From a virus, in IMG/VR virus record IMGVR_UViG_3300046777_002716, positions 1 through 64,000 of that record: a DNA stretch of 64,000 nucleotides; one strand, given 5' to 3'. The notes under the pieces were generated by a model that had not been told where the DNA came from, did not search any database, and saw only the letters and a list, made by a program, of their open reading frames with translations. Positions 1 through 64,000 of the stretch are shown here, in pieces (position 1 is the stretch's first letter; every line of letters begins with the position of its first letter). Made by a program: the position numbers and the translations under genes.

Positions 1-622
1 CATAAACTTTTTTACCATTAATTACTTTTTTGTAAAATTGTTCGAAACTCCTGTACTGGTAATGTCTAATTCCAATTAAATTATTAACTCTTTTTCCCGG
101 ATGATTTATGATATCATGATTTCCAATTTCAAGGTATGATCCAGGAAATTTTCTAAAGGCAACTGACGGAAATGAATCTGAATTTTTTTTCTTATAACAC
201 ATAGACTTTATTGGATTTTTATCATCAGTATCATTTTCTGTTGGAATAAAGTCTATAACTTCGGCAACAAATATATCACCATCAGATTCTTTTAAAACCT
301 TTCCCAAAGTTTTTCCTTCTATTTTAGAATACCATATCTCATCAGCATCAATGGGAATAATAATATTAGCTCCCATTTTGTAACAGCGTGAGATCCACTC
401 ATTCATTTTATCTGGTTGATAATATGCAAATTCATTATCATCAAACACCGTTATATTATCATATTTCTCAGATAATTCAATAAGTTTTTCTCTAGTTCCA
501 TCTGACGATAAATTATTAGATACAAAGATATGATCAATATCCTGTGTTTCCAAGTACTCTATATTATATCCAATGATGTCAATCTCATCCTTGACCATCA
601 TTACCGCAAACACTTTATTCAT
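1..622 (-). CDS. Glycosyltransferase family 2-like protein (3' end runs off the window)
   Basis: Not in the ORF track. ATG at 622 overlaps the TGA of the upstream ORF and reads MNKVFAVMMVKDEIDIIGYNIEY...SNNLSSDGT...IPIDADEIW (GT-A fold with a DxD motif). Confidence 0.75.
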   Translation of the reverse strand, partial: MNKVFAVMMVKDEIDIIGYNIEYLETQDIDHIFVSNNLSSDGTREKLIELSEKYDNITVFDDNEFAYYQPDKMNEWISRCYKMGANIIIPIDADEIWYSKIEGKTLGKVLKESDGDIFVAEVIDFIPTENDTDDKNPIKSMCYKKKNSDSFPSVAFRKFPGSYLEIGNHDIINHPGKRVNNLIGIRHYQYRSFEQFYKKVINGKKVY

Positions 623-1275
623 ACGTTATTAATGGGATCGTAAACATGTCTTCCATCACCAATATGACTTACAGTCTTATTCTTTAAAGATACTGTATAG
701 TACTCCTTTTTATTGTATAATAATCCAACATCTTTTTCTGATTTACCAACTACTGGTTTTATTTCCTCATATGCAGAAAATTTAAACAAATTTGGATTGT
801 AAGTAAATCCAGGCCACCCATTATATCCAGGAATTAGTATACTAAATTCAGATTCCGTACCTTCCTCATAAACTTCATCTTCGGTTGGATGAGGACTATC
901 CTTCCTAAAAGTAACCTGAATGATATTATCATATTTTTCTAGAATAGGAATACTTCTAGAAATAAATTCACCATCATCAAAATACCAATCATCCTCACAA
1001 TGAAAAACATACTTCGTCTTAACGTAAGAGTATGCTTTATCAATGCTTGCAGGTTGACCTAGTTTTTCTTGATTATAAAGAACTGTCCAATTCTTAAGAT
1101 ACCCATTTTCATTTTCTTCTTTTAATTGTGAGTACCATTCTTGATCAGTTGAGTCATCAATTAAAATTTTTGTCGGAATTTTATCAAGGGTTTCTTTAGG
1201 TATAGACAAGATAGTTTTTTTTAAAAGATCTGGACGATTACAACTCGTCAAAACCATAGTTACGTCAGTATACAT
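619..1275 (-). CDS. Glycosyltransferase family 2
   Basis: LTSCNRPDLL, LIDDS and FHCEDDW motifs of the GT-A fold. Confidence 0.75.
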   Translation of the reverse strand: MYTDVTMVLTSCNRPDLLKKTILSIPKETLDKIPTKILIDDSTDQEWYSQLKEENENGYLKNWTVLYNQEKLGQPASIDKAYSYVKTKYVFHCEDDWYFDDGEFISRSIPILEKYDNIIQVTFRKDSPHPTEDEVYEEGTESEFSILIPGYNGWPGFTYNPNLFKFSAYEEIKPVVGKSEKDVGLLYNKKEYYTVSLKNKTVSHIGDGRHVYDPINNV

Positions 1276-1294
1276 AACATCTCTCCAATTTTAT

Positions 1295-1906
1295 TTACAG
1301 ATTTATTTTATGAACGTGAGTATAATCAACATATTCTTCACAGATATCAGAGTATCCAGGTTTTTGCCATGCTAAATGTGGGTTAACAACATATGCATTA
1401 ATAGATGATTGAATATTAGCATATACAACATCTAGTGGATCCTTTGTTATTGATAAAATATTAATCAATGGATCAAACATGTTATTACGAATTGCATAAC
1501 AATGTGCTGAATATGAATAATTTAATTTATAAATTCTTTCATTTATTTTATTTGGTTTTTGTATATGATTAGCACCCAGAAAGATCATATTCCAATTATC
1601 AGGAACTAATTTCATACACTCATCAAATTGATTAGAAAAATCATCACAAAATTCCACATCATCTTCTAAAATCATGACAGAAGAAAGATTAGATTCTTTT
1701 GCCATTTTAATGACACTAAGTTGAGATATTAAACATCCAATTTGACCTGGAAGTAATGGAGGAACTTGATCTACGATTTTTCCATCAACTGCAGAAAATC
1801 TTTCCGCAATAATATTATGTTTTACAAATTCCTGCTGACAATCACTCCAACGATCGGTTCTTTTATCTAAATTAATACAGTAAATTTTATCAAAATAATT
1901 ATTCAT
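1295..1906 (-). CDS. Glycosyltransferase family 25
   Basis: IYCINLDKRTDRW, RFSAVDG, IGCLISQ and ILEDDV motifs. Confidence 0.85.
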   Translation of the reverse strand: MNNYFDKIYCINLDKRTDRWSDCQQEFVKHNIIAERFSAVDGKIVDQVPPLLPGQIGCLISQLSVIKMAKESNLSSVMILEDDVEFCDDFSNQFDECMKLVPDNWNMIFLGANHIQKPNKINERIYKLNYSYSAHCYAIRNNMFDPLINILSITKDPLDVVYANIQSSINAYVVNPHLAWQKPGYSDICEEYVDYTHVHKINL

Positions 1907-2534
1907 TTGGTGATGTCAGTAAGTGTGATTTAATATACAATGCATCTCCCCAGGTTCCACCAGACCAATCAGTTTCAACTCTAATTATATCATATTTTTG
2001 TAAGTATTCATCGAGATCTTCAATTAAAGCATTATTTTCATAAACTTCATCACGATTAACTTCACAATAAACATAATCAATATATTTTAATGTATTTTCT
2101 CCACCCTTCAAAACTTCTAGTTCATAACCTTGAACATCCATGTTGATAAAATTACAGTTAGTAATCTCAAATTGATCTAATTTTTTGACTTCAACTTCTT
2201 CCGTTAATGGAAAACTAACATCTGGATGTTGTGTTAAATGTACTTTAGGTTTAAGAATAGAACTACTTTGTTTTTGATTACTACTAACATACATTGTAGC
2301 AAATCCTGGATTAGATCCAAGAGCCACTTGATATCCTTGTATATTTGCATTTAAATGTTTTACATTCTCTTCCAAAATACTAAAATTTTCACAAAGAGGC
2401 TCAAACAATACAATATCATTGATATTATTATTGACATATTCTGGTATTTCTTCCCCGTAGTGTGCTCCAATATGAATAATTCCTTTAATATTCATATTAT
2501 ATTTTTTAACCATTTCTGAAAAACTAATTAACAT
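1899..2534 (-). CDS. FkbM family SAM-dependent methyltransferase
   Basis: IHIGAHYG, FEP and INMDVQGYELEVLKG motifs; likely start MLISF at 2534. Confidence 0.85.
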   Translation of the reverse strand: MLISFSEMVKKYNMNIKGIIHIGAHYGEEIPEYVNNNINDIVLFEPLCENFSILEENVKHLNANIQGYQVALGSNPGFATMYVSSNQKQSSSILKPKVHLTQHPDVSFPLTEEVEVKKLDQFEITNCNFINMDVQGYELEVLKGGENTLKYIDYVYCEVNRDEVYENNALIEDLDEYLQKYDIIRVETDWSGGTWGDALYIKSHLLTSPNE

Positions 2535-3325
2535 TGTACCCACTCCTTACAATAAAGATCATCTGTATTATGCGTTAATGGTGGACCAAACCATTTTTTT
2601 GGTGCTACTACTTTTTTACTATTAGATAACCATGCTCCCCACCAACTAAATGAACTATTACAGATGATGTGATTATTACATTTAGATTGAAGATATAAAT
2701 CAACGGCAGTATTGTTTTCTTCAGACATGGTGAATCTATTTGATTCAAAAATTTTCTGACTTTTACACCATTCAATATCATCAGAAAATACAATTACTGG
2801 AATATCATTATCAAAGTGACTCAATGCTAACTTATAATAATTAATATCCTGTACTGGGTGATGCGAATAATTTAGATAATCTCCTCTTCTAACATGTAAC
2901 GATAAAATATCAGAATCACCAAACTCAGATTCTAATAACTCATCACAAGGATTTGATATTTCTTCGATGAAAGTAAAATCATTTTTTAATTCTTCCTTGA
3001 TATGATTGAAATATTTTTCAGTTTGAAAATATCCGAAAAGATCTACATTATCTGGACAATTATTCCAGATATTCTCATCAAAATTAAAAGATGATTCTTC
3101 AATCATTATATTGTCGGTGATTTTTCTTTCCACTTCTGGTAATTTAAAGCACTGAAAAATATTAAAATCAGATCTGGCACAATTTGGATCCCTAGTTCCA
3201 ACAAAAGAACTTGGTGGTAGACAATATTCATAATTAAATTTTGATGCTATTCCCCGCAAAGAAGCATATTGGAACATTTGATTTCCAAGTCTACCAAGAT
3301 TGCCAATAGAGTTGTTAGATATCAT
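2528..3325 (-). CDS. Alpha-1,2-fucosyltransferase (GT11)
   Basis: GRLGNQMFQYA, SLHVRRGDY and NSSFSWWGAWL motifs. Confidence 0.9.
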   Translation of the reverse strand: MISNNSIGNLGRLGNQMFQYASLRGIASKFNYEYCLPPSSFVGTRDPNCARSDFNIFQCFKLPEVERKITDNIMIEESSFNFDENIWNNCPDNVDLFGYFQTEKYFNHIKEELKNDFTFIEEISNPCDELLESEFGDSDILSLHVRRGDYLNYSHHPVQDINYYKLALSHFDNDIPVIVFSDDIEWCKSQKIFESNRFTMSEENNTAVDLYLQSKCNNHIICNSSFSWWGAWLSNSKKVVAPKKWFGPPLTHNTDDLYCKEWVQC

Positions 3326-3381
3326 AAATTAATAGCAAACATTTAAAATATATTTTACTACATTTAAAATATATATTGAAT

Positions 3382-3408
3382 AAAAAAGAGAGGTTTAAAC
3401 CTCTCTTT
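3382..3408 (-). terminator. Rho-independent terminator
   Basis: AAAGAGAGG-TTTAAA-CCTCTCTTT followed by a U-tract on the minus strand. Confidence 0.7.
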
Positions 3409-3424
3409 AAAATATTTTAAATAG

Positions 3425-3565
3425 ATAATTTTTTTACTGGAAATTATAAACCAGGCGGAGAAAGAATTCCCCATCCGCACCACCAATCCTTGAGAGAGAT
3501 TGGAAACTCATAAGAGGGTCATATTTGACTCCACCAGGGCAAGTTTTAAGTCATTCCTGGACTAA
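3425..3565 (-). ncRNA. Multi-pseudoknot structured RNA resembling the cyanophage manA/wcaG RNA motifs
   Basis: Minus strand AGTCCAGGAATGACT...CCCTGGTGGAGTC...GAGTTTCCAATCTCTCTCAAGGATTGGTGGTGCGGATGGG...CCGCCTGGTTTATAATTTCCAGTAAAAAAATTAT contains three H-type pseudoknot-compatible modules. The family assignment is from memory. Confidence 0.6.
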
Positions 3566-3782
3566 GTAAAAGTTGGGTTAGTTTTGTAATCTCACTAAAA
3601 CTAAAGAATACACATAAAATAAGTACATCCCACAATTTTAGTTTAATTGCAAAAGGTACTGTAAGTAATCCCCCAATACACTTTATTAATAACCCATTTT
3701 TAAAATCTCCCCATAACATGATTTGATAACCAAATATGAGAAGAATATTCCCAAGATATCTTAGGATACTTGTTTTAGACAT
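3546..3782 (-). CDS. Small membrane protein (likely start MSKTS at 3782)
   Basis: Three hydrophobic segments; the annotated upstream extension overlaps an RNA module. Confidence 0.6.
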   Translation of the reverse strand: MSKTSILRYLGNILLIFGYQIMLWGDFKNGLLIKCIGGLLTVPFAIKLKLWDVLILCVFFSFSEITKLTQLLLSPGMT

Positions 3783-3783
3783 A

Positions 3784-3828
3784 AGGGGGTTGCTACCGAC
3801 CAGTACTTTTAAAGTCTCTCCGTGACTA
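3784..3828 (-). ncRNA. Second manA-like pseudoknot module
   Basis: AGTCACGGAGAGACTTTAAAAGTACTGGTCGG has the same AGTC-N7-GACT-TAAAA-CTGGT pattern as 3535-3563. Confidence 0.5.
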
Positions 3829-3829
3829 T

Positions 3830-4072
3830 TTAATCCCAATCTTCAATGTCATTTTCATCAATATAGCATGGTTGATTAGTTAACCATTTTGCATATTCGA
3901 TGTCTTCCATTGCTAATGAACATTGCATTGAATTATCGAATAAGTAAACGTCATTCCACCTTTTAGAATAGTAATCTTGCGTTTGAAGGCGATAATCAGG
4001 TTTGCCATTTAATTCAATAATTCCCTTTTCGACAAATCTAAATCCTTCTCGTTCTAGAAGAATTTTTGTCAT
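3830..4072 (-). CDS. Hypothetical protein (cyanophage type)
   Basis: 80-aa ORF, ATGA-coupled to the upstream ORF. Confidence 0.7.
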   Translation of the reverse strand: MTKILLEREGFRFVEKGIIELNGKPDYRLQTQDYYSKRWNDVYLFDNSMQCSLAMEDIEYAKWLTNQPCYIDENDIEDWD

Positions 4073-4284
4073 GCAACTTCAACCGATTCTAGATCTTGAT
4101 AGAGATACTCCATTAGAATTTCATAATCATCAAGAGGATCACCAGAAAATACAACCCCTTCATTTTCATAGAAACGGCGTACCTTTTTATAAAGTTTCGG
4201 ATTCTTTACATCAAGATAGAAATCACCGTTAGCAGCACCACGAAGGGTTTGAACGTCTTTCTTGAATTTAGCGATCAGAGACAT
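4069..4284 (-). CDS. Hypothetical early protein (cyanophage type)
   Basis: 71-aa ORF directly below a consensus sigma70 promoter. Confidence 0.7.
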   Translation of the reverse strand: MSLIAKFKKDVQTLRGAANGDFYLDVKNPKLYKKVRRFYENEGVVFSGDPLDDYEILMEYLYQDLESVEVA

Positions 4285-4307
4285 TGTTTTGTGTTGTTTG
4301 CTCTAGT

Positions 4308-4360
4308 ATTATAAGGGTTTGAACTTGTTGTGTCAAGTGTGCCAGTTTTGGAACTGGCAC
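4308..4360 (-). promoter_or_regulatory. Early sigma70 promoter with upstream palindromic motif
   Basis: GTGCCAGTTCCAAAACTGGCAC, then TTGACA-17 bp-TATAAT. Confidence 0.8.
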
Positions 4361-4432
4361 TCGGGGTGGAGAGGATCGAACTCCCGTCTTCATCTTCCCA
4401 AAAGATGCCGTCTACCGCTGACTTACACCCCG
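4361..4432 (-). tRNA. tRNA-Pro(TGG)
   Basis: Cloverleaf; CATCT-TTTGGGA-AGATG; GTTCGATCC. Confidence 0.9.
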
Positions 4433-4550
4433 TTGTGCCGTTATTTAGTTCGGTGTACAATCATTATACCTATAACAGGAACGATTGTCAAGAGGTAACA
4501 AAGGATAAACAAAAACACATTATTATTTAACAAAGTTGCTATAAAATGAC

Positions 4551-4742
4551 TCATTTGTTTAAAAATTTAAAAAATTCTTCATTGATTACTTTATCAAGTT
4601 CAGTCAATTGATATCTAGTAAAATCCCAATTATCTAAAATTAACTTATCAATAAATCTATAAACTTCTGTTGATATTTTAATTTTCTGCCTATAAAAAGA
4701 ACTAAGTATGAATTGTCTTTTTTGCCAAACCTCATCTTTCAT
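4551..4742 (-). CDS. Hypothetical protein
   Basis: 63-aa ORF, ATGA-coupled to the upstream small ORF. Confidence 0.55.
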   Translation of the reverse strand: MKDEVWQKRQFILSSFYRQKIKISTEVYRFIDKLILDNWDFTRYQLTELDKVINEEFFKFLNK

Positions 4743-4888
4743 TTTTCGTCACCAAGATACTTTGCTAAGGGATCTTTTTTAGTTTTTACTATTTCAACCG
4801 CTCTCTTATAGAACATGTTTTCGGTGTTACCAGAAGATTCGAAGGTTTCCTTGATCTTCACCCAATTGTTATAGGTGTGCTGATCCAT
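4739..4888 (-). CDS. Small hypothetical protein (49 aa, MDQHTYNNWVKIKETFESSGNTENMFYKRA...)
   Basis: Below the track cut-off; open frame whose stop overlaps the next ATG. Confidence 0.7.
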   Translation of the reverse strand: MDQHTYNNWVKIKETFESSGNTENMFYKRAVEIVKTKKDPLAKYLGDEK

Positions 4889-4914
4889 AAGATTATAAGT
4901 TGAATACTACTAGT

Positions 4915-4958
4915 TATACTAGTAGATAGTTTGATATTGTCATGTTTGTGTTGATACA
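4915..4958 (-). promoter_or_regulatory. Candidate NtcA-activated promoter
   Basis: TGTA-TCAACACA-AACA, then 22 nt, then TAGTAT (GTA-N8-TAC-N22-TAN3T with one mismatch). Confidence 0.4.
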
Positions 4959-5001
4959 AAAATATAGATTAAAAAAATCTAAAATTTTGTAGTATTTGTA
5001 A

Positions 5002-5083
5002 CGGAGAATAATAGAATCGAACTATCAGGTGTTACCCTGGCATCGTTTTCAAGACGATTTACCGACCATCGGTGCTATTCTCC
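5002..5083 (-). tRNA. tRNA-Ser(TGA)
   Basis: ATCGT-CTTGAAA-ACGAT, long variable arm, G73. Confidence 0.85.
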
Positions 5084-5122
5084 ATATTTTGAATATCCCA
5101 AATGTTTTGCGTAGTGACAATA

Positions 5123-5380
5123 TCAGCGGACTTCAAAATCTAATCTTCTTACTTTACGTTGACGCCTTGCTTCTTGAAATGCAAGATCTTCGTTTGTAAG
5201 TAATCCAGATTTTATTTTATTATTTAGAGAGTTTAGCATGACTATCTGTGATAAGTCAACTGCAGAGATCTTATTACCCCTAATAGTTGCCATATTTGGG
5301 CATCCACATGAAACTGTTTTCGTATGATGCCCTTCTATCTCCCTGTTACAGGATCTGCATCTAATTCTTATATTTTCCAT
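5123..5380 (-). CDS. Small Cys-rich (Zn-binding) hypothetical protein
   Basis: CRSC...SCGCPN motif. Confidence 0.7.
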   Translation of the reverse strand: MENIRIRCRSCNREIEGHHTKTVSCGCPNMATIRGNKISAVDLSQIVMLNSLNNKIKSGLLTNEDLAFQEARRQRKVRRLDFEVR

Positions 5381-5399
5381 TTTTAATTATAAAATTTAT

Positions 5400-5837
5400 T
5401 TATTTTTCAGTGAAAGATCTTAAAAACCAAACAAACTTACCGTGTGCCTCGTTTAAATCATCAAGTAGATTTGTAGTTCCTCTTGAATTAAGTTCTTCTG
5501 CAACTTTTGCTGCTTCACTAAACATATCTATAAGAGTTTTATGGTCATCAAGTAGGTCTTTAATCATTTCCATCTCAGATAGACCACTCTTTGCTTCTGA
5601 AACCCTTGATACTTCAGAAACCCTTGAAAGAGCACTAACTGGTTTTGCACCAAGAAAACGAATATGCTCCGAAATTCTATCAACTTCTTCAAAGAGAGCA
5701 TTATACTGCTCACCAAATAAAGTATGAATTTGATAAAAATCAGGTCCACTAATGTGCCAATGATATACCCAAGTTTTTTGAAAAAGAACAAAAAGACTTG
5801 CCTGAGTATCAGATAAAATCTTATATAGTTTTTCCAT
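5400..5837 (-). CDS. dps: Dps/ferritin-like protein
   Basis: HWHISGPDFYQIHTLFGEQY...VDRISEHIRFLG ferroxidase signature; late promoter TATAAATA at 5858-5865. Confidence 0.9.
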   Translation of the reverse strand: MEKLYKILSDTQASLFVLFQKTWVYHWHISGPDFYQIHTLFGEQYNALFEEVDRISEHIRFLGAKPVSALSRVSEVSRVSEAKSGLSEMEMIKDLLDDHKTLIDMFSEAAKVAEELNSRGTTNLLDDLNEAHGKFVWFLRSFTEK

Positions 5838-5868
5838 TATACCAATTAATTTTTAGGTATTTATAATA

Positions 5869-5940
5869 TGGGTGATGACGGGATTGAACCGCCGGCCGCC
5901 TCAATGTAAACGAGATGCTCTACCGCTGAGCTAATCACCC
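5869..5940 (-). tRNA. tRNA-Val(TAC)
   Basis: GGGTGAT acceptor; TCTCG-TTTACAT-TGAGG. Confidence 0.9.
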
Positions 5941-5947
5941 AAAAAAG

Positions 5948-6112
5948 TCATGATTGACTTAGCATATACTCTACAGTATTAGCAATGTCATTCATAGCAG
6001 CACGAAGATCTTTTTGACCTCCAGATTCTTGCTTAATAATTGGTCGTGAAGAATCAGTAAGAGTCCAACGCCATTCATCAGCATGTTCAGAGTACCATAA
6101 TTTAATGTTCAT
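5948..6112 (-). CDS. Small hypothetical protein (54 aa, MNIKLWYSEHADEWRWTL...)
   Basis: Open frame below the track cut-off, overlapping the upstream ORF. Confidence 0.6.
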   Translation of the reverse strand: MNIKLWYSEHADEWRWTLTDSSRPIIKQESGGQKDLRAAMNDIANTVEYMLSQS

Positions 6113-6260
6113 TTTTCTGATACTCCAGTTTAACCCAATTTAAAAGCGCATTATAAGAATAAATTGCCGCTTCATTGCACTTATTCTTTTCCATATCATA
6201 GATATAGAACTCAAGTGCTTCAATGACCATTTGTCGGTCTTTTTGTGAAATAAGAGACAT
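6102..6260 (-). CDS. Small hypothetical protein (52 aa, MSLISQKDRQMVIEALEFY...)
   Basis: Open frame below the track cut-off. Confidence 0.6.
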   Translation of the reverse strand: MSLISQKDRQMVIEALEFYIYDMEKNKCNEAAIYSYNALLNWVKLEYQKNEH

Positions 6261-6294
6261 TGCTGAAAGGGGAGGTTTCCCTCCCCAAGTTACA

Positions 6295-7179
6295 TCAGAA
6301 CTTGAAACCTAGACCAGTGGTGAATACTGGAGAGTATGCACCGTTGGTAGCACCGTAACTGTTAGCAGCATTGGTGGTAGGGAACTTCAGGTCAGCGAAA
6401 CCAACCAGAGAGTTGGTGATACGACCTTCCAGACCCACGGCGAGAACAACTTGACCCTTCTCACCCACAGCGGATTGGAAGTTAGCAGCGGTGTTGTTCA
6501 CGAAAGGAACTTGATAACCCACACCAGCGTACAGGTTTGCCTTGCTCACACCAGAAGCAGCACGGGCGAGACTCCAATCATAAGAAACTAGAGCACCACC
6601 AGCGGCACCGATTTGACCAGCAGGAGTACCAACGAAGTTAGCATAAGGACGGACGGCAACAGCATTTTGGTTGCTGAAGGTACGCACTGCATAACGACCT
6701 TGGATAGTACCACCAGACACGGTACGGTTCTCGGTGTAACCATTACCATCAACACCCTGCTTGTTCAGGAGAACACCAGCACCCAGGTAGTTACCTACGC
6801 CTTGTGCTTTCTGAGCAGAGGCAACTTCCAGAGCACTCACACGGGCGTTGGTGGCACCCAGTTCACGGGAGAACTCAGCACGGAGAGCAGCAGCGGTTTG
6901 GGCATCAGCAGCGGTGTAGAACTCGGTGATGCGGTCCAGGCAAGCATTAGTCAGGGCAGCGAGTTCAGCACGAGTAGCGGGTTGACCAGACTGGAAAGTA
7001 CCATTGGGATAACCAGCAACACAACCATAACGGGCAACAAGATTAGAGATCGCCTGATAGGACCACTCAGTAGGTTGCACATCACGCAGTTGAGAAACGC
7101 TAGTGACTTGTGCCATAGCAGGAGCAGCGATAGAAGTCGCGGCAACTACACCAGCAGTAATAATATTTTGAAAATTCAT
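6295..7179 (-). CDS. SLH-domain outer-membrane protein with a cyanobacterial Som/porin-like N-terminus
   Basis: Signal peptide (AMA|Q); QVTSVSQLRDVQPTEWSYQAISNLVARYGCVAGYPNGTF is the Som-type SLH start; amphipathic beta strands; terminal Phe. Confidence 0.8.
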   Translation of the reverse strand: MNFQNIITAGVVAATSIAAPAMAQVTSVSQLRDVQPTEWSYQAISNLVARYGCVAGYPNGTFQSGQPATRAELAALTNACLDRITEFYTAADAQTAAALRAEFSRELGATNARVSALEVASAQKAQGVGNYLGAGVLLNKQGVDGNGYTENRTVSGGTIQGRYAVRTFSNQNAVAVRPYANFVGTPAGQIGAAGGALVSYDWSLARAASGVSKANLYAGVGYQVPFVNNTAANFQSAVGEKGQVVLAVGLEGRITNSLVGFADLKFPTTNAANSYGATNGAYSPVFTTGLGFKF

Positions 7180-7235
7180 ATTGTATTAATAATTACAACT
7201 ACGAGGTTTATTTAGACGCCCTGAGTATTAGGGCA

Positions 7236-7307
7236 AGCGGCATATCGGATTCGAACCGATGACATTCAGCTTGGAAGGCTGACGTTCTACCACTGAACTA
7301 ATGCCGC
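7236..7307 (-). tRNA. tRNA-Gly(TCC)
   Basis: TCAGC-CTTCCAA-GCTGA. Confidence 0.92.
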
Positions 7308-7310
7308 AAA

Positions 7311-7356
7311 TGGTGGGGAGAAATAAATCTCCCAGCACACTTCTTTCACACGGAAG
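7311..7356 (-). ncRNA. Small RNA with its own sigma70 promoter (GUGUGA 5' motif, ends ...CCACCA)
   Basis: TTGACA (7382-7387)-17-TATAAT (7359-7364), then CCGTGTGAAAGAAGTG and a GGGAGA/TCTCCC hairpin. Confidence 0.45.
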
Positions 7357-7386
7357 GGATTATAAGACAAACTTTAAAGTTTGTCA

Positions 7387-7460
7387 AGCCCCAGACAAGA
7401 CTTGAACTTGCGACCTGAGCTTTACAAAAGCCCTGCTCTATCCAACTGAGCTACTGAGGC
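7387..7460 (-). tRNA. tRNA-Thr(TGT)
   Basis: GGGCT-TTTGTAA-AGCTC. Confidence 0.92.
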
Positions 7461-7464
7461 AAAG

Positions 7465-7559
7465 GTGCCATGAGTGTCCACGGCACACCAGACACTTGGT
7501 TGTTTCGGATATGATGGTCCCGAAACTTATGATAGAATCGGAAATTTCCAACCCTATCA
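7465..7559 (-). ncRNA. Structured spacer RNA (two hairpins plus an H-type pseudoknot)
   Basis: TGATAGGGTTGGAA/TTCCGATTCTATCA; GTTTCGG/CCGAAAC; AGTGTC/GACACT crossed by GTGCCGTG/CATGGCAC. Confidence 0.5.
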
Positions 7560-7560
7560 A

Positions 7561-7633
7561 CTGGGGCGGCAGGGATCGAACCTGCGACCTAGATGTTAAC
7601 AGCATCCCGCTACTACCGCTGAGCTACACCCCA
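7561..7633 (-). tRNA. tRNA-Asn(GTT)
   Basis: GGATG-CTGTTAA-CATCT. Confidence 0.92.
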
Positions 7634-7675
7634 ATGTTTATTTTATAAATAAGATTAGCAGTTCGTGTTAATCTT

Positions 7676-8020
7676 ATGAAATGTGCTTGGCATCTATGTT
7701 TAGAAGAAGCAGTACTTTACAATGGCAGAGGCAAGTTTTGCTCCAAACAATGTAAAAACAAGTATCATGTAGACCAGAGAAGAAAGAAACTCAAGCAAGA
7801 CAGTATAGCATATAAAGGAGGTGCTTGTCAATGTTGTGGTTATAATCGTTCTCACTGGGCATTAGAGTTTCACCATTTAGACCCTAAAGAAAAAGATTTT
7901 CATTTATCTAAAGGTGGTCATACTAGAAGTTGGGAAAAAATCAAAGAAGAATTGGATAAATGTATTCTAGTATGTTCTAACTGCCATTCCGAAATTCATC
8001 ACGGAATTCGTGAATTATAA
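7676..8020 (+). CDS. Free-standing HNH homing endonuclease
   Basis: FCSKQC Zn knuckle; CQCCG...LEFHHLDP...CILVCSNCHSEIH; late promoter TATAAATA at 7644-7651. Confidence 0.85.
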   Translation: MKCAWHLCLEEAVLYNGRGKFCSKQCKNKYHVDQRRKKLKQDSIAYKGGACQCCGYNRSHWALEFHHLDPKEKDFHLSKGGHTRSWEKIKEELDKCILVCSNCHSEIHHGIREL

Positions 8021-8030
8021 TGGAATGTAA

Positions 8031-8073
8031 GGGAAAGGAGTGCTCTTGGGCGAACCCGCAGGATCACTTTCCC
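8031..8073 (-). ncRNA. Hairpin spacer RNA with a UUCG tetraloop
   Basis: GGGAAAG...GGG-TTCG-CCC...CTTTCCC. Confidence 0.4.
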
Positions 8074-8075
8074 GA

Positions 8076-8148
8076 TGGAGAATAGGAGACTCGAACTCCT
8101 GACCTTCGCCTTGCAAAGGCGCTGCTCTACCAACTGAGCTAATTCCCC
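8076..8148 (-). tRNA. tRNA-Ala(TGC)
   Basis: GGGGAAT acceptor with G3-U70; GCGCC-TTTGCAA-GGCGA. Confidence 0.93.
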
Positions 8149-8149
8149 T

Positions 8150-8225
8150 TGGGAGCGAGAGGGTGGAATTGAACCACCTACCTGAGGCTTATGAGACCTC
8201 CGTGCAACCGTTACACCTCTCCGCA
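8150..8225 (-). tRNA. tRNA-Met(CAT), initiator-like, with a bulged acceptor stem
   Basis: GAGGT-CTCATAA-GCCTC; mismatched first pair; one extra nt in the 3' acceptor strand. Confidence 0.75.
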
Positions 8226-8269
8226 ATGCGTTTATGACAATCATAAGGTATATATACCAGATTGTCAAG

Positions 8270-8343
8270 TGCCCGTGATAGGAGTCGAACCTACACTGTA
8301 TGGATTCTAAGTCCACCCTCTCTGCCAGTTGGAGTACACGGGC
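8270..8343 (-). tRNA. tRNA-Leu(TAG), short variable loop
   Basis: GTGGA-CTTAGAA-TCCAT. Confidence 0.88.
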
Positions 8344-8344
8344 A

Positions 8345-8402
8345 AGATGGATTAAGTGTGATATACCTCATAAGGATATAACAGGGACCTAACCTCTATC
8401 TC
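8345..8402 (-). ncRNA. Promoter-proximal hairpin RNA
   Basis: TTGACA-17-TACTAT promoter upstream; GGTTAGGT/ACTTAATC and ATAT(CC)T/AGG-TATAT nested stems. Confidence 0.4.
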
Positions 8403-8437
8403 TTTATATAGTAACAAATTCTAAAGAATTTGTCAAG

Positions 8438-8511
8438 CGTCCTCTGCAGGATTTGAACCTGCGACTTCTTCGTTCGTAGCGAAGCACTCTGTTCCACTGA
8501 GTTAAGAGGAC
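8438..8511 (-). tRNA. tRNA-Arg(ACG)
   Basis: CTTCG-CTACGAA-CGAAG. Confidence 0.92.
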
Positions 8512-8516
8512 AAAGG

Positions 8517-8589
8517 CACCCTCGGTAGGATTCGAACCTACGACTAATCGCTTAGAAGGCGAATACTCTAGCCACTGAGTTACGAGGGC
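8517..8589 (-). tRNA. tRNA-Arg(TCT)
   Basis: TTCGC-CTTCTAA-GCGAT. Confidence 0.9.
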
Positions 8590-8593
8590 ATTT

Positions 8594-8667
8594 TGGCGAA
8601 GGATGAGGGATTTGAACCCCCACTAACAGTTTTGGAGACTGTCGTGCTACCATTACACTAATCCAAC
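8594..8667 (-). tRNA. tRNA-Trp(CCA)
   Basis: ACAGT-CTCCAAA-ACTGT; encoded CCA; two U-U mismatches in the acceptor. Confidence 0.85.
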
Positions 8668-8689
8668 ATAAGTTCCTCAAGATGAGGAA

Positions 8690-8777
8690 TACCAGCCGAG
8701 GGTATCGAACCCTCCCAAAGGCCCTAATCTGGGGCAAATCGCTTATAAGGCGACTCTGAACACCTGTTCTGACTGGC
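8690..8777 (-). tRNA. Atypical tRNA with a TAT (Ile) anticodon, long variable arm and reduced D arm
   Basis: GTCGC-CTTATAA-GCGAT; GCCC-CAGATTA-GGGC extra arm; GAAC-AGGT-GTTC D arm. Confidence 0.75.
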
Positions 8778-8800
8778 GATTATTTACTCATAAAGAGCAA

Positions 8801-8879
8801 TACTCCACCTCAGACTTGAACTGAGAATCCGAAGAAGTAGATTTTGAGTCTACCGCGTTTACCATTTCGCCAGTGGAGC
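8801..8879 (-). tRNA. tRNA-Leu(CAA)
   Basis: GTAGA-CTCAAAA-TCTAC. Confidence 0.9.
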
Positions 8880-8906
8880 GTAATTATACAAACTTTAAGT
8901 TTGCAA

Positions 8907-8979
8907 TACCCGTGGTCGGATTCGAACCGACACTGTAGAGATTTTAAGTCTCCTGTCTCTGCCGTTGGACTACACGGGC
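8907..8979 (-). tRNA. tRNA-Leu(TAA), short variable loop
   Basis: GGAGA-CTTAAAA-TCTCT. Confidence 0.88.
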
Positions 8980-8983
8980 ATAG

Positions 8984-9056
8984 TGCTCGATGAGGGGATC
9001 GAACCCACCTATATCCGATTATGAGTCGGGTGCTTTCACCAGATAGCTAATCGAGC
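8984..9056 (-). tRNA. tRNA with a CAT anticodon (probably Ile2, lysidine type)
   Basis: CCCGA-CTCATAA-TCGGA resembles the bacterial Ile2 anticodon arm. Confidence 0.8.
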
Positions 9057-9065
9057 AGTGTTAGG

Positions 9066-9158
9066 TTTTCAAGGTTCGAAGTGGTCTCTCAACCACCCTC
9101 TTAGAATAACACCAAACCCAGTCTGGGTCAAGTGGGTTGTGCCAGTTTGGGAACTGGC
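9066..9158 (-). promoter_or_regulatory. tRNA-operon promoter with palindrome, boxB-like hairpin and rrn boxA
   Basis: GCCAGTTCCCAAACTGGCAC; TTGACC-17-TATTCT; GTGGT-TGAGAG-ACCAC; GAACCTTGAAAA. Confidence 0.7.
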
Positions 9159-9160
9159 GA

Positions 9161-9234
9161 TGTCCGTGAGAGGATTCGAACCTCCAACACCTACCCCCTC
9201 AAGGTAGTGCCTCTTCCAGTTGGGCTACACGGAC
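9161..9234 (-). tRNA. tRNA-Leu(GAG), short variable loop
   Basis: CTACC-TTGAGGG-GGTAG. Confidence 0.85.
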
Positions 9235-9237
9235 GAG

Positions 9238-9309
9238 TTCCAGAACTAGGATTCGAACCTAGACAAACACAGTCAAAGTGTGTTGACCTGCCAGTTAGTC
9301 GATTCTGGA
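9238..9309 (-). tRNA. tRNA-Gln(TTG)
   Basis: ACACA-CTTTGAC-TGTGT; U1-A72. Confidence 0.88.
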
Positions 9310-9328
9310 TTGAAATGGGATTACCCCA

Positions 9329-9664
9329 TTAGTAATATGAAAATGATGCAGAAGTAGCAGTAGCAGTGTCTGTAGCATCATCATCATCTTGATGTTTACG
9401 ATTTTTAAAATACATAAACAAAGGTGATTTTTCGGTTGGAACTAGTACATCAGACCAAAAAGATTCTCCTGACGAACATTGATAAAGAACATCACCCTCA
9501 TAAGGAATCATAGCAACAGCATTGCAAGAATTGTCTTTAATGTAATTATATTCTTTATAATATACTGGACGATTTTTTGCTGCTTGCATAGCAAACACTG
9601 GTTCACTGATTCCAAAAATAATCAAAAACAGAAAAAATAATTTAATGATAAATTTCATAATCAA
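9329..9664 (-). CDS. Hypothetical secreted protein inside the tRNA array
   Basis: N-terminal signal peptide (..EPVFA|M); two Cys; acidic/Thr-Ala tail. Confidence 0.6.
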   Translation of the reverse strand: MIMKFIIKLFFLFLIIFGISEPVFAMQAAKNRPVYYKEYNYIKDNSCNAVAMIPYEGDVLYQCSSGESFWSDVLVPTEKSPLFMYFKNRKHQDDDDATDTATATSASFSYY

Positions 9665-9697
9665 TTGTAGTTTGTTTATTATCTCAAAAGAGATAAG

Positions 9698-9773
9698 AGT
9701 TCAGGGTGGGATTTGAACCCACGGTGAAAGAAGTTTTGCAGACTTCCGCATTCGACCACTCTGCCACCTGAAC
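9698..9773 (-). tRNA. tRNA-Cys(GCA)
   Basis: GAAGT-CTGCAAA-ACTTC; U73. Confidence 0.9.
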
Positions 9774-9776
9774 ATA

Positions 9777-9849
9777 TGGGTCTGGTGGGGTTTGAACCCA
9801 CAACTTTTCGGTTAAGAGCCGACTACTCTACCAATTGAGTTACAGACCC
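9777..9849 (-). tRNA. tRNA-Lys(CTT)
   Basis: GTCGG-CTCTTAA-CCGAA. Confidence 0.9.
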
Positions 9850-9852
9850 AAG

Positions 9853-9924
9853 AGCCCTTAGTGAGAATCAAACTCACGACCTCATTCTTACCAAGAATGC
9901 GTTCTATCACTGAACTATAAGGGC
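9853..9924 (-). tRNA. tRNA-Thr(GGT)
   Basis: CATTC-TTGGTAA-GAATG; A19/U56 variant. Confidence 0.85.
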
Positions 9925-9926
9925 GG

Positions 9927-9998
9927 GGTGCCATACGAGATTTGAACTCGTCTACCCAGTTTCACAAACTGGTTCCTTAACCACTAGGATAATGGCAC
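9927..9998 (-). tRNA. tRNA-His(GTG)
   Basis: CCAGT-TTGTGAA-ACTGG; C73; no genomic G-1. Confidence 0.85.
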
Positions 9999-9999
9999 A

Positions 10000-10073
10000 T
10001 GGCAGTAGATGGATTTGAACCACCGACCATAGGAATATGAGACCCGTGCTCTACCAAACTGAGCTATACTGCC
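10000..10073 (-). tRNA. tRNA-Met(CAT), elongator-like
   Basis: GGCAGTA acceptor; CTCATAT loop on a weak anticodon stem. Confidence 0.8.
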
Positions 10074-10076
10074 AAA

Positions 10077-10161
10077 CGGAGAGTAGAGGATTCGAACCTC
10101 TGGTGCTGTTACACACAAGACCTTTCCAAGATCTCACCATAAACCACTCGGACAACTCTCC
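10077..10161 (-). tRNA. tRNA-Ser(GGA)
   Basis: AGATC-TTGGAAA-GGTCT; long variable arm. Confidence 0.9.
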
Positions 10162-10165
10162 AAGG

Positions 10166-10254
10166 CGGAAGTGGTTGGATTCGAACCAACGGTGCCGATT
10201 ACTCGACACGGAATCTTAGCAGGATTCTGCGATAAGCCTCTCTGCCACACTTCC
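10166..10254 (-). tRNA. tRNA-Ser(GCT)
   Basis: GAATC-CTGCTAA-GATTC; long variable arm. Confidence 0.9.
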
Positions 10255-10257
10255 AAG

Positions 10258-10350
10258 TTGATAAGGGCACCTGTCCGAATTTAAAGTGCGCTTGGGTCGT
10301 TTAATCCACCGCCGTCACACTAATGTTTGGTGGCGATGGACCCTTATCAA
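10258..10350 (-). ncRNA. Three-way-junction spacer RNA
   Basis: 10-bp closing stem TTGATAAGGG/CCCTTATCAA; TCCATCGCC/GGCGGTGGA; GCACTT/AGGTGC. Confidence 0.6.
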
Positions 10351-10364
10351 ATCCCCGAAGGGAA

Positions 10365-10436
10365 TTGGAACGGTGAGATTTGAACTCACGACTTCTGCGT
10401 TATCAGCACAGCACTCTACCACTGAGTTACATTCCA
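10365..10436 (-). tRNA. tRNA-Ile(GAT)
   Basis: CTGTG-CTGATAA-CGCAG. Confidence 0.9.
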
Positions 10437-10440
10437 TCGA

Positions 10441-10554
10441 AGTAAGAGACACTAGTATCATCTTACCTGTTTCAGTTTTCGGACTGAAAAACCTATCACT
10501 AACCAACCTAAGTTTCATAACGGAGGAAGTGAATCTCCGTGACCATAAAGGTCA
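10441..10554 (-). ncRNA. Multi-hairpin spacer RNA
   Basis: TGACC/GGTCA; ACGGAG/CTCCGT; TTTCAGT/ACTGAAA; GTAAGA/TCTTAC. Confidence 0.45.
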
Positions 10555-10556
10555 AG

Positions 10557-10630
10557 TGGGAACACACAGAATTGAACTGTGACCTCATGTTCTTCAGACA
10601 TACGTGCCGACCAACCTACACCATGTTCCC
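10557..10630 (-). tRNA. tRNA-Phe(GAA)
   Basis: TATGT-CTGAAGA-ACATG. Confidence 0.85.
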
Positions 10631-10635
10631 AAAGT

Positions 10636-10713
10636 TTGGAAATTCAGGAATCGAACCTGTCGGGCAGTAAGGGCGATCAACTCCCCACTTTCCTGTGTTC
10701 CACACATTTCCAA
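10636..10713 (-). ncRNA. tRNA-like RNA (acceptor and T arm, no canonical D or anticodon arm)
   Basis: TTGGAAAT/ATTTCCAA; CAGG-TTCGATT-CCTG; TGTG-GAA-CACA; AGTGGGG/CCTTACT. Confidence 0.6.
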
Positions 10714-10714
10714 G

Positions 10715-10788
10715 TCGGAATGACAGGATTCGAACCTGCGACATCTCGCTCCCAAAGCGAGTGCTCTACCAAACTGAGCTACATTCCG
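10715..10788 (-). tRNA. tRNA-Pro(TGG)
   Basis: CTCGC-TTTGGGA-GCGAG. Confidence 0.93.
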
Positions 10789-10865
10789 TGGTCTGAGAGG
10801 CAGGATTTGAACCTGCGACCTGAGCGTTCCAAACACCCAGCTCTACCAAACTGAGCTACTCCCAG
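10789..10865 (-). tRNA. tRNA-Pro(TGG), third copy, with encoded CCA
   Basis: GGGTG-TTTGGAA-CGCTC; A37 instead of G37. Confidence 0.85.
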
Positions 10866-10868
10866 AGG

Positions 10869-10940
10869 TATTCCTAACGGGATTCGAACCCGTGCTACAA
10901 CCTTGAAAGGGTTGTGACCTAACCGCTAGTCGATAGGAAC
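10869..10940 (-). tRNA. tRNA-Glu(TTC)
   Basis: CAACC-CTTTCAA-GGTTG. Confidence 0.92.
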
Positions 10941-10942
10941 TT

Positions 10943-11118
10943 GAGAGAGGGGTATCCCACACGAAGTTACTTACGGATCACGCTTCGTAGCCTTATGGAT
11001 CCTGCCAGGGTCAATCTGGTGCCTAGGAATCCCTCTCCAATTCCAGTTATCGCTACGTCATTTCTTACCTAACTGGCAACCTTCAGAATGACGTGGAGAT
11101 TCGTACTGATGATCTCCA
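10943..11118 (-). ncRNA. Large double-pseudoknot spacer RNA(s)
   Basis: ACGTCATT/AATGACGT crossed by CCAGTTA/TAACTGG; GGAGAGGG...CCCCTCTC enclosing GGATC/GATCC crossed by ACGAAG/CTTCGT. Confidence 0.6.
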
Positions 11119-11119
11119 A

Positions 11120-11192
11120 CGACCCTATGGGAATTCGAATCCCAGATTCCTACTAGACAGGTAGGCGTGATAGACCACTTCACTATAGGGCC
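11120..11192 (-). tRNA. tRNA-Asp(GTC)
   Basis: CCTAC-CTGTCTA-GTAGG. Confidence 0.88.
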
Positions 11193-11195
11193 ATG

Positions 11196-11268
11196 TTCAC
11201 CCGAGCAGGATTCGAACCTGCATCTCTTTCCATGGAAAGACGACATACCATTAGCCGCATCGGATGAA
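11196..11268 (-). ncRNA. tRNA-like RNA without a 7-nt anticodon loop
   Basis: TTCATCCGA/TCGGGTGAA acceptor; CGGC/GTCG D arm; palindromic TCTTTCCATGGAAAGA; perfect T arm GCAGG-TTCGAAT-CCTGC. Confidence 0.7.
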
Positions 11269-11270
11269 GG

Positions 11271-11361
11271 TGGGAGAGGAGGGAATCGAACCCCCGATGG
11301 TTCTTATGTAACGGTTTTACAGACCGCCGCCACACATATTGCCGACAGTAGCCACTCTCCC
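11271..11361 (-). tRNA. tRNA-Tyr(GTA) with an enlarged D loop
   Basis: GCGGT-CTGTAAA-ACCGT; long variable region. Confidence 0.85.
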
Positions 11362-11399
11362 AAATAGTTTATATTTAACGACCGAACTAAAACGGTCAA

Positions 11400-11471
11400 T
11401 GGGTCTGGTGGGATTTGAACCCACAACTTCCAGGTTAAAAGCCCGTTACTCTACCGTTGAGTTACAGACCC
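11400..11471 (-). tRNA. tRNA-Lys(TTT)
   Basis: ACGGG-CTTTTAA-CCTGG; body nearly identical to tRNA-Lys(CTT). Confidence 0.9.
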
Positions 11472-11485
11472 ATAAAAGGTTTAGA

Positions 11486-11668
11486 TTGTCAAGGTGCGAT
11501 TGTCACTGGAAGATAATGTTTTATCCAGAGGCCCAAGATAAATCTTAGGACTTAGACTGATGCTAGAAGCAGAGCAGTGACTTGTGGTGGTCTCTCAACC
11601 ACCCTTTAAGAATACCACTCTGTCCGTTAGGGGTCAAGTGGGTTGTGACACTTAGAGAACTGTCACAA
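11486..11668 (-). promoter_or_regulatory. Main tRNA-operon early promoter with palindrome, boxB-like hairpin, structured insert and boxA
   Basis: TTGTGACAGTT..AAGTGTCACAA; TTGACC-17-TATTCT; GTGGT-TGAGAG-ACCAC; GCACCTTGACAA. Confidence 0.7.
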
Positions 11669-11673
11669 GCAAC

Positions 11674-11708
11674 AAAAAAGGGGAGGAAACTTTTGGTTTC
11701 TCTCCCCT
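11674..11708 (-). terminator. Attenuator terminator upstream of the tRNA array
   Basis: AGGGGAG-A-GAAAC-CAAAA-GTTTC-CTCCCCT-TTTTT; its 5' arm is also complementary to CTCCCCTGT in the leader ORF. Confidence 0.85.
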
Positions 11709-11732
11709 GTCTTTTTGCTTTTATGGCAGTTA

Positions 11733-11834
11733 CTACATCTGACCTACCATACTCGCAAACAGGGGAGCACCCTCAATATGCCAATAGCGGCAATCGAGAA
11801 TACTAAACTGTTTTGTGGGCATTGGGTAAGACAT
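11733..11834 (-). CDS. Putative attenuator leader peptide MSYPMPTKQFSILDCRYWHIEGAPLFASMVGQM (33 aa)
   Basis: Late promoter TATAAATA at 11856-11863, AGGT SD-like site, ATG at 11834, tandem TAG TAA; overlaps the antiterminator. Confidence 0.75.
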   Translation of the reverse strand: MSYPMPTKQFSILDCRYWHIEGAPLFASMVGQM

Positions 11835-11887
11835 TGTTTTCGACCTAAGTGTTATTATTTATAATACTTTTATTTTTAAAAGTCAAG

Positions 11888-11962
11888 CGTCTCAGGTTGG
11901 ATTCGAACCAACGACTCACGCTTTAGAAGAGCGTTACTCTAATTCCACTGAGTTACTGAGAC
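11888..11962 (-). tRNA. tRNA-Arg(TCT), second copy
   Basis: ACGCT-CTTCTAA-AGCGT. Confidence 0.9.
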
Positions 11963-11967
11963 AAGAG

Positions 11968-12042
11968 ACCTCCTGGTTTGTGCATCGTTGAGAGGCATAG
12001 GAGGGGAAGGACTTATGCGAAGTTTGGACCTCCGCCGCCTAT
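11968..12042 (-). ncRNA. Promoter-proximal structured RNA
   Basis: TTGACA (12072-12077)-17-TATAAT (12049-12054); GCGGAG/CTTCGC and CCTCCT/AGGAGG stems. Confidence 0.4.
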
Positions 12043-12073
12043 GAGGATATTATAGGGTATCAGGAGCGGCGTG

Positions 12074-12265
12074 TCAACCCTTTGCTTCCTTACGGGCGTT
12101 ACGCTCCTCAGTAATCTCGCCTCTACGTGCCTTGACGAGTTTGGCAACTTCCTGAAGTGCCTTACGGGCACGGGTGCCTGCTGCGTTGTTTCCACCAGCA
12201 AACTTTTCGTCTTCTACTTTCCAAGCTTCAACAGCATCAAGTAGTTGTTGTGATGTTTCAGACAT
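12074..12265 (-). CDS. Histone H1-like (Hc1-type) small basic protein
   Basis: EKFAGGNNAAGTRARKALQEVAKLVKARR motif; GGAG SD before MSETS. Confidence 0.65.
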   Translation of the reverse strand: MSETSQQLLDAVEAWKVEDEKFAGGNNAAGTRARKALQEVAKLVKARRGEITEERNARKEAKG

Positions 12266-12302
12266 AATAATCTCCAATAAAAATAAGATATGTGTATATA
12301 TG

Positions 12303-12710
12303 CTAGTTTTTAGGGCAGTTTTCTATCCAGGGGGCACATAACCTCATTTCACCACCCAAAGATTTACATTCTTCAGTATAGCAAACAGAAGAATCTACTG
12401 GTTTCTCGGAGAATATTGGAGCAGGAACTTCTGCTGGTTTTTCGCCAGTCTGTCTCCAATAATCCTCAATTGCTCTATCAACATCCCTCTTGATTCTCCT
12501 ATCCAGTTTTTCTGGGTCTTTGATTATAAAATCGTTGAGAATAGTTTGAGGAAAATGTCTTCTTTGGATTTCATCAAATAAGTCCCAAATCTTATTTTCA
12601 GAAATACCCGTGCATTGAGAGAGTGCCGCAATAATAGAAGATAATACTATACCAATTATTACGTACTGCTTTATATCTGGTTTCTTGTTGCCAAAATTAA
12701 ATTTGAACAT
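12303..12710 (-). CDS. Hypothetical membrane-anchored protein
   Basis: N-terminal TM helix; C-terminal Cys cluster. Confidence 0.65.
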   Translation of the reverse strand: MFKFNFGNKKPDIKQYVIIGIVLSSIIAALSQCTGISENKIWDLFDEIQRRHFPQTILNDFIIKDPEKLDRRIKRDVDRAIEDYWRQTGEKPAEVPAPIFSEKPVDSSVCYTEECKSLGGEMRLCAPWIENCPKN

Positions 12711-12753
12711 AAAAAAGGGGAGGTTGCAGCACTCCCCTTATTTATTCAGTTTT

Positions 12754-13425
12754 TTATACTTCAGTGAGAATCATTTTGTTCGCATAGTTATAGGCATAAT
12801 CTGTGCGAGCACCATGATGACCCCAACGAATCCACTTACGGGCAAGACGCATATAGTCATTGATTGTACGACCAGGAGTCTTCATATGTCGTTCAATCAT
12901 TCTCCAGTCAGACTCATTTAACATATAGTCAAGTTGAGTTTCAAGACTGGATGGATTAGCGCCGATTTTGGTAGCGTGTCTTCCAAGACCATTATACCTG
13001 GCAGAATCAGTCCATTGAATTAGACCATATCCACCACTCCTACAACTGTGATAGGAAACTCTAGCACCACCTTCACAAATATTCGGAATGAATGTTGATT
13101 CCTGCCTAATGTTACCCATAATGGTAGCAAGGGCATTTTTGTCATAAATTCCACGGTCTTGCAGGAATGCAAGAGTACGGGATTCATATTTATTACACCC
13201 TTTACAAATAAGTCGCTTTTCTTTTGGTTTTTCGGGAGCAACCTCGCGGATTGCTGTCTTCTTTTCATCTACAAGATCAAACTCTTTAATAATCGAATAA
13301 GGTGCCTTTTCCTCTATTGGAGGAGGGGGACCTTGCATCTTGTAGTTGACGAATGGCAGTGAAGCCGTACTGGTTGTAACCGATGCCAAAAGGGGAACGG
13401 CTACAGTTGTAAAGTTAAAAAGCAT
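12754..13425 (-). CDS. Phage-tail-lysozyme-type cell wall hydrolase
   Basis: ATIMGNIRQES...GYGLIQWT...R...LETQLDYMLNE motif; N-terminal signal-like region. Confidence 0.75.
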   Translation of the reverse strand: MLFNFTTVAVPLLASVTTSTASLPFVNYKMQGPPPPIEEKAPYSIIKEFDLVDEKKTAIREVAPEKPKEKRLICKGCNKYESRTLAFLQDRGIYDKNALATIMGNIRQESTFIPNICEGGARVSYHSCRSGGYGLIQWTDSARYNGLGRHATKIGANPSSLETQLDYMLNESDWRMIERHMKTPGRTINDYMRLARKWIRWGHHGARTDYAYNYANKMILTEV

Positions 13426-13436
13426 TTAAGTTAATT

Positions 13437-13550
13437 GAATTCGGCATCCGTATAAAAGATGGGGTACACCCTTTTCTCAAAGGGCATCTTCCACGGCTCT
13501 AAGTGTCACGATCAAATTCTCATAATAAAAAGAACCTGCTCATAACAGGA
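13437..13550 (-). promoter_or_regulatory. Structured 5' leader of the hydrolase gene
   Basis: GAATTTG/CGAATTC; CCGT-GGAAGATG/CATCTTTT-ATACGG; CCCTTT-GAGA-AAAGGG; TTGACA-17-TATTAT promoter just upstream. Confidence 0.5.
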
Positions 13551-13636
13551 TTTTCATAATAAGTTAATATTTAGTATTTGTCAAGTGTTCGGTTTTCTTA
13601 CTGGTATATCTAAATACAAATAAACAGCAATCAACA

Positions 13637-13828
13637 ATGGCGCGTGAGTGGAATACTCCAAAGCGTGAACCTTGGAACGCACCAATACACCAAATATTAA
13701 AGGCGATAGACAATCATACAAGATTGTGGATGGAAACTGGAGATCTATGGCACAGAGACCAAGCAGAGTACCTTAGATCTTATGTTAATGAATTGAAAAC
13801 CTGGATACACAAAGAAGAGGGTCGTTAG
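13637..13828 (+). CDS. Hypothetical protein (cyanophage type)
   Basis: 63-aa ORF; late promoter CTAAATA upstream. Confidence 0.7.
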   Translation: MAREWNTPKREPWNAPIHQILKAIDNHTRLWMETGDLWHRDQAEYLRSYVNELKTWIHKEEGR

Positions 13829-14295
13829 GACCTCCAGAGTTTTCCTTCTGCTTTCCTTCGTCTTGCAAGTCCCGCCTCAACGTCAGTACCAGGATCTCTA
13901 TAAAGATACAAAGCATTGGGAACTTTATCCCATTCCTTGTTTTTCAAGACCCGTGTAATAGTATCAAAGTTAGGAGCACCATAGAAATCTGCACCAAGAT
14001 TGTAAGCAAAGCAAAGTAGAGCCCCTCTTTGATTGTCATTCATTTCCCCCCAATAAGGTATTTTCCTGAGTTCTGGAAGAAACTCATTTTGGATTTGATA
14101 ATCAAATAGGTCATCTGCTTCTTTTTGTGTAATCTTTTCTCCCAGTTTGAAAGGAGACCCACCCTTTTTACGGGTACTTCCCCATCCTACAGTATAAGGT
14201 TTTCCTTTCGTTTTAGGGTCTGGATAGGCAACTAAATGACAATTTTCAAATTCTTTGATGAGTTCTACTCCAGATTGTGGAATAGAACTATCTAC
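13825..14295 (-). CDS. GH24 lysozyme domain, reachable only in the -1 frame of the upstream ORF
   Basis: Frame open from 14295: VDSSIPQSGVELIKEFENCHLVAYPDPKTKGKPYTVGWGST...GLARRRKAEGKLW; no ATG/GTG/TTG before 14043. Confidence 0.85.
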   Translation of the reverse strand, partial: VDSSIPQSGVELIKEFENCHLVAYPDPKTKGKPYTVGWGSTRKKGGSPFKLGEKITQKEADDLFDYQIQNEFLPELRKIPYWGEMNDNQRGALLCFAYNLGADFYGAPNFDTITRVLKNKEWDKVPNALYLYRDPGTDVEAGLARRRKAEGKLWRS

Positions 14296-14984
14296 TTTTT
14301 TACTGGTTCGAAGATTCTACCCCACCCGTCATTGCCTGCAGGGCACCATCTACGGGCAAGTTCTGAACGCTTGTAGACTGCACCCTTACCGTTCGCTACG
14401 GCACCCGTATATCCGTCATTGAGACTGCCATAGGGGTCGTTGACAACATAATCCCCATTTGGTGTCTTACCAATGACTACAACCATGTGCCCACCAGTAG
14501 GTGCAGAAAGAGGACCCCTGTGTAAGATACCAATAACAACAGGTCTACCGTTGGATAATTCACGATCAAGATCAGAAAAAGTAAGATTGTAACTAAAACG
14601 TGAATTGAGACCATAACCTTGTAGAACACGGGTTTGAACCGCATGATCTGTTGTATCACCAATTGCGAATACTTTGCGAATGTATGCATCATCGCCTTTG
14701 GGTCCTACGAGTGTGCCTGGTTTAATATACTCAAGACACATCGCACAGGCAGATGAATTACAGGTTCTATTTGCGTCTCTATAATTATCTGTCTGTGGAT
14801 AAAATGGTACAGTAAGAATATTGTTCTTTGGAGGTTGTACTTTGGTCCTATAGACCTTCACCCACTCTGCGGTATCATCTAGGAATAGACCAGGCAAAGC
14901 ATTTTCAAGAATCTCAACTGCTTTAACGTGATTAGGATTCTTCTCGTCGTAATACTTGAAAAAATTGTGGAGGTCGATTTTCAT
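14292..14984 (-). CDS. Peptidase C39-like protein (N-terminal part of a frameshifted endolysin)
   Basis: VPFYPQTDN...TCNSSACAM...GGHMVVVIG...VNDPYG (Cys-His-Asp); ends GTA AAA AAG TAG. Confidence 0.8.
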   Translation of the reverse strand: MKIDLHNFFKYYDEKNPNHVKAVEILENALPGLFLDDTAEWVKVYRTKVQPPKNNILTVPFYPQTDNYRDANRTCNSSACAMCLEYIKPGTLVGPKGDDAYIRKVFAIGDTTDHAVQTRVLQGYGLNSRFSYNLTFSDLDRELSNGRPVVIGILHRGPLSAPTGGHMVVVIGKTPNGDYVVNDPYGSLNDGYTGAVANGKGAVYKRSELARRWCPAGNDGWGRIFEPVKK

Positions 14985-14985
14985 T

Positions 14986-15165
14986 TTAGTCCTCTATGTA
15001 TTCTAATGAAAGAATCTCGTGTTCTAAGATATCAACATTAAACCACTCTTTAAATTCAGATTGGATTGCATATGCATCATCAAGATCACCTTCATCACAT
15101 AACGTATGTATGCGGTCCACTGCCCAATCATGGGAGTGACTTAGAACCTCTTCGAGAATAGTCAT
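14986..15165 (-). CDS. Small acidic hypothetical protein (59 aa)
   Basis: MTILEEVLSHSHDWAVDRIHTLC...; CTAAATA late promoter upstream. Confidence 0.6.
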   Translation of the reverse strand: MTILEEVLSHSHDWAVDRIHTLCDEGDLDDAYAIQSEFKEWFNVDILEHEILSLEYIED

Positions 15166-15247
15166 CAGTATTTAGGAATGACACTAGACCCAACTCTAAC
15201 ACAAGTTACCCCATGAGGCAAGGATAAATAAAAAAATAAAAGGAATT

Positions 15248-15685
15248 ATGACTTGGAAATATAATGGTGAGGACTTTATTGAAGTTCCTAAAAAAATGGA
15301 AGGTTTTGTTTATATAATTACCAATATTACTAATGATAGAAAATATATTGGTAAAAAACATTTTTGGACAAGACAAAAAGATAGAAAAACTGGTAGAAGA
15401 AAAACTAAAGAAAGTGATTGGAAAAATTATTATGGTTCTTGTGATGAATTAAATGAAGATGTAAAAAATCTAGGTAAAGATAAATTCATTAGAGAAATAT
15501 TATATCTTTGTCCTCATAAAAAAAGTATGAGTTATTATGAAACCTATGAACAGTTTACTAGAAATGTTCTTATGGATGAAAGTTATTACAATACAAATAT
15601 TGAAGGTAAGTTCTTTGAAAGTGAAAGAACCAATATTTATGAAGCAGTTCTCAAGAGTACCTCATTAGATTTCTTAGTGTCTTAG
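15248..15685 (+). CDS. GIY-YIG nuclease family protein
   Basis: GFVYIITN...RKYIGKK...YYGS...E...YYNTNI. Confidence 0.8.
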   Translation: MTWKYNGEDFIEVPKKMEGFVYIITNITNDRKYIGKKHFWTRQKDRKTGRRKTKESDWKNYYGSCDELNEDVKNLGKDKFIREILYLCPHKKSMSYYETYEQFTRNVLMDESYYNTNIEGKFFESERTNIYEAVLKSTSLDFLVS

Positions 15686-15705
15686 AGAAGCTTATAACCT
15701 ATCCA

Positions 15706-15773
15706 TCAACCGGGACAAAGGTAGTCTAGACAAAAAAAGGGGACTTGTCAAGCCCCCTAGATTATGTTATAAT
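15706..15773. promoter_or_regulatory. Bidirectional promoter cassette, copy 1
   Basis: Minus strand TTGACA-17-TAGACT followed by ACCTTTGTCCCGGTTGA; plus strand TTGTCA-17-TATAAT; matches 53803-53871. Confidence 0.6.
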
Positions 15774-15783
15774 ATCTGTATAA

Positions 15784-17190
15784 TCACCTTACATCAGTTA
15801 CATAATACTCAATAAGATCATCCCATGAGTATTCTGAAAGATTATACCCTTCACTTAGAAGAGAATTAACCCACTCTTGAACCTCTTCTGCAAGCAGAGT
15901 ATCATTATAATCATCAATAATATTTTTTACTGCACTTTCATCCATTTCTAACATAATATAATTTGCTTCTTCAATAGTATCCGCATGACCATAATTAATT
16001 AGATATTCAAGAATAATATCATAAGACTCTTTTGTTGTTTCTTTTTCCATTTTTTTCTTTAATCTTTCATTTTCCTTTTCAATATCTGCCTTTACACTTG
16101 CAGCATCAATCTTTGCTTCTGGATTACCAGTTGTTGGTGTTTGATCTTTCTTTTCACCAGGTGCTGGTTTATCTTTCATCTTTGAAATTTCTTCATATCC
16201 AGATTGACCAGGTTTTACCTTAGTAGCAAGATTTGGATGAAGTCTTGCCCACTTTTGCATTGGAGTTTCACCCGAAGTTTCTTTCTTAGATGCTGGTTTA
16301 GGTGCAGTAGATGCTCCTCCACTTGATGATCCTTTAGAACCATCACCACCGCCAGCAGCACCACCAGAAGATCCAGATCCACCACTTGTTGTTAATGAAG
16401 GTAAAGATATATTTGGTAATCTAATTGTCGGTACTTTTATATCACTTGAAGCACTGGTAGTTGATTTTTGTGGTGCTGCTGGTTTAGAATCTTCTCCAGA
16501 ACCTGCTAGTTTTGCACCAGTATATCCAGCAAGAACACCAGTTCCAGCAACTAAAGAACCCTTGGCAAGATCTTTTACACCCTTAACTGCCTTAGAAATT
16601 CTTGCCTGCTTAATTAGTTCAGTTGCCTGTTTTGGAGATAGATTACCAGTTGGAACCTTGATTCCTGCCTTTGATGCTTTAGATCTGGCAAGTCTTTCAA
16701 CTGCCTGAGCAGTTTTGTTAATATTGGGGCTTTTAGCAAATTGTTTACCAATTCTGCGTTCAACACCAGCAGATGCTGCCTTTTCTACACCTTTCTTGAT
16801 TAGATTTTTCGTACCTTTAGCGGCCTTAACTGCAGCACCTGCACCTCTAGCAAGAAGACCTAAGAAACCACCTGCCTCAAGAATTGTAAACTGCTCTTCA
16901 ACAAATTCGTTATGTACAATCTCTTCAGAAATTGTAGTAACATCACTCATTAAATATTTTTCCAGAATATCTAATTCGTCAGAATTTGCTAGAAATTTAA
17001 CAACAGTCTCTGCAGTATAACCCTCAGAGAACATTGATAAAGATACTGAAAGAATAATATCTTCCGCTAAATCTGCTACTTCCTCATCATAGTATTCAGA
17101 TTCTTCATTTAAAAAATCTTGGTCACTAATATGAATTTGCTCATATAAATGACCAAGATCGTTGATAAAATCTTGAGAAATTTTAGACAT
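15784..17190 (-). CDS. Putative internal virion protein (acidic termini, basic low-complexity core)
   Basis: ILEYLINYGHADTIEEA and EWVNSLLSEGYNLSEYSW motifs shared with paralogues; late promoter. Confidence 0.6.
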   Translation of the reverse strand: MSKISQDFINDLGHLYEQIHISDQDFLNEESEYYDEEVADLAEDIILSVSLSMFSEGYTAETVVKFLANSDELDILEKYLMSDVTTISEEIVHNEFVEEQFTILEAGGFLGLLARGAGAAVKAAKGTKNLIKKGVEKAASAGVERRIGKQFAKSPNINKTAQAVERLARSKASKAGIKVPTGNLSPKQATELIKQARISKAVKGVKDLAKGSLVAGTGVLAGYTGAKLAGSGEDSKPAAPQKSTTSASSDIKVPTIRLPNISLPSLTTSGGSGSSGGAAGGGDGSKGSSSGGASTAPKPASKKETSGETPMQKWARLHPNLATKVKPGQSGYEEISKMKDKPAPGEKKDQTPTTGNPEAKIDAASVKADIEKENERLKKKMEKETTKESYDIILEYLINYGHADTIEEANYIMLEMDESAVKNIIDDYNDTLLAEEVQEWVNSLLSEGYNLSEYSWDDLIEYYVTDVR

Positions 17191-17232
17191 CTTTATAATT
17201 AAAATACTTTTATATGAAAGTATTTATTAAAA

Positions 17233-18438
17233 TCACTTGCCAGGTTGGAATTTAACTCCAAGTGCTTTATTTCTTGCAGTATCTGATGCTCTTGCTTTTT
17301 GAAGTGCTTGCTGTGCTTTCGCGGCATCATGCTTTTTGTATGCTCCAGCAAAAAGTGTTCTACCAACTCTTTCTAATGGATTAGAAGATGTTTTAGCAAG
17401 TGATTGAGCACTTGGTCCTGCTTTATAGACTGCTTTACCACCTTTGAATGCAAGATGTCCAGCAGTTGATTGACCGCCTCTTTGAACTACACCAGTCTTA
17501 GCAAGTTGAACTGTTTTTCTTTGTGATCCAGAACCAGTTGACATAAATGCTGGTCCACCTGGTTTTTTCTGACTGAATGTAGTATTGCCACCAATACCTT
17601 TAACTGCAGTTCCTGCTTGACGCTGGCGATTTGCAGTTGCCATTGCTTTTCTTTCTCTTGCATTAGCACCAGCAACAGTATCAAATGCTTTTTCGGCCGC
17701 AGCAGCGCCTGCCAATGCGCCAGCAGTTCCTGTTACAGCACTACCAATTCCACCACCACCAATCGCTCCAGCAGTTCCTCCTAAAAGACCACCAGCAGCA
17801 ACTGTAGCACCTTTTGCCAAAGATCTTGCCCAACCAGATCCCTTTGCTCTCTCATCCGCTGTAGAAAGTGCAGTATCAAGAGCTGCTGATGCTGGTCCAG
17901 CAATTTTACCAATCTTTGCCCATTTTCCTGCTGGTTTTGCTATTTGTGGAGTTTGAGTAGTTGGTGGTTTTCCTTGACTTGGTACATTTCTTACTCTTTC
18001 AGTTCTTCCAGCACCAGAATTCCTATAAGGTCTTGATGATCTACCTGAAGATGTAGAACTTCTTTTTGGTCCAGGAGAAGATTGAGATTGTTGTGGATTT
18101 TGTGGGGGTGGTGGGGGAGGAGTACCACCTCCAGATCCTCCAGAAGGTTGCTTAGGAGGTGTTTGAGTTCCTTTAGGTGGTGGAGGAGGTGTTTGAGTTC
18201 GTGCCTTATTTCCAGATCTTATATCTTCACCAGAAACATTAGTTTTTTTTGCTCTATTCTTTAATAATTCTTCTTTTGCCTTTCTTCTAGCTTCTTGGCG
18301 AGACTTTTCTTCCCAATTGGGATCTCTCCCCATTTTAGCTTCACGACGACGAATCCTTTCCTGCTCTTCGGGATCAATAGTCGCATAATCTTTAACAGAT
18401 TCTCTTGCTTCAATTATAAACTCGTTAAAACTCTTCAT
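17233..18438 (-). CDS. Putative internal virion protein with a capsid-targeting-like N-terminus
   Basis: MKSFNEFIIEA resembles T4 IPIII MKTYQEFIAE; Pro-rich and Gly/Ala-zipper regions. Confidence 0.6.
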   Translation of the reverse strand: MKSFNEFIIEARESVKDYATIDPEEQERIRRREAKMGRDPNWEEKSRQEARRKAKEELLKNRAKKTNVSGEDIRSGNKARTQTPPPPPKGTQTPPKQPSGGSGGGTPPPPPPQNPQQSQSSPGPKRSSTSSGRSSRPYRNSGAGRTERVRNVPSQGKPPTTQTPQIAKPAGKWAKIGKIAGPASAALDTALSTADERAKGSGWARSLAKGATVAAGGLLGGTAGAIGGGGIGSAVTGTAGALAGAAAAEKAFDTVAGANARERKAMATANRQRQAGTAVKGIGGNTTFSQKKPGGPAFMSTGSGSQRKTVQLAKTGVVQRGGQSTAGHLAFKGGKAVYKAGPSAQSLAKTSSNPLERVGRTLFAGAYKKHDAAKAQQALQKARASDTARNKALGVKFQPGK

Positions 18439-18521
18439 TGGAATTTTTACTTTTTAGATATTTATGAAAAAAGAGGGATATTAACTCCCCCCTTAACTAT
18501 TGTTGTCGATAAGAAAAAATA

Positions 18522-19631
18522 TTAAACTCCTTCAAGTTTCCCCATTGATCTAGCAGATTGTATTGCTTTATATAATGCCTGACCAGTATTTTGTTTTCCT
18601 GGAATTTCAGCATGTGCAGATCCAGATCTTTTAGCATTCTCTTTATCAAATTTATCTCTAACATAATCAATTCTAGCAGTTTGCTCAATAATATTAGATC
18701 TCCACTCTTCACTCATATTTGCCATAATTTGTAGTGCAGATTCCTCACTATCGGCATAACCTTCATCAAGAAGATGACCTTTGATTACATCAAATACATC
18801 GAAGTCTTGTTGGAGAATTGCTGCTCTAGTTGGAGCAGTTCTTTTTGCAGGTGCTGCAGTTCTAGCAGCAAGATTTGGAGTACTTGGTGCAAATGCTGTT
18901 GCAGTTCTTTGTGCTGCTGTTTGCTGTGCTGCAACTTGACTTGGTGCTTGTCCAGTCTGATACCCGAAAGTTCTTTGCATCAAAGGATTTGGAGTTTTTG
19001 CCTGAGTAGATAGCATTGTTGGAGTACCAATTGATGTTCCAACAGGTTTTACTCCAGTTGCACCAGTATAAGATGTTGTTGATGATGCTGCAGGTTTAGG
19101 TGCTGCTGTAGCACCTCTAGAAGGTTGTGCAGCAGGTCTAGCAGCAGCGGCAGGTCTTTGTTGCGCTTGAGTAGCGGGACGGGCAGCAGGAGCGGCAGAA
19201 GGTCGTGCTGGAGCTGCAGGTCTTGCTCCAGGTCTTTGGAAGATTGGTGACATTCCTGGTTGTACTGGTCTACCATTAATTTGGAATCCACCCTTCCCAA
19301 CAGAAAGACCTCTTTGTGGGGCAGCGGGTCTTGCTCCAGGTCTTTGGAAGATTGGTGACATTCTGGTTTGTCCAGATTGAACTGGTCTGCCACCAATTTG
19401 AAATCCACCAGGTCCAATGGAAAGACCACTTTGTGGTGCCTCATTCAAATAGTGCTCATACATCTCTTCCCAGGTATATTCACTTAAATCGTGACCCTCT
19501 CCAACAAGTTGATTTACCCAGTTTTCAAAATCTTCTTTGATTTGCTCTTCGGTGATTTCTTCTTGTGGTGAATAAACTGAAGCGTATGCCTCCATCAAAT
19601 CACTTACCTGGTGCGATGTAATTCTTTCCAT
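18522..19631 (-). CDS. Putative internal virion protein with an internal repeat
   Basis: GLS(I/V)GxGGFQIxGRPVQ..MSPIFQRPGARPAAP repeated twice; shared acidic motifs; TATAAATA promoter. Confidence 0.6.
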   Translation of the reverse strand: MERITSHQVSDLMEAYASVYSPQEEITEEQIKEDFENWVNQLVGEGHDLSEYTWEEMYEHYLNEAPQSGLSIGPGGFQIGGRPVQSGQTRMSPIFQRPGARPAAPQRGLSVGKGGFQINGRPVQPGMSPIFQRPGARPAAPARPSAAPAARPATQAQQRPAAAARPAAQPSRGATAAPKPAASSTTSYTGATGVKPVGTSIGTPTMLSTQAKTPNPLMQRTFGYQTGQAPSQVAAQQTAAQRTATAFAPSTPNLAARTAAPAKRTAPTRAAILQQDFDVFDVIKGHLLDEGYADSEESALQIMANMSEEWRSNIIEQTARIDYVRDKFDKENAKRSGSAHAEIPGKQNTGQALYKAIQSARSMGKLEGV

Positions 19632-19695
19632 TTTGGTTATTACTTTTATTTTTGATACAAGTATTTATAAAAAAAGAGGGTCTAAGACCCTCTTA

Positions 19696-19857
19696 TCACT
19701 TTACATCATCATTTTTCTTTCCTAACCACTCTTTCTCATAATCATAATCACCAAACAAATATTCATCATTTTCTGCCGCTTCTTTGTATGCGTTCAAGAT
19801 TTCCTGTTCGCACCACTCATCATAATTGGAATCCTGAGAAAGTATCTTTGGTAACAT
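19696..19857 (-). CDS. Small acidic hypothetical protein (53 aa)
   Basis: MLPKILSQDSNYDEWCEQEILNAY...; TAATG-coupled. Confidence 0.6.
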   Translation of the reverse strand: MLPKILSQDSNYDEWCEQEILNAYKEAAENDEYLFGDYDYEKEWLGKKNDDVK

Positions 19858-20270
19858 TAGATTATATTAATTCCTGGTTCTAATAATTTATATTCTTTTC
19901 CATTATAAGTAACTCCAGAGTAATATTCAGTATCATTTAGTACAGAAAACATATTATATTTTCTACTATCTTTAAATGGGGTTATATCTATCAAATCTCC
20001 ATAAGTATTTTTCCAAATGCTATGATATATTGCACACCCATAGGTTTCATCATCAATATCTGTAATTAAATAATAACCACTTATTTTTTTCCCACCATAA
20101 GTATTCACGTAATGATTTACATTATTGTGGCAGTTTGCATCAACACATAATGGTTTAGATACTACAGGAACTTTTAACAAAGTATTAGAGAACTTGCAAT
20201 ACTCCTGAAGTTTTACCACACACTTATCTTCTGGTAATGATATTCTAAACTTTCTCAATACTCCATCCAT
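19857..20270 (-). CDS. Hypothetical protein co-inserted with the GIY-YIG endonuclease
   Basis: Likely start MDGVLRK; NCHNNV...HSIW...DITP motif. Confidence 0.55.
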   Translation of the reverse strand: MDGVLRKFRISLPEDKCVVKLQEYCKFSNTLLKVPVVSKPLCVDANCHNNVNHYVNTYGGKKISGYYLITDIDDETYGCAIYHSIWKNTYGDLIDITPFKDSRKYNMFSVLNDTEYYSGVTYNGKEYKLLEPGINII

Positions 20271-20982
20271 TTTTTCTTGGTCCTCTTCTATCATACTTAA
20301 TTGCGGCACTCATAGTAGCATATGAAATATTTTGAGACTTACAAAACTTTTTAAGTTCTCCAAACACCTCAAATTTTTCTCCAGAAGGACTTGTTAGAAG
20401 ATAAGTTACTGATGTATTATTTTTTCTTCCGTTCTTGAATTGTTCCTTTAATGAAGAACTAATCCTTTCAAGAGTTTCTTTAGAATGTTTTTTTCCATAA
20501 TTTGGATTATTTTCTCCAGAAACTTTTAAAGAAGTTTTTTTCTTACTTTCTTCAGTATGAGATTTTCCAGTAAATCCCATATTCCCTCGTTCTTTTTTTG
20601 TTTCCAATCTTTTCTGGATTTGTTCTTCCCATTTATCCCCATATATTTCTTGATATGTTCTTCCTTTTAATTTTGGTGGTCTTGAATTATCACATATATT
20701 TGTTAATATTCCACTCTCATCATACCTAATTCTGCCATATTCTTTTATCAACTGCTCTTCATAATTATAAGCATCATTTTCATTTTCAAAATATTCAACT
20801 ATTTTAATTTCCGGTTCATATCCGTCTTTTCTTATTTTTTGTATTTTATTATATTTTCTCTTATTCTCACTTTTTGCTCTTGATTTTTCAGACAAATGAA
20901 AATAGACCCTATCATCTTTCCCCTTTCCAACATAGAAAGGGAGATTAACTCTTGGGTCTATTAATTCATAAACATAATACAT
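20245..20982 (-). CDS. Free-standing GIY-YIG homing endonuclease with NUMOD3 repeats
   Basis: YYVYELID..FYVGKG..R..H..E; GKSHTEESK and NPNYGKKHSKET; late promoter within an upstream hairpin. Confidence 0.85.
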   Translation of the reverse strand: MYYVYELIDPRVNLPFYVGKGKDDRVYFHLSEKSRAKSENKRKYNKIQKIRKDGYEPEIKIVEYFENENDAYNYEEQLIKEYGRIRYDESGILTNICDNSRPPKLKGRTYQEIYGDKWEEQIQKRLETKKERGNMGFTGKSHTEESKKKTSLKVSGENNPNYGKKHSKETLERISSSLKEQFKNGRKNNTSVTYLLTSPSGEKFEVFGELKKFCKSQNISYATMSAAIKYDRRGPRKNGWSIEKV

Positions 20983-21043
20983 AAACAACAAACTGAACTA
21001 CAACATTATTTATGTACTATTGTAGTGCAGTTTTTTAAATTAG

Positions 21044-22228
21044 TCAAAGTTTAAATCCAGCAAATGCATTATTTTTCATATCTTGTTTAATTCCACCAAC
21101 CAAATAACTGGTAATTTGCGTTTGCTGTGGGGCTACTTGAACTTCTTTTGAATTAATCCAGTGAGAAGTCCAAGGAAGTGGATTATTCTTTGCTGGAATA
21201 TCATAAAGTGGTTTCAGACCAATTGCCTTCATTCTACGATTGGCAATCCATTCAACATATTGATGTAATAGTTTGTCATTTAGACCAATCATGGATCCAT
21301 CCTTGAATAGATACTCTGCCCAAAGTTTTTCTTGATTTACAGCATTCTCAAAAGTCTTATAGACCCACTGTTCTTCTTCCTGTGAGATTCTCTTCATCTC
21401 TGGATCATCACCCTCTTTCCACTTGTTTAGAATGTTCTGAGTGATAACCAAGTGTTGATTCTCATCACGAGCAATCAATGAGATGATCTTTGCACTTCCT
21501 TCCATAATCTTGAGTTCGCCAAATGCAAAACTGCAAGCAAAACTGACGTAAAAGCGAATACCTTCAAGAATATTAACGTTTGCAACTGCTCTGAACAATT
21601 TACGTTTGAGTTCATACCTTTCTGCCTGTGCGTAGGGAACTGATTCTTGAGCGTGTATCCAAAGATCAGAAGAACCATAATGCTGAGCACTATTGATGAA
21701 GTCATTATATGCCTCAGTTACACTAACTGCACGTTCTAGAATGCGATCATCTTTCAGAATAGTATCAAATACGTCTGAAGGATCCGAATAAACATTCTTG
21801 ATGATATAAGTGTATGAACGAGAATGAATCATTTCCATAAATTCCCAAACTTTCATACATGCTTCTAGTTCGGGAAGAGAACAGTATGGTGCAAATGCCA
21901 TACCTGGACCGCGACCCTGAACAGAGTCAAGCATAACCTGATATTTCAGGTTACTTGTAAAAATATGCTTCTGTTCAGGACGGAGAGTTTGATAATCTCC
22001 ACGGTCTTTTTGGAGGGAGACCTCCTCGGGTCTCCAGAAATAACCCAGTTGCTGAGTAGTTAACTTTTCAAAAATTGGATACTTGTAAGAATCATATCTT
22101 TGAATACCTAGTGGTTGTCCAAAAAACATAGGTTGCTTTTTGGTATCTACTTCCTGAGAATTGAAGACGGTCATAGATTCGACCATATTTTTCTCCTCTG
22201 AATTTGTTTTAAATCTTACAAGACTCAC
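21044..22228 (-). CDS. nrdB: Ribonucleotide reductase class Ia beta subunit
   Basis: FWRPEEV, LDSVQGRGP, EMIHSRSY, LEGIRFYVSFAC and RDENQH motifs. Confidence 0.97.
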   Translation of the reverse strand: MSLVRFKTNSEEKNMVESMTVFNSQEVDTKKQPMFFGQPLGIQRYDSYKYPIFEKLTTQQLGYFWRPEEVSLQKDRGDYQTLRPEQKHIFTSNLKYQVMLDSVQGRGPGMAFAPYCSLPELEACMKVWEFMEMIHSRSYTYIIKNVYSDPSDVFDTILKDDRILERAVSVTEAYNDFINSAQHYGSSDLWIHAQESVPYAQAERYELKRKLFRAVANVNILEGIRFYVSFACSFAFGELKIMEGSAKIISLIARDENQHLVITQNILNKWKEGDDPEMKRISQEEEQWVYKTFENAVNQEKLWAEYLFKDGSMIGLNDKLLHQYVEWIANRRMKAIGLKPLYDIPAKNNPLPWTSHWINSKEVQVAPQQTQITSYLVGGIKQDMKNNAFAGFKL

Positions 22229-24506
22229 AATCTTCCTCCTCTGAATTAAGAATATCGGAAACTAAATCATTGACTGATGGTTTGGATTCTTCCATTTCAT
22301 CAGTTTTAATATCGTAGGTGTTTTGATAGTAACTGGTTTTCCAACCGTACTTATATGTAGTCAACAGATCTTGAGCCATTACTGACACAGGAACTTCGTT
22401 ATCTGGATAATTTTGGGGATTATATGACCAGTTTCCAGAAATCGCTTGATCAAAGAATTTTTGCATAACAGCAACAATATTGATATAACCACGATTGCTA
22501 GGCATATCCCAAAGAAGCGTATAATTGTTCTTAAGTGTTTGATACTGAGGAACAATTTGCTTGAGAGGTCCTTTCTTCGATTTTTTAATGGACAGGTATC
22601 CGCGAGGAGGTTCGATTCCATTTGTTGCATTTGACACAACGGAACTGCTCTCCGATGGCATCTGTGCGGACAGTGTTGAGTTCCTAACACCGTATTGCTT
22701 AACTTGTTCTCTAAGACTCTCCCAATCATACTTTAGTTCATTAGAGACAATTTCATCAACATCTTTCTTATAGGTGTCAATTGGTAGAATACCATTGCCA
22801 TACTTAGTTCTGTGAGAATACTCACAAGCACCTTTTTCTTTGGCAAGGTTTACTGTTGCTTGAATAAGGTAGTATTGGAATGCCTCAGTCAAATCATGAA
22901 CAAGTTTCCAAGCACCTGGATCATCATAATGTTCTCCGTGTTTAGCAAGATAATGTGCTAGACCAATATATCCAATTCCAAGAGATCTACGTGCTCTGGT
23001 AGCAATTTCTGCTGCTTTCACGGGATATCCTTGGAAATCAATGAGTTCATCAAGACTTCTGACAGCAAGATCACAAAGAACTTCTAGATCATCATTTTCC
23101 CTGATCTTTCCAACATTGATTGCACTCAGAATACAGAGAGCAATTTCTCCGTCCGGATCATCAATATGTTGGATAGGTTTAGTGGGTAGAGTAATCTCTT
23201 GACACAAATTGCTCATCTCAACTTTATCCATAAAGGATGAGTGAGAGTTGCAGTGGTCAATGTTCATAATGTAGATTCTACCAGTTTCTGCCCTTTCTTT
23301 CAAGAGGTCTAGGAAGAGTTCTTGAGCACCGATAGTTTTTCTAGGAATAGACTCATCTCGTTCTGCAGCCACGTATAGATCGTCAAATCTATCAGTGCCA
23401 AAAGCATCATAAAGACCAGGAACTGAGTGTGGAGAGAAGAGAGAGATCTCTTCATTCTTAATGAATCGTTCATAGAACAGTTTAGAGATTTGGATGCTGT
23501 AGTCTAACTTACGAACACGGTTATCTTCAGTTCCTTTATTATTCTTTAAGACCAGGATATCTTCTATCTCTTGGTGCCAGATAGGAAAGTGAACTGTAGC
23601 AGAACCACCTCTGATGCCGTTCTGAGTGCAGCATCGGACAGTTGCCTCAAACTTCTTAAGGAAGGGGACAACGCCTGTGTGCTGTACCTCTCCGCCTCTG
23701 ATTTTGCTATTGATGCCACGGATCCGACCAGCGTTGATACCGATACCAGCCCTTTGTGCAACGTATTTGCCAATAGCCATATCACTGCTAAAGATACTAT
23801 CGAGGGTGTCATCAACATCAACGAGAACACAAGATGCATATTGACGAAGTGGTGTTCTGACTCCCGCCATGATTGGTGTTGGGATGTTGATCTTGTGCTT
23901 GCTGATTGCGTCATAATACTTTCTAACGTAATCCAATCGAGTCTCTTTTGGATATTTAGAGAAAATAGTTGCAGCAATCAGAAGGTACATAAACTGAGGA
24001 GTCTCATAAAGTTCCCCAGTACTACGATCTTGAACAAGGTACTTATCAACTACCTGACGAAGACCAGCATATGTAAACAGGTAATCTCTGTCATGATCAA
24101 TAAATGATTGGAGTTTTTCAAACTCTTCTTCGGTATAAAGATTTAAGATCTCCTCATCATAAACTCCCCGTTCAACACATTTACGTGTATGTGTAAGAAG
24201 AGTTGGGCATTCATACATGCGCCCAAATAACTGCTTACGAAGGGCAAAAAGAAGAAGACGAGCAGCAACAAATTGATAATTGGGATGATCCAAATCAATG
24301 AGATCACTGGCAGAACGAATCAGAATCTCCTGAATTTCTGCAGTGGTAATACCATCATAAAATTGGATACCAGATTGCATTTCAACTTGAGATGCTGATA
24401 CTCCTGCAAGATCTTTACATGCCTCATCTACCATAAGGTGAAGTTTGTTCAGATCCAAACTTTCAATTGACCCATTTCTTTTTATTACTTTTGTACCGTT
24501 GCTCAT
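22209..24506 (-). CDS. nrdA: Ribonucleotide reductase class Ia alpha subunit
   Basis: ATP cone (VIKRNG), SCVL, SNLCQEI, MPSESSS and C-terminal CESC. Confidence 0.97.
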   Translation of the reverse strand: MSNGTKVIKRNGSIESLDLNKLHLMVDEACKDLAGVSASQVEMQSGIQFYDGITTAEIQEILIRSASDLIDLDHPNYQFVAARLLLFALRKQLFGRMYECPTLLTHTRKCVERGVYDEEILNLYTEEEFEKLQSFIDHDRDYLFTYAGLRQVVDKYLVQDRSTGELYETPQFMYLLIAATIFSKYPKETRLDYVRKYYDAISKHKINIPTPIMAGVRTPLRQYASCVLVDVDDTLDSIFSSDMAIGKYVAQRAGIGINAGRIRGINSKIRGGEVQHTGVVPFLKKFEATVRCCTQNGIRGGSATVHFPIWHQEIEDILVLKNNKGTEDNRVRKLDYSIQISKLFYERFIKNEEISLFSPHSVPGLYDAFGTDRFDDLYVAAERDESIPRKTIGAQELFLDLLKERAETGRIYIMNIDHCNSHSSFMDKVEMSNLCQEITLPTKPIQHIDDPDGEIALCILSAINVGKIRENDDLEVLCDLAVRSLDELIDFQGYPVKAAEIATRARRSLGIGYIGLAHYLAKHGEHYDDPGAWKLVHDLTEAFQYYLIQATVNLAKEKGACEYSHRTKYGNGILPIDTYKKDVDEIVSNELKYDWESLREQVKQYGVRNSTLSAQMPSESSSVVSNATNGIEPPRGYLSIKKSKKGPLKQIVPQYQTLKNNYTLLWDMPSNRGYINIVAVMQKFFDQAISGNWSYNPQNYPDNEVPVSVMAQDLLTTYKYGWKTSYYQNTYDIKTDEMEESKPSVNDLVSDILNSEEEDCESCKI

Positions 24507-25489
24507 ACTTTCTTCCATTCGTTAAACTTTACTTTTGCCTCTAACCCTTTGTATGTATGTGATTTTAACACATGCATAATTTCTTGTCCAGCAAGAACCA
24601 TATCATTAATATCCTTTTCAATAATTGATTTTGGCCAAATAACTACTTTTTCACCTCTGTCGATGAGTTTGGATATCCTGTTACAGATTTCTTTGTTTCT
24701 AGGTTCATTATCAAGAACATACACAATATCATCGCCCAAATTAAGACTATCGAGTAAAATATCCGATCCGCACATTGCGAGGGAATTTTTGACAAACGTT
24801 GAGTCAAAAGGACCTTCTGTAACATAAATCGTTTCATTTTTATTTACTCCATCTAATCCATAAACTTTCGGCAGACTTTCGTCTAAAATGACTGTAATGT
24901 ATTTAACAGGACTTTTTCCTAATGCACGTCCTTGAAAACCAAAGACTTTTCCATTTTCATCTAATAGTGGAATTACTATTCTAGATTCTTCATACTTTAG
25001 ACTTTTTTCATCAAAAGTATTAATATGAGTATTAACCCATTCTTTAAACTTTTCCGCAAAGTAAAATCTATCTGGATCTAATTTCCTGTCCAATAGATAC
25101 TTTTTTGCAGTCTTATCCTCGGATGCTTTTGGTAGATTTAATTTTTCCTTTTTCTTAAATTCAGGTTTCTTAAACTCAAACTTTGGTTCTTCAACAACAA
25201 AGTTTTTCCCAGTATGACCTTGTTTAAATTTTTCTAGAGTATATTGTTGATGTAGTATTGGATCAAGTTTTTTTAAAAAATTATTAAATGAGAGACTAGA
25301 TCCACAATTATGACATTTAAAGTTACTATTGTTTTTGATGGAGTAAATATACCCTCTAGTTTTACTTTTATTCTTTTGCGAATCACCACAAAGAGGACAC
25401 CTAAAGTTGTATAGGTCAGACTTTACCTTTTTGAATTTTTCAAGTCTAGTAGATAGCAGACCAATGTATTTGGAATCAATTGTGTCCAT
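24503..25489 (-). CDS. gp61: DNA primase (T4 gp61)
   Basis: FRCPLCGDS...KCHNCG; EGPFDS; KDINDM. Confidence 0.95.
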   Translation of the reverse strand: MDTIDSKYIGLLSTRLEKFKKVKSDLYNFRCPLCGDSQKNKSKTRGYIYSIKNNSNFKCHNCGSSLSFNNFLKKLDPILHQQYTLEKFKQGHTGKNFVVEEPKFEFKKPEFKKKEKLNLPKASEDKTAKKYLLDRKLDPDRFYFAEKFKEWVNTHINTFDEKSLKYEESRIVIPLLDENGKVFGFQGRALGKSPVKYITVILDESLPKVYGLDGVNKNETIYVTEGPFDSTFVKNSLAMCGSDILLDSLNLGDDIVYVLDNEPRNKEICNRISKLIDRGEKVVIWPKSIIEKDINDMVLAGQEIMHVLKSHTYKGLEAKVKFNEWKKV

Positions 25490-25537
25490 TCATAATGATG
25501 ATCAGGAATTCTAGACTAACACACTATTGGGTCTTTG

Positions 25538-25969
25538 TCAACGAACTCTTTGATTGATAATTGCTTCCCTATGGACCTGCATCTCACTTGGTGTCCACCA
25601 TCCAGATGCAAGACTGGAAATTGCAGCAGTTAAAACTGCCAAAAGAACTCCACATCCAACAGTCATCCACTTAATTTTACCAATTTCTTTAACTTCTTCT
25701 TCAATTTTATCAATTCTTTCTGATACTGCTTCGTGTTGATCTTTGTTTTCCTTTTTTAGATCATTGATCAGATTAGATATCATTGTATCAGTCTTTGTAC
25801 ACTGTTCTATTCTTTCATCATGAACAGCGAGCATTTTTGAAATACTTTGACTAGTTTTTCCCATGATTTGGATAGCTTCATCTATCTTTTTCATCATGGT
25901 TTCATATGAAGAAAGTCTTTCTTCTAAAACTGCGATTTTGGTGTCTGCAGTTGAATTATTGCTAAACAT
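25538..25969 (-). CDS. Coiled-coil protein with a C-terminal TM helix
   Basis: Heptad pattern followed by a hydrophobic WMTVGCGVLLAVLTAAI segment. Confidence 0.65.
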   Translation of the reverse strand: MFSNNSTADTKIAVLEERLSSYETMMKKIDEAIQIMGKTSQSISKMLAVHDERIEQCTKTDTMISNLINDLKKENKDQHEAVSERIDKIEEEVKEIGKIKWMTVGCGVLLAVLTAAISSLASGWWTPSEMQVHREAIINQRVR

Positions 25970-26023
25970 ATTCGCTATATGGTGTTAGATGTGGGTATAT
26001 AACGAATTATTTTCATCTTAATA

Positions 26024-26269
26024 TTATTTATTCGTTGAATTATTTCTCCTTACCATCCAGTTTTTTCTAGTATTTTTTTGGTAAATATACTTTTTCCTTT
26101 TTCCCAAAATTTGATCATATCCAGCAGTAGGTCCTGGGTCAAATCCTTGAGCACTTCCACCAAAACCCGCTTTATTTGCGGTACTTGCAGTATTCATCGT
26201 TGGTGCTGATCCAACAACACCTTCTTCACGCAAATTTCTAACTATTCCAATAATTCTATTAATGTCCAT
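26024..26269 (-). CDS. Small protein carrying a copy of the gp23 N-arm
   Basis: TASTANKAGFGGSAQGFDPGPTAGYD versus gp23 TASTAGAAGFGGSAQGFNAGPTAGFD. Confidence 0.7.
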   Translation of the reverse strand: MDINRIIGIVRNLREEGVVGSAPTMNTASTANKAGFGGSAQGFDPGPTAGYDQILGKRKKYIYQKNTRKNWMVRRNNSTNK

Positions 26270-26640
26270 TAGATTTCCTGCAGTAGGAGTAAACAGTTTT
26301 TATCTTCCTCAATATTATCAATTTGAGATTTTGGATATTCTGGAAGACGATTTAAAAATATTAAAAAACTTTTGATTAAAGGCCAAAGGTCCCTCTCTAA
26401 ATTATAAAATAATAGAGGAACAGTAGCGTCATCAAAAACATTAAAAAGAACGGTAAGATGATTTAGAATAAGGTGTATTTTTAGTACACCAGTAGTCTTA
26501 TATCTTTTTAATAATCTTTTTACATATTTTATTCGCTTCAAGTCATCCTCAAAATCTTCTTTAGTGAGTGCTTGAGGGTTATTATAGAATTTTATTGCAA
26601 AAAGCAAATAATTATTTTCATTCAATTCATCAAATCTCAT
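26269..26640 (-). CDS. Conserved T4-like phage hypothetical protein
   Basis: FAIKFYNNP...FEDDLKRIKY...LILNHL. Confidence 0.75.
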   Translation of the reverse strand: MRFDELNENNYLLFAIKFYNNPQALTKEDFEDDLKRIKYVKRLLKRYKTTGVLKIHLILNHLTVLFNVFDDATVPLLFYNLERDLWPLIKSFLIFLNRLPEYPKSQIDNIEEDKNCLLLLQEI

Positions 26641-26647
26641 ATACTAA

Positions 26648-27169
26648 TTATTTCTGTCCAGGGAATCTAGGTACATTACCAGTCTGAATACCAGACATAG
26701 CAACAAGTGTTTCTTCTTTAACTCTTAGATTGCCATGGTTATCGACGTAAGTAACAATACCAACCCATCCAGAGTGTGTTACTGCATATTGTGTGTTAAT
26801 TGCTGCAGATGCTCCTGCTTCTGATACACCATATACAAATGCATCAGCATTGGTTCTTGTTCTACTATAATGACTATCTAATGTTAGATATTTTGGTTCT
26901 TGATTGATTGTAAATGAGGTACCAGCAATTGAAGCACCACTAAGCATTGCGGTAGATCCAATTGTTAGTTGTGTGCTACTAGCGATGCTAACAATTACTG
27001 CATCACCATAGTAGGTACCTTCTCTGCTACCAAATCTGATTACATCACCTGTTGCAGCAGCACCAACACTACCAAAACTAGTTCCAGAACCAGTTACAGT
27101 TAAAGTGCTGTAGTTAAGTGAAACGGTTCCACCAGCACCGATATTGTCTTTATTGCCCCAGAGAGACAT
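26648..27169 (-). CDS. Putative virion structural protein
   Basis: MSLWGNKD start, HSGWV and RVKEETLVAM; Gly/Ser/Thr-rich; TATAAATA promoter. Confidence 0.65.
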   Translation of the reverse strand: MSLWGNKDNIGAGGTVSLNYSTLTVTGSGTSFGSVGAAATGDVIRFGSREGTYYGDAVIVSIASSTQLTIGSTAMLSGASIAGTSFTINQEPKYLTLDSHYSRTRTNADAFVYGVSEAGASAAINTQYAVTHSGWVGIVTYVDNHGNLRVKEETLVAMSGIQTGNVPRFPGQK

Positions 27170-27222
27170 ATGCTTTACCTATAAAGTTCTTTTTCTAGTA
27201 ATATTTATAAAAAAAGGAGATC

Positions 27223-27405
27223 TTAGTCGATCTCCTTTTCATTCTTTTTTGTTGAAGTTACTACACGTAAAAAATTTATTACAAATTTATGAACACTGTT
27301 AGCTTTTATACTTGGAATATCATCTAGAAGTTCTGAGATTGCTAACAGTATTGCTAGAGTAATTGTTATTCCCCAGTTGATAAGGATACACTCTAGCAGT
27401 GCCAT
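27223..27405 (-). CDS. Small membrane protein
   Basis: One TM helix; IPSIKANSV; charged tail. Confidence 0.55.
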   Translation of the reverse strand: MALLECILINWGITITLAILLAISELLDDIPSIKANSVHKFVINFLRVVTSTKKNEKEID

Positions 27406-27581
27406 CAGCAGTTCTTAAGAAGTGCAGTTCTTACAAGATCAACCAGTTTGTCGTCAACGTCATTATCGGTGCTCTTTGAGTACTTCTCAAGGAGATATAC
27501 GACAAACTTTTTAACTTCGCAACTCTGCCAGAACATTCCAACAAGACTTTCACCTAATTTTACAAGTACGTTCCAGTTCAT
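27405..27581 (-). CDS. Small protein (58 aa, ...KSTDNDVDDKLV...)
   Basis: GGAGG SD; CTAAATA late promoter; TGATG-coupled to the next ORF. Confidence 0.7.
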   Translation of the reverse strand: MNWNVLVKLGESLVGMFWQSCEVKKFVVYLLEKYSKSTDNDVDDKLVDLVRTALLKNC

Positions 27582-27622
27582 GATTTTCCTCCGTGTGAAG
27601 AGTATCTGATCTATTTAGACTT

Positions 27623-29119
27623 TCAATCCTTTCCAAGAGACTTGTCTGTTGGACCTTGACGGAATTCAGACTTATCACTCTGTCTTGCATGTCTTAATCT
27701 ATCAATTCTGGATCCCATTCTTTCAGATCTTCTCTGAAGTTCTTTCTTCTTTGGGGAATCCTTAACAAAAGCTCTTTGTCTTTTTGTCAGGTCATCTTTG
27801 GCACGAGTAGCAGTACCAATCAAACGAGTTTTGGTTTCTCCCTCACTACGATCACCATGCTTCTGGAATCTTCTTTCTTGTGCTTCTTTGGTTCCCTCAT
27901 CAACCAATTCTACACCTTCTGCAGCAATTACAATAGGATTCTTTACTCCCATTGCTCTTATTTTATTTTTAATAAGATTGGTTGAGGTAGGAACGGATCT
28001 CTTATCCTTTTCATTATCATCACAACCACATTCAGTTTCTTCTGCAACTTTTTTTGCAATTTTAGTTGCAGTGGCATACATTACTTCTTTTCCACGACCA
28101 GGATATTTTTTTTCAAATTCGGAAGATTTATCTTTCATTGATTTAACAATTTCTTCCCTTTTCTTAGTTTCTGCAGATGTTAATTTTTTTTCTTGAATCA
28201 TTTCAAGAAATTTTGAATATCCATTTTCACTGAGGACATTACCTTGAAGTTCAGTGTGTGCCATTACAGTAGTGGTAGGATTTACAACTACTTTATTTTT
28301 CTTGTTTGAAGGAAGAACATCAATTTTCTTTTGATTTGCATCTGGATTTACTTCAGTAGTAATCTCTCTAATATATTCTTCTTTTTGTGTTCTAGAACTG
28401 ATAGCACTACCAATCTTATCTCTTCTATTTTTTAGGTATCCATCGGTTTTATTTACCTTACCATCATTATTGATGTCACTATCCTCTTTTCCAACTGGAT
28501 CGAGTTTACCTGTCTTGGACTTTGCAGTTTGCTCTCCTTTGGTCCTTTCACCTTCATATGGAGTACCGTACTCGGTCATTTCGACAGATTCAATATTTGG
28601 ATTTGCTCTCAATTCATTAATTTTTTGTCTATTGGCAAATCTAACATAAGAAGTACCATTTTTATCGGTTACTCTTACTTTATATTTTCTATCGTTTATT
28701 GAACCTTGAGATGCTTCTTCTAACTGATTTTTTAATTCAGTTTCAGAAACTTTATCAGAATTTTTACCCTCAACAAATACTTTGTATAGAACTTTTGCAA
28801 CTGTACTAGATGCAAATTGTTCAATATTGTAATCTTCTTGTACAGGTCCTTTTCCAAACAGTTTATTTCGTACTTCAGTTTTTTCCATCTCACTCATGGA
28901 ACTATTCTGCATGTACTGGGAGTACGCTTGACGGAGAGGAATTTCTTCCCTTCTAGCACGGTATCTGATATCATAAACTGCCTGTCTAACTCTTTCCTCA
29001 GGGGTTTTACCTTCACCCTTTTTATCTTTATCTGCACCATCTCTACCTTGAGGTGGTGTGGACAGTTTTGCCTGAGGATGACTTCTTACTGGTAGTTCTT
29101 CAGAAATATTTTTTTTCAT
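27623..29119 (-). CDS. Hypothetical charged protein, probably virion-associated
   Basis: [21 protein letters not shown] Ca-binding-like motif; [13 protein letters not shown]. Confidence 0.65.
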
Positions 29120-29136
29120 GAGAAGAAATGATCGTC

Positions 29137-30465
29137 TTACTTTTTTCTATGTTTATTTATAAATTCAACACCATACGCTTTTCCGCCAGGTTGTAAATTT
29201 TTAGAATTTGTCTTTACTGCTCCTGGTGTCATCATTGATGCGTATTTAAAATACCCAGTAGTACCTATTAATGTATTTGGTTTATTGGGCATTCTCATAA
29301 TATTATCATTTCTTACTTCAGTATATTCTTTTAAATCTTTAATCCAAGATTTAAACATCATACCGTTTTCTGTAACGCAAATAAGATAGTTGGTACCACG
29401 TCGAATAATTTTTCCAACCAGTCCAGTATTAAGATTTTCAACAATTTCACCAATTCTAAAAAGATTTTCTTGCAAATAATTCTCTCTTAGATTTTGAAAA
29501 TCAAACTTAGGAGCAATCTCCCAAGTATTGTATCCTTCTTGTTGAATTTCCTGAATTCCCATACCTTGTCTAACAAAATAAAAAAGATCTAATGCTTCTT
29601 TATTTTTTAATTCTTTAGGTAATGCAGATCTGAAAGTAACAAAATCACCCTCTGCAGCAGCAAGTCTTAATCTTGAGGCAGAAACACCCTCAATACCTTT
29701 TCCATCTGGGTCACGATCACCAGCAGAAATTACTTCAATAACGTCAAATTGATATAATTGACCGTTATAATTGTTAGAAAGTTTTTCAAATTCTTTTACT
29801 CTATCAGACCCACCAACAATTCTCACATTAGCATATCCATCATTATGCGCTTTTTTAAGCACGTCAAAAATAGTAATATAATTAACATCATTTACAATTC
29901 TTTCACTATGTTCAGGGAACATTTTTCTCATGAAAGAAATTTTCGTATCAGGATCTAGTGGATTCTTTTTCTTGTCTTGAGAACGAGATGGTACAATAAT
30001 ATAATCACCACCATCTTCCATTGCAGAAAGAGCAGCGGTATCCATTAATTGTTGGTGCCCAATTGTTGGAGGATTAAATCTTCCAAATGCAATAGTTAAG
30101 GTTCCTTTAGTTTTTGGTACAGGAGGAAGAGAAAATAAAGGTTCTTCCTGTGGAATTTGTTCTTGTGACAATTGATATTCTTGAGGAATTTCTTCCTGAG
30201 GTAAAGGTTGTTGAACAGGAACTTGCTGTTGAGGTAGGACGGATCCTGAAGGAATGTTTTTTTCAAATTCGCTTTGCTTTGGATCCTTACCCCCAATATT
30301 TTGCCTTTTATTGAAGTATTTCAGTTGTCCACCCACGGTTTTCGCTTCAAATTCACCAGTGGCCCTATTATACCATCCACCGTGACCGTCTCCAACTAAT
30401 CCAAGACGAGCTGCTTGCACTGATGCGGATGTTGCCTCTACAATAAACTGGGGAAATAATTTCAT
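29137..30465 (-). CDS. Cytidyltransferase-like (HxGH) nucleotidyltransferase
   Basis: [27 protein letters not shown]; N-terminus [11 protein letters not shown]. Confidence 0.85.
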
Positions 30466-30533
30466 TATTACTTATACTATCAGAAATATTTTAAAATAAT
30501 TCTTATCTATTTATTGTTATTTTAATTATCTAA

Positions 30534-30932
30534 TTATCTGATAGGCATAAGATCAAATAATTCTGGATGTAGTTCACCATATTTTCGAATAATTTCTCCA
30601 GACTTTGCATTTGCAAAATTTTCAGTAGAACTACCAACTTTAGAATTTGTTAGTTTTCCTTCAATACTTCGTTTATAATGTACAAATTCATGAGCAAGTG
30701 TTCTCAGTATATCCATTGGATGTCTGTTAATAATGGACAAATAAATTACATTATCTTTTATTTGCCCAAAAGATTTTATTTTCTTTGAGAAATTTGCATC
30801 ATCTATTAAAATTATTGGTATATCATAAGTTATACGCAATTCCCTTTTAAGGAAGACCTTAAATTGATTCAGAATAATATTAAACTGAATGTTTGTAGTT
30901 GGTCTTCCTTTTCCTTTTCCAAGAATGGACAT
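30534..30932 (-). CDS. Zincin-like (HExxH) protein
   Basis: DILRTLAHEFVH...ENFAN. Confidence 0.7.
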   Translation of the reverse strand: MSILGKGKGRPTTNIQFNIILNQFKVFLKRELRITYDIPIILIDDANFSKKIKSFGQIKDNVIYLSIINRHPMDILRTLAHEFVHYKRSIEGKLTNSKVGSSTENFANAKSGEIIRKYGELHPELFDLMPIR

Positions 30933-30946
30933 ATTTTTGTTTTTAT

Positions 30947-31132
30947 TTATTCTTCGCCGATAGCAGTGCCAATTTTTTCATCAAGATCACGAATTACCGA
31001 TCTAATATCATTAATCCTTGGGGGAACTGATTCTTGATTGTAAGTATATCCTTTTTGGGATTCAAAAAGAATTTGGCGGACCGCAGCGGCAGAACGAACA
31101 TCAAGTTCTATGGTTAAAACTTTTTCCATCAA
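30947..31132 (-). CDS. Hypothetical protein
   Basis: 61-aa ORF coupled to mazG. Confidence 0.6.
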   Translation of the reverse strand: MMEKVLTIELDVRSAAAVRQILFESQKGYTYNQESVPPRINDIRSVIRDLDEKIGTAIGEE

Positions 31133-31539
31133 ATGTCACCTACTTCACGATTTTCGCTGTAATATACATCAAAGAAACCATCAGGATAACGCTTCATAAG
31201 TTTATCAATATTGGTTTGAATTACTTCATCAAAAGATACTTCAAGAGCAATACATGCTTGTGCAACATACCATAGGGTATCACCCAGTTCTTTAATTAGG
31301 TGAATTTTAGTTTCTTCATTCCATGATTTTCCTTGGAAAACCAGTTTTTTGACAATCTCCATAAACTCTCCACCTTCTGCATTAATACCAACGGCGGCAG
31401 TGAGAAGGCGCTCAATATTTGCACCTTTCTCATCCAATTCAACCATTCGATCAGAAAGTGCAAGGAAATCTTTAGATGCATCAGAAGTTACGGCATCTAC
31501 AAATTTTTGGTACTTACCGAAATCAACTCGTTGTGTCAT
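31129..31539 (-). CDS. mazG: MazG-family nucleotide pyrophosphatase
   Basis: GINAEGGEFMEIVKK...KELGDTLWY...NIDKLMKRYP. Confidence 0.92.
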   Translation of the reverse strand: MTQRVDFGKYQKFVDAVTSDASKDFLALSDRMVELDEKGANIERLLTAAVGINAEGGEFMEIVKKLVFQGKSWNEETKIHLIKELGDTLWYVAQACIALEVSFDEVIQTNIDKLMKRYPDGFFDVYYSENREVGDI

Positions 31540-32918
31540 GAAAACTTAAATCCTTCGAACGACTTTTTGTGTTTTTTATCTTCTTCATAATCATACTCGG
31601 CATCGTGTCCTTTGTCAAGTATGTCATTTTGTGCTGACTGTTCACAATCATACAGTCGCATTTTAGCACGATCAATTCCAATAACAAATCTCTTGTAAAT
31701 AGTTGGATCGTTATAACGATTCTTTAATTGTTTGACCATAATTTGACCAAGTTGCTCTAACTCTTCTGTAGAAATAAGAGCAAACATAAGGTCAGCAGTA
31801 GCAGGAAGACCAAAAGACTCTGAAGTATCAGTAAGTTCCACATCAGAACTTCCGTAACCAGAGCGAGTAGTCTGGGTAGCAGAAACAATAGGAACATTAA
31901 ATTCTACAGCAAGACCTCTTAGTTCCTCCGCAATTGCCTTAATGTATGAATAAGAATTTACTGAACTATTTGCCTTATGTCTTGAAGAAGCACAGATATT
32001 AAGGTAGTCAATAAAAATAATATCAGGTCTAAATGATTTCTTAAGTGCAAGTTCATTTAGAAGTGCTTTAAAGTGACCAGCATGAGCAGAAGCAGTTGGA
32101 TACTCCTTAATAATAAGAGTTCCTTGAGTCTTTTTGGTCAAATTTGTTACTTTATTTTCAAACATTTGGCGAGGAAGTTCAACCAATTGCTGAATTGGTA
32201 CATTAAGAAGATTAGCATCAATCCTTTCGGCAATGCGCTCCTCTGCCATTTCCATTGTAATGTAAAGAACATTTTTGTTCTGAAGCAATGCGGCACTAGC
32301 TACGTGGCACATAAAAAGTGATTTACCAACTCCAGTACCAGCAAGAGCAATGTTAAGAGTTTTATTTGGTAGACCACCTTTAGTAATCTTATTAAAATAA
32401 TCAAGATCAAACTGAATCTTATCTTCTTTGCGATGATAGAATTCATAACGCTCTTCATAATTCTGAAGATAGTCGTGTCCGATATTATTATCAAAACTTA
32501 CTGAAAGTGCATCGGAGAGAATACTAGGAATTGCATCCCTGTTCTTCTTTTCATTATTGCCATCAGCAATATGAATAGATTCCATTAGTGCAAGATAAAT
32601 TGCACGATCACGACACCATTTCTCAGTATTATCAGTCAACCACTGAGGATCTACTGGTAGATTATTTAAAGAAGAATTAATTTCCCTAATTTCTTTAATC
32701 TCACTCTCAGTAAGATCAGTTCTATTTTCTATTTCAATAGAAAGTGCTTCAATTGTTATTGCCGAACCATAGTTGACAATAAATTTAACAATTTCTTCAA
32801 AAATAACTTTTTCCGATCTGTTTTCAAAATAATTTGGTTGTATGAAAGGTATGACTTTACGGGAGTAATCTTCATTAAATACTAAATTTCTGAGAATAGT
32901 TGTCTCAATTCTTTCCAT
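31536..32918 (-). CDS. gp41: Replicative DNA helicase (T4 gp41)
   Basis: AGTGVGKS, IFIDYL, ATQTTR, DTSESFGLPATAD, KNRY. Confidence 0.97.
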   Translation of the reverse strand: MERIETTILRNLVFNEDYSRKVIPFIQPNYFENRSEKVIFEEIVKFIVNYGSAITIEALSIEIENRTDLTESEIKEIREINSSLNNLPVDPQWLTDNTEKWCRDRAIYLALMESIHIADGNNEKKNRDAIPSILSDALSVSFDNNIGHDYLQNYEERYEFYHRKEDKIQFDLDYFNKITKGGLPNKTLNIALAGTGVGKSLFMCHVASAALLQNKNVLYITMEMAEERIAERIDANLLNVPIQQLVELPRQMFENKVTNLTKKTQGTLIIKEYPTASAHAGHFKALLNELALKKSFRPDIIFIDYLNICASSRHKANSSVNSYSYIKAIAEELRGLAVEFNVPIVSATQTTRSGYGSSDVELTDTSESFGLPATADLMFALISTEELEQLGQIMVKQLKNRYNDPTIYKRFVIGIDRAKMRLYDCEQSAQNDILDKGHDAEYDYEEDKKHKKSFEGFKFS

Positions 32919-33475
32919 TACTTATAGTGCAAATATGTACTCATAATATACTTTGAATTACTTATCGGAGGTTCACCTCGATGGGGATACATCCAAAGCG
33001 GGGGGAAAACCAATAAAGTCCCCTTTTTTGGTTTGATTTCAATTTCTTTAAAAACAGTTTTTCCACCTTCTTCTACATCATTTAAATACCACAAAAAAGA
33101 TAAGTACCTACGAGCAGTTCCATATTCTACCACATCAACATGTGTATCAAATTGGTCTATTCCATTAGGTTCATATTTTTTAATTCTAAATTGCTCTAGG
33201 GCATGATCCTCGGGAAATACTCTTTTATCAACATATTCATAGTACTTATCACGATATTCAAATACTTTTTTAATGATGTAATTATGAACATTGTTTACTT
33301 CAGAACTTATTTCCCTGTTTTCAGTGAAATTAAATTGTAAGAAGTTAGGTTTTCCACTATTATCATGACGTTCATGTTTTTCAGTAACTTGCTCAAATAA
33401 ATTTACTAAAAAATCACAAACATCAGATTCTAAAGAATTTTCATAGATGTGAATGAGGTCTTTAAGTTCATCCAT
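32918..33475 (-). CDS. 2OG-Fe(II) oxygenase
   Basis: HVD...[13 protein letters not shown]...FPP...HRG...KY; likely start MDELK. Confidence 0.88.
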
Positions 33476-34469
33476 AACTGAATTCACCTTGAGCAATCAC
33501 ATCCAATTTTTGCATTACTTCTTCAGTAAAGTACTCTTCTGGATTTGCAAGAATCTGTTTGCCATAGATTTTTTTACCATCAATCTCATAACGTCCTGCT
33601 ACATTCTTCCAGAGTCCACCAATCTCACCAAGTTCCAGAAGACCGTAGTAACGATCAAGACCGCGCTCATCATAATACAGACGGACTTCAACATCTTTGT
33701 TCTCCTTACTCAAACGCGATTTAGCAGTCTTAGCCTTGATAATATTTCCGACCACTTCCGTTCCGTCCTTTTCTTTCTTTTTGCTGAGATAAATGATCGT
33801 AGATGCTGCGTACTTGAGTCCGCTGCCTCCACCCATTTCCTTAGTTGGTACGTAAGATCCGATAACATCATAAGTGTGATTTGTAACGATCATTGGAATG
33901 TTTGCTTGTCCCAACTTCAGAGTAAGCATACGGAATGCACCCTTAATTAGTTGAGATTTAGTCATATCACGTACTTGCTTATCATTCAAAGCATCCGTGA
34001 TTTCCTTGTCTGTTGAAAGCATACCTAGAGAGTCTAGCACAAACATACAAGGTTTACGATCTTCTACTGGTTTTTTAAGATAGATGTCAACTGCCTTCAG
34101 TGCTTTACCACGGAATTCTTCAACAGTGACAACATTAACAACAACCAGACGATTGGTATCAATTCCACGACTTTCTAGAAGAGATTTAGTGATAGCAGCC
34201 TCAGTATCAAAGTAGAGACAGTAACCATCGGGATTAGTATCAAGAAAGTTCTTAACCACGGCGAGAGAGAAAAAAGTCTTTCCAGTAGAAGACTCTCCAG
34301 CAATAGCAGTAATTTTATTCCCAGATACACCACCAAAAATACTACCTGAAACCAGTGCATTAAAAATGTATGAACCTGTATCAACATAAGTTTCAGTCTC
34401 TTCAATTTCAGATGCTAATTTAGTGTAATCCCCACCAATTTCTTTAACAATATCTTTAAGAAAGTCCAT
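33468..34469 (-). CDS. uvsX: RecA-like recombinase UvsX
   Basis: [27 protein letters not shown]. Confidence 0.96.
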
Positions 34470-34606
34470 CAGGTATTCTCCTTTTTCTCTTTATTTAAAT
34501 AGTTCATTTTATAGCACCAAAGTTTTTGGTATAGCGCAACGTCTCCACCTATTCTCAATGCACTAATAATTGCATTAAGTTCTTTTTCGTTAATCGGTAA
34601 TTCCAT
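34469..34606 (-). CDS. Small hypothetical protein (45 aa)
   Basis: [22 protein letters not shown]...; translationally coupled on both sides. Confidence 0.65.
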
Positions 34607-37113
34607 TAAAAGAAGAATGATTCAAGGTTTACAGTTTTTTCAACTTTCCATCCAATTGCATCAAGAATGGACTTAATAGGTTCTACAAAACTCTTTTCAA
34701 ATTGTAATTCATAGTCAATATATTTGTCAAGTCCAAGTTCTTTGGGAAACTCTTGAATGAAAGAAATAATATTTTCTTGAATAATATTAGGTTTTTTCAA
34801 ATAAACAAATTTTATCTTTTCTCCATTATTAATAAGAGAATATTTATTTGTAAGATTTTTTTGCTTTACATAATGATTGAACAACAAAGCACCACGAACA
34901 TGAATAGGGGTACCTTTTAGGTAGATATCTGATGAAGAACTATATTTTTTAACATCAGATACAGTTCTTGGAAATGCAATCTGTTCTGGTGGTAGTTTCC
35001 TAAAATCAGATCTAAATTTATCAATAAATTCAATTACATCATCCTCAGTGCCACTCATTAAAATCTCAAAAGATTTTTTAAGCATCTTACGGCATGGTGC
35101 GGGAGTAGAAGATTTGATTGCCTCAATACCTTTGATTTTAAGTTTAGGTTCCTCATAGCGAACACCCTCACTGTCCCACACACTCAGAATATATCGCTTC
35201 TTTGCAGTCCAAATACCACGTTCAGCAATACATTCACGCTTCATAAACATTTTTTGGTCGTAAGCATTTACATATTTCGCCAGTTCTTGGTAAGAACTTT
35301 CAATATACTTCTCAAATTCCACATTACAGACCTTATCAAGGAACGAAACAATGCTTTGAGTAGTTTTCTCTCTTCCTTTGAATACCTTTTTAACCAAAGG
35401 ACCCATATTGACGTAAAGAGAATCAGTATCAGAAGCAATAACATAATCTACATCTCCACTTTTAAGTATTTTATTCAAATATGAATTCATTTTATTCATA
35501 ATCCAGTTAATGGAAACCTGACCAGAAAGTGTAATTGCCTCAGCATTTGCTAGTTTGAAATAACGGAAATACTGATTGCCAATAGCACCATAAGCAGAGT
35601 TAAGTTGAATCTTCCTCGCCATTTGGATGTTGTTACAGCGAGCAATTTCTTTTTCCAACTCCTTTGTTTTTTTCTTTTCATATTCTTGCTCTGCCGCAAG
35701 CATTTTTTTCTTAAAAATTACACGTTCATTGTAAATCTTCTCCATTAACTCTGGAAGAAATCCACGAATATCCTTGCGATACATTGCACCATTGGCACAA
35801 ACCGCATAATCCTTATACAGTTCAAATGTAAGTTCCTGATTTAGGATCTTATCTACAGTAACAGAGGGATGCTTTTCTTCTATAAGTGTCTCTGGTGAGA
35901 TATTGTATTGCATAATCAAATGCGGATAGAGACTATTCAAGTCAAAAGAAACAACCCAATCATACATTCCAGGAATTGGTTCCTTTACATAAGCACCCTC
36001 ATACTTAGAGTCTTTATCAGTTTTCTCTTTGGGTGGAATTACAATATTCCTCTTTTTTAGGTAGTTGTATATGATGATGTCCCACATCCGTACTTGAGAA
36101 AATACATCAGTGTAATTTACCTTGGCGTCATATGCCATAGTAAGTGCAAGTTCAATCAGTTTCATCTTGTCTTCCAGACGGTCAACAAGTTCTACGTCAA
36201 TGATGTTATATTCTACAAACTTTTGCCAACCCTTGGTATAAAAATCTTTGAATGTCTCGAACTCTGAGTGATCCAGTTTTTGCTGCCCAAGTTCTACATT
36301 TACAATGTGATCTAGTCGGTAAGATTCCTGTGCCTTGTAAGTAAACTTCTTATAAAGATCAAGATAGTCTAACTGAGAAATACCACCAATGTCATAACTA
36401 ATATGCTTACGTCCAGAAATATAAGTTTCAGTTTCTGTAACCAGTCCCCATGGAGACATTCGTTTCATTAATTTCTCACCTAAAATTCGATCTAAACGTC
36501 GAACAAGATATGGAATATCATAAAGTTTACTATTCCATCCAGTTACTACTTCGGGAATATTTTCCTCAACCATCCACCAATTAATAAAATCATATAACAG
36601 ATCATATTCATTAGTAAATGACCTATAAATTACATCATTTCTGGTATTTTTATAGGGACCTAGACCCCAAGTGCGAATCTGTTTGGATGTATAATCTTGC
36701 AATGTAATAAGAAGAACTTCTTCTGCAGCATTTTCTACATCTGGGAACCCATTCTCAGAAGCAACCTCAATATCAATGGTAGTCAGTTTAATTTTACTAA
36801 TATCAAATTTAATTTCGTCTTCCGGATATTTTTCTGAAATATATTGGTAGATATATTTTTCATTACCATATATTTTAAATCCCTCTACATTTTCATATTG
36901 TTTAATAAATTCCCTACAATCCCTAACAGATCCTGGTTGAACTTCTTGAACATAATCACCATCAAGGGTTTTGTACTTTGTTACTTTTTTAGAGGGGACA
37001 AAAAGAGTCGGAGAAAACTTTTCCCGTGTCATAAAATGTTTACCATTTTCATAACCACGAACAAGAAAATGATCCCCGACCATTTGAATATTAGTGTAAA
37101 ATTTTAAAGACAT
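34606..37113 (-). CDS. gp43: Family B DNA polymerase (T4 gp43)
   Basis: IDIEV exonuclease, SFDLNSLYP, KIQLNSAYG, SDTDS. Confidence 0.98.
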   Translation of the reverse strand: MSLKFYTNIQMVGDHFLVRGYENGKHFMTREKFSPTLFVPSKKVTKYKTLDGDYVQEVQPGSVRDCREFIKQYENVEGFKIYGNEKYIYQYISEKYPEDEIKFDISKIKLTTIDIEVASENGFPDVENAAEEVLLITLQDYTSKQIRTWGLGPYKNTRNDVIYRSFTNEYDLLYDFINWWMVEENIPEVVTGWNSKLYDIPYLVRRLDRILGEKLMKRMSPWGLVTETETYISGRKHISYDIGGISQLDYLDLYKKFTYKAQESYRLDHIVNVELGQQKLDHSEFETFKDFYTKGWQKFVEYNIIDVELVDRLEDKMKLIELALTMAYDAKVNYTDVFSQVRMWDIIIYNYLKKRNIVIPPKEKTDKDSKYEGAYVKEPIPGMYDWVVSFDLNSLYPHLIMQYNISPETLIEEKHPSVTVDKILNQELTFELYKDYAVCANGAMYRKDIRGFLPELMEKIYNERVIFKKKMLAAEQEYEKKKTKELEKEIARCNNIQMARKIQLNSAYGAIGNQYFRYFKLANAEAITLSGQVSINWIMNKMNSYLNKILKSGDVDYVIASDTDSLYVNMGPLVKKVFKGREKTTQSIVSFLDKVCNVEFEKYIESSYQELAKYVNAYDQKMFMKRECIAERGIWTAKKRYILSVWDSEGVRYEEPKLKIKGIEAIKSSTPAPCRKMLKKSFEILMSGTEDDVIEFIDKFRSDFRKLPPEQIAFPRTVSDVKKYSSSSDIYLKGTPIHVRGALLFNHYVKQKNLTNKYSLINNGEKIKFVYLKKPNIIQENIISFIQEFPKELGLDKYIDYELQFEKSFVEPIKSILDAIGWKVEKTVNLESFFF

Positions 37114-37367
37114 CAGGTAGTTAATTCAAGATACTTTTCAACAATTTCTGGTTTTGGATCCACAATAGTAAGAATACTATCGGAATGAATCATTAATTCT
37201 CTCTGATCAGTTACTTCGGGCCAAGGAATAAGTTCACCTTGGTCATTAATCTGATATGGGTTAATTAACCTACAATCAGGTTCACCAAGTTCCGATCCAA
37301 CCTCAATAATTTCTGTAATAATTACGTTATCAATCTTCAGTAAAAGACACTTGACTGTTTTGCTCAT
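37113..37367 (-). CDS. Conserved cyanophage hypothetical protein
   Basis: GEPDCRLINPY motif; position before gp43. Confidence 0.7.
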   Translation of the reverse strand: MSKTVKCLLLKIDNVIITEIIEVGSELGEPDCRLINPYQINDQGELIPWPEVTDQRELMIHSDSILTIVDPKPEIVEKYLELTT

Positions 37368-37674
37368 TTAATTTTTCCTCATACATTTCTTTAATCGTAT
37401 CAACTGGTTCTACAATAGTAACAATCCAGTCTGGTGGTACTGGAATCTGTTTATCTTTTGCAAGAACAATCCAAGGAGAAATAGATACTTCCAAATCTCC
37501 AGAAGCATCATCATTTGATTCTACAAGAAGAATTGCCTTACGAACTTCTACCTTATGTGGATTTTCAAATAGATAACCACAAACTTTGTTATCGGAAATT
37601 AGTTCTTTAGCATCGGAAATTATAGTCTCACCAGACTTTAGTAGTGCAAGTTTAATAGACATTTTTTCTGTCAC
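37330..37674 (-). CDS. Conserved cyanophage hypothetical protein
   Basis: MSIKLALLKSGE...DWIVTIVEP; TTGACA-17-TATAAT promoter at about 37684-37712. Confidence 0.7.
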   Translation of the reverse strand: MTEKMSIKLALLKSGETIISDAKELISDNKVCGYLFENPHKVEVRKAILLVESNDDASGDLEVSISPWIVLAKDKQIPVPPDWIVTIVEPVDTIKEMYEEKLNEQNSQVSFTED

Positions 37675-37774
37675 TCTCCAATGATTATAGCAAAAAAATA
37701 AGGGAGTGTCAAACTGGATTGTGCCAGTTCCTCCCTTTGCGGCAACGATATTTGAGGGTAGCCAATTCTATTTA

Positions 37775-37942
37775 TTACTCACCATCAGAACCAGAGTCTG
37801 TATTTTTTGAGCAAACTCTTTTCTTTATCTGCTTATAATAAACAGTTCTACCATAACAATTTTCTTTTGTTGATAATGGTGGGTTTCCAAAATCTCCAAC
37901 TTTTTCTTCAATAGTTTTCTGAAATTCCCGAAACGATTTCAT
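37775..37942 (-). CDS. Small protein with a capsid-targeting-like N-terminus (55 aa)
   Basis: MKSFREFQKTIEE...; overlaps the hsp20 3' end; tandem stops. Confidence 0.5.
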   Translation of the reverse strand: MKSFREFQKTIEEKVGDFGNPPLSTKENCYGRTVYYKQIKKRVCSKNTDSGSDGE

Positions 37943-38372
37943 AAACTTTCTTTTTCTGATGTTCTGGAATAATCTTATTTAGTTTTATGATAAGCATTCC
38001 ATTTTCAAATTTTACATCAGAAATTTTTACATCATCAGAAAGAGTTCTACTCCAAGTAAATGCTCTTTTTGCAAGTCCTTTATGCAAATACTCATCAGTG
38101 TCGGAGGACTCAACTTTTTTAGATTCTACAAACAACTTATTGTTTTCAGTAGAAACTTCGATATCATCTTTCTTATATCCAGCAAGAGCAAACTCCAGTC
38201 TGAACTCCGTGCTGCTTTCCTTTACATAGTTATATGGTGGATAATTTGGAGAAGATTCATTTGCTGTTGCAAATCTCTGAATCCACTCATCCATTCCAAT
38301 TCCCCATCTTGCAGAATCATTTAGTAGTTTATCAACATCAATAGCGTATTTTACAGTTGTTGTATGAAACAT
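37908..38372 (-). CDS. hsp20: Small heat shock protein
   Basis: NYPPYN, EFALAGY, YLHKGLAKRAF, FENGML. Confidence 0.93.
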   Translation of the reverse strand: MFHTTTVKYAIDVDKLLNDSARWGIGMDEWIQRFATANESSPNYPPYNYVKESSTEFRLEFALAGYKKDDIEVSTENNKLFVESKKVESSDTDEYLHKGLAKRAFTWSRTLSDDVKISDVKFENGMLIIKLNKIIPEHQKKKVYEIVSGISENY

Positions 38373-38375
38373 GGT

Positions 38376-38460
38376 TTTTCTCCTTAAGTAAGCGAGTTTG
38401 TAACTTAGGACCCCTAAGGCATCCGTAGCGTATGGGGGGTGCTAGCACCTCTCTCCCATC
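38376..38460 (-). promoter_or_regulatory. Structured hsp20 5' leader (candidate RNA thermometer)
   Basis: GGATGCC-TTAG-GGGTCC hairpin and CTCGCTT-ACTT-AAGGAG pairing over the SD. Confidence 0.55.
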
Positions 38461-38513
38461 AATATTATATATCGAAGAATACAAAAAAGGGGAGTGTTGA
38501 ACTCCCCACAAAA

Positions 38514-38954
38514 TCATTCGGTTTCTTCTACCTTCTTTTTCTTTGCACCAATATTGTATTTGGTTTCAAGAGTCCATTCACCCTTGTCCTTATAAGACAA
38601 TACTTTAATTTGATTTAAAGGAGCAATATCTTGAATTTTTGTCTCATCTACAACGGTAATCAATCCCCAATCTGCAAGAAGTTGCACAATACGATTTCTG
38701 CGCTGTACATCATTTACAGTTAGATTTGCATGTTTACCGTCAAGAGCAAAAAGTTCCTTAAAACTTACAATGAAATATCTACCTTGCTTATGCAAAATAT
38801 GACAAGATTGGTATAGTTTCTTTTCTTTACGAGACGCGACTCCAATTCTAGTCAAAGTTTCACGAACCTTTAGAAAATCATCAGGTTCATTTAAAATAAC
38901 TTCCACCATTTGATCAGGTGTCCAACTCACAACAGGTTCTTTAACAACGCTCAT
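38514..38954 (-). CDS. regA: Translational repressor RegA
   Basis: DDFLKVRETLTRIG..LYQSCHILHKQGRY..FKEL. Confidence 0.96.
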   Translation of the reverse strand: MSVVKEPVVSWTPDQMVEVILNEPDDFLKVRETLTRIGVASRKEKKLYQSCHILHKQGRYFIVSFKELFALDGKHANLTVNDVQRRNRIVQLLADWGLITVVDETKIQDIAPLNQIKVLSYKDKGEWTLETKYNIGAKKKKVEETE

Positions 38955-39337
38955 TTTTTTCCTCCAGTCTCAAATTTTGATTTAATAAAATTAAGTTGTT
39001 CTTTAGTAAGAATCCTCAAAGCGTTTTTTGCCTTTTCATTATTGTAACCATAATATCGTTTGACATATTCTAAGTCTTTGATTTCATCTTTACCGATCCA
39101 AGGAGAAAATCCCCTATTGATCCTCAGACTATTTATAAAAAAATCATATTGCATCTTTTTAGGAAGAAAATGATATTGATTTATTTCATTAACAAACATC
39201 AACCTGTCAATATATCCAGATAGGCACTTATTAATAATATATGGTGAATAATCCTTTTCTGCAGAAGGATCATTATCCATTAAATTTTCTTTTGTTTTGT
39301 TGATTGAATTTAACCAATCTTTTAACTCATAAGTCAT
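38951..39337 (-). CDS. gp62: Clamp loader small subunit (T4 gp62)
   Basis: YSPYIINKCLS, QYDFFIN, YYGYNNEKA; position next to regA. Confidence 0.88.
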   Translation of the reverse strand: MTYELKDWLNSINKTKENLMDNDPSAEKDYSPYIINKCLSGYIDRLMFVNEINQYHFLPKKMQYDFFINSLRINRGFSPWIGKDEIKDLEYVKRYYGYNNEKAKNALRILTKEQLNFIKSKFETGGKK

Positions 39338-40392
39338 CTGATAATCTCCAAATCATTCCCTTGTTTCCAAAGTTCAAGTTCAGTTCTTAAAGTACCTTCT
39401 GCCTTAAGTTTATCGTACCTCTTAGTAGACTTTTTTTTCCACCATGCAATAACCTCTTCTGGTTCATAACCAAATTTGGAAAGATAATACCTTTTCTTCT
39501 CAGTCAAAGATTTGGCATGTTCTATGCATAGATTAAATTCATTTAATTTCGGATGATTTTTTAAAGAGTTTCTAATAATGGAAATCATCTTAGTTTGAAT
39601 CTTCAATTTTTTAGATGACTTATCAGCAGATATAAGTCTTTCTCCACCATTGGCATTATTATTAAACCACCAAAACATTTCCCTAAAATAATCATCATGA
39701 AAAAGAGGAAGAAAATTACTTTCAGTGTCCCCTATGTGTCGGATAAAAGGTTTAAGACCATCATACATGGATACCCCCTTTGTTGTACCGTATAATGAAG
39801 TTGTTTCAAAGTATTGAAGATCAGTTCCATACTTTCCATCAAATTGTCTTTTGAGTTCATTAGAAGATGCCAGTAGTGCAAGAAGTTTTCCACCAAGATA
39901 ATTATATCCAAATGGTTGAACTGGGACAATGTTAAATCCCATAACAAAATTTTTATTAATTGTCGATAATTCAAGCACCTCACCAAAATAATCGTTCCTT
40001 GGTTTAGAGTTGATTGTTGGTGATCCAAATCTAATCACCCCGACAATTTTATTAGTATTATTCTCTACTACAATCCATTTTATTGTCCTACCAGGAATTG
40101 CTTCTTCAATAGGATTAGATGCAGTAGAGTTTAATATTTCAGAATAAAGTTCTTGATTATACTTACTCTTTGGTTTAGAACTAGTATCAACCTCATGTAT
40201 GGAGAAGTCCATATCCATTGGATGAATATTAAAATCCGAAAAAATTTCATCTTCAGGTCCAAACAATTTACCTAAAGAGTTATCTAACCTACTCTTTTTT
40301 ACAAATCTAAGATAATCATCAATACGATTAAATTTAGAATAGTATTGTATAAACTGATCTGCTGCCCAAATTGCATCTTCAATAGATAACAT
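39334..40392 (-). CDS. DUF4338/DruA-like protein
   Basis: GVIRFGSP...VPVQPFGYNYLGGKLLALL...ETTSLYG pattern. Confidence 0.6.
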   Translation of the reverse strand: MLSIEDAIWAADQFIQYYSKFNRIDDYLRFVKKSRLDNSLGKLFGPEDEIFSDFNIHPMDMDFSIHEVDTSSKPKSKYNQELYSEILNSTASNPIEEAIPGRTIKWIVVENNTNKIVGVIRFGSPTINSKPRNDYFGEVLELSTINKNFVMGFNIVPVQPFGYNYLGGKLLALLASSNELKRQFDGKYGTDLQYFETTSLYGTTKGVSMYDGLKPFIRHIGDTESNFLPLFHDDYFREMFWWFNNNANGGERLISADKSSKKLKIQTKMISIIRNSLKNHPKLNEFNLCIEHAKSLTEKKRYYLSKFGYEPEEVIAWWKKKSTKRYDKLKAEGTLRTELELWKQGNDLEIIR

Positions 40393-40393
40393 A

Positions 40394-40981
40394 TCAACTA
40401 ACTAAAAATTTCTTTTCATATTCTAGTAATTCTTGTGGAGTCACAATATAATTACTAACAGGATCTACTGGTTTATTATACCACTGTCTACCATAGTTTC
40501 TGGTAACAAGTTTAATGTCTAGATATTGATATTTTTTATCTGTCGGAACATATACCCGATACTTTCCTCCTCTGTTAGAAGTCAAGAGAGAAAGACTTTT
40601 ATTTTGTTCTGATAAAATATCAATAGTTGTACATGCGGTTTTAAATATTTGCAAATATCTATCATAATCATTGACATAAATTTCATGATTATCCATTAGC
40701 ATCTGATAGATAAATTGCGGGGAATAGCAGTGATCTTTACATATTACCCATTTTGGATCACTTTTCTTTTTCTCTAATGCTTTTTCAGTAATGAATCCAG
40801 AGGGAACTGAAAGAGAATGCACAAGATCATAAAAAGGGCGAGTGATAGATCTAACTGCATCGGTTTTATTTCTATTCTTTCTCCAAAAATCAAGAACCTC
40901 AAGATTTTTAAAATCTAAAAATGTTCTATAGCAATAAACCTCTAGACGAGATTCATTAGTAATAACTTCAATTTTCTTCAT
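40394..40981 (-). CDS. Hypothetical protein
   Basis: 195-aa ORF; DHCYSPQ motif, possibly nuclease-like. Confidence 0.6.
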   Translation of the reverse strand: MKKIEVITNESRLEVYCYRTFLDFKNLEVLDFWRKNRNKTDAVRSITRPFYDLVHSLSVPSGFITEKALEKKKSDPKWVICKDHCYSPQFIYQMLMDNHEIYVNDYDRYLQIFKTACTTIDILSEQNKSLSLLTSNRGGKYRVYVPTDKKYQYLDIKLVTRNYGRQWYNKPVDPVSNYIVTPQELLEYEKKFLVS

Positions 40982-41177
40982 AATCAGGTTTGTTGTACTT
41001 CAAGTATTCATAAAAAGTCAGTTTCATCTCTTTTTGCGACATACCACAGTGCTTTGCTGCGGCAGGAAGAGTCATTTTTGCCCTAAAAAGTGCTTCATTT
41101 GCCTCCTTCACATTTTCGGGAGTAGTCTTTACTGATTCTTCCTTTAGATCCTTATAATTAATTTTGTATGGGTTCAT
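40968..41177 (-). CDS. Small HTH-like hypothetical protein
   Basis: MTLPAAAKHCGMSQKEMK. Confidence 0.65.
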   Translation of the reverse strand: MNPYKINYKDLKEESVKTTPENVKEANEALFRAKMTLPAAAKHCGMSQKEMKLTFYEYLKYNKPDYEEN

Positions 41178-42133
41178 TTAAAAGTACAATCACACATTAT
41201 TTCAGTAAGACATGCCAGAAGATTAATTTCTTGGTCAGCAACAAAACTTGCCTGATATTGATACTTGGCAATTATGAGTACTGCAGAAGCAATGCCAGGA
41301 CCATCTAAGTGCTCATATGCTGAATCATAGATACGACGCAAGATAATGTTAACATCATTGTCAAGGTTTGAACTAACCCATTTACGAACTTCTGGAAAAT
41401 TTTTATCTTTAAGATGTTTAATTAGTTCATTTACTGTAACATCAGAAAATGATGCAAGAATACTACTATCGATTTCTCCATTAATAGAGTGTCTCTGAAG
41501 AACATTGAGTAATCTCCTAGTGTCAGGGAAATGACTCTTGATTAGTTCAACAATAACCTTTTTATCATACTTAATATTCTCTTGATCAAGAATATAGGAT
41601 ACTCTCTTGAAAGTATCCGCCATCATTTGTGGTTTTTGTTCCTTGGGAATTGGAGTGTACTTTAGAACAACACATCTTGACTGAATGGGTTCAATAATTT
41701 TATTCAAATTATTGCAAGTAAAAATAAAACAAACATTGTTGTGTAGTTGCTCAATCACACCACGAAGACAGAGCATTACATCATTAGTAGTACCATCAAA
41801 CTCATCAAAAAATACAACCTTTTTCTTATCACTGAACATTGAAACTGTAGTTCCAAAGTTAATTACCTGATTTCTAATAGTGTCAAGGTATCTTCCTTCA
41901 GATGAACCATTAAGAAATAGTACATCTTGCTTTGTAATTTTGCACAGTGTTTTGATAGTTTGTGTTTTACCACATCCCTGAGAACCTTGAAGGATAAGAT
42001 TCTGATTTAGTTGACCTTCTTTCACTGTGCTAAGGAAAAAATCCTTAACATCATTAGAAAGAATTAAGTCTTCTACTGTTTCTGGTGCCCATTTCTCAAC
42101 CCACAGAAAAGGTTTGTTATCAGTAATTTGCAT
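41174..42133 (-). CDS. gp44: Clamp loader large subunit (T4 gp44)
   Basis: WVEKWAP, GSQGCGKT, DEFD, PIQSRC, FPDTRR. Confidence 0.93.
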   Translation of the reverse strand: MQITDNKPFLWVEKWAPETVEDLILSNDVKDFFLSTVKEGQLNQNLILQGSQGCGKTQTIKTLCKITKQDVLFLNGSSEGRYLDTIRNQVINFGTTVSMFSDKKKVVFFDEFDGTTNDVMLCLRGVIEQLHNNVCFIFTCNNLNKIIEPIQSRCVVLKYTPIPKEQKPQMMADTFKRVSYILDQENIKYDKKVIVELIKSHFPDTRRLLNVLQRHSINGEIDSSILASFSDVTVNELIKHLKDKNFPEVRKWVSSNLDNDVNIILRRIYDSAYEHLDGPGIASAVLIIAKYQYQASFVADQEINLLACLTEIMCDCTFK

Positions 42134-42148
42134 ATCAAAAATTAAAAA

Positions 42149-42586
42149 TCAAAAACAATATTTTTTCAAGACGTATGTAACTTTTTCTTCCTTATCCTCC
42201 ATCCAATATGCTTCATGTTCAAAGTGCCTGTATTCTTTCCCATATTTGGAAACTAATTGATTAATCTCTAGTTCTTTATCTTTAGAGATTGGCATCTTAG
42301 AAATAGGAATTCCAAATTCTAAGATATTACCGAATGAATTTTTACATGATTGGGCAAAATGGACAGATTCGTGTAATAAGGTTTCATTTATTGTACTATG
42401 AATATCCATACTGACAGATTTGATTTTGTCAGTGCAGATATTCATAGTTTTACTTTTTGAATTATACCACCCAAAAATATCATGTTGTCTACAAATTGAA
42501 CCGTTTTCTACAACGTTAATTTTTTTTGAGATTAATTGGTAGACCTCATAATTAATTGGAGTAAGATAAAGTAAAAACTCCATCAT
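42149..42586 (-). CDS. HExxH metallopeptidase-like protein
   Basis: ETLLHESVHFAQSC...EHEAY. Confidence 0.7.
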   Translation of the reverse strand: MMEFLLYLTPINYEVYQLISKKINVVENGSICRQHDIFGWYNSKSKTMNICTDKIKSVSMDIHSTINETLLHESVHFAQSCKNSFGNILEFGIPISKMPISKDKELEINQLVSKYGKEYRHFEHEAYWMEDKEEKVTYVLKKYCF

Positions 42587-43251
42587 TCAAAAGTAGAGTC
42601 TGGTTCCATAGCAATGTAATACTGTACATTAGCATTAGTATTTGTGAACTGAGAAAGAAGTTTTTTTGATACTACTACATCGTAAGCACCGGAGATAATT
42701 TTACTGAGATTCTCAACTTTAAAGTTAAATGTAAACTCCTTGTCAGTTTCACCTACAATGATTGAATATTCATTAGAAGTGTCGGTTTTCTTATCCCGAA
42801 CCACCAGTCTAATAACCCCAGCGTCACCGATAGCAGAAATATCAGGAAGTTGATAAACTGCTGCTGCCTTTACTAGTTTTTCTAGAGAACCATTTTCTAG
42901 TTGGAAACATACATCCTGGGAAGGAAGTTGAATTTCTTTTTCTGGTGGTGAAATAATCACATTGGGGTCTGCATAAAAATACTTTACCCTGCGCTTACCT
43001 TCACGAATAGTAATATAGTTATCTTCAGCAAAATCGAGATCAGGATCTTTATGAAGACTCAAACCATTCAAGAACTGGTTTAGATCATAAATTGCAAATT
43101 CCCTAGGAAATAACTCACTAATTTCTGCTTCTGCGAGAATATTCTTAGCAATAGAAATAGTGCGAAGTTTATTACCCTGTTTTACAAGAATTGATTGATT
43201 AATTCCAGCAAAGTTCTTGAGAATGGTAAGAGTGTTATCAGATAGTTTCAT
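42583..43251 (-). CDS. gp45: Sliding clamp (T4 gp45)
   Basis: LKNFAGINQSI, FAIYDLNQFL, YYIAME. Confidence 0.95.
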   Translation of the reverse strand: MKLSDNTLTILKNFAGINQSILVKQGNKLRTISIAKNILAEAEISELFPREFAIYDLNQFLNGLSLHKDPDLDFAEDNYITIREGKRRVKYFYADPNVIISPPEKEIQLPSQDVCFQLENGSLEKLVKAAAVYQLPDISAIGDAGVIRLVVRDKKTDTSNEYSIIVGETDKEFTFNFKVENLSKIISGAYDVVVSKKLLSQFTNTNANVQYYIAMEPDSTFE

Positions 43252-43274
43252 AGTTTCGTATTAAAATTTTATAA

Positions 43275-43754
43275 TCAGCGGAATTCGGTCAGACCATTAT
43301 CTTTGCGCGAATAATGACCATCGAAGTGAAGCAGAAGCATTGCGTAGTGAATCACTTTAAGAAGATCGCGCTTGTTGCGTCCATCCTTATCACCATATCG
43401 AGAACCATACTTAAGGATGTTTGCCTGACAAAAACCAGGAGCAAGGTCTTTTGCTGCCATCAGGTCAATTGTCTGAATGTCATTGTAACTTTCATTGTGA
43501 CCACAGTAGTGACTACCATAAGTACTGGTCACATAGTCCTCAATATCCTTGAGGATTTTGTCTTCGTTGTATTTCCAGAGATGATTTTTAATTTCGCTCA
43601 TTTTAGGATTGTTAATCAAGAATTCTAGATCGCTATGTCCCCAAGGGGTCATACTTTCGTTAACGGTGGTTTTTTCAATGTTAATCTTATCATCACTACC
43701 AATAGAAAATTTGTATACATTGGTAATGTTTCTTTCTTCTTCAGGTCCAAACAT
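43275..43754 (-). CDS. DUF3310-like conserved phage protein
   Basis: STYGSHY...FCQANILKYGSRYGDKDG...DLLKVIHY. Confidence 0.7.
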   Translation of the reverse strand: MFGPEEERNITNVYKFSIGSDDKINIEKTTVNESMTPWGHSDLEFLINNPKMSEIKNHLWKYNEDKILKDIEDYVTSTYGSHYCGHNESYNDIQTIDLMAAKDLAPGFCQANILKYGSRYGDKDGRNKRDLLKVIHYAMLLLHFDGHYSRKDNGLTEFR

Positions 43755-43794
43755 AATTAGGGGAGGAAGTCATAATTAACCTCCCCCAATTATA

Positions 43795-44952
43795 TCAGAA
43801 TGGTTTAGCGAAGTCAACAGGCGTAGTTGCAGGTTCCACCGATTCGGTACTAGGCATCTGGAAATCCACATCCACCTTGTCATACAGTTCCAGGAAGGAC
43901 TGTTTGGTTTCGTCGTCAAAGCGATTCACACAAACCTGAATTGCTTTTGCCTTATCGTTGAAGATACTGTAGGCACGAATGATGTGAACCAGACGACGAG
44001 TGCTGATGATTTCCTCAATACCACCATCGTAGAAGGTCTTGCGGATGATGTCTGCCCAATCAACCAGACGCTTACAGAAGTTGCGGTCTTCTACACCAAG
44101 GTCCAGAGCAACTCCCTCAAGAATCTTCTGTTCCGCAGAAGGGGCAGGATAGGACTGCTCAAAGGTCACAGGGAAACGCTCAAGGAATGCTTCGTTGAGA
44201 ACGTTAGTACCAATGAAACGACCATCATCAGAACCCTTACCCTTAGTGTTTGCGGTGGCAACTACGTTGAAACCAGGGGCAGGTTTCACAAAACGACCGA
44301 TTTTCTTGAGGAACACACCCTTGCCTTCAAGGATGGATTGGAGACACAGAATCTTGTTAGAGGCAAGGTCAATCTCGTCAAGAAGCAGAATAGCACCACG
44401 CTCAAGTGCTTCAATCACGGGACCGTTATGCCAGGCAGTTTCACCATTCACCAGACGGAAACCGCCAATCAGGTCATCCTCATCAGTCTCGATGGTGATG
44501 TTCACACGAATCAGTTCACGCTTCAGTTGAGCACACGCTTGTTCAACAGCGAACGTTTTACCGTTACCCGAAAGACCCGTAATGAACGTAGGATAGAAGA
44601 GACGGGACTGAATAATTTTTTTGATATCGTTAAAATTACCAAACTTGACGAAGGTATCATCTTTTGTAGGGATCAGATTTTGCTCAAAAGCGGGCATAGC
44701 AGGAGGTGCTTGGAAAGTACGCTCAATTTCTTCCACTACGTCCTGGGTCACTTCCAGATTCCAGCGACCACGATTGGTTTTATATTTTTCAAGGCGACGA
44801 GTAACAGTGGGATAAGAAAGGTTGTTAGCAGCACAGAAACCTTTGATATCACCAGAAGTGATTTCAGTACCAAAACTTTGCTTCAGATTATCGATGAGTT
44901 GTTGTTCAGTCATTTTTTGGCGAGGCATAATGAAGGGTGTTGTTGTTTTCAA
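43795..44952 (-). CDS. cobS: CobS/MoxR-like AAA+ ATPase
   Basis: GLSGNGKT, LLDEID, ATANTKGKG, AFLERF, ISTRRL. Confidence 0.9.
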   Translation of the reverse strand: MKTTTPFIMPRQKMTEQQLIDNLKQSFGTEITSGDIKGFCAANNLSYPTVTRRLEKYKTNRGRWNLEVTQDVVEEIERTFQAPPAMPAFEQNLIPTKDDTFVKFGNFNDIKKIIQSRLFYPTFITGLSGNGKTFAVEQACAQLKRELIRVNITIETDEDDLIGGFRLVNGETAWHNGPVIEALERGAILLLDEIDLASNKILCLQSILEGKGVFLKKIGRFVKPAPGFNVVATANTKGKGSDDGRFIGTNVLNEAFLERFPVTFEQSYPAPSAEQKILEGVALDLGVEDRNFCKRLVDWADIIRKTFYDGGIEEIISTRRLVHIIRAYSIFNDKAKAIQVCVNRFDDETKQSFLELYDKVDVDFQMPSTESVEPATTPVDFAKPF

Positions 44953-45016
44953 CTGAAGTAATTATAACAGGATGGTGGGGAGCGGGATGCTCCCCGTGGA
45001 CGGTTTGGAAAGTGGA

Positions 45017-47197
45017 TCAGGCAACCAACTCCACAAATTCCCCAAGAACTTTTTTGTTCATCTTTTTGCCCTTTAGGGATTTCACAAATGCGGATTTGAT
45101 TTGAGATTTGCTTGCATCATCAGATACAGAGAATTCTGCATCATTAGACAAAGCACTTGCGGAAATACCAAAGTAGGTATGATACCCAGAACTCTTGATG
45201 GAGAAAGTCTTCTCTTTCCTCCAAGAGTTCATTACACGGTCATAGTCATCACCATAATATCCACAATAACGGCGAATGAAACTACCAGAATCACGAGACT
45301 CCAGAACTCGCATACCGATAAAGTTCACGGTAGGAAACTTATCGCGGAGATTGCGGAGAAGAACATCAGTAAAACCGTGATACTCACAGTCCAGAGAGTA
45401 GGTGTTTCCAGTCTTTCGGTCACGGAGGAATGTGGTTGATGGGTTGTAGTGAACCGTACCGATATAAGGTTCCTTCTCCCAACGTCGTTGGACTTCCTTG
45501 TGAACCTTTAGTTGTGATGCCTCACCATCGGTAAGAACCACACACTGAACCTTCTGGAGTTTATTCTCCTTCTGGAATTGTGGAAGAATTTCGTGAAGAG
45601 TAATCAGTGCTTCATTCAGAGGAGTGCCAGAAAGACTCCACCCAATAGGAACACTATAACGCACCCTGTATTGGGCATTATACCCAAAACACTTAGCAAT
45701 ACGATACATATTCATCATCTGTTTTTCAAGGGTCGAACTGTTCACTTTGCTGGTGAGCATATTCATCATAGAGAACCAGGGACCAACCTCCAGAAGACCA
45801 TCTTTCTTCACATAGTAATCTTCGGGCATAATTGCCTTACCGTTTTCATCATAACGAACACGGGGATAATCTGTGGTGAATGCATAAACCTCAAAAGGAA
45901 TACTGACTTTCTTACAGAACCAAATAAGGTTGAAGAGTTGCTTGATGGTATCAAGCATCACATCCTGCATAGAACCAGACCAGTCAAGAATAAAGATAAG
46001 ACCGTGATTCTTACCGTTGGCAAGAGTGGTTACTTTCTTGAAAAGGTCTTCATTGTACTTATAGGTATGAAGTTTGGAGCAATCAAGAATACCAGTACGG
46101 GCAGTAGAAGCACGGGCATAAGAGTCTGCTGCCTTACGGCACTCAAACTCTTTCACCAGATAGTTCACTTCCTTCTGGGCAGAACGCTTGAATTCTCGGT
46201 ACTCTTTATCAACCTCACCAAAGATTTCATCCTTACTATACCCACATCCTTCAAGATAGGATGCCCAAGAATCATCACATGCTTTGTGAATCTCGGTATT
46301 TGAATTGATTACTCGGTTCAGATTCACCTTAGGAATCTCAACATAAGTATTCTCATATCCATTACTATTCATAAGTTCCTTGAGTGCTTCCTCAAGGGAC
46401 TTGACAGTTTTTACATCGGGTTCTTCTGGTTCAGAAGGTCCACCATTAGTAACAGAATCCTGAAGGTCTGAGGGTTTCTTCTGATTGCTACTTTCACCAG
46501 AATTATCTGGGGTAGATTTTTCGTTACCCTGACTCTCATCCTGGTCATTCTCACCTTCCTCCTGGTCTGCAAAATCGGATGCAGAAGAACTACCAGAACC
46601 ACTAGTTTGGTTCTCGTGAGAATCCCAATCAATCTTGGTTTGTTCTTCCTTTTTGTTCTTACAATACTTGTAGAGAACTTCTGCAGCATCTAGGGCATCT
46701 GCAAAAGTTTCGGTTGCAGCAATTTGGTCAATAATTTCCCGCTCCTCATCGGTGAATTGGAGATTCAGATGAGTACCAATTTTGAAATATAGGTTTGCAC
46801 GGTCGGCAAGATTATAGGTGTTCAGGTCATCATCACCAATCTGGAAGAAATCCTGTTCAGCAAGTTCTTTGTAACCACCAAAGAAAGTCTTACCCAGACC
46901 AGCATAACGACGCTTCATCAGACGCTCAATACGAGCATCCTCAACCACATTGACGAACTGAGGAGGAATCTTACGCTCCTTCAACCAATCCTCATCGGGA
47001 GTGTAAAGTGCGTGACCCACTTCGTGACCCACCAGAAGGTCATACACGGTCCCACTCGCCTTCTCCCACATAGGAAGAGTCAGAACGCGAGTATGGACGT
47101 TGAAGCAGGCAGTCTGAACCTTCTTATGCTCAACCACAAGGTCTTCAGTGGCAAGCAGTTTTGCGAGTTGAGACTTGATTTCGTGATTGACGGGCAT
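45017..47197 (-). CDS. Metallopeptidase-like plus vWA domain protein (CobT-like partner of the AAA ATPase)
   Basis: HEVGH, NVVEDARIE, LDWSGSM (MIDAS), GTPL, LTDGE; early promoter motif upstream. Confidence 0.85.
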   Translation of the reverse strand: MPVNHEIKSQLAKLLATEDLVVEHKKVQTACFNVHTRVLTLPMWEKASGTVYDLLVGHEVGHALYTPDEDWLKERKIPPQFVNVVEDARIERLMKRRYAGLGKTFFGGYKELAEQDFFQIGDDDLNTYNLADRANLYFKIGTHLNLQFTDEEREIIDQIAATETFADALDAAEVLYKYCKNKKEEQTKIDWDSHENQTSGSGSSSASDFADQEEGENDQDESQGNEKSTPDNSGESSNQKKPSDLQDSVTNGGPSEPEEPDVKTVKSLEEALKELMNSNGYENTYVEIPKVNLNRVINSNTEIHKACDDSWASYLEGCGYSKDEIFGEVDKEYREFKRSAQKEVNYLVKEFECRKAADSYARASTARTGILDCSKLHTYKYNEDLFKKVTTLANGKNHGLIFILDWSGSMQDVMLDTIKQLFNLIWFCKKVSIPFEVYAFTTDYPRVRYDENGKAIMPEDYYVKKDGLLEVGPWFSMMNMLTSKVNSSTLEKQMMNMYRIAKCFGYNAQYRVRYSVPIGWSLSGTPLNEALITLHEILPQFQKENKLQKVQCVVLTDGEASQLKVHKEVQRRWEKEPYIGTVHYNPSTTFLRDRKTGNTYSLDCEYHGFTDVLLRNLRDKFPTVNFIGMRVLESRDSGSFIRRYCGYYGDDYDRVMNSWRKEKTFSIKSSGYHTYFGISASALSNDAEFSVSDDASKSQIKSAFVKSLKGKKMNKKVLGEFVELVA

Positions 47198-47279
47198 TTG
47201 TTTTTCTCAGTTGCCACTATCATACAAAAAAAGAGGGTGGTTAGACCCTCTCTTGTGCCAGTTTGGAAAGTGGTTCAAA

Positions 47280-48977
47280 TCAATCAAGTTTGTCCAGATT
47301 TGTTTCAAAGATATTATTAATCCAATTACCACCCATTGCATCCATAATTGCCTCTGCAGACTTTTTATCAGAAGCAAAACCTTCACTTAAAAGATAATCA
47401 GTAATTAGATTTTCTGCCATTTTTGTAGTATATTCTTTACCAGCATATTTAAATGTCTTATCTCCACGCTTTCTATAAAATCTAAATGCATCCTCAAATG
47501 TAGATCCAATTTTAGCAGGACCTACTTTTGCACGACTACGAATCCTACCGCTAGGATCCATTGTGTTGTATACATTAGTTTTTATATTCTTTGGTTTTTC
47601 CTCTTTTGGTTCCTGTGATCCAGCAATTCCAGCACCAACGAGACCTGCTCCTGCTGCAATAGGTCCAATTTTACTACCTTTTGGTTTTTTAATTGGAGGT
47701 TCTTTACCAGTTGTAGCATACTTTTCCATTCCTGGATATCTCATATTACCACCTTTTTCCGCAGGTGATAAAGTTGCCCTTACAGTGTGTGTTAAACCAC
47801 TACCAGTTCCACCTTTTCCAGTTGAAGGTTCGGAGGATTTTTTATTCTTTTTAGTGGATGATGTTGAAGAACTGCCAGGAGGTAAAGCAATATCTCTTTG
47901 TGCTTGTCCAGGAAGTTGTTGTGGTTTAGGTGCAGTTGCTCCTTTATTCAATTCTGGTTTTGGTGATTTAGCAGTAGGAACTAATTTTCCTCCAGGTTGT
48001 GCAGGTGTTGGAGATGATTTAGGAAGTGCCTCAGGTTTGAATGTAGGTTTGGATGATGTTTTTCCTGCAGATGGGAGTGCTTTAGGAGTTGGAGAACCTG
48101 GTAATACTCTATTTGGAAGTTTACTAGAAGGACCTTCTTTTGGAAGACCACGTTGTGCTTGAGGTTTTTTAGGGAATTGCTTCCAAGGATCTGCTGCAGA
48201 ACCTTTTGGCATTCTTCCCGCTGTCTTAGAAACTGTCTTAGAGACTGTAGGTGCAGATTTTTGCCCAACATTACCAACAGTTCTAACGATTGGTTGTGAG
48301 AACTGTTTTAAAACGTTGGTTGCCGGTTTTAGTCCAGCCATGTGTCCCATTCCCAATGCCAATGTTGTTGCTAGTGTATCAGTTACACCTCTTTTTGCAA
48401 CATAAGAAGGGGTCATTCCTCCAGATTTTGGAGTTGATGGTTTTGGTGAAGATGCTGCTTGAGATGCTTTTTTCTGAGCAAGCATATCAGCATACTTATT
48501 CGCTCTTTCTGGTGCGGGTGGTTTTCTTTCTGCTCTCGCTTGTCTAATTGCTCTAGTTTGGGTTTCAAATGCTGGTTTGTTAACCTTACTTAACTGTTTT
48601 CCGGTAGAACTAAATCCACCTGGGGTATAACCTTGCTTAACTAGAGTTTTTGCAGGTAGTCCTCTAACTGCAGGTGTTGCTTTCTTAAGAAGACCACCAG
48701 CAGCTTTTAATCCTGCCTTAACTAAAGATAATTTTACTTCAGTAATATATGATTCTTCTAGCAACTGTTCTTCATCATAATATTCCAATACATCTTCAAC
48801 AAATGTTAGTGCAAGATCATTCTCAATAATTAGATCTGCAAAATACTCAGATTCTTCTACAGATTCAAAAATATTATTACTATCACAGAAATTTACAATA
48901 TCTACGAAAAGAGATTCTTCTACATTATAAACATTATTATATGCTTCTTGGAGATCCCTAAGGTGAAATGCTTCCAT
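47280..48977 (-). CDS. Putative internal virion protein (acidic termini, Pro/Lys-rich core)
   Basis: DLQEAYNNVY start and DYLLSEGFASDKKSAEAIMDAM end shared with 15784-19631; TATAAATA promoter. Confidence 0.6.
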   Translation of the reverse strand: MEAFHLRDLQEAYNNVYNVEESLFVDIVNFCDSNNIFESVEESEYFADLIIENDLALTFVEDVLEYYDEEQLLEESYITEVKLSLVKAGLKAAGGLLKKATPAVRGLPAKTLVKQGYTPGGFSSTGKQLSKVNKPAFETQTRAIRQARAERKPPAPERANKYADMLAQKKASQAASSPKPSTPKSGGMTPSYVAKRGVTDTLATTLALGMGHMAGLKPATNVLKQFSQPIVRTVGNVGQKSAPTVSKTVSKTAGRMPKGSAADPWKQFPKKPQAQRGLPKEGPSSKLPNRVLPGSPTPKALPSAGKTSSKPTFKPEALPKSSPTPAQPGGKLVPTAKSPKPELNKGATAPKPQQLPGQAQRDIALPPGSSSTSSTKKNKKSSEPSTGKGGTGSGLTHTVRATLSPAEKGGNMRYPGMEKYATTGKEPPIKKPKGSKIGPIAAGAGLVGAGIAGSQEPKEEKPKNIKTNVYNTMDPSGRIRSRAKVGPAKIGSTFEDAFRFYRKRGDKTFKYAGKEYTTKMAENLITDYLLSEGFASDKKSAEAIMDAMGGNWINNIFETNLDKLD

Positions 48978-49002
48978 TTTTTAAAAATAATTTTTTAGTT
49001 AT

Positions 49003-49140
49003 TTATAAAAAAGAAGCACCCCTTTCGGAGTGCTTTTTCTTGAGTGCTTGGCGTCGTGCCTTTGCTTGTCGGAGTGCTTGCGGTTTGAGTTTTCGCTTCT
49101 GCTCTTTTTTAGAATGGTGATAGCGGTTAGGGACTATCAT
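49003..49140 (-). CDS. Small basic peptide (45 aa, ...QKRKLKPQALRQAKARRQALKKK...)
   Basis: TTGACA-17-TATAAT promoter upstream; ends within a GAAA-loop terminator. Confidence 0.55.
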   Translation of the reverse strand: MIVPNRYHHSKKEQKRKLKPQALRQAKARRQALKKKHSERGASFL

Positions 49141-49179
49141 AATTTTGATGTAGTAGAGGAAATCTATTATAGAATAACA

Positions 49180-49593
49180 CTATTTATTTGTCAAGTGTCC
49201 ATAATATCCCATTTTTTTCATTAAAGCAACCGCTTCATCATACTTATCAGGTTTCACTGCTATGTAAAGATGTTTTCCAATTTTATCCCTATTATTATCA
49301 GATACACTTCCTATCTGCAGATGGTTTGGATTTACACAAAGTTTATTATCACATATATGTCTAATAACTTTTCCCTTTGGAATAATTCCTTTATGAAGTT
49401 CATAAGATACTCTGTGTGCCTTTTTTTGTTTATAATTATCTCGTATTACTCCATATTTTTTATTAACAACTCCACAGATAGTTCCAGTCCATTCCCAACA
49501 ATCATCACCTTTTTTTACATTTTTCCAAAACCTTTCTTCTAAAGTTCCCTGATAGTTTCCACCAACGTGATTATTATGAACTCCTTTAGGCAT
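49180..49593 (-). CDS. Free-standing HNH homing endonuclease
   Basis: CWEWTG..YG..AHRVSY..RHICDNKLCVNPNHL..N. Confidence 0.9.
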   Translation of the reverse strand: MPKGVHNNHVGGNYQGTLEERFWKNVKKGDDCWEWTGTICGVVNKKYGVIRDNYKQKKAHRVSYELHKGIIPKGKVIRHICDNKLCVNPNHLQIGSVSDNNRDKIGKHLYIAVKPDKYDEAVALMKKMGYYGHLTNK

Positions 49594-49645
49594 TTTTTAG
49601 TAGCAGTTATACTTATTTATAAAAATAACACTTCTACTAAAAATA

Positions 49646-51361
49646 TTACAATTCAGTTTTATAGGAAAAACCAGATTTTTTTTCAAATTTTACTGTGCGA
49701 TCAAATTTATCCTGAAGATCTGATTTATGAGAAATTACAAATACATTAGTATCTTTAACAACATATCTAATAATTTTTAAGAATTCATCTGCACCAAATC
49801 CATCAAGTGATCCATCAAAAACTTCATCAAATATAAGGATATTGCAATTTACGGAATTTTTGACTCTCGCCACTTCACGCCAAGCAAACAACAAACTCAA
49901 ATCAATTCTTGCTTTTTCACCTTCACTGAAAGAACTATAAGAAAAGTCTTCGTGAATGGGTGATTTTACAGTCTCGTTGAATTCTTCATCTAGGTGGAAA
50001 TTGATATAAAAATCCATCATTTGAAGATAACGATTTACCTGCTGATTTATGAACGGAAGATACTTTTTGATAATCTTCGTTTTTACACCATCATCCTTGA
50101 GTAGGGAATAGGCAAAATCGTAATAGACGATTTCTTCTTTTTTCTTTGAGAGGTCTTCTATTGTATTCTGGAGATTTGTTTTAAATTCCTCTAACTTGTC
50201 GTGCTCAATATTTCTATTTTCAAGTTGTTCGGCAATAGTTTGAATTTCAGATTCAAGATCTCGAATTTGTCTTTGGTTGAGTGAAATCCGAGTATTGTTT
50301 TGAGAAATCTCATGATTGAGTTTAGTAATCTCCTTAGATATTTCTAGAAATTGACGCTCTCGTTCTTGTTCTAATTTTATAGTCTCCTCAAGTTCTTGAA
50401 AACCTTTTTGGAGTTCCTTTGCCTTATTTTGAGCGTCGGCAATTCTATCTAGGCGAAATCTTTCATCAATGTCTTGAGTACAGGTTGGGCAAACCGTATT
50501 TTCGTTAAAAAACTTATGCTCTTTAGTAATGACAGATACTTTCTGAGATAATTTACCCCTGAGATTATTAAGTTTTACTAACTTTTCTCCAGCACCAATA
50601 AGATCCTCTTGTAGTTGAGACTTATTAGAAATTTCTACCTCTACTTCTGAGTTATGAGACATATGCTCACTAATCTCATCAGTCAACTTTAAAATTTTCT
50701 TCTTATTCGCTTTTATATTAGCGTTTCCACGATTCTCAAGTTCCTCAATAAAGTTCTCTTGCATTCTCATTTTTTCTTTGAGATTTTCCCTAAGAACTTC
50801 AAGAGATTTGATTTGGTCTTTTTGAGATCTGATCTTATCCTTTACTAAGGAATTCATCGCAGAAAAAATGCGAATATCCAAGAGATCTTCAATTACTTCT
50901 CTGCGATTTGCAGTTGTCAACTGCATAAATGGAACGAAGGTACTGGAACCAAGAATTACAATTTGAGTAAAGGACTTATAATTTACCTTTAGAATACTTT
51001 CCTCAAGAATCTTTTGATTGGCGCGATCATCCGCTTCTTTATGAAGGAGAGAACCATTAACTTCGATGTCGAAAACATTTGGTTTAATGCCACGACGAAC
51101 AAGATACTCTCTACTGTTGATAGAAAATTCAATCTCAACGAGACAATCCTTTTCATTTGTCGTATTTACTAATTGGGGTTTATTGATTTTGCGGAAAGGT
51201 TTATTGAATAGTACAAATGTAAGAGCATCAAGAACTGTAGATTTACCTGCACCGTTTGTTCCTATGATTAAATTTGTCTGATTTTTCTGAAAATCAATTT
51301 CCGTCCAATTGTTTCCCGTACTTAGAAAATTTTTCCATCGAATTTTTTTAAATGTTATCAT
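49646..51361 (-). CDS. gp46: Recombination endonuclease ATPase subunit (T4 gp46, SbcC-like)
   Basis: GTNGAGKS, CPTC hook, FSEGEK, DEVFD, ISH. Confidence 0.96.
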   Translation of the reverse strand: MITFKKIRWKNFLSTGNNWTEIDFQKNQTNLIIGTNGAGKSTVLDALTFVLFNKPFRKINKPQLVNTTNEKDCLVEIEFSINSREYLVRRGIKPNVFDIEVNGSLLHKEADDRANQKILEESILKVNYKSFTQIVILGSSTFVPFMQLTTANRREVIEDLLDIRIFSAMNSLVKDKIRSQKDQIKSLEVLRENLKEKMRMQENFIEELENRGNANIKANKKKILKLTDEISEHMSHNSEVEVEISNKSQLQEDLIGAGEKLVKLNNLRGKLSQKVSVITKEHKFFNENTVCPTCTQDIDERFRLDRIADAQNKAKELQKGFQELEETIKLEQERERQFLEISKEITKLNHEISQNNTRISLNQRQIRDLESEIQTIAEQLENRNIEHDKLEEFKTNLQNTIEDLSKKKEEIVYYDFAYSLLKDDGVKTKIIKKYLPFINQQVNRYLQMMDFYINFHLDEEFNETVKSPIHEDFSYSSFSEGEKARIDLSLLFAWREVARVKNSVNCNILIFDEVFDGSLDGFGADEFLKIIRYVVKDTNVFVISHKSDLQDKFDRTVKFEKKSGFSYKTEL

Positions 51362-51614
51362 TTTTGGGAGGAATTACGATATCGTCTGGTGTAATCACGG
51401 CATACTTGTAATTATACAGTTTACAAGTCTTTATGGCAAGTTCATCATCAACTTCAACCACATCCATTTCTTGGTCTTCCTGTTCTTCAACCATTTGGGC
51501 ATATCTAATGGCATCATCCTCCTCTTCAAAAAGAAATAATACCTTATGCCCATATTGATCTTGAACGGCATAGGCACCGTCATCTTTTCTATCTTTAAGA
51601 GTGAGAAGAAACAT
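51348..51614 (-). CDS. Conserved cyanophage hypothetical protein
   Basis: LFLFEEEDDAIRYA; lies between gp47 and gp46. Confidence 0.75.
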   Translation of the reverse strand: MFLLTLKDRKDDGAYAVQDQYGHKVLFLFEEEDDAIRYAQMVEEQEDQEMDVVEVDDELAIKTCKLYNYKYAVITPDDIVIPPKNDNI

Positions 51615-51615
51615 T

Positions 51616-52650
51616 TTATTCTACTTCGCAAGCTTGTTGATATAAATCTTTGAAAATTCCTTTGATAATATTTTTATCATAATTAAATTCAGACTCTTCA
51701 ATATAGCGATTCAATATTGAAAGGGTGTTTTCGTCCTCATCTACTACAAAATCTTCACTTTCCTGGATATCAAAATTCTCTACGATTTTGAGTTCATGAA
51801 CTCCAGAATTGTATAGTTTATCAATAAACTTTTCAAAATCTTTAGGATTTGATTTTTTTCTAACAATAACTTTTACAATTTTGTTCTCGTATTCTGAAGT
51901 ATTGAAAAGTTTGTGGTTGGTATCCTCATAATAGATGTTATGGAATAATTTATAAGGATTATCAATTGGGGTGTGTTCTAGGGTTTCAGTATCAAAGATG
52001 TGAAATCCACGAGTATCATTCACATCATTCCAATACATTTCATATGGATTACCTAGGTAGAAGACCGTTCCATTGTCTGATCTAGTGTGATAGTGTCCCG
52101 AGTAGACACGCTCGAACTTCTCAAATAATTCGCTACCCAAACCATGCTCCATGACGAGGTTTTTATTAACTCTAAATCCATGGAGTTCAAGGTGCCCCAT
52201 CGCACACTTGCAAGATGTCTTTTGAATAAGTTTGAGAGTTTTTTCCTCATTTTGTTGATTAATCCAGGGTAAGAATAGAATACTGAGTCCTTTTATATTA
52301 ACTTCTGTTGGTTCGCTATAAGTTCTAATATTAGAATAAGTTTGGAGAAGAAGTTCTGGAGAATTTACATTATTGGTATTCTTGTAATAAGTGTCATGAT
52401 TGCCAATAATCATATGAACTTCATATTTTTTGAGTGGATCAAATACTACACGCTTTGCCCACTCAAGACTTTGATAATCAATTGATTTGCGACTATCAAA
52501 AGCATCTCCCATATGAATTACTGCTTCCACTCCGTACTCTTCCAATTTGGGGAAAAAAACATTTTTATAAAAAAGTTCAAAGTAATCGTGAAGATGTTTT
52601 GAACCTTTTTTCGCACCGTAATGGGTGTCACAAATTAAACCCACCTTCAC
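51616..52650 (-). CDS. gp47: Recombination endonuclease subunit (T4 gp47, SbcD-like)
   Basis: DTHYG, GDAFDSR, GNHD, SGHYH. Confidence 0.96.
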   Translation of the reverse strand: MKVGLICDTHYGAKKGSKHLHDYFELFYKNVFFPKLEEYGVEAVIHMGDAFDSRKSIDYQSLEWAKRVVFDPLKKYEVHMIIGNHDTYYKNTNNVNSPELLLQTYSNIRTYSEPTEVNIKGLSILFLPWINQQNEEKTLKLIQKTSCKCAMGHLELHGFRVNKNLVMEHGLGSELFEKFERVYSGHYHTRSDNGTVFYLGNPYEMYWNDVNDTRGFHIFDTETLEHTPIDNPYKLFHNIYYEDTNHKLFNTSEYENKIVKVIVRKKSNPKDFEKFIDKLYNSGVHELKIVENFDIQESEDFVVDEDENTLSILNRYIEESEFNYDKNIIKGIFKDLYQQACEVE

Positions 52651-53207
52651 TTTTGCTGCCTCCTACTATTTTCTTTTGCAGTTTTCATAAGATGCTCTTC
52701 ATGAGTAATGATTTGGAGATTATCTGGGTGATGTAGTCCACCCTCAAACAACGGAATGATATGGTCTACATCATACTGCACTCCAGTGGTAAAAGTCAAG
52801 TGCTGTGCTTCTTGATATATTTCTTGTATTTCTCTCAATTCATTTTCAGTAATTTCAATTGGAATACCTTGTTTCAATCTAGCATGTCTTCTTCTTTGTT
52901 TTTCACAACCTACTGCTTTACCTCTTTCAGATTTAGCATATTTTCTTTTGATAGAATTAACTAATTCTCTATTATTTTCACAATATTGTTGTTTCTTTTC
53001 TTTCGTCCTATAAGGTTTCATCAACTTTTCATTATTAAGTTTTTCTAAACCTTTCAATATAGCACAAGGAGCGCAATTATAACTACTAACATATTTTTCA
53101 TAACTGCCACAATATTTACAAGCGGTGGAACCGATATAAGTTTTTTTACCTTCTGCTATTGCTTGCAATCTATTTTGTCTTCCAACACCACTATATTGAT
53201 TAGGCAT
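52647..53207 (-). CDS. Free-standing HNH homing endonuclease
   Basis: CKYCG..CAPC; VDHIIPL..GGLHHPDNLQII..H. Confidence 0.88.
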   Translation of the reverse strand: MPNQYSGVGRQNRLQAIAEGKKTYIGSTACKYCGSYEKYVSSYNCAPCAILKGLEKLNNEKLMKPYRTKEKKQQYCENNRELVNSIKRKYAKSERGKAVGCEKQRRRHARLKQGIPIEITENELREIQEIYQEAQHLTFTTGVQYDVDHIIPLFEGGLHHPDNLQIITHEEHLMKTAKENSRRQQK

Positions 53208-53248
53208 ATTGCTCCAAAATGTTATTGCTATTTATACATTATGGTGCT

Positions 53249-53770
53249 TCATCTGTTTTGGGAACGATAAGATACATTATCCTTGATCGTATTATAGTCG
53301 GAACTGCTCCCAGAAAGCAAACTGTCATCGACCATCATAACTTCATCGAATCCAGTTCTTTCAATAATTTTAGTTTTAATATCTAATTGTTTCTTTTCTC
53401 TTTGAATTCTCCTCAAGAATGCATAATGAATAATCTGAGTAAAATATGCAAAAGGATTTTTAGATTTTTCTGGATCAAAATTGTGAATGTACTGAACACA
53501 GTTTTCAATACCATCAGAAATCATATCATCCCTAAACATGTAATTAACAAAGTTTGGTTTATATGATAAATGAGTGGCAATCTTTAAAAAGCATTCTCCC
53601 AAATAATTAGGAATTTTTGGTTTACCTTCCCAATAACCAGATTTTGGTGGATACTTATCATGCTTTTCAAAGTATAATTGTTCTGCCTTAGCAACTTTGG
53701 TTCGATAAACTATAAGTGCTTCCAACAATTCTTTATTATTTACATAATGTTCTGGTTTTTTCTTGGGCAT
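53249..53770 (-). CDS. gp55: Late transcription sigma factor (T4 gp55)
   Basis: HYVNNKEL, PNFVNY, DMISDG, NPFAYFTQI. Confidence 0.96.
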   Translation of the reverse strand: MPKKKPEHYVNNKELLEALIVYRTKVAKAEQLYFEKHDKYPPKSGYWEGKPKIPNYLGECFLKIATHLSYKPNFVNYMFRDDMISDGIENCVQYIHNFDPEKSKNPFAYFTQIIHYAFLRRIQREKKQLDIKTKIIERTGFDEVMMVDDSLLSGSSSDYNTIKDNVSYRSQNR

Positions 53771-53802
53771 GGCATTGTTCTCAAATAATACATGTTGATG
53801 AT

Positions 53803-53871
53803 ATTATACCACATCTTTAGGGGGCTTGACAAGGTATCAAAATGTGTGTAGACTACCTTTGTCCCGGTTGA
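53803..53871. promoter_or_regulatory. Bidirectional promoter cassette, copy 2 (the minus arm drives gp55)
   Basis: Plus strand TTGACA-17-TAGACT followed by ACCTTTGTCCCGGTTGA; minus strand TTGTCA-18-TATAAT. Confidence 0.6.
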
Positions 53872-53945
53872 AGATAAGTACTAAGAAGCTTTTAAATTTT
53901 AAAGTACTTAAAGATACTTAAGAGAAAATAATATTAAAAAATACC

Positions 53946-54368
53946 TTAAAGATCATCGGTAGAATCCACTTGAAGATCTTTAAATAATCTTTCTAGTCTT
54001 TTTCTAGCATCCTTTACTGATGATAGATATCCCATTTTCTTAGATGGTTTAATCATTCCACTCTCCATAGATGATATACCATCATCATCCATCATTAAGT
54101 AATTTTGATAAACATCTATTAGTTTTTCATCATTACTTTCAGTCATAGTTATAACTTTATCAAGTTTAATCATAAAGAAATCATCATTAGATAATTCCAT
54201 CCATGGTTTTATCTTGACATATTGAGATCTGTTGTTATGAAGTATTTTAATTACAACAGGATTCTGGAGAACAATTATAGGATCTCCATCATTTTCATCT
54301 ATCATGATGAGTGAGAAAATCTCTTCTCCAGATACCAGTTTTAATACACAGTAAAACTCTTCTCCCAT
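53946..54368 (-). CDS. Conserved cyanophage protein downstream of uvsW (Sm-like fold suspected)
   Basis: LKLVSGEEIFS...KPWM...GYLSSVKDAR. Confidence 0.7.
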   Translation of the reverse strand: MGEEFYCVLKLVSGEEIFSLIMIDENDGDPIIVLQNPVVIKILHNNRSQYVKIKPWMELSNDDFFMIKLDKVITMTESNDEKLIDVYQNYLMMDDDGISSMESGMIKPSKKMGYLSSVKDARKRLERLFKDLQVDSTDDL

Positions 54369-55831
54369 TAGTCTTTAATTGGTATAGTTACAATTTCATA
54401 ATTAAAATTCTCTTCAGAATAGATTTTAATTCTTTCTATAAGATGATTTAATGTATAATTTTTTCTAGCCTTATAACTGATGTCATCGGCAATGTCATAT
54501 AATGTTGCTTTGGTTTTGTTATTTCCTTTTCTTAACACTCTGCCGATAGATTGTAGATTTCTAATTCTAGATTTGGATGGAGAAGCAAAAATTACGTTAT
54601 GAAGATTTTTGATGTTAATTCCAGTACTGAAAGTACCGTAAGAAGCAACAATAATCGCATTATTTTCCCTTTCAGTAATTTCTCTTACTTTTTCTCTATC
54701 TTCAACATCAACACCACCATGTACCAGAAATACATGACGATCATCAGTCTTGCTGTTATTTATTAAATCGTAAAGAGGTTTACCGTGACCTTCTACCCTT
54801 GAAAAAAGAATAAGACTATTACCCTTCAAATCTAAGGCAAGGTTTTTGATAAAGTTATTTCTTTTTTCGTGATTAATAATATACTGCACTTCATCTTCAA
54901 AAGTTTCAAACTTATTTGGTTTATGCTTTAGGAGTAGAACTTTAATGTCCAATTGTGCAACATGACCCTTTTGCATAAGTTCATCGGTTCTTATGATTTT
55001 ATAAGAGGGACCAAATAAACCTTCTAAGACCCACTTATGTGTTTGGGATCCATCTAGTGTTCCAGTAAATCCAAAACGATATTTTGCATCAAAAAGTTTT
55101 GTCATTATAGATACTAATGACTTGGATTTAAAATTGTGTGCCTCATCACCAATAACCACATTAAATCTGGAGAAATACTGTTTTGGCAGTTTATAAATGG
55201 ATTGCCATGTAGTGATTATGACTTGGGAATCAGTTTCTCTTTCTTTTCCCGCATAGATTTTGTGGCAGTATGAACCAACATCCCATCCATAATCTGCAAA
55301 ATCTTTATACATTTGTTCTACAAGGGAAGTCGTTGGAACAACTACAAGAATATTTTGCTCTTTCTCAACGTAATATCTTGTTATCGAATAGATCATCAAC
55401 GACTTTCCAGAAGCAGTTGGAGATATCAATAATTTGCGATTATGTCTTAAGGCGTCGTATACTCCCTCAATTTGGTAATCGCGGGGAGAATGTTTACTGA
55501 TAGCAGTCATATAATCTTTTACACCTTCTTTTGAAATCATCTCATTGACTTCAAAAGGAAGACCATAATACTTATTGTCTTTGAAATCGTAAGTATAATT
55601 ATGGTCTTTGCAAAATTTGATTATTTTGTCTAATAACCCAGCATAAATTTCTCCAGTGTTTACATTAAACAAGTAGATAAATCCATCCCACCACTTGTTT
55701 TTGTACGCTGGAGAAAATTTTGCGTTTGGAACTTCAAACTGAAATGCGTCACGAAGTTCATAATATACATGAGGTTCAGATTCTATGTGGAGATAAACCT
55801 CATTCTTTTTTGATATAACCAAATGCGACAT
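54368..55831 (-). CDS. uvsW: RNA-DNA/DNA helicase UvsW
   Basis: PTASGKS, DEAH, TGT, QSIGRVLR. Confidence 0.96.
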   Translation of the reverse strand: MSHLVISKKNEVYLHIESEPHVYYELRDAFQFEVPNAKFSPAYKNKWWDGFIYLFNVNTGEIYAGLLDKIIKFCKDHNYTYDFKDNKYYGLPFEVNEMISKEGVKDYMTAISKHSPRDYQIEGVYDALRHNRKLLISPTASGKSLMIYSITRYYVEKEQNILVVVPTTSLVEQMYKDFADYGWDVGSYCHKIYAGKERETDSQVIITTWQSIYKLPKQYFSRFNVVIGDEAHNFKSKSLVSIMTKLFDAKYRFGFTGTLDGSQTHKWVLEGLFGPSYKIIRTDELMQKGHVAQLDIKVLLLKHKPNKFETFEDEVQYIINHEKRNNFIKNLALDLKGNSLILFSRVEGHGKPLYDLINNSKTDDRHVFLVHGGVDVEDREKVREITERENNAIIVASYGTFSTGINIKNLHNVIFASPSKSRIRNLQSIGRVLRKGNNKTKATLYDIADDISYKARKNYTLNHLIERIKIYSEENFNYEIVTIPIKD

Positions 55832-55864
55832 TCATATTATTATCAGTTACAAATATTTATTTGG

Positions 55865-56296
55865 TCAATTATATCCTGCAGTAAACTTCATGAATTCAAT
55901 CGCATTTTTAATTTGAAAAGTTCTATTAGAAATAGTTTTAATTATCTCCTCAAGAAACCTTAGCATTACATCATAATATTTTACCTTTAATTCAAGTTTA
56001 CTTAGTCTCTCATCGGCGTCCATATGCCTCTGTATGGCGTCCTTTTCTCTTACCTTATACGGAAATGGTTCCTCTACGTAAACCTCTGCTGGCGCCTTTC
56101 CTGTGTAGTAATTATACCGTTCTAACTTAACTCTTTTATATGATTCAGTAGCCTTTTCTCTGAGAAGTGTTATTGTATTGTATATTGTATAATATTTGGA
56201 ATGAAGTTGTGGAATTTTTAAAGATTCATCGTGCAAATTGTCAGGATCGATGACAGAATCTCTCTGCCACATTTCCTGAATTTCATCAAGATTCAT
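55865..56296 (-). CDS. uvsY: Recombination mediator UvsY
   Basis: ESLKIPQLHSKY...YYTGKA...RTFQIKNAIE. Confidence 0.92.
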   Translation of the reverse strand: MNLDEIQEMWQRDSVIDPDNLHDESLKIPQLHSKYYTIYNTITLLREKATESYKRVKLERYNYYTGKAPAEVYVEEPFPYKVREKDAIQRHMDADERLSKLELKVKYYDVMLRFLEEIIKTISNRTFQIKNAIEFMKFTAGYN

Positions 56297-56853
56297 AAAG
56301 GTTTGCCGTTAGTGTCTAGTATATTGTAAATAGTATACTTGAAAGTTGCATCCGCTGTAAAGTACTGGACATCTGGTTGTGTCGCATTAAAATCTAAAGA
56401 TGATAATGATGTAGGATATAAATCTTTAAATTTTACAATAGCGGTAGTTTTGTAATTGCTATTTAATATGTAAAGACTCCCATCACTGAACGCTCTTTTA
56501 GGATCATATGGTTGAAGAGTGTCATCTGGATCAGAAATAAGATCTCTATAATTTTGTGCAGATTCTGGAAAACCAAGACCAGTTATCCAATTGTGGACGG
56601 CCATATAATTTTCCATGTTCTCATCGACCATGAATCTAATACTCAGATCTCCATAAGTGATCTTATCTCCAGGTACATCAATATCTTTCAAATAGTTTGG
56701 TTGCAATTCAGTACCAAGTACGATTTCTGGAATTTTTGCAGAATTAGAAAAGAAAGATATCTTGGGATCTTTTGCAATAGTAAATTTAAATCCTATTGGG
56801 GATAAAAAATTTCTATTTGTAATTTGACCTGGAAATGAACAAGGATTTGCCAT
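56293..56853 (-). CDS. gp3: Tail tube terminator (T4 gp3)
   Basis: NFLSPIGFKF, PGDKITYGDL.IRF.VDEN.ENY, position after gp23. Confidence 0.85.
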   Translation of the reverse strand: MANPCSFPGQITNRNFLSPIGFKFTIAKDPKISFFSNSAKIPEIVLGTELQPNYLKDIDVPGDKITYGDLSIRFMVDENMENYMAVHNWITGLGFPESAQNYRDLISDPDDTLQPYDPKRAFSDGSLYILNSNYKTTAIVKFKDLYPTSLSSLDFNATQPDVQYFTADATFKYTIYNILDTNGKPL

Positions 56854-57023
56854 TATTTCATAGGAATATTAGTTGGTTCTAATTTAAATGTCATCTGACG
56901 GACACCTTTTGATCCGGGTCCAATTTGTCCTTTTCTAGATTTATTTAAATTCTCTTGGGATTTTTTATCTAGAGGAATTACATTCCTAGAAAGATCTTCT
57001 TTAAATTCTTGAAATGATTTCAT
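56853..57023 (-). CDS. Small protein with a capsid-targeting-like N-terminus (56 aa)
   Basis: MKSFQEFKEDLSRN...; CTAAATA late promoter; TAATG-coupled to gp3. Confidence 0.6.
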   Translation of the reverse strand: MKSFQEFKEDLSRNVIPLDKKSQENLNKSRKGQIGPGSKGVRQMTFKLEPTNIPMK

Positions 57024-57041
57024 TTTTATTTTTATTTAGAT

Positions 57042-57069
57042 AAAAAAAGACCCCCTCGAAAGGGGGTCT
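57042..57069 (-). terminator. gp23 terminator
   Basis: AGACCCCCT-TTCG-AGGGGGTCT-TTTTTT. Confidence 0.9.
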
Positions 57070-57088
57070 GGTCCTTGTGAAGCAATGC

Positions 57089-58489
57089 TCACATTAGGTT
57101 TGCAACCTTTACTCTTCTGTAGTAAACGTTGGCGTTGGTGGTTAGAGCACCTTGACCTTGTGCAGCGCCTTCTGCGAATGGGTTTGCAACTAGACCATAT
57201 CTGGTCTTAAATCCAATCTTAGGCTGGAAGCTGTTCTCACCAACCGCACGTACCATCTGTAGAGGTACATATGGGCAGTAGAATAGACCTGCGTCATAAG
57301 GTGAAGAACCCTTATAACCAACAACGTAGAACTGGTTAGCAGATACGTTAGCAGAATAAGGATCGATATAAACCTTATACTTGCCCTGAAGAACACCTGC
57401 GAAGGTGTTACCAGTGTCATCTACCTGGAGGTTTGCGTTGAGTGCAGGGGTGTAATCAAGAACACCTGCCATGGTGAGTGCAGAAGCAACGTCAGCAGAG
57501 CAGAGGATCATGTTACCCTTTCCTCTACGAGTTTGCTGTGCGATAGCGTTAGCATCGCGCTCGATTTGGAAGATTAGACCCTTGAACTTCTCAACAGACC
57601 AACGACCGTTGGAGTCAACGTCGAGGTCGAAAGTACCAGCGGTAGCGGTATTTACTTGAGCACCAGGCTTAGCAACCTTGTAGATGGTACGGATGATTTC
57701 GCGGTTGATCTCAGCAAGAATCTCAGTTGAGAGAATGTTTGCGAGTTCCGCTTCAGCATTCAGACCGTGGATTGCCTTGAGGTCCTGAGCAAGCTCAAGT
57801 GAGTACTCAGCCTTTAGGGCACGTGACTTGGCGGTAACGGTGACTTTCTCGATTGAGAATGCCATCTGGTTGAATGCACCAGATCCACTACCATCAAGAC
57901 CTTCTGCGTCAGCAGTATTCATGCCTTCACCAGCATTATATGCTAGTTGATTTGCAGCAGAAGCATCTAGGATAGATGGGTTAGTACCACCTTGGGCGGT
58001 TGTACCCATACCAACAGCAGCATTGGTGAATCCTGCGGTTAGGGTGCGGCCAGCGTTTTGACCAGAGAATGCGGAATCTACTTCGTTGTAGAAGGTCTCA
58101 TTTCCGCTCTGGTTGTCGTAACGTGAGCGCATTGCGAAGATTAGTCCAGTAGGACCGTTCATTGGTTGAACGCCACACAGATCGTAAGCGATCAGGTTAG
58201 GCATTGAACGACGAATAAGGCTGATTAGAACAGGATCGAAACCTGCAGTAGGACCAGCGTTGAAACCTTGAGCACTACCACCGAAACCAGCAGCACCTGC
58301 AGTTGAAGCAGTGAAGTTGGTTGGGGTCTCATAGAGGAACTCGCGGGCTTCGCGTAGTTCTCTCTCTTGGTTTTCGAGCAGGATAGCGGTTACAGATCTA
58401 CGGTGTGAATCTTTGATCTGATCTAGTCCTTGATAGTCAAGGATAGGAGCCCACTTCTCCTGCAGGTATTCGGTATTGAACATCTGCAT
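57089..58489 (-). CDS. gp23: Major capsid protein (T4 gp23)
   Basis: KWAPIL, GVQPMNGPTGLIFAMR, SRALKAEYSLELAQDL, FYCPYVPL, GFKTRYG. Confidence 0.99.
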   Translation of the reverse strand: MQMFNTEYLQEKWAPILDYQGLDQIKDSHRRSVTAILLENQERELREAREFLYETPTNFTASTAGAAGFGGSAQGFNAGPTAGFDPVLISLIRRSMPNLIAYDLCGVQPMNGPTGLIFAMRSRYDNQSGNETFYNEVDSAFSGQNAGRTLTAGFTNAAVGMGTTAQGGTNPSILDASAANQLAYNAGEGMNTADAEGLDGSGSGAFNQMAFSIEKVTVTAKSRALKAEYSLELAQDLKAIHGLNAEAELANILSTEILAEINREIIRTIYKVAKPGAQVNTATAGTFDLDVDSNGRWSVEKFKGLIFQIERDANAIAQQTRRGKGNMILCSADVASALTMAGVLDYTPALNANLQVDDTGNTFAGVLQGKYKVYIDPYSANVSANQFYVVGYKGSSPYDAGLFYCPYVPLQMVRAVGENSFQPKIGFKTRYGLVANPFAEGAAQGQGALTTNANVYYRRVKVANLM

Positions 58490-58539
58490 TTTTGTTTACC
58501 TCTTTAAAAAAGTTTTAGTTTGACTTTATGATATATAAA

Positions 58540-59700
58540 TCACTTTTTGGCGACTCTGCCAAGAGTCTGAAGATATGCTTCCATCATTGGTGATACTGAT
58601 TCTTGATAAGAATCATTACCTATAGTTGCTTCTTCGGATAAATTCTCAGAGTCATCTCTTTGAGTACCAGTATTTGCTGGGAAGTATGATTCCCTTAGAG
58701 TTACTAGTTTCTCACGATAGTTCTCTTCACAATCAAACTCAACATTTTCCGCAAGAGAAGCGAGTTTGTCTTTCTGAGAAAGTGCTAGACCCTCAGCGAC
58801 ATCTGCAAAAATTACATCAGCAACTGACTCTGCTAATCTTCTATTTAGAGCAACATTTCTTTCGATTTGCTCGTTGAGTTTTTCTTCCATTTCATCAAGT
58901 TTATCTACCATACTCTCGATTACATCATATCTATCTTCAGGGATTGAAACATAATGATCTTCAAAAAGACTCTTCATTCCTTGTAGGAATGATTCGGTCA
59001 TTTCGGTCTTAAGACCGTGCTCAACTGCGAGTGCATTTTCAGAAATCCACTCATCAGCAACATACTCAAGATAAGCATCTACACGCTCAGTGAGTTCTTG
59101 CTTAATGAACTCAACTTCTTCGACAAGTGCTTGCTCATAGGTCTCTTGAAGTTGCTCTTTGATTTCAACAACTTTTGACTTAATAGCAGCTTCGAAAATA
59201 GTGCGTGCTTTTTCTTGGAATTCTTCAGAAAGTTCTTCACCAGCAAGAAGAGCATTAACATCTTCTTCGATGGAGAATTCTTCTTCAACTTTTTCTTCTT
59301 TATCTTTTTTAGAAGACTTTTTCTTATCTTCTTCTTCCTCGTCTTCCTCTTCATCTTCTTCATTATGAGAAGCTTCGGAAACCACTTCTTCGCCGTCTTC
59401 TAGTTCTTCTTCATCAACTACAAGATCTTCACCCTCTTCTTCAGTTTCTTCTTTAACTGCAGCGGCTTTGGCATTTACTACATCTCTAACTTGTGCTAAA
59501 GTTGCAGCAGGATCTTTTAGTTTTGCGGAATCATCATCTGGACGATAATTTTCTGGAGTAGGTCCACCTAGATCTTCCCAAGCACCAGTTTGACCGGGAG
59601 TTGCAACTCCTGATGCATTACCTGATTTGATTGGTTCGGCAGGTGCAGCCCCTTTGGTTACTACGTTTTCCATTTCTTGTAAATTTCTACCAACGGACAT
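58540..59700 (-). CDS. gp22: Prohead scaffold protein (T4 gp22)
   Basis: LSEEFQEKARTIFEAA, VDAYLEYVADEW; very acidic; TATAAATA at 59730-59737. Confidence 0.93.
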   Translation of the reverse strand: MSVGRNLQEMENVVTKGAAPAEPIKSGNASGVATPGQTGAWEDLGGPTPENYRPDDDSAKLKDPAATLAQVRDVVNAKAAAVKEETEEEGEDLVVDEEELEDGEEVVSEASHNEEDEEEDEEEEDKKKSSKKDKEEKVEEEFSIEEDVNALLAGEELSEEFQEKARTIFEAAIKSKVVEIKEQLQETYEQALVEEVEFIKQELTERVDAYLEYVADEWISENALAVEHGLKTEMTESFLQGMKSLFEDHYVSIPEDRYDVIESMVDKLDEMEEKLNEQIERNVALNRRLAESVADVIFADVAEGLALSQKDKLASLAENVEFDCEENYREKLVTLRESYFPANTGTQRDDSENLSEEATIGNDSYQESVSPMMEAYLQTLGRVAKK

Positions 59701-59739
59701 TTTAGATTGATTGTGTTATAATCTATATTTATTTATAAT

Positions 59740-60390
59740 TTAAAGATTTGAAAGAAATTCTTGGAACAATTCAACCTTATGTTCCTGTAGTTTTCTTTCA
59801 TCTACTAGAGTATTAATTCTACGCTTTGTAGATTCTGCAAGTTTTTCGCGGAGAATTCCTCCTTCCCAAACCCACTCTTTACCTTCCATAATTCCTTGAA
59901 CAAATGCATCAGGTGCTGAAGGATCGGCAACGATATCTGCTGCTGTTGCAAGCATGAAATCTTCACCAACAATTTTATGACCTTCGTTGGTCATTTTGAG
60001 TGAACCAACACCACGAGAAGAAACGCCAAGACAAACGCCTTCGGAAATAAGAGATTTTGCAATCTTACCCATAGGGGTCTCAAGAAGTTGTGCCTTACCA
60101 ATAAAATTATTACCTTTTTGTTCTAAGGAAACAATTTTGTGAGAAACTCTGTCTAGATTTACTGTTGGACCATCTGGATGTCCAAGTTCTCCAAGAGCAC
60201 GACCCTTATTGACGAAAGATTCGTTATATCTCTTTACCTCACGGGCAAGAGTTTGAATAGGATACATTCTTCCATTACGGTTGCAAATGTCTCCTTGAAG
60301 GAAAACACCTTCAATATACATTTTCTTTTCACTACCCTTTCCTTCGGTAATGAATTTAACTTGTGAGACTTCTTCGGTGATGAGTTTCAT
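59740..60390 (-). CDS. gp21: Prohead protease (T4 gp21)
   Basis: NRNGRMY, ALGELGHP, GVSSRGVGS, DIVADPSAPDA. Confidence 0.97.
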   Translation of the reverse strand: MKLITEEVSQVKFITEGKGSEKKMYIEGVFLQGDICNRNGRMYPIQTLAREVKRYNESFVNKGRALGELGHPDGPTVNLDRVSHKIVSLEQKGNNFIGKAQLLETPMGKIAKSLISEGVCLGVSSRGVGSLKMTNEGHKIVGEDFMLATAADIVADPSAPDAFVQGIMEGKEWVWEGGILREKLAESTKRRINTLVDERKLQEHKVELFQEFLSNL

Positions 60391-60391
60391 T

Positions 60392-60922
60392 TTACTCTGA
60401 GACTAACTGTACAATTTCGGTTACGCTGACACCACTATTGGTATCTGTTGTATATGCTGATACTTTTACGCTTCTAGCAATAGTTGCCCCAGTAATATTG
60501 GGGTTTGTTATTGAAGAACTATCATAATTAATGGTTACTGATTTTTCATCAGCAGAAACAATCGAATTATGAACTGTATTAATACCAACAGTAGGTGCTC
60601 CCTCAATAGTCACATAGTCTGATAGTAAAAATGGGTTGCCCGCATTATTATCAAAAGTCAGTTTGGTTGTGACACCAGTTGTGATGCCAACAATTTGTTG
60701 TCTTGCAATTCTTTCTTTAAGAACTTCAGCACTATAAGTACTGATATGAAAATCATTTGCTGTTGCAACAGGGTTTGTACCAATTGCAACATAACAACCA
60801 ACTCCACTGGAAGCAATGGAAATTCTAAGATATCCACTCTTAAGGGTAATTGGATTGCTAACTGCAGCAACTCCTGGAGTTACCGCAATATTTTGTGTAT
60901 TTTGAACAATTTTTACTGCCAT
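60392..60922 (-). CDS. Hypothetical structural protein in the head module
   Basis: Beta-rich Thr/Val/Ser composition; lies between gp20 and gp21. Confidence 0.65.
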   Translation of the reverse strand: MAVKIVQNTQNIAVTPGVAAVSNPITLKSGYLRISIASSGVGCYVAIGTNPVATANDFHISTYSAEVLKERIARQQIVGITTGVTTKLTFDNNAGNPFLLSDYVTIEGAPTVGINTVHNSIVSADEKSVTINYDSSSITNPNITGATIARSVKVSAYTTDTNSGVSVTEIVQLVSE

Positions 60923-61113
60923 TATTCGTTATCCCATTCAGATTCTTCCTCACTTTGTTCATTATTATCACTTCCACCAAACATTGAATCTGCTACAATT
61001 GGGCGAGCATTCTCAATTCTTTCAGAAGCTTTTGCAAACAAGATATTTTTAATACTATCAGATACTTCCGCTGGAGATCCATTGGTAGCAATCAAATCGA
61101 TAAGTTCTTCCAT
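60922..61113 (-). CDS. Small acidic prohead core protein (gp67-like position)
   Basis: SDSIKNILFAKASERIENARP; acidic tail; synteny. Confidence 0.6.
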   Translation of the reverse strand: MEELIDLIATNGSPAEVSDSIKNILFAKASERIENARPIVADSMFGGSDNNEQSEEESEWDNE

Positions 61114-61140
61114 AAATTTATATTTTAATTATAATGTTAT

Positions 61141-62829
61141 TTATATTTTCCCACCTTTGGGTTTTGGAATTTCTACCATTGAGGTATCTATTGTTGGTTC
61201 AATAGGAGTTTCACCATTTGCACCTTGTTCTATTCCTGCTGCCTGATCTGGTGGTATTTCTCCTTCTGGTGGTAATGGATTACCATTTTCGTCTACTGGA
61301 GCATTAGGATCAGGAAGAATACCTTTTGCAATTTCATCTTCTATTTGCATATCAATATCAATAATTTCAGCATCAGTTTGACGAAGAATCTTTTTGCGTA
61401 CATACTCTGTTGAATAATATTTTCCAATATATGGTTCAATAGTTGTTGCAAGAGTAAGTCTATTTGTAAGAAGTTCTGCTTCTTTTAGTTCGGCAAAATG
61501 ATTATCATATAGGAAATCATATTGTATATGATCTGAAATTTTTTCCCAATCTTCTGGAGAAACTACATTTTTTAAGAGTAGTTGTGTGCGAAGCATATCA
61601 TTGAATAGATTTGCAAAACGCTTTCTTAAACGTCCAACAAATTTGGAGAACATCAATTCGTCTCTGAGAATTTCTGATGAACGCCCCAGATTAAATCCAT
61701 CTCCTCCACCAGCAATTCTAGATTCGGGAACACCTAGTGCTCTATAAAGTTTCTTTTGAAAGTATTCAATATCCGAAAGTTCTCCAAGATTTTGACCACC
61801 TGGTAAAGTTGTAATTTCTGTTCCTCTTCCACCTTCTCTGCGAGGCAACCAGAAATCTTCAAGCATACTCATGAATTTTCTATCATCACGAACTTCGCCG
61901 GTGTTTGCGTCATATACAAGTTTATTTCTATAGCGAGACATAACCTCTTTGAGGTACTGTTCTGCTTTTACTTTAGGAAGATTACCTACATCAATATAAA
62001 AAATACGACGCTCTGGTGCTCTTGATAATCTATAAATTACCAAAGAATCCTCAATCATTCTAAGTTGGTTGAGGGCTTTGATTGCTTTATGTAGATATGA
62101 TAGTACAGTTCCTTTATTTCTATCTACCAATCCAGAAGAACAATATGTTATGGAATCTTTTGCAATCTTTACTCCCTTTTTAGAACCACCAGTAACTGTT
62201 CCTGATGGAAAATTTGGTGTGGGGGTATAAATGTAGAACTCTTCAATATCTGGAAAACTTTGATCCTCATCTGTAGAGGAAAAGTTTATATTTGAGTAAT
62301 TATTTGCACCATTCTTTTTCTTTTCTTGACGCACATGCTTCAGTTTCATGGGATCAATATATCTAAGTTCTTTGATCCCTTCTTCTGGTTTCTTTTGGTC
62401 GATTACTTTCAGATAAAAAAGTCTACCATCAATATACCAATTCCTGAAAATTTCGTGACACTTTTTATCAAAATCCATCATTTCTTTGATGGATTTGAAT
62501 TCGTCTCTTATTACGTCCTTTAATCTATCGCTTGCATTTAAATTAGATAACTCAATTTCAACTGGTGAATCATATAGATCACTAACAATTGCTTCGTTAA
62601 CGACGTTTTCGATAGCATTATCACACTCTGGATGGAGTGCCATTTCACGATATCTACGAATTAAATCGTATTCAGTCCTGTAAACACCTTCAATATCTAC
62701 ATATTGACCATAAAATCCAGATTGGATAAAATAATCAACCCCGTCCTCATTATTAGGAGGAACGGGGGAAACTATAGATTTGGACTTTTTATCATTATCT
62801 TCAATCGAAAAACCAAAAAGTTTCGCCAT
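61141..62829 (-). CDS. gp20: Portal protein (T4 gp20)
   Basis: YRLSRAPERRIFYIDVGNLP, EDFWLPRREGGRGTEITTLPGG. Confidence 0.98.
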   Translation of the reverse strand: MAKLFGFSIEDNDKKSKSIVSPVPPNNEDGVDYFIQSGFYGQYVDIEGVYRTEYDLIRRYREMALHPECDNAIENVVNEAIVSDLYDSPVEIELSNLNASDRLKDVIRDEFKSIKEMMDFDKKCHEIFRNWYIDGRLFYLKVIDQKKPEEGIKELRYIDPMKLKHVRQEKKKNGANNYSNINFSSTDEDQSFPDIEEFYIYTPTPNFPSGTVTGGSKKGVKIAKDSITYCSSGLVDRNKGTVLSYLHKAIKALNQLRMIEDSLVIYRLSRAPERRIFYIDVGNLPKVKAEQYLKEVMSRYRNKLVYDANTGEVRDDRKFMSMLEDFWLPRREGGRGTEITTLPGGQNLGELSDIEYFQKKLYRALGVPESRIAGGGDGFNLGRSSEILRDELMFSKFVGRLRKRFANLFNDMLRTQLLLKNVVSPEDWEKISDHIQYDFLYDNHFAELKEAELLTNRLTLATTIEPYIGKYYSTEYVRKKILRQTDAEIIDIDMQIEDEIAKGILPDPNAPVDENGNPLPPEGEIPPDQAAGIEQGANGETPIEPTIDTSMVEIPKPKGGKI

Positions 62830-62861
62830 TTTATAAATTTAAACTGCTTATTTTAATATAT

Positions 62862-63452
62862 TTAGTTGATATCTTCACCACCTGCTGATGGAGAATTACC
62901 TTTAATTGCTTCCCACCAGAGAATTTGGAATTCAACAGTAAATTCCTGAATTGTGCTAGTACCATAATCTAGAGCGATTGAACCAACTGCGGTTGGGAAT
63001 ACATCATAAAAATGATATGCTCTAAGGGTAGTTCCGTCACGATCCAATTGATAAACAAATGCATCTGCAGTGTATGCAGTAGGATCTGTTACACCTGTGT
63101 TATCAGAAACTCTATTGATCTTGTTCATCCAGTTCTCAAAAGCAGAACGAATGGCAAAATCTGTATCGTTGATAACTGTTACAGTCCAACTTTCAAAAGA
63201 TCTATCTCCAGCAACTTTTAAAGTACGACCTCTAAAAGGTACATCAATTGGATTTACCTGAGATGCTGGCAAGTTTGCTCCTTTAACTAAGAATCTTGCC
63301 TTATCGAGAACATTAGAGTCTGCTGGAGCAATATCTGGGAAAGAAAGAACAACTTCAAAAAGGTTACTTCTTGCGCCACCACCTGTTAATTTACTTTTAA
63401 AGTCAGTAATCTTCCTTAGTGGAGGTGGATTTAATTGATTTCTGGTTGCCAT
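62862..63452 (-). CDS. gp19: Tail tube protein (T4 gp19)
   Basis: GGARSNLFEV, FRGRTLKVAGDR, WTVTVIND, QLDRDG. Confidence 0.95.
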   Translation of the reverse strand: MATRNQLNPPPLRKITDFKSKLTGGGARSNLFEVVLSFPDIAPADSNVLDKARFLVKGANLPASQVNPIDVPFRGRTLKVAGDRSFESWTVTVINDTDFAIRSAFENWMNKINRVSDNTGVTDPTAYTADAFVYQLDRDGTTLRAYHFYDVFPTAVGSIALDYGTSTIQEFTVEFQILWWEAIKGNSPSAGGEDIN

Positions 63453-63471
63453 AGTTTTTTAAACCTCTAAA

Positions 63472-64000
63472 TTAAAAGTTTCCGATTACTTCTTCAAAGT
63501 CAACACCAGTTTTGGTGGCAATGAAGTTTAGACCAATGAAGTTAATTGATCTTGCTGGTTTGATATAAATGTCAGCAACGAATTCGTTGTTGTCAATAAC
63601 TGCAGCAGTATTATTAGTTTCATCACAAATTACGACATAATCAAAAATACCTCTCTTTGCCTGTACATCACGTAGGAATGGTTCAATAGTATTTACAAAG
63701 TTTGTTCTTGTGATTTCATCATTAAATTCAAAGAGTTGATCTTTTGCTGCTTGTGAAATGGCATTCTCAAGATAAATGAACAGACGACGAACATTGATTC
63801 TGTCAAATGCAGATGCTTTACCAAGTCCAGTTCTGTCACCAAAGAGAATAATTCCTGCTCCAGGAGAGAAAATTACTGGATTAATTCTATTTGAGTACAG
63901 TTTATCTCTTTGTGCTTTAGTTGGATTGTATGGTAATTTAATTGCATTGAGGATCGCACCTCTTGATGTGCCCGCAGGTGAATACCAAGCAAAGTTGTTG
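63472..64000 (-). CDS. gp18: Tail sheath protein (T4 gp18), C-terminal part
   Basis: Not in the track; reads ...SAFDRINVRRLF...FEFNDEITR...CDETNNT...YIKPARSINFIGLNFIATKTGVDFEEVIGNF. Confidence 0.95.
   Translation of the reverse strand, partial: NNFAWYSPAGTSRGAILNAIKLPYNPTKAQRDKLYSNRINPVIFSPGAGIILFGDRTGLGKASAFDRINVRRLFIYLENAISQAAKDQLFEFNDEITRTNFVNTIEPFLRDVQAKRGIFDYVVICDETNNTAAVIDNNEFVADIYIKPARSINFIGLNFIATKTGVDFEEVIGNF

Follow-up and report, generated by a model that had tools for sequence, protein, structure and literature searches.

The locus comes from a freshwater T4-like cyanophage and lies in a window of 64,000 nucleotides (positions 1 to 64,000 of IMG/VR record IMGVR_UViG_3300046777_002716), which is the whole stretch of DNA that was analysed. 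Both reading frames are carried on the minus strand. No psbA gene was found in this phage record, which is 48% complete. The features of the locus, with the two phage lysine tRNA genes, are the following.

14292-14984, minus strand: 0-frame ORF of 230 aa with ATG start, encoding an N-terminal module and a C39-like cysteine peptidase and ending ...EPVKK before TAG; phrog_3617 positions 1-233
14838-14984, minus strand: N-terminal module, residues 1-49, predicted dimer interface (homology to the L043 lysozyme gene and homodimer model)
14430-14816, minus strand: Peptidase_C39_2 domain, residues 57-185 (Pfam match; invariance of C75 and H166)
14295-14301, minus strand: slippery heptamer A_AAA_AAG, phased X_XXY_YYZ in the 0 frame (sequence; conserved in 75 distinct junctions)
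14292-14294, minus strand: 0-frame stop TAG adjoining the heptamer (sequence and comparison of the 75 junctions)
14261-14289, minus strand: putative stimulatory hairpin with 12-bp stem and 5-nt loop (folding and co-variation)
13825-14295, minus strand: -1 frame of 156 codons and a stop, encoding a linker and the GH24 lysozyme, with no usable start codon
13846-14256, minus strand: Phage_lysozyme (PF00959) domain inside the -1 frame (Pfam; solved GH24 relatives)
9776-9850, minus strand: phage tRNA-Lys(CUU), which may modify slippage at AAG in trans (context)
11399-11472, minus strand: phage tRNA-Lys(UUU), paralogue of the CUU gene and slip-prone isoacceptor (context)

The first ORF matched Peptidase_C39_2 (PF13529) with E 8.6e-13 and 49.5 bits against a cut-off of 24, over profile positions 1-143 of 143. 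C75 and H166 were invariant in 33 homologues and would be the catalytic pair of a papain-like cysteine peptidase. A sequence search gave no solved relative of the C39 half. Classical C39 peptidases cut double-glycine leader peptides. The fusion with a lysozyme and the "endolysin" context of phrog_10051 suggest that the substrate of this C39-like peptidase is peptidoglycan peptides. In front of the peptidase domain, residues 1-49 form a module that is 66% identical (E 9e-25) to the N-terminal end of the lysozyme gene in a relative (L043). The N-terminal domain of the ATGA-class lysozyme genes (MTIKF...) looked alike by eye, gave no BLASTP alignment and was not accepted as a homologue of this module.

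The peptidase ORF ends with GTA AAA AAG TAG, and the heptamer was located at 14301-14295, exactly where the first-pass annotation had placed it. The -1 frame is open from 14316 to its stop at 13827-13825, so the two frames overlap at 14316-14292 with the heptamer inside the overlap, and 156 codons are counted from GTA at 14295. This frame matched Phage_lysozyme over profile positions 1-125 of 125 (E 3.3e-19, 69.9 bits against a cut-off of 22.3), and its solved GH24 relatives by sequence were 9kbq, 6et6 and 2anv, with E down to 4e-9. Reading of the frame and the Pfam match thus confirmed the complete GH24 lysozyme that had been described before, and phrog_3617 covers both the peptidase and the lysozyme half. 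The catalytic-type residues are E17 (FE), D26 (YPD) and T35 (YTVGWG) of the -1 part; the codon of the catalytic Glu is at 14247-14245, which makes it E247 of the fusion. The first ATG, GTG or TTG in the -1 frame is the ATG at 14043, past the catalytic Glu, in agreement with the earlier statement that no standard start precedes this Met. A scan for promoters, which is a weak test, showed no minus-strand promoter-like site between the ORFs from which the lysozyme could be transcribed internally.

The motif AAAAAAGTAG alone is not rare in the AT-rich window: it occurs twice where 0.6 matches are expected, and a count of 2 was reached by 12 of 100 shuffles. The weight of the heptamer therefore rests on its context and conservation, for which two sets of relatives were compared. 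The first contained 80 IMG/VR loci picked solely by lysozyme similarity, and it is the only set unbiased for heptamer and stop, as the pattern-based junction set was selected for heptamer plus stop. At 21 of these 80 loci the peptidase ORF ended N AAA AAG TAR with the lysozyme overlapping in the -1 frame, and the heptamer was present in every start-less -1 arrangement among the 80. In total, 75 distinct junctions, including that of S-PM2, keep the in-phase A_AAA_AAG; because the sequences are related by descent, such counts are not independent events. The codon preceding AAA AAG ends in A in all 75, and the 0-frame stop (TAG or TAA) stands directly at the heptamer end in 71 and one codon later in 4. 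All complete junctions (69/69) have an open -1 ORF of 156-171 aa, and the E..D..T motif of T4-lysozyme type is present in all relatives (75/75). The layout of S-PM2 is the same as that of the window, and its 1184 nt are identical in two GenBank records. The first-pass annotation had named hairpin-less in-frame fusions in all homologues as a refutation of its reading; most homologues with C39 followed by lysozyme are not of this kind. No RNA run was listed with the locus, and the one metatranscriptome examined (X21) contained nothing of the stretch.

The 12-bp hairpin reported earlier at 14289-14261 was recovered, 5 nt past the heptamer, with arms AGTTCTATTCCA and TGGAGTAGAACT around the loop CAATC. 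It contains 11 Watson-Crick pairs and one G-U pair, and its 3' arm falls in the G-V-E-L codons of the lysozyme. Folded in context it gave -17.8 kcal/mol (z = -4.1), and none of 200 shuffles folded as well. In the first pattern scan a stem was found 3-8 nt past the heptamer in 72 of 74 junctions; cassettes of dnaX/IS3 type have a stable structure at about 5-9 nt. At least eight families of stem sequence can be told apart, among them AGTTCTATTCC/GGAGTAGAACT, AATCAACACCACA/TGTGGTGTTGATT and GCCAACCAAC/GTTGGTTGGC, and pairing is kept while the stem sequence differs among lineages. The 5' arm bound its own 3' arm with -15.4 kcal/mol versus -6.3 for foreign arms. RNAalifold of one stem family showed two-sided changes at 5 of 13 pairs, such as AU:13 and GC:7, and in another family one position shows UA, UG and CG in turn. 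The hairpin is a property of the heptamer class (z = -2.7 versus +0.18 in 36 heptamer-less junctions), and the stem is missing where the lysozyme gene has its own start. A pseudoknot at the window hairpin was considered and rejected because the loop is only 5 nt. A terminator was also rejected; there is no T-run 3' of the stem, and the hairpin is absent from the terminator scan list.

From the sequence comparison we consider it highly probable that this phage cell-wall peptidase gene ends in a programmed -1 ribosomal frameshift cassette of dnaX/IS3 type. The majority of ribosomes would read ...GTA AAA AAG and stop at TAG, releasing the 230-aa protein with N-terminal module and C39-like peptidase. 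Some ribosomes would be held up while the two Lys codons occupy the P and A sites, because the downstream hairpin would resist unwinding, and the Lys tRNAs would re-pair one base back (AAA AAA). Reading would then resume with GTA GAT AGT... and add 156 residues of linker and GH24 lysozyme, giving a protein of 386 aa with a predicted junction between ...EPVKK and VDSSIPQ... (in S-PM2, between ...FDAKK and VTSSTSR...). The slip efficiency would set the ratio of short to long form. As the lysozyme has no start of its own, slippage would be the sole route to its expression; most likely the start-less lysozyme of the window phage, S-PM2 and about 75 relatives is made only by this one-base slip at the end of the peptidase gene. 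We infer that slippage really occurs at the heptamer, and the two products of 230 and about 386 aa proposed in the first-pass annotation are supported by the cassette conserved in 75 junctions, the co-varying arms and the lack of a conserved start. The joint product may be called an endolysin on account of its domains.

The short form was also modelled as a homodimer, which gave a median ipSAE of 0.60 (best of three controls 0.00). In the tool calibration 20 of 30 solved homomers and 1 of 23 monomers attained this value, a yardstick that is rough here, where the alignment was our own. At least 79% of contacts are common to the three runs, the partner pLDDT is at least 83, and the interface residues are all within 1-49. 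The model suggests that short and long forms may pair via their common N-terminal module, and both forms would act in lysis.

It is improbable that the locus is simply two genes, with a free lysozyme initiated from a non-canonical codon (ATT, ATA or GTA) or by termination-reinitiation at the peptidase stop. The two enzymes are indeed encoded apart in many relatives, the linkers of the window locus, S-PM2 and S-SRM01 contain an ATT codon (the I of a conserved I-P), and in S-SRM01-like relatives an ATG or GTG overlaps the stop of the peptidase. However, neither ATT, the codon that the first-pass annotation had named as a possible start, nor any other start is conserved: in 41 of the 75 junctions no ATG, GTG or TTG precedes the catalytic Glu, and an SD-like motif accompanies such a codon in only 2, while the lysozyme of separate-gene relatives starts with TAAGGAG and ATG. 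Although the linker differs among junctions in both length and sequence, every junction has a -1 frame that stays open as far back as the heptamer, and two genes would leave unexplained the invariant phased heptamer and the co-varying stem at frameshift spacing. Moreover, the separate lysozyme genes of relatives begin with their own copy of the N-terminal module, which a bare lysozyme would be without.

Slippage during transcription is very improbable. Here RNA polymerase would add an A in the A6 run, and part of the mRNAs would encode the in-frame fusion; one added A gives the same fusion, and Thermus dnaX uses this route (PMC5009743). The run in the window has six A and is never longer among the 75 junctions, whereas typical sites have 8-9 or more A/T. 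The codon phase, the G at position 7 and the hairpin 3-8 nt 3' are all conserved, though slippage of the polymerase does not need them. In Thermus it is tied to two Lys tRNAs (PMC5009743), whereas Synechococcus WH7803 has one.

A homopolymer error in sequencing or assembly, or a decaying pseudogene, is hardly credible: a single extra A would restore one ORF and the evidence on the run comes from assembled contigs, but the identical A6 without indel is present in a Logan contig of 92x depth and in one contig of a second study, which speaks against the extra A that the first-pass annotation had named as a refutation. Moreover, the same frames recur in both S-PM2 records and in 75 distinct junctions taken from many samples, and all of them have an undamaged -1 ORF with the catalytic motif.

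Slippage by ribosomes also depends on the lysine tRNAs. In E. coli, a sole tRNA-Lys makes A_AAA_AAG highly shift-prone (PMC5009743). A full census of Synechococcus WH7803 gave 43 tRNAs with UUU as the sole tRNA-Lys, and a search with anticodon-arm patterns in four other picocyanobacteria found UUU and no CUU. These picocyanobacteria represent the presumed host type of the window phage; BLAST with the phage tRNA-Lys(CUU) was uninformative for the host, and anticodon-arm patterns and the WH7803 census were used instead. The tRNA-Lys(CUU) gene reported for the phage was found at 9776-9850, and it is a duplicate of a phage tRNA-Lys(UUU) gene at 11399-11472 that had been overlooked. CUU was not found in the other frameshift-class phages checked, nor in the five picocyanobacterial genomes checked. 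An exact scan of IMG/VR for the tRNA-Lys(CUU) of the window gave 0 matches, and a looser D-arm pattern was generic to many phages. The gene for tRNA-Lys(CUU) also occurs in phages without the frameshift, so CUU does not track the frameshift; it accompanies the largest phage tRNA sets regardless of lysin layout. AAG makes up 35% of the Lys codons of the window phage, and general decoding therefore explains the CUU gene. The first-pass annotation had offered a tuning of lysozyme output by tRNA supply as a speculation, and speculative it stays, although its premises hold, with UUU alone in the host type and CUU added by the phage. That tRNA-Lys(CUU) competes for the A-site AAG, pairs tightly and lowers slippage as the tRNA array is expressed, and in this way sets or times the ratio of short to long form, is an unlikely idea; if true, a virus-encoded tRNA would set or time the ratio of peptidase to peptidase-lysozyme.

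The putative cassette can be compared with known systems. It shares with dnaX of E. coli (tau/gamma) the A_AAA_AAG heptamer, a 3' stem-loop a few nt downstream, products with a common N-terminal part and, as in WH7803, a sole host tRNA-Lys(UUU) (PMC5009743). In the "reversed" dnaX of some bacteria slipping leads to the long product and the 0-frame stop adjoins the site, as here (PMC5009743). In contrast, dnaX encodes a polymerase subunit and not a phage cell-wall hydrolase, and in the putative phage cassette the stem sequence is rebuilt across lineages in different registers. An upstream Shine-Dalgarno stimulator is a feature of dnaX, though not a universal one, whereas the only G-rich element here is the TGGGG of W-G-R codons, 14-17 nt 5' of the heptamer, which is also present in non-frameshifting relatives and whose GGGG is fixed by the protein in all classes.

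The orfA-orfB genes of the IS3 family (IS911, IS150, IS3) likewise have A_AAA_AAG, a downstream structure, a fusion protein that arises by slippage shortly before the first ORF ends, and a second ORF that lacks an efficient start (in part after PMC5009743). They differ in that some have pseudoknots or the three-way junction of IS911, whereas here the hairpin is a simple one with a 5-nt loop. The G/GT heptamer of lambda is G_GGA_AAG. In lambda-like phages the G/GT tail assembly chaperone depends on a conserved phage -1 frameshift that fixes the ratio of a short protein to its C-terminally extended form (PMC5009743). Its heptamer is different, it is without a strong 3' structure and its role is structural assembly. 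The endolysins Lys170 and CTP1L yield two products per gene by internal in-frame initiation, and these products assemble together. One lysin locus gives a full-length and a shorter protein in both cases, but Lys170 and CTP1L use a second start codon and their extra product is the C-terminal binding domain, whereas here it would be the N-terminal part, made by recoding.

Other arrangements occur among the relatives. In-frame fusions (the ACG-2014f lineage and L028) read exactly the sequence of the -1 frame; they keep the cassette, and their own -1 frame stops after one codon. Because the cassette is retained, slipping in these lineages would truncate the protein and yield the same two products, so that they look like a reversal of dnaX type. 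In S-SRM01-like relatives the heptamer is kept, but the lysozyme has an ATG or GTG and the hairpin is weak; independent initiation of the lysozyme is possible in this lineage.

Full-text literature searches (including PMC2908710, PMC3014915 and PMC10665884), which covered few subscription journals and are not proof of absence, found no description of a frameshift at the phage peptidase-lysozyme and no report of recoding in any phage cell-wall hydrolase. A classical mechanism would operate here in a new gene family. To the natural examples of dnaX-type cassettes the locus adds a widespread one, in which lineages appear to have switched between the modes "slip to extend" and "slip to truncate".

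A large part of the picocyanobacteria in oceans and lakes is killed by T4-like cyanophages, whose lysis genes are poorly known. In S-PM2 the lysozyme is annotated as a 72-aa "putative lysin" whose start lies past the catalytic residues; the true product is probably a two-enzyme protein of 43 kDa. The lysozyme is thus mis-annotated in reference genomes, which is a concrete case for gene callers to fix. S-PM2 on Synechococcus WH7803 is a tractable model pair, in which the single tRNA-Lys gives clear predictions, and the locus offers a way to ask whether phage tRNAs modulate recoding.

The first-pass annotation had proposed a programmed -1 frameshift at the lysin locus, and its heptamer, hairpin and start-less lysozyme frame were all confirmed in the sequence of the window:

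14984..14292, minus strand: peptidase ORF of 230 aa, 3' end GTA AAA AAG TAG
14301-14295, minus strand: heptamer A_AAA_AAG in X_XXY_YYZ phase
14289-14261, minus strand: hairpin with 12-bp stem and loop CAATC, 5 nt past the heptamer
GTA at 14295 to stop at 13827-13825, minus strand: -1 frame of 156 codons

The 230-aa ORF matched Peptidase_C39_2 in Pfam (49.5 bits, cut-off 24); Phage_lysozyme was matched over its full profile by the -1 frame (69.9 bits, cut-off 22.3). The lysozyme part is alignable to the solved GH24 enzymes 9kbq, 6et6 and 2anv (P22 lysozyme) and carries the Glu, Asp and Thr of T4-lysozyme type (E17, D26, T35). The -1 frame is bounded by a nearby upstream stop and open from 14316; its earliest ATG, GTG or TTG lies at 14043, well past the catalytic Glu (14247-14245), and the third frame has stops throughout. 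Folded in context, the stem (11 Watson-Crick pairs and one G-U) gave -17.8 kcal/mol with z = -4.1, and 0 of 200 shuffles were as good. The frequency of AAAAAAGTAG by itself is not unusual in the AT-rich DNA of the window, and the weight of the frameshift case rests on context and comparison, not on this motif alone. Family phrog_3617 of PHROG (405 positions) spans the peptidase half and then the lysozyme half, so single-chain relatives exist. Downstream, the neighbouring gene (12757-13425, minus strand) codes for another wall hydrolase, of the Phage_lysozyme2 family (PF18013), whose N-terminus is hydrophobic. Just upstream (15248-15682, plus strand) is a gene for a SegE-type GIY-YIG homing endonuclease, and the lysin loci of S-SRM01 and S-CREM1 are likewise flanked by homing endonuclease genes.

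A homopolymer sequencing error behind the change of frame is very unlikely, because numerous independently assembled sequences, and the S-PM2 records, agree. An extra A, the artefact considered beforehand, did not appear: a Logan contig from what is probably the source sample, with a depth of ~92x, showed no difference from the window over 13800-14373, one from an unrelated freshwater sediment study was identical over 14210-14360, and no indel in the A run was reported in these two contigs, which are not raw reads. Loose contig ends in two sequencing runs (X1 and X2) mark position 14307, the point at which a relative present in that sample parts from the window sequence; this relative reads GCAAAAAAGTCGTACGCTCCACTT..., with the heptamer kept and no stop directly after it in the 30 letters known.

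The closest isolates are T4-like cyanophages of Kyanoviridae. Cyanophage S-PM2 has exactly the layout of the window, with a peptidase ORF ending GCA AAA AAG TAA, the stem AGCTCTACTTCC...GGAGTAGAGCT, and the lysozyme in the -1 frame, where the first start is a late Met, the beginning of the annotated 72-aa 'putative lysin'. A second S-PM2 record has the same 1184 nt, identical. We then classified the junctions of 80 IMG/VR loci, selected solely by lysozyme-domain similarity.

Layouts of the 80 IMG/VR loci
Start-less -1 layout, N AAA AAG TAR: 21
ATGA overlap of peptidase stop and ATG, lysozyme gene with an additional N-terminal domain: 20
Two separate genes, real TAAGGAG-ATG start: 27, one of them truncated
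In-frame peptidase-lysozyme fusion: 1
Fusion in reverse order: 3
Peptidase not within reach: 8

The heptamer was found in every start-less -1 arrangement of this set, and the possibility that homologues are only in-frame fusions without the hairpin was not borne out (one in-frame fusion, 21 start-less -1 loci). Two pattern scans brought the total to 75 distinct -1 junctions with the heptamer. An open -1 frame of 156-171 aa is kept in 69/69 complete junctions and the catalytic motif in 75/75; the codon preceding AAA AAG always has A as third base (GCA 38, GTA 32, others 5), and the 0-frame stop follows directly in 71 junctions and one codon farther in four. No ATG, GTG or TTG precedes the catalytic Glu in 41 of the 75, and only two have a candidate start preceded by an SD-like motif. 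A weak scan found no minus-strand promoter-like site between the two window ORFs.

The stem started 3-8 nt past the heptamer in 72 of 74 junctions of the first pattern scan. Its 3' arm usually lies within conserved G-V-E-L lysozyme codons and its 5' arm in a variable linker. The arms vary by lineage yet stay complementary, in at least eight sequence families, some in another register. Mean pairing energy of the 5' arm was -15.4 kcal/mol with its own 3' arm versus -6.3 with foreign arms; RNAalifold gave 13 pairs in one family, five changed on both sides, and a UA/UG/CG series in another. Against shuffled upstream sequence, hairpin z was -2.7 at junctions with the heptamer and +0.18 at 36 without it, where L028 is the only strong-hairpin exception. 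A stem of this kind goes together with the heptamer. With phased heptamers, intact -1 frames and this co-varying stem, the proposed reading is supported, and the evidence, all of it comparative, makes real -1 frameshifting at the window lysin locus highly probable.

The cassette would work like the dnaX and IS3-family frameshifts and shares the product arrangement of the 'reversed' dnaX form (PMC5009743); an SD stimulator upstream could not be demonstrated in it. The in-frame fusions of ACG-2014f (with close contigs) and L028 still have A_AAA_AAG with a hairpin 5-6 nt downstream, and a stop closes their -1 frame one codon on (KKV*, KKA*). In these lineages a slip would shorten the protein, as it does in E. 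coli dnaX, and would give the same two products. According to PMC5009743, a single changed nucleotide suffices for such a reversal of role where efficiency is close to 50%; the two cases are suggestive only.

Other layouts were also seen. L001 (S-SRM01), L206, L208, L213 and L221 keep A_AAA_AAG, but their hairpin is weak (-4.6 to -10.4 kcal/mol) and the peptidase stop overlaps an ATG or GTG of the lysozyme; they may be intermediate between frameshifting and separate genes. L095 (match 1296-1375) and L144 (match 1206-1285, minus strand) have heptamer, TAR and -1 lysozyme (..INLIKEFEG..); the upstream frame looks unlike the usual peptidase end in the former and is closed two codons ahead of KK in the latter. 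Each could be this cassette attached to another partner, or a damaged copy of it. L003 (S-CREM1), L007, L039 and L084 encode a single chain of lysozyme then C39 peptidase, matching phrog_10051, with no frameshift signal.

The phage-encoded tRNA-Lys(CUU) noted before is present, among 32 window tRNAs:

9776-9850, minus strand: tRNA-Lys(CUU)
11399-11472, minus strand: tRNA-Lys(UUU)

Sharing acceptor, D and T arms, the two are clearly paralogues as judged by sequence, and the gene for CUU has apparently arisen by duplication of the phage's UUU gene, its anticodon arm having changed. Synechococcus WH7803, the S-PM2 host, has a single tRNA-Lys(UUU) in a full census of 43 tRNAs; the anticodon-arm pattern matched Lys(UUU) in RCC307, Cyanobium N.Huapi 1H5 and two other Synechococcus genomes. 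Lys(CUU) was absent from the census and, by pattern, from these four genomes, the lone CUU match being not a tRNA. E. coli likewise has only tRNA-Lys(UUU), and A_AAA_AAG is its most shift-prone heptamer (PMC5009743); by analogy, the sole tRNA-Lys(UUU) of WH7803 supports the -1 mechanism. The same situation gives sense to the idea that phage tRNA-Lys(CUU) might tune slippage, yet no link between CUU and the frameshift emerged. Lys(UUU) is the only Lys tRNA in S-PM2, a complete 222-kb relative and a third contig, and two others have none; CUU accompanies the largest tRNA sets, with the frameshift present (L139) or absent (L377, L406). AAG makes up 35% of Lys codons in the window's long ORFs. In S-PM2 (NC_006820.1, 118.2-123.1 kb) the main tRNA array and the lysin locus are only a few kb apart, as they are in the window, a conserved synteny.

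Outside the C39 domain, the peptidase protein has a module of residues 1-49. Where relatives have separate genes, the lysozyme gene opens with its own copy (66% identity to that of the window, E 9e-25), for example:

L043, 1291-1500 (likewise L049, L054, L058, L061 and others): module copy heading the lysozyme gene, preceded by a real TAAGGAG-ATG start

Because separate lysozyme genes carry this copy, the lysozyme seems always to need the ~49-aa module. Modelled as a homodimer from an alignment of 33 homologues, the 230-aa form reached a median ipSAE of 0.60, where the best of three controls scored 0.00; in the tool's calibration, rough here as our own alignment was used, the mark was reached by 20/30 solved homomers and 1/23 monomers. 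Runs had at least 79% of contacts in common with partner pLDDT of at least 83, and the confident interface residues were all within 1-49. The model supports, and does not show, pairing of peptidase proteins through this module. Since both forms carry it, mixed dimers of short and long forms could occur, and peptidase and lysozyme could pair likewise in relatives encoding both separately.

In the literature we found no description of frameshifting in a cyanophage lysin or any endolysin, a search that left most subscription journals uncovered. The locus would be a new example of an established type of recoding, in a gene family and phage group where this matters for annotation and for the understanding of lysis.
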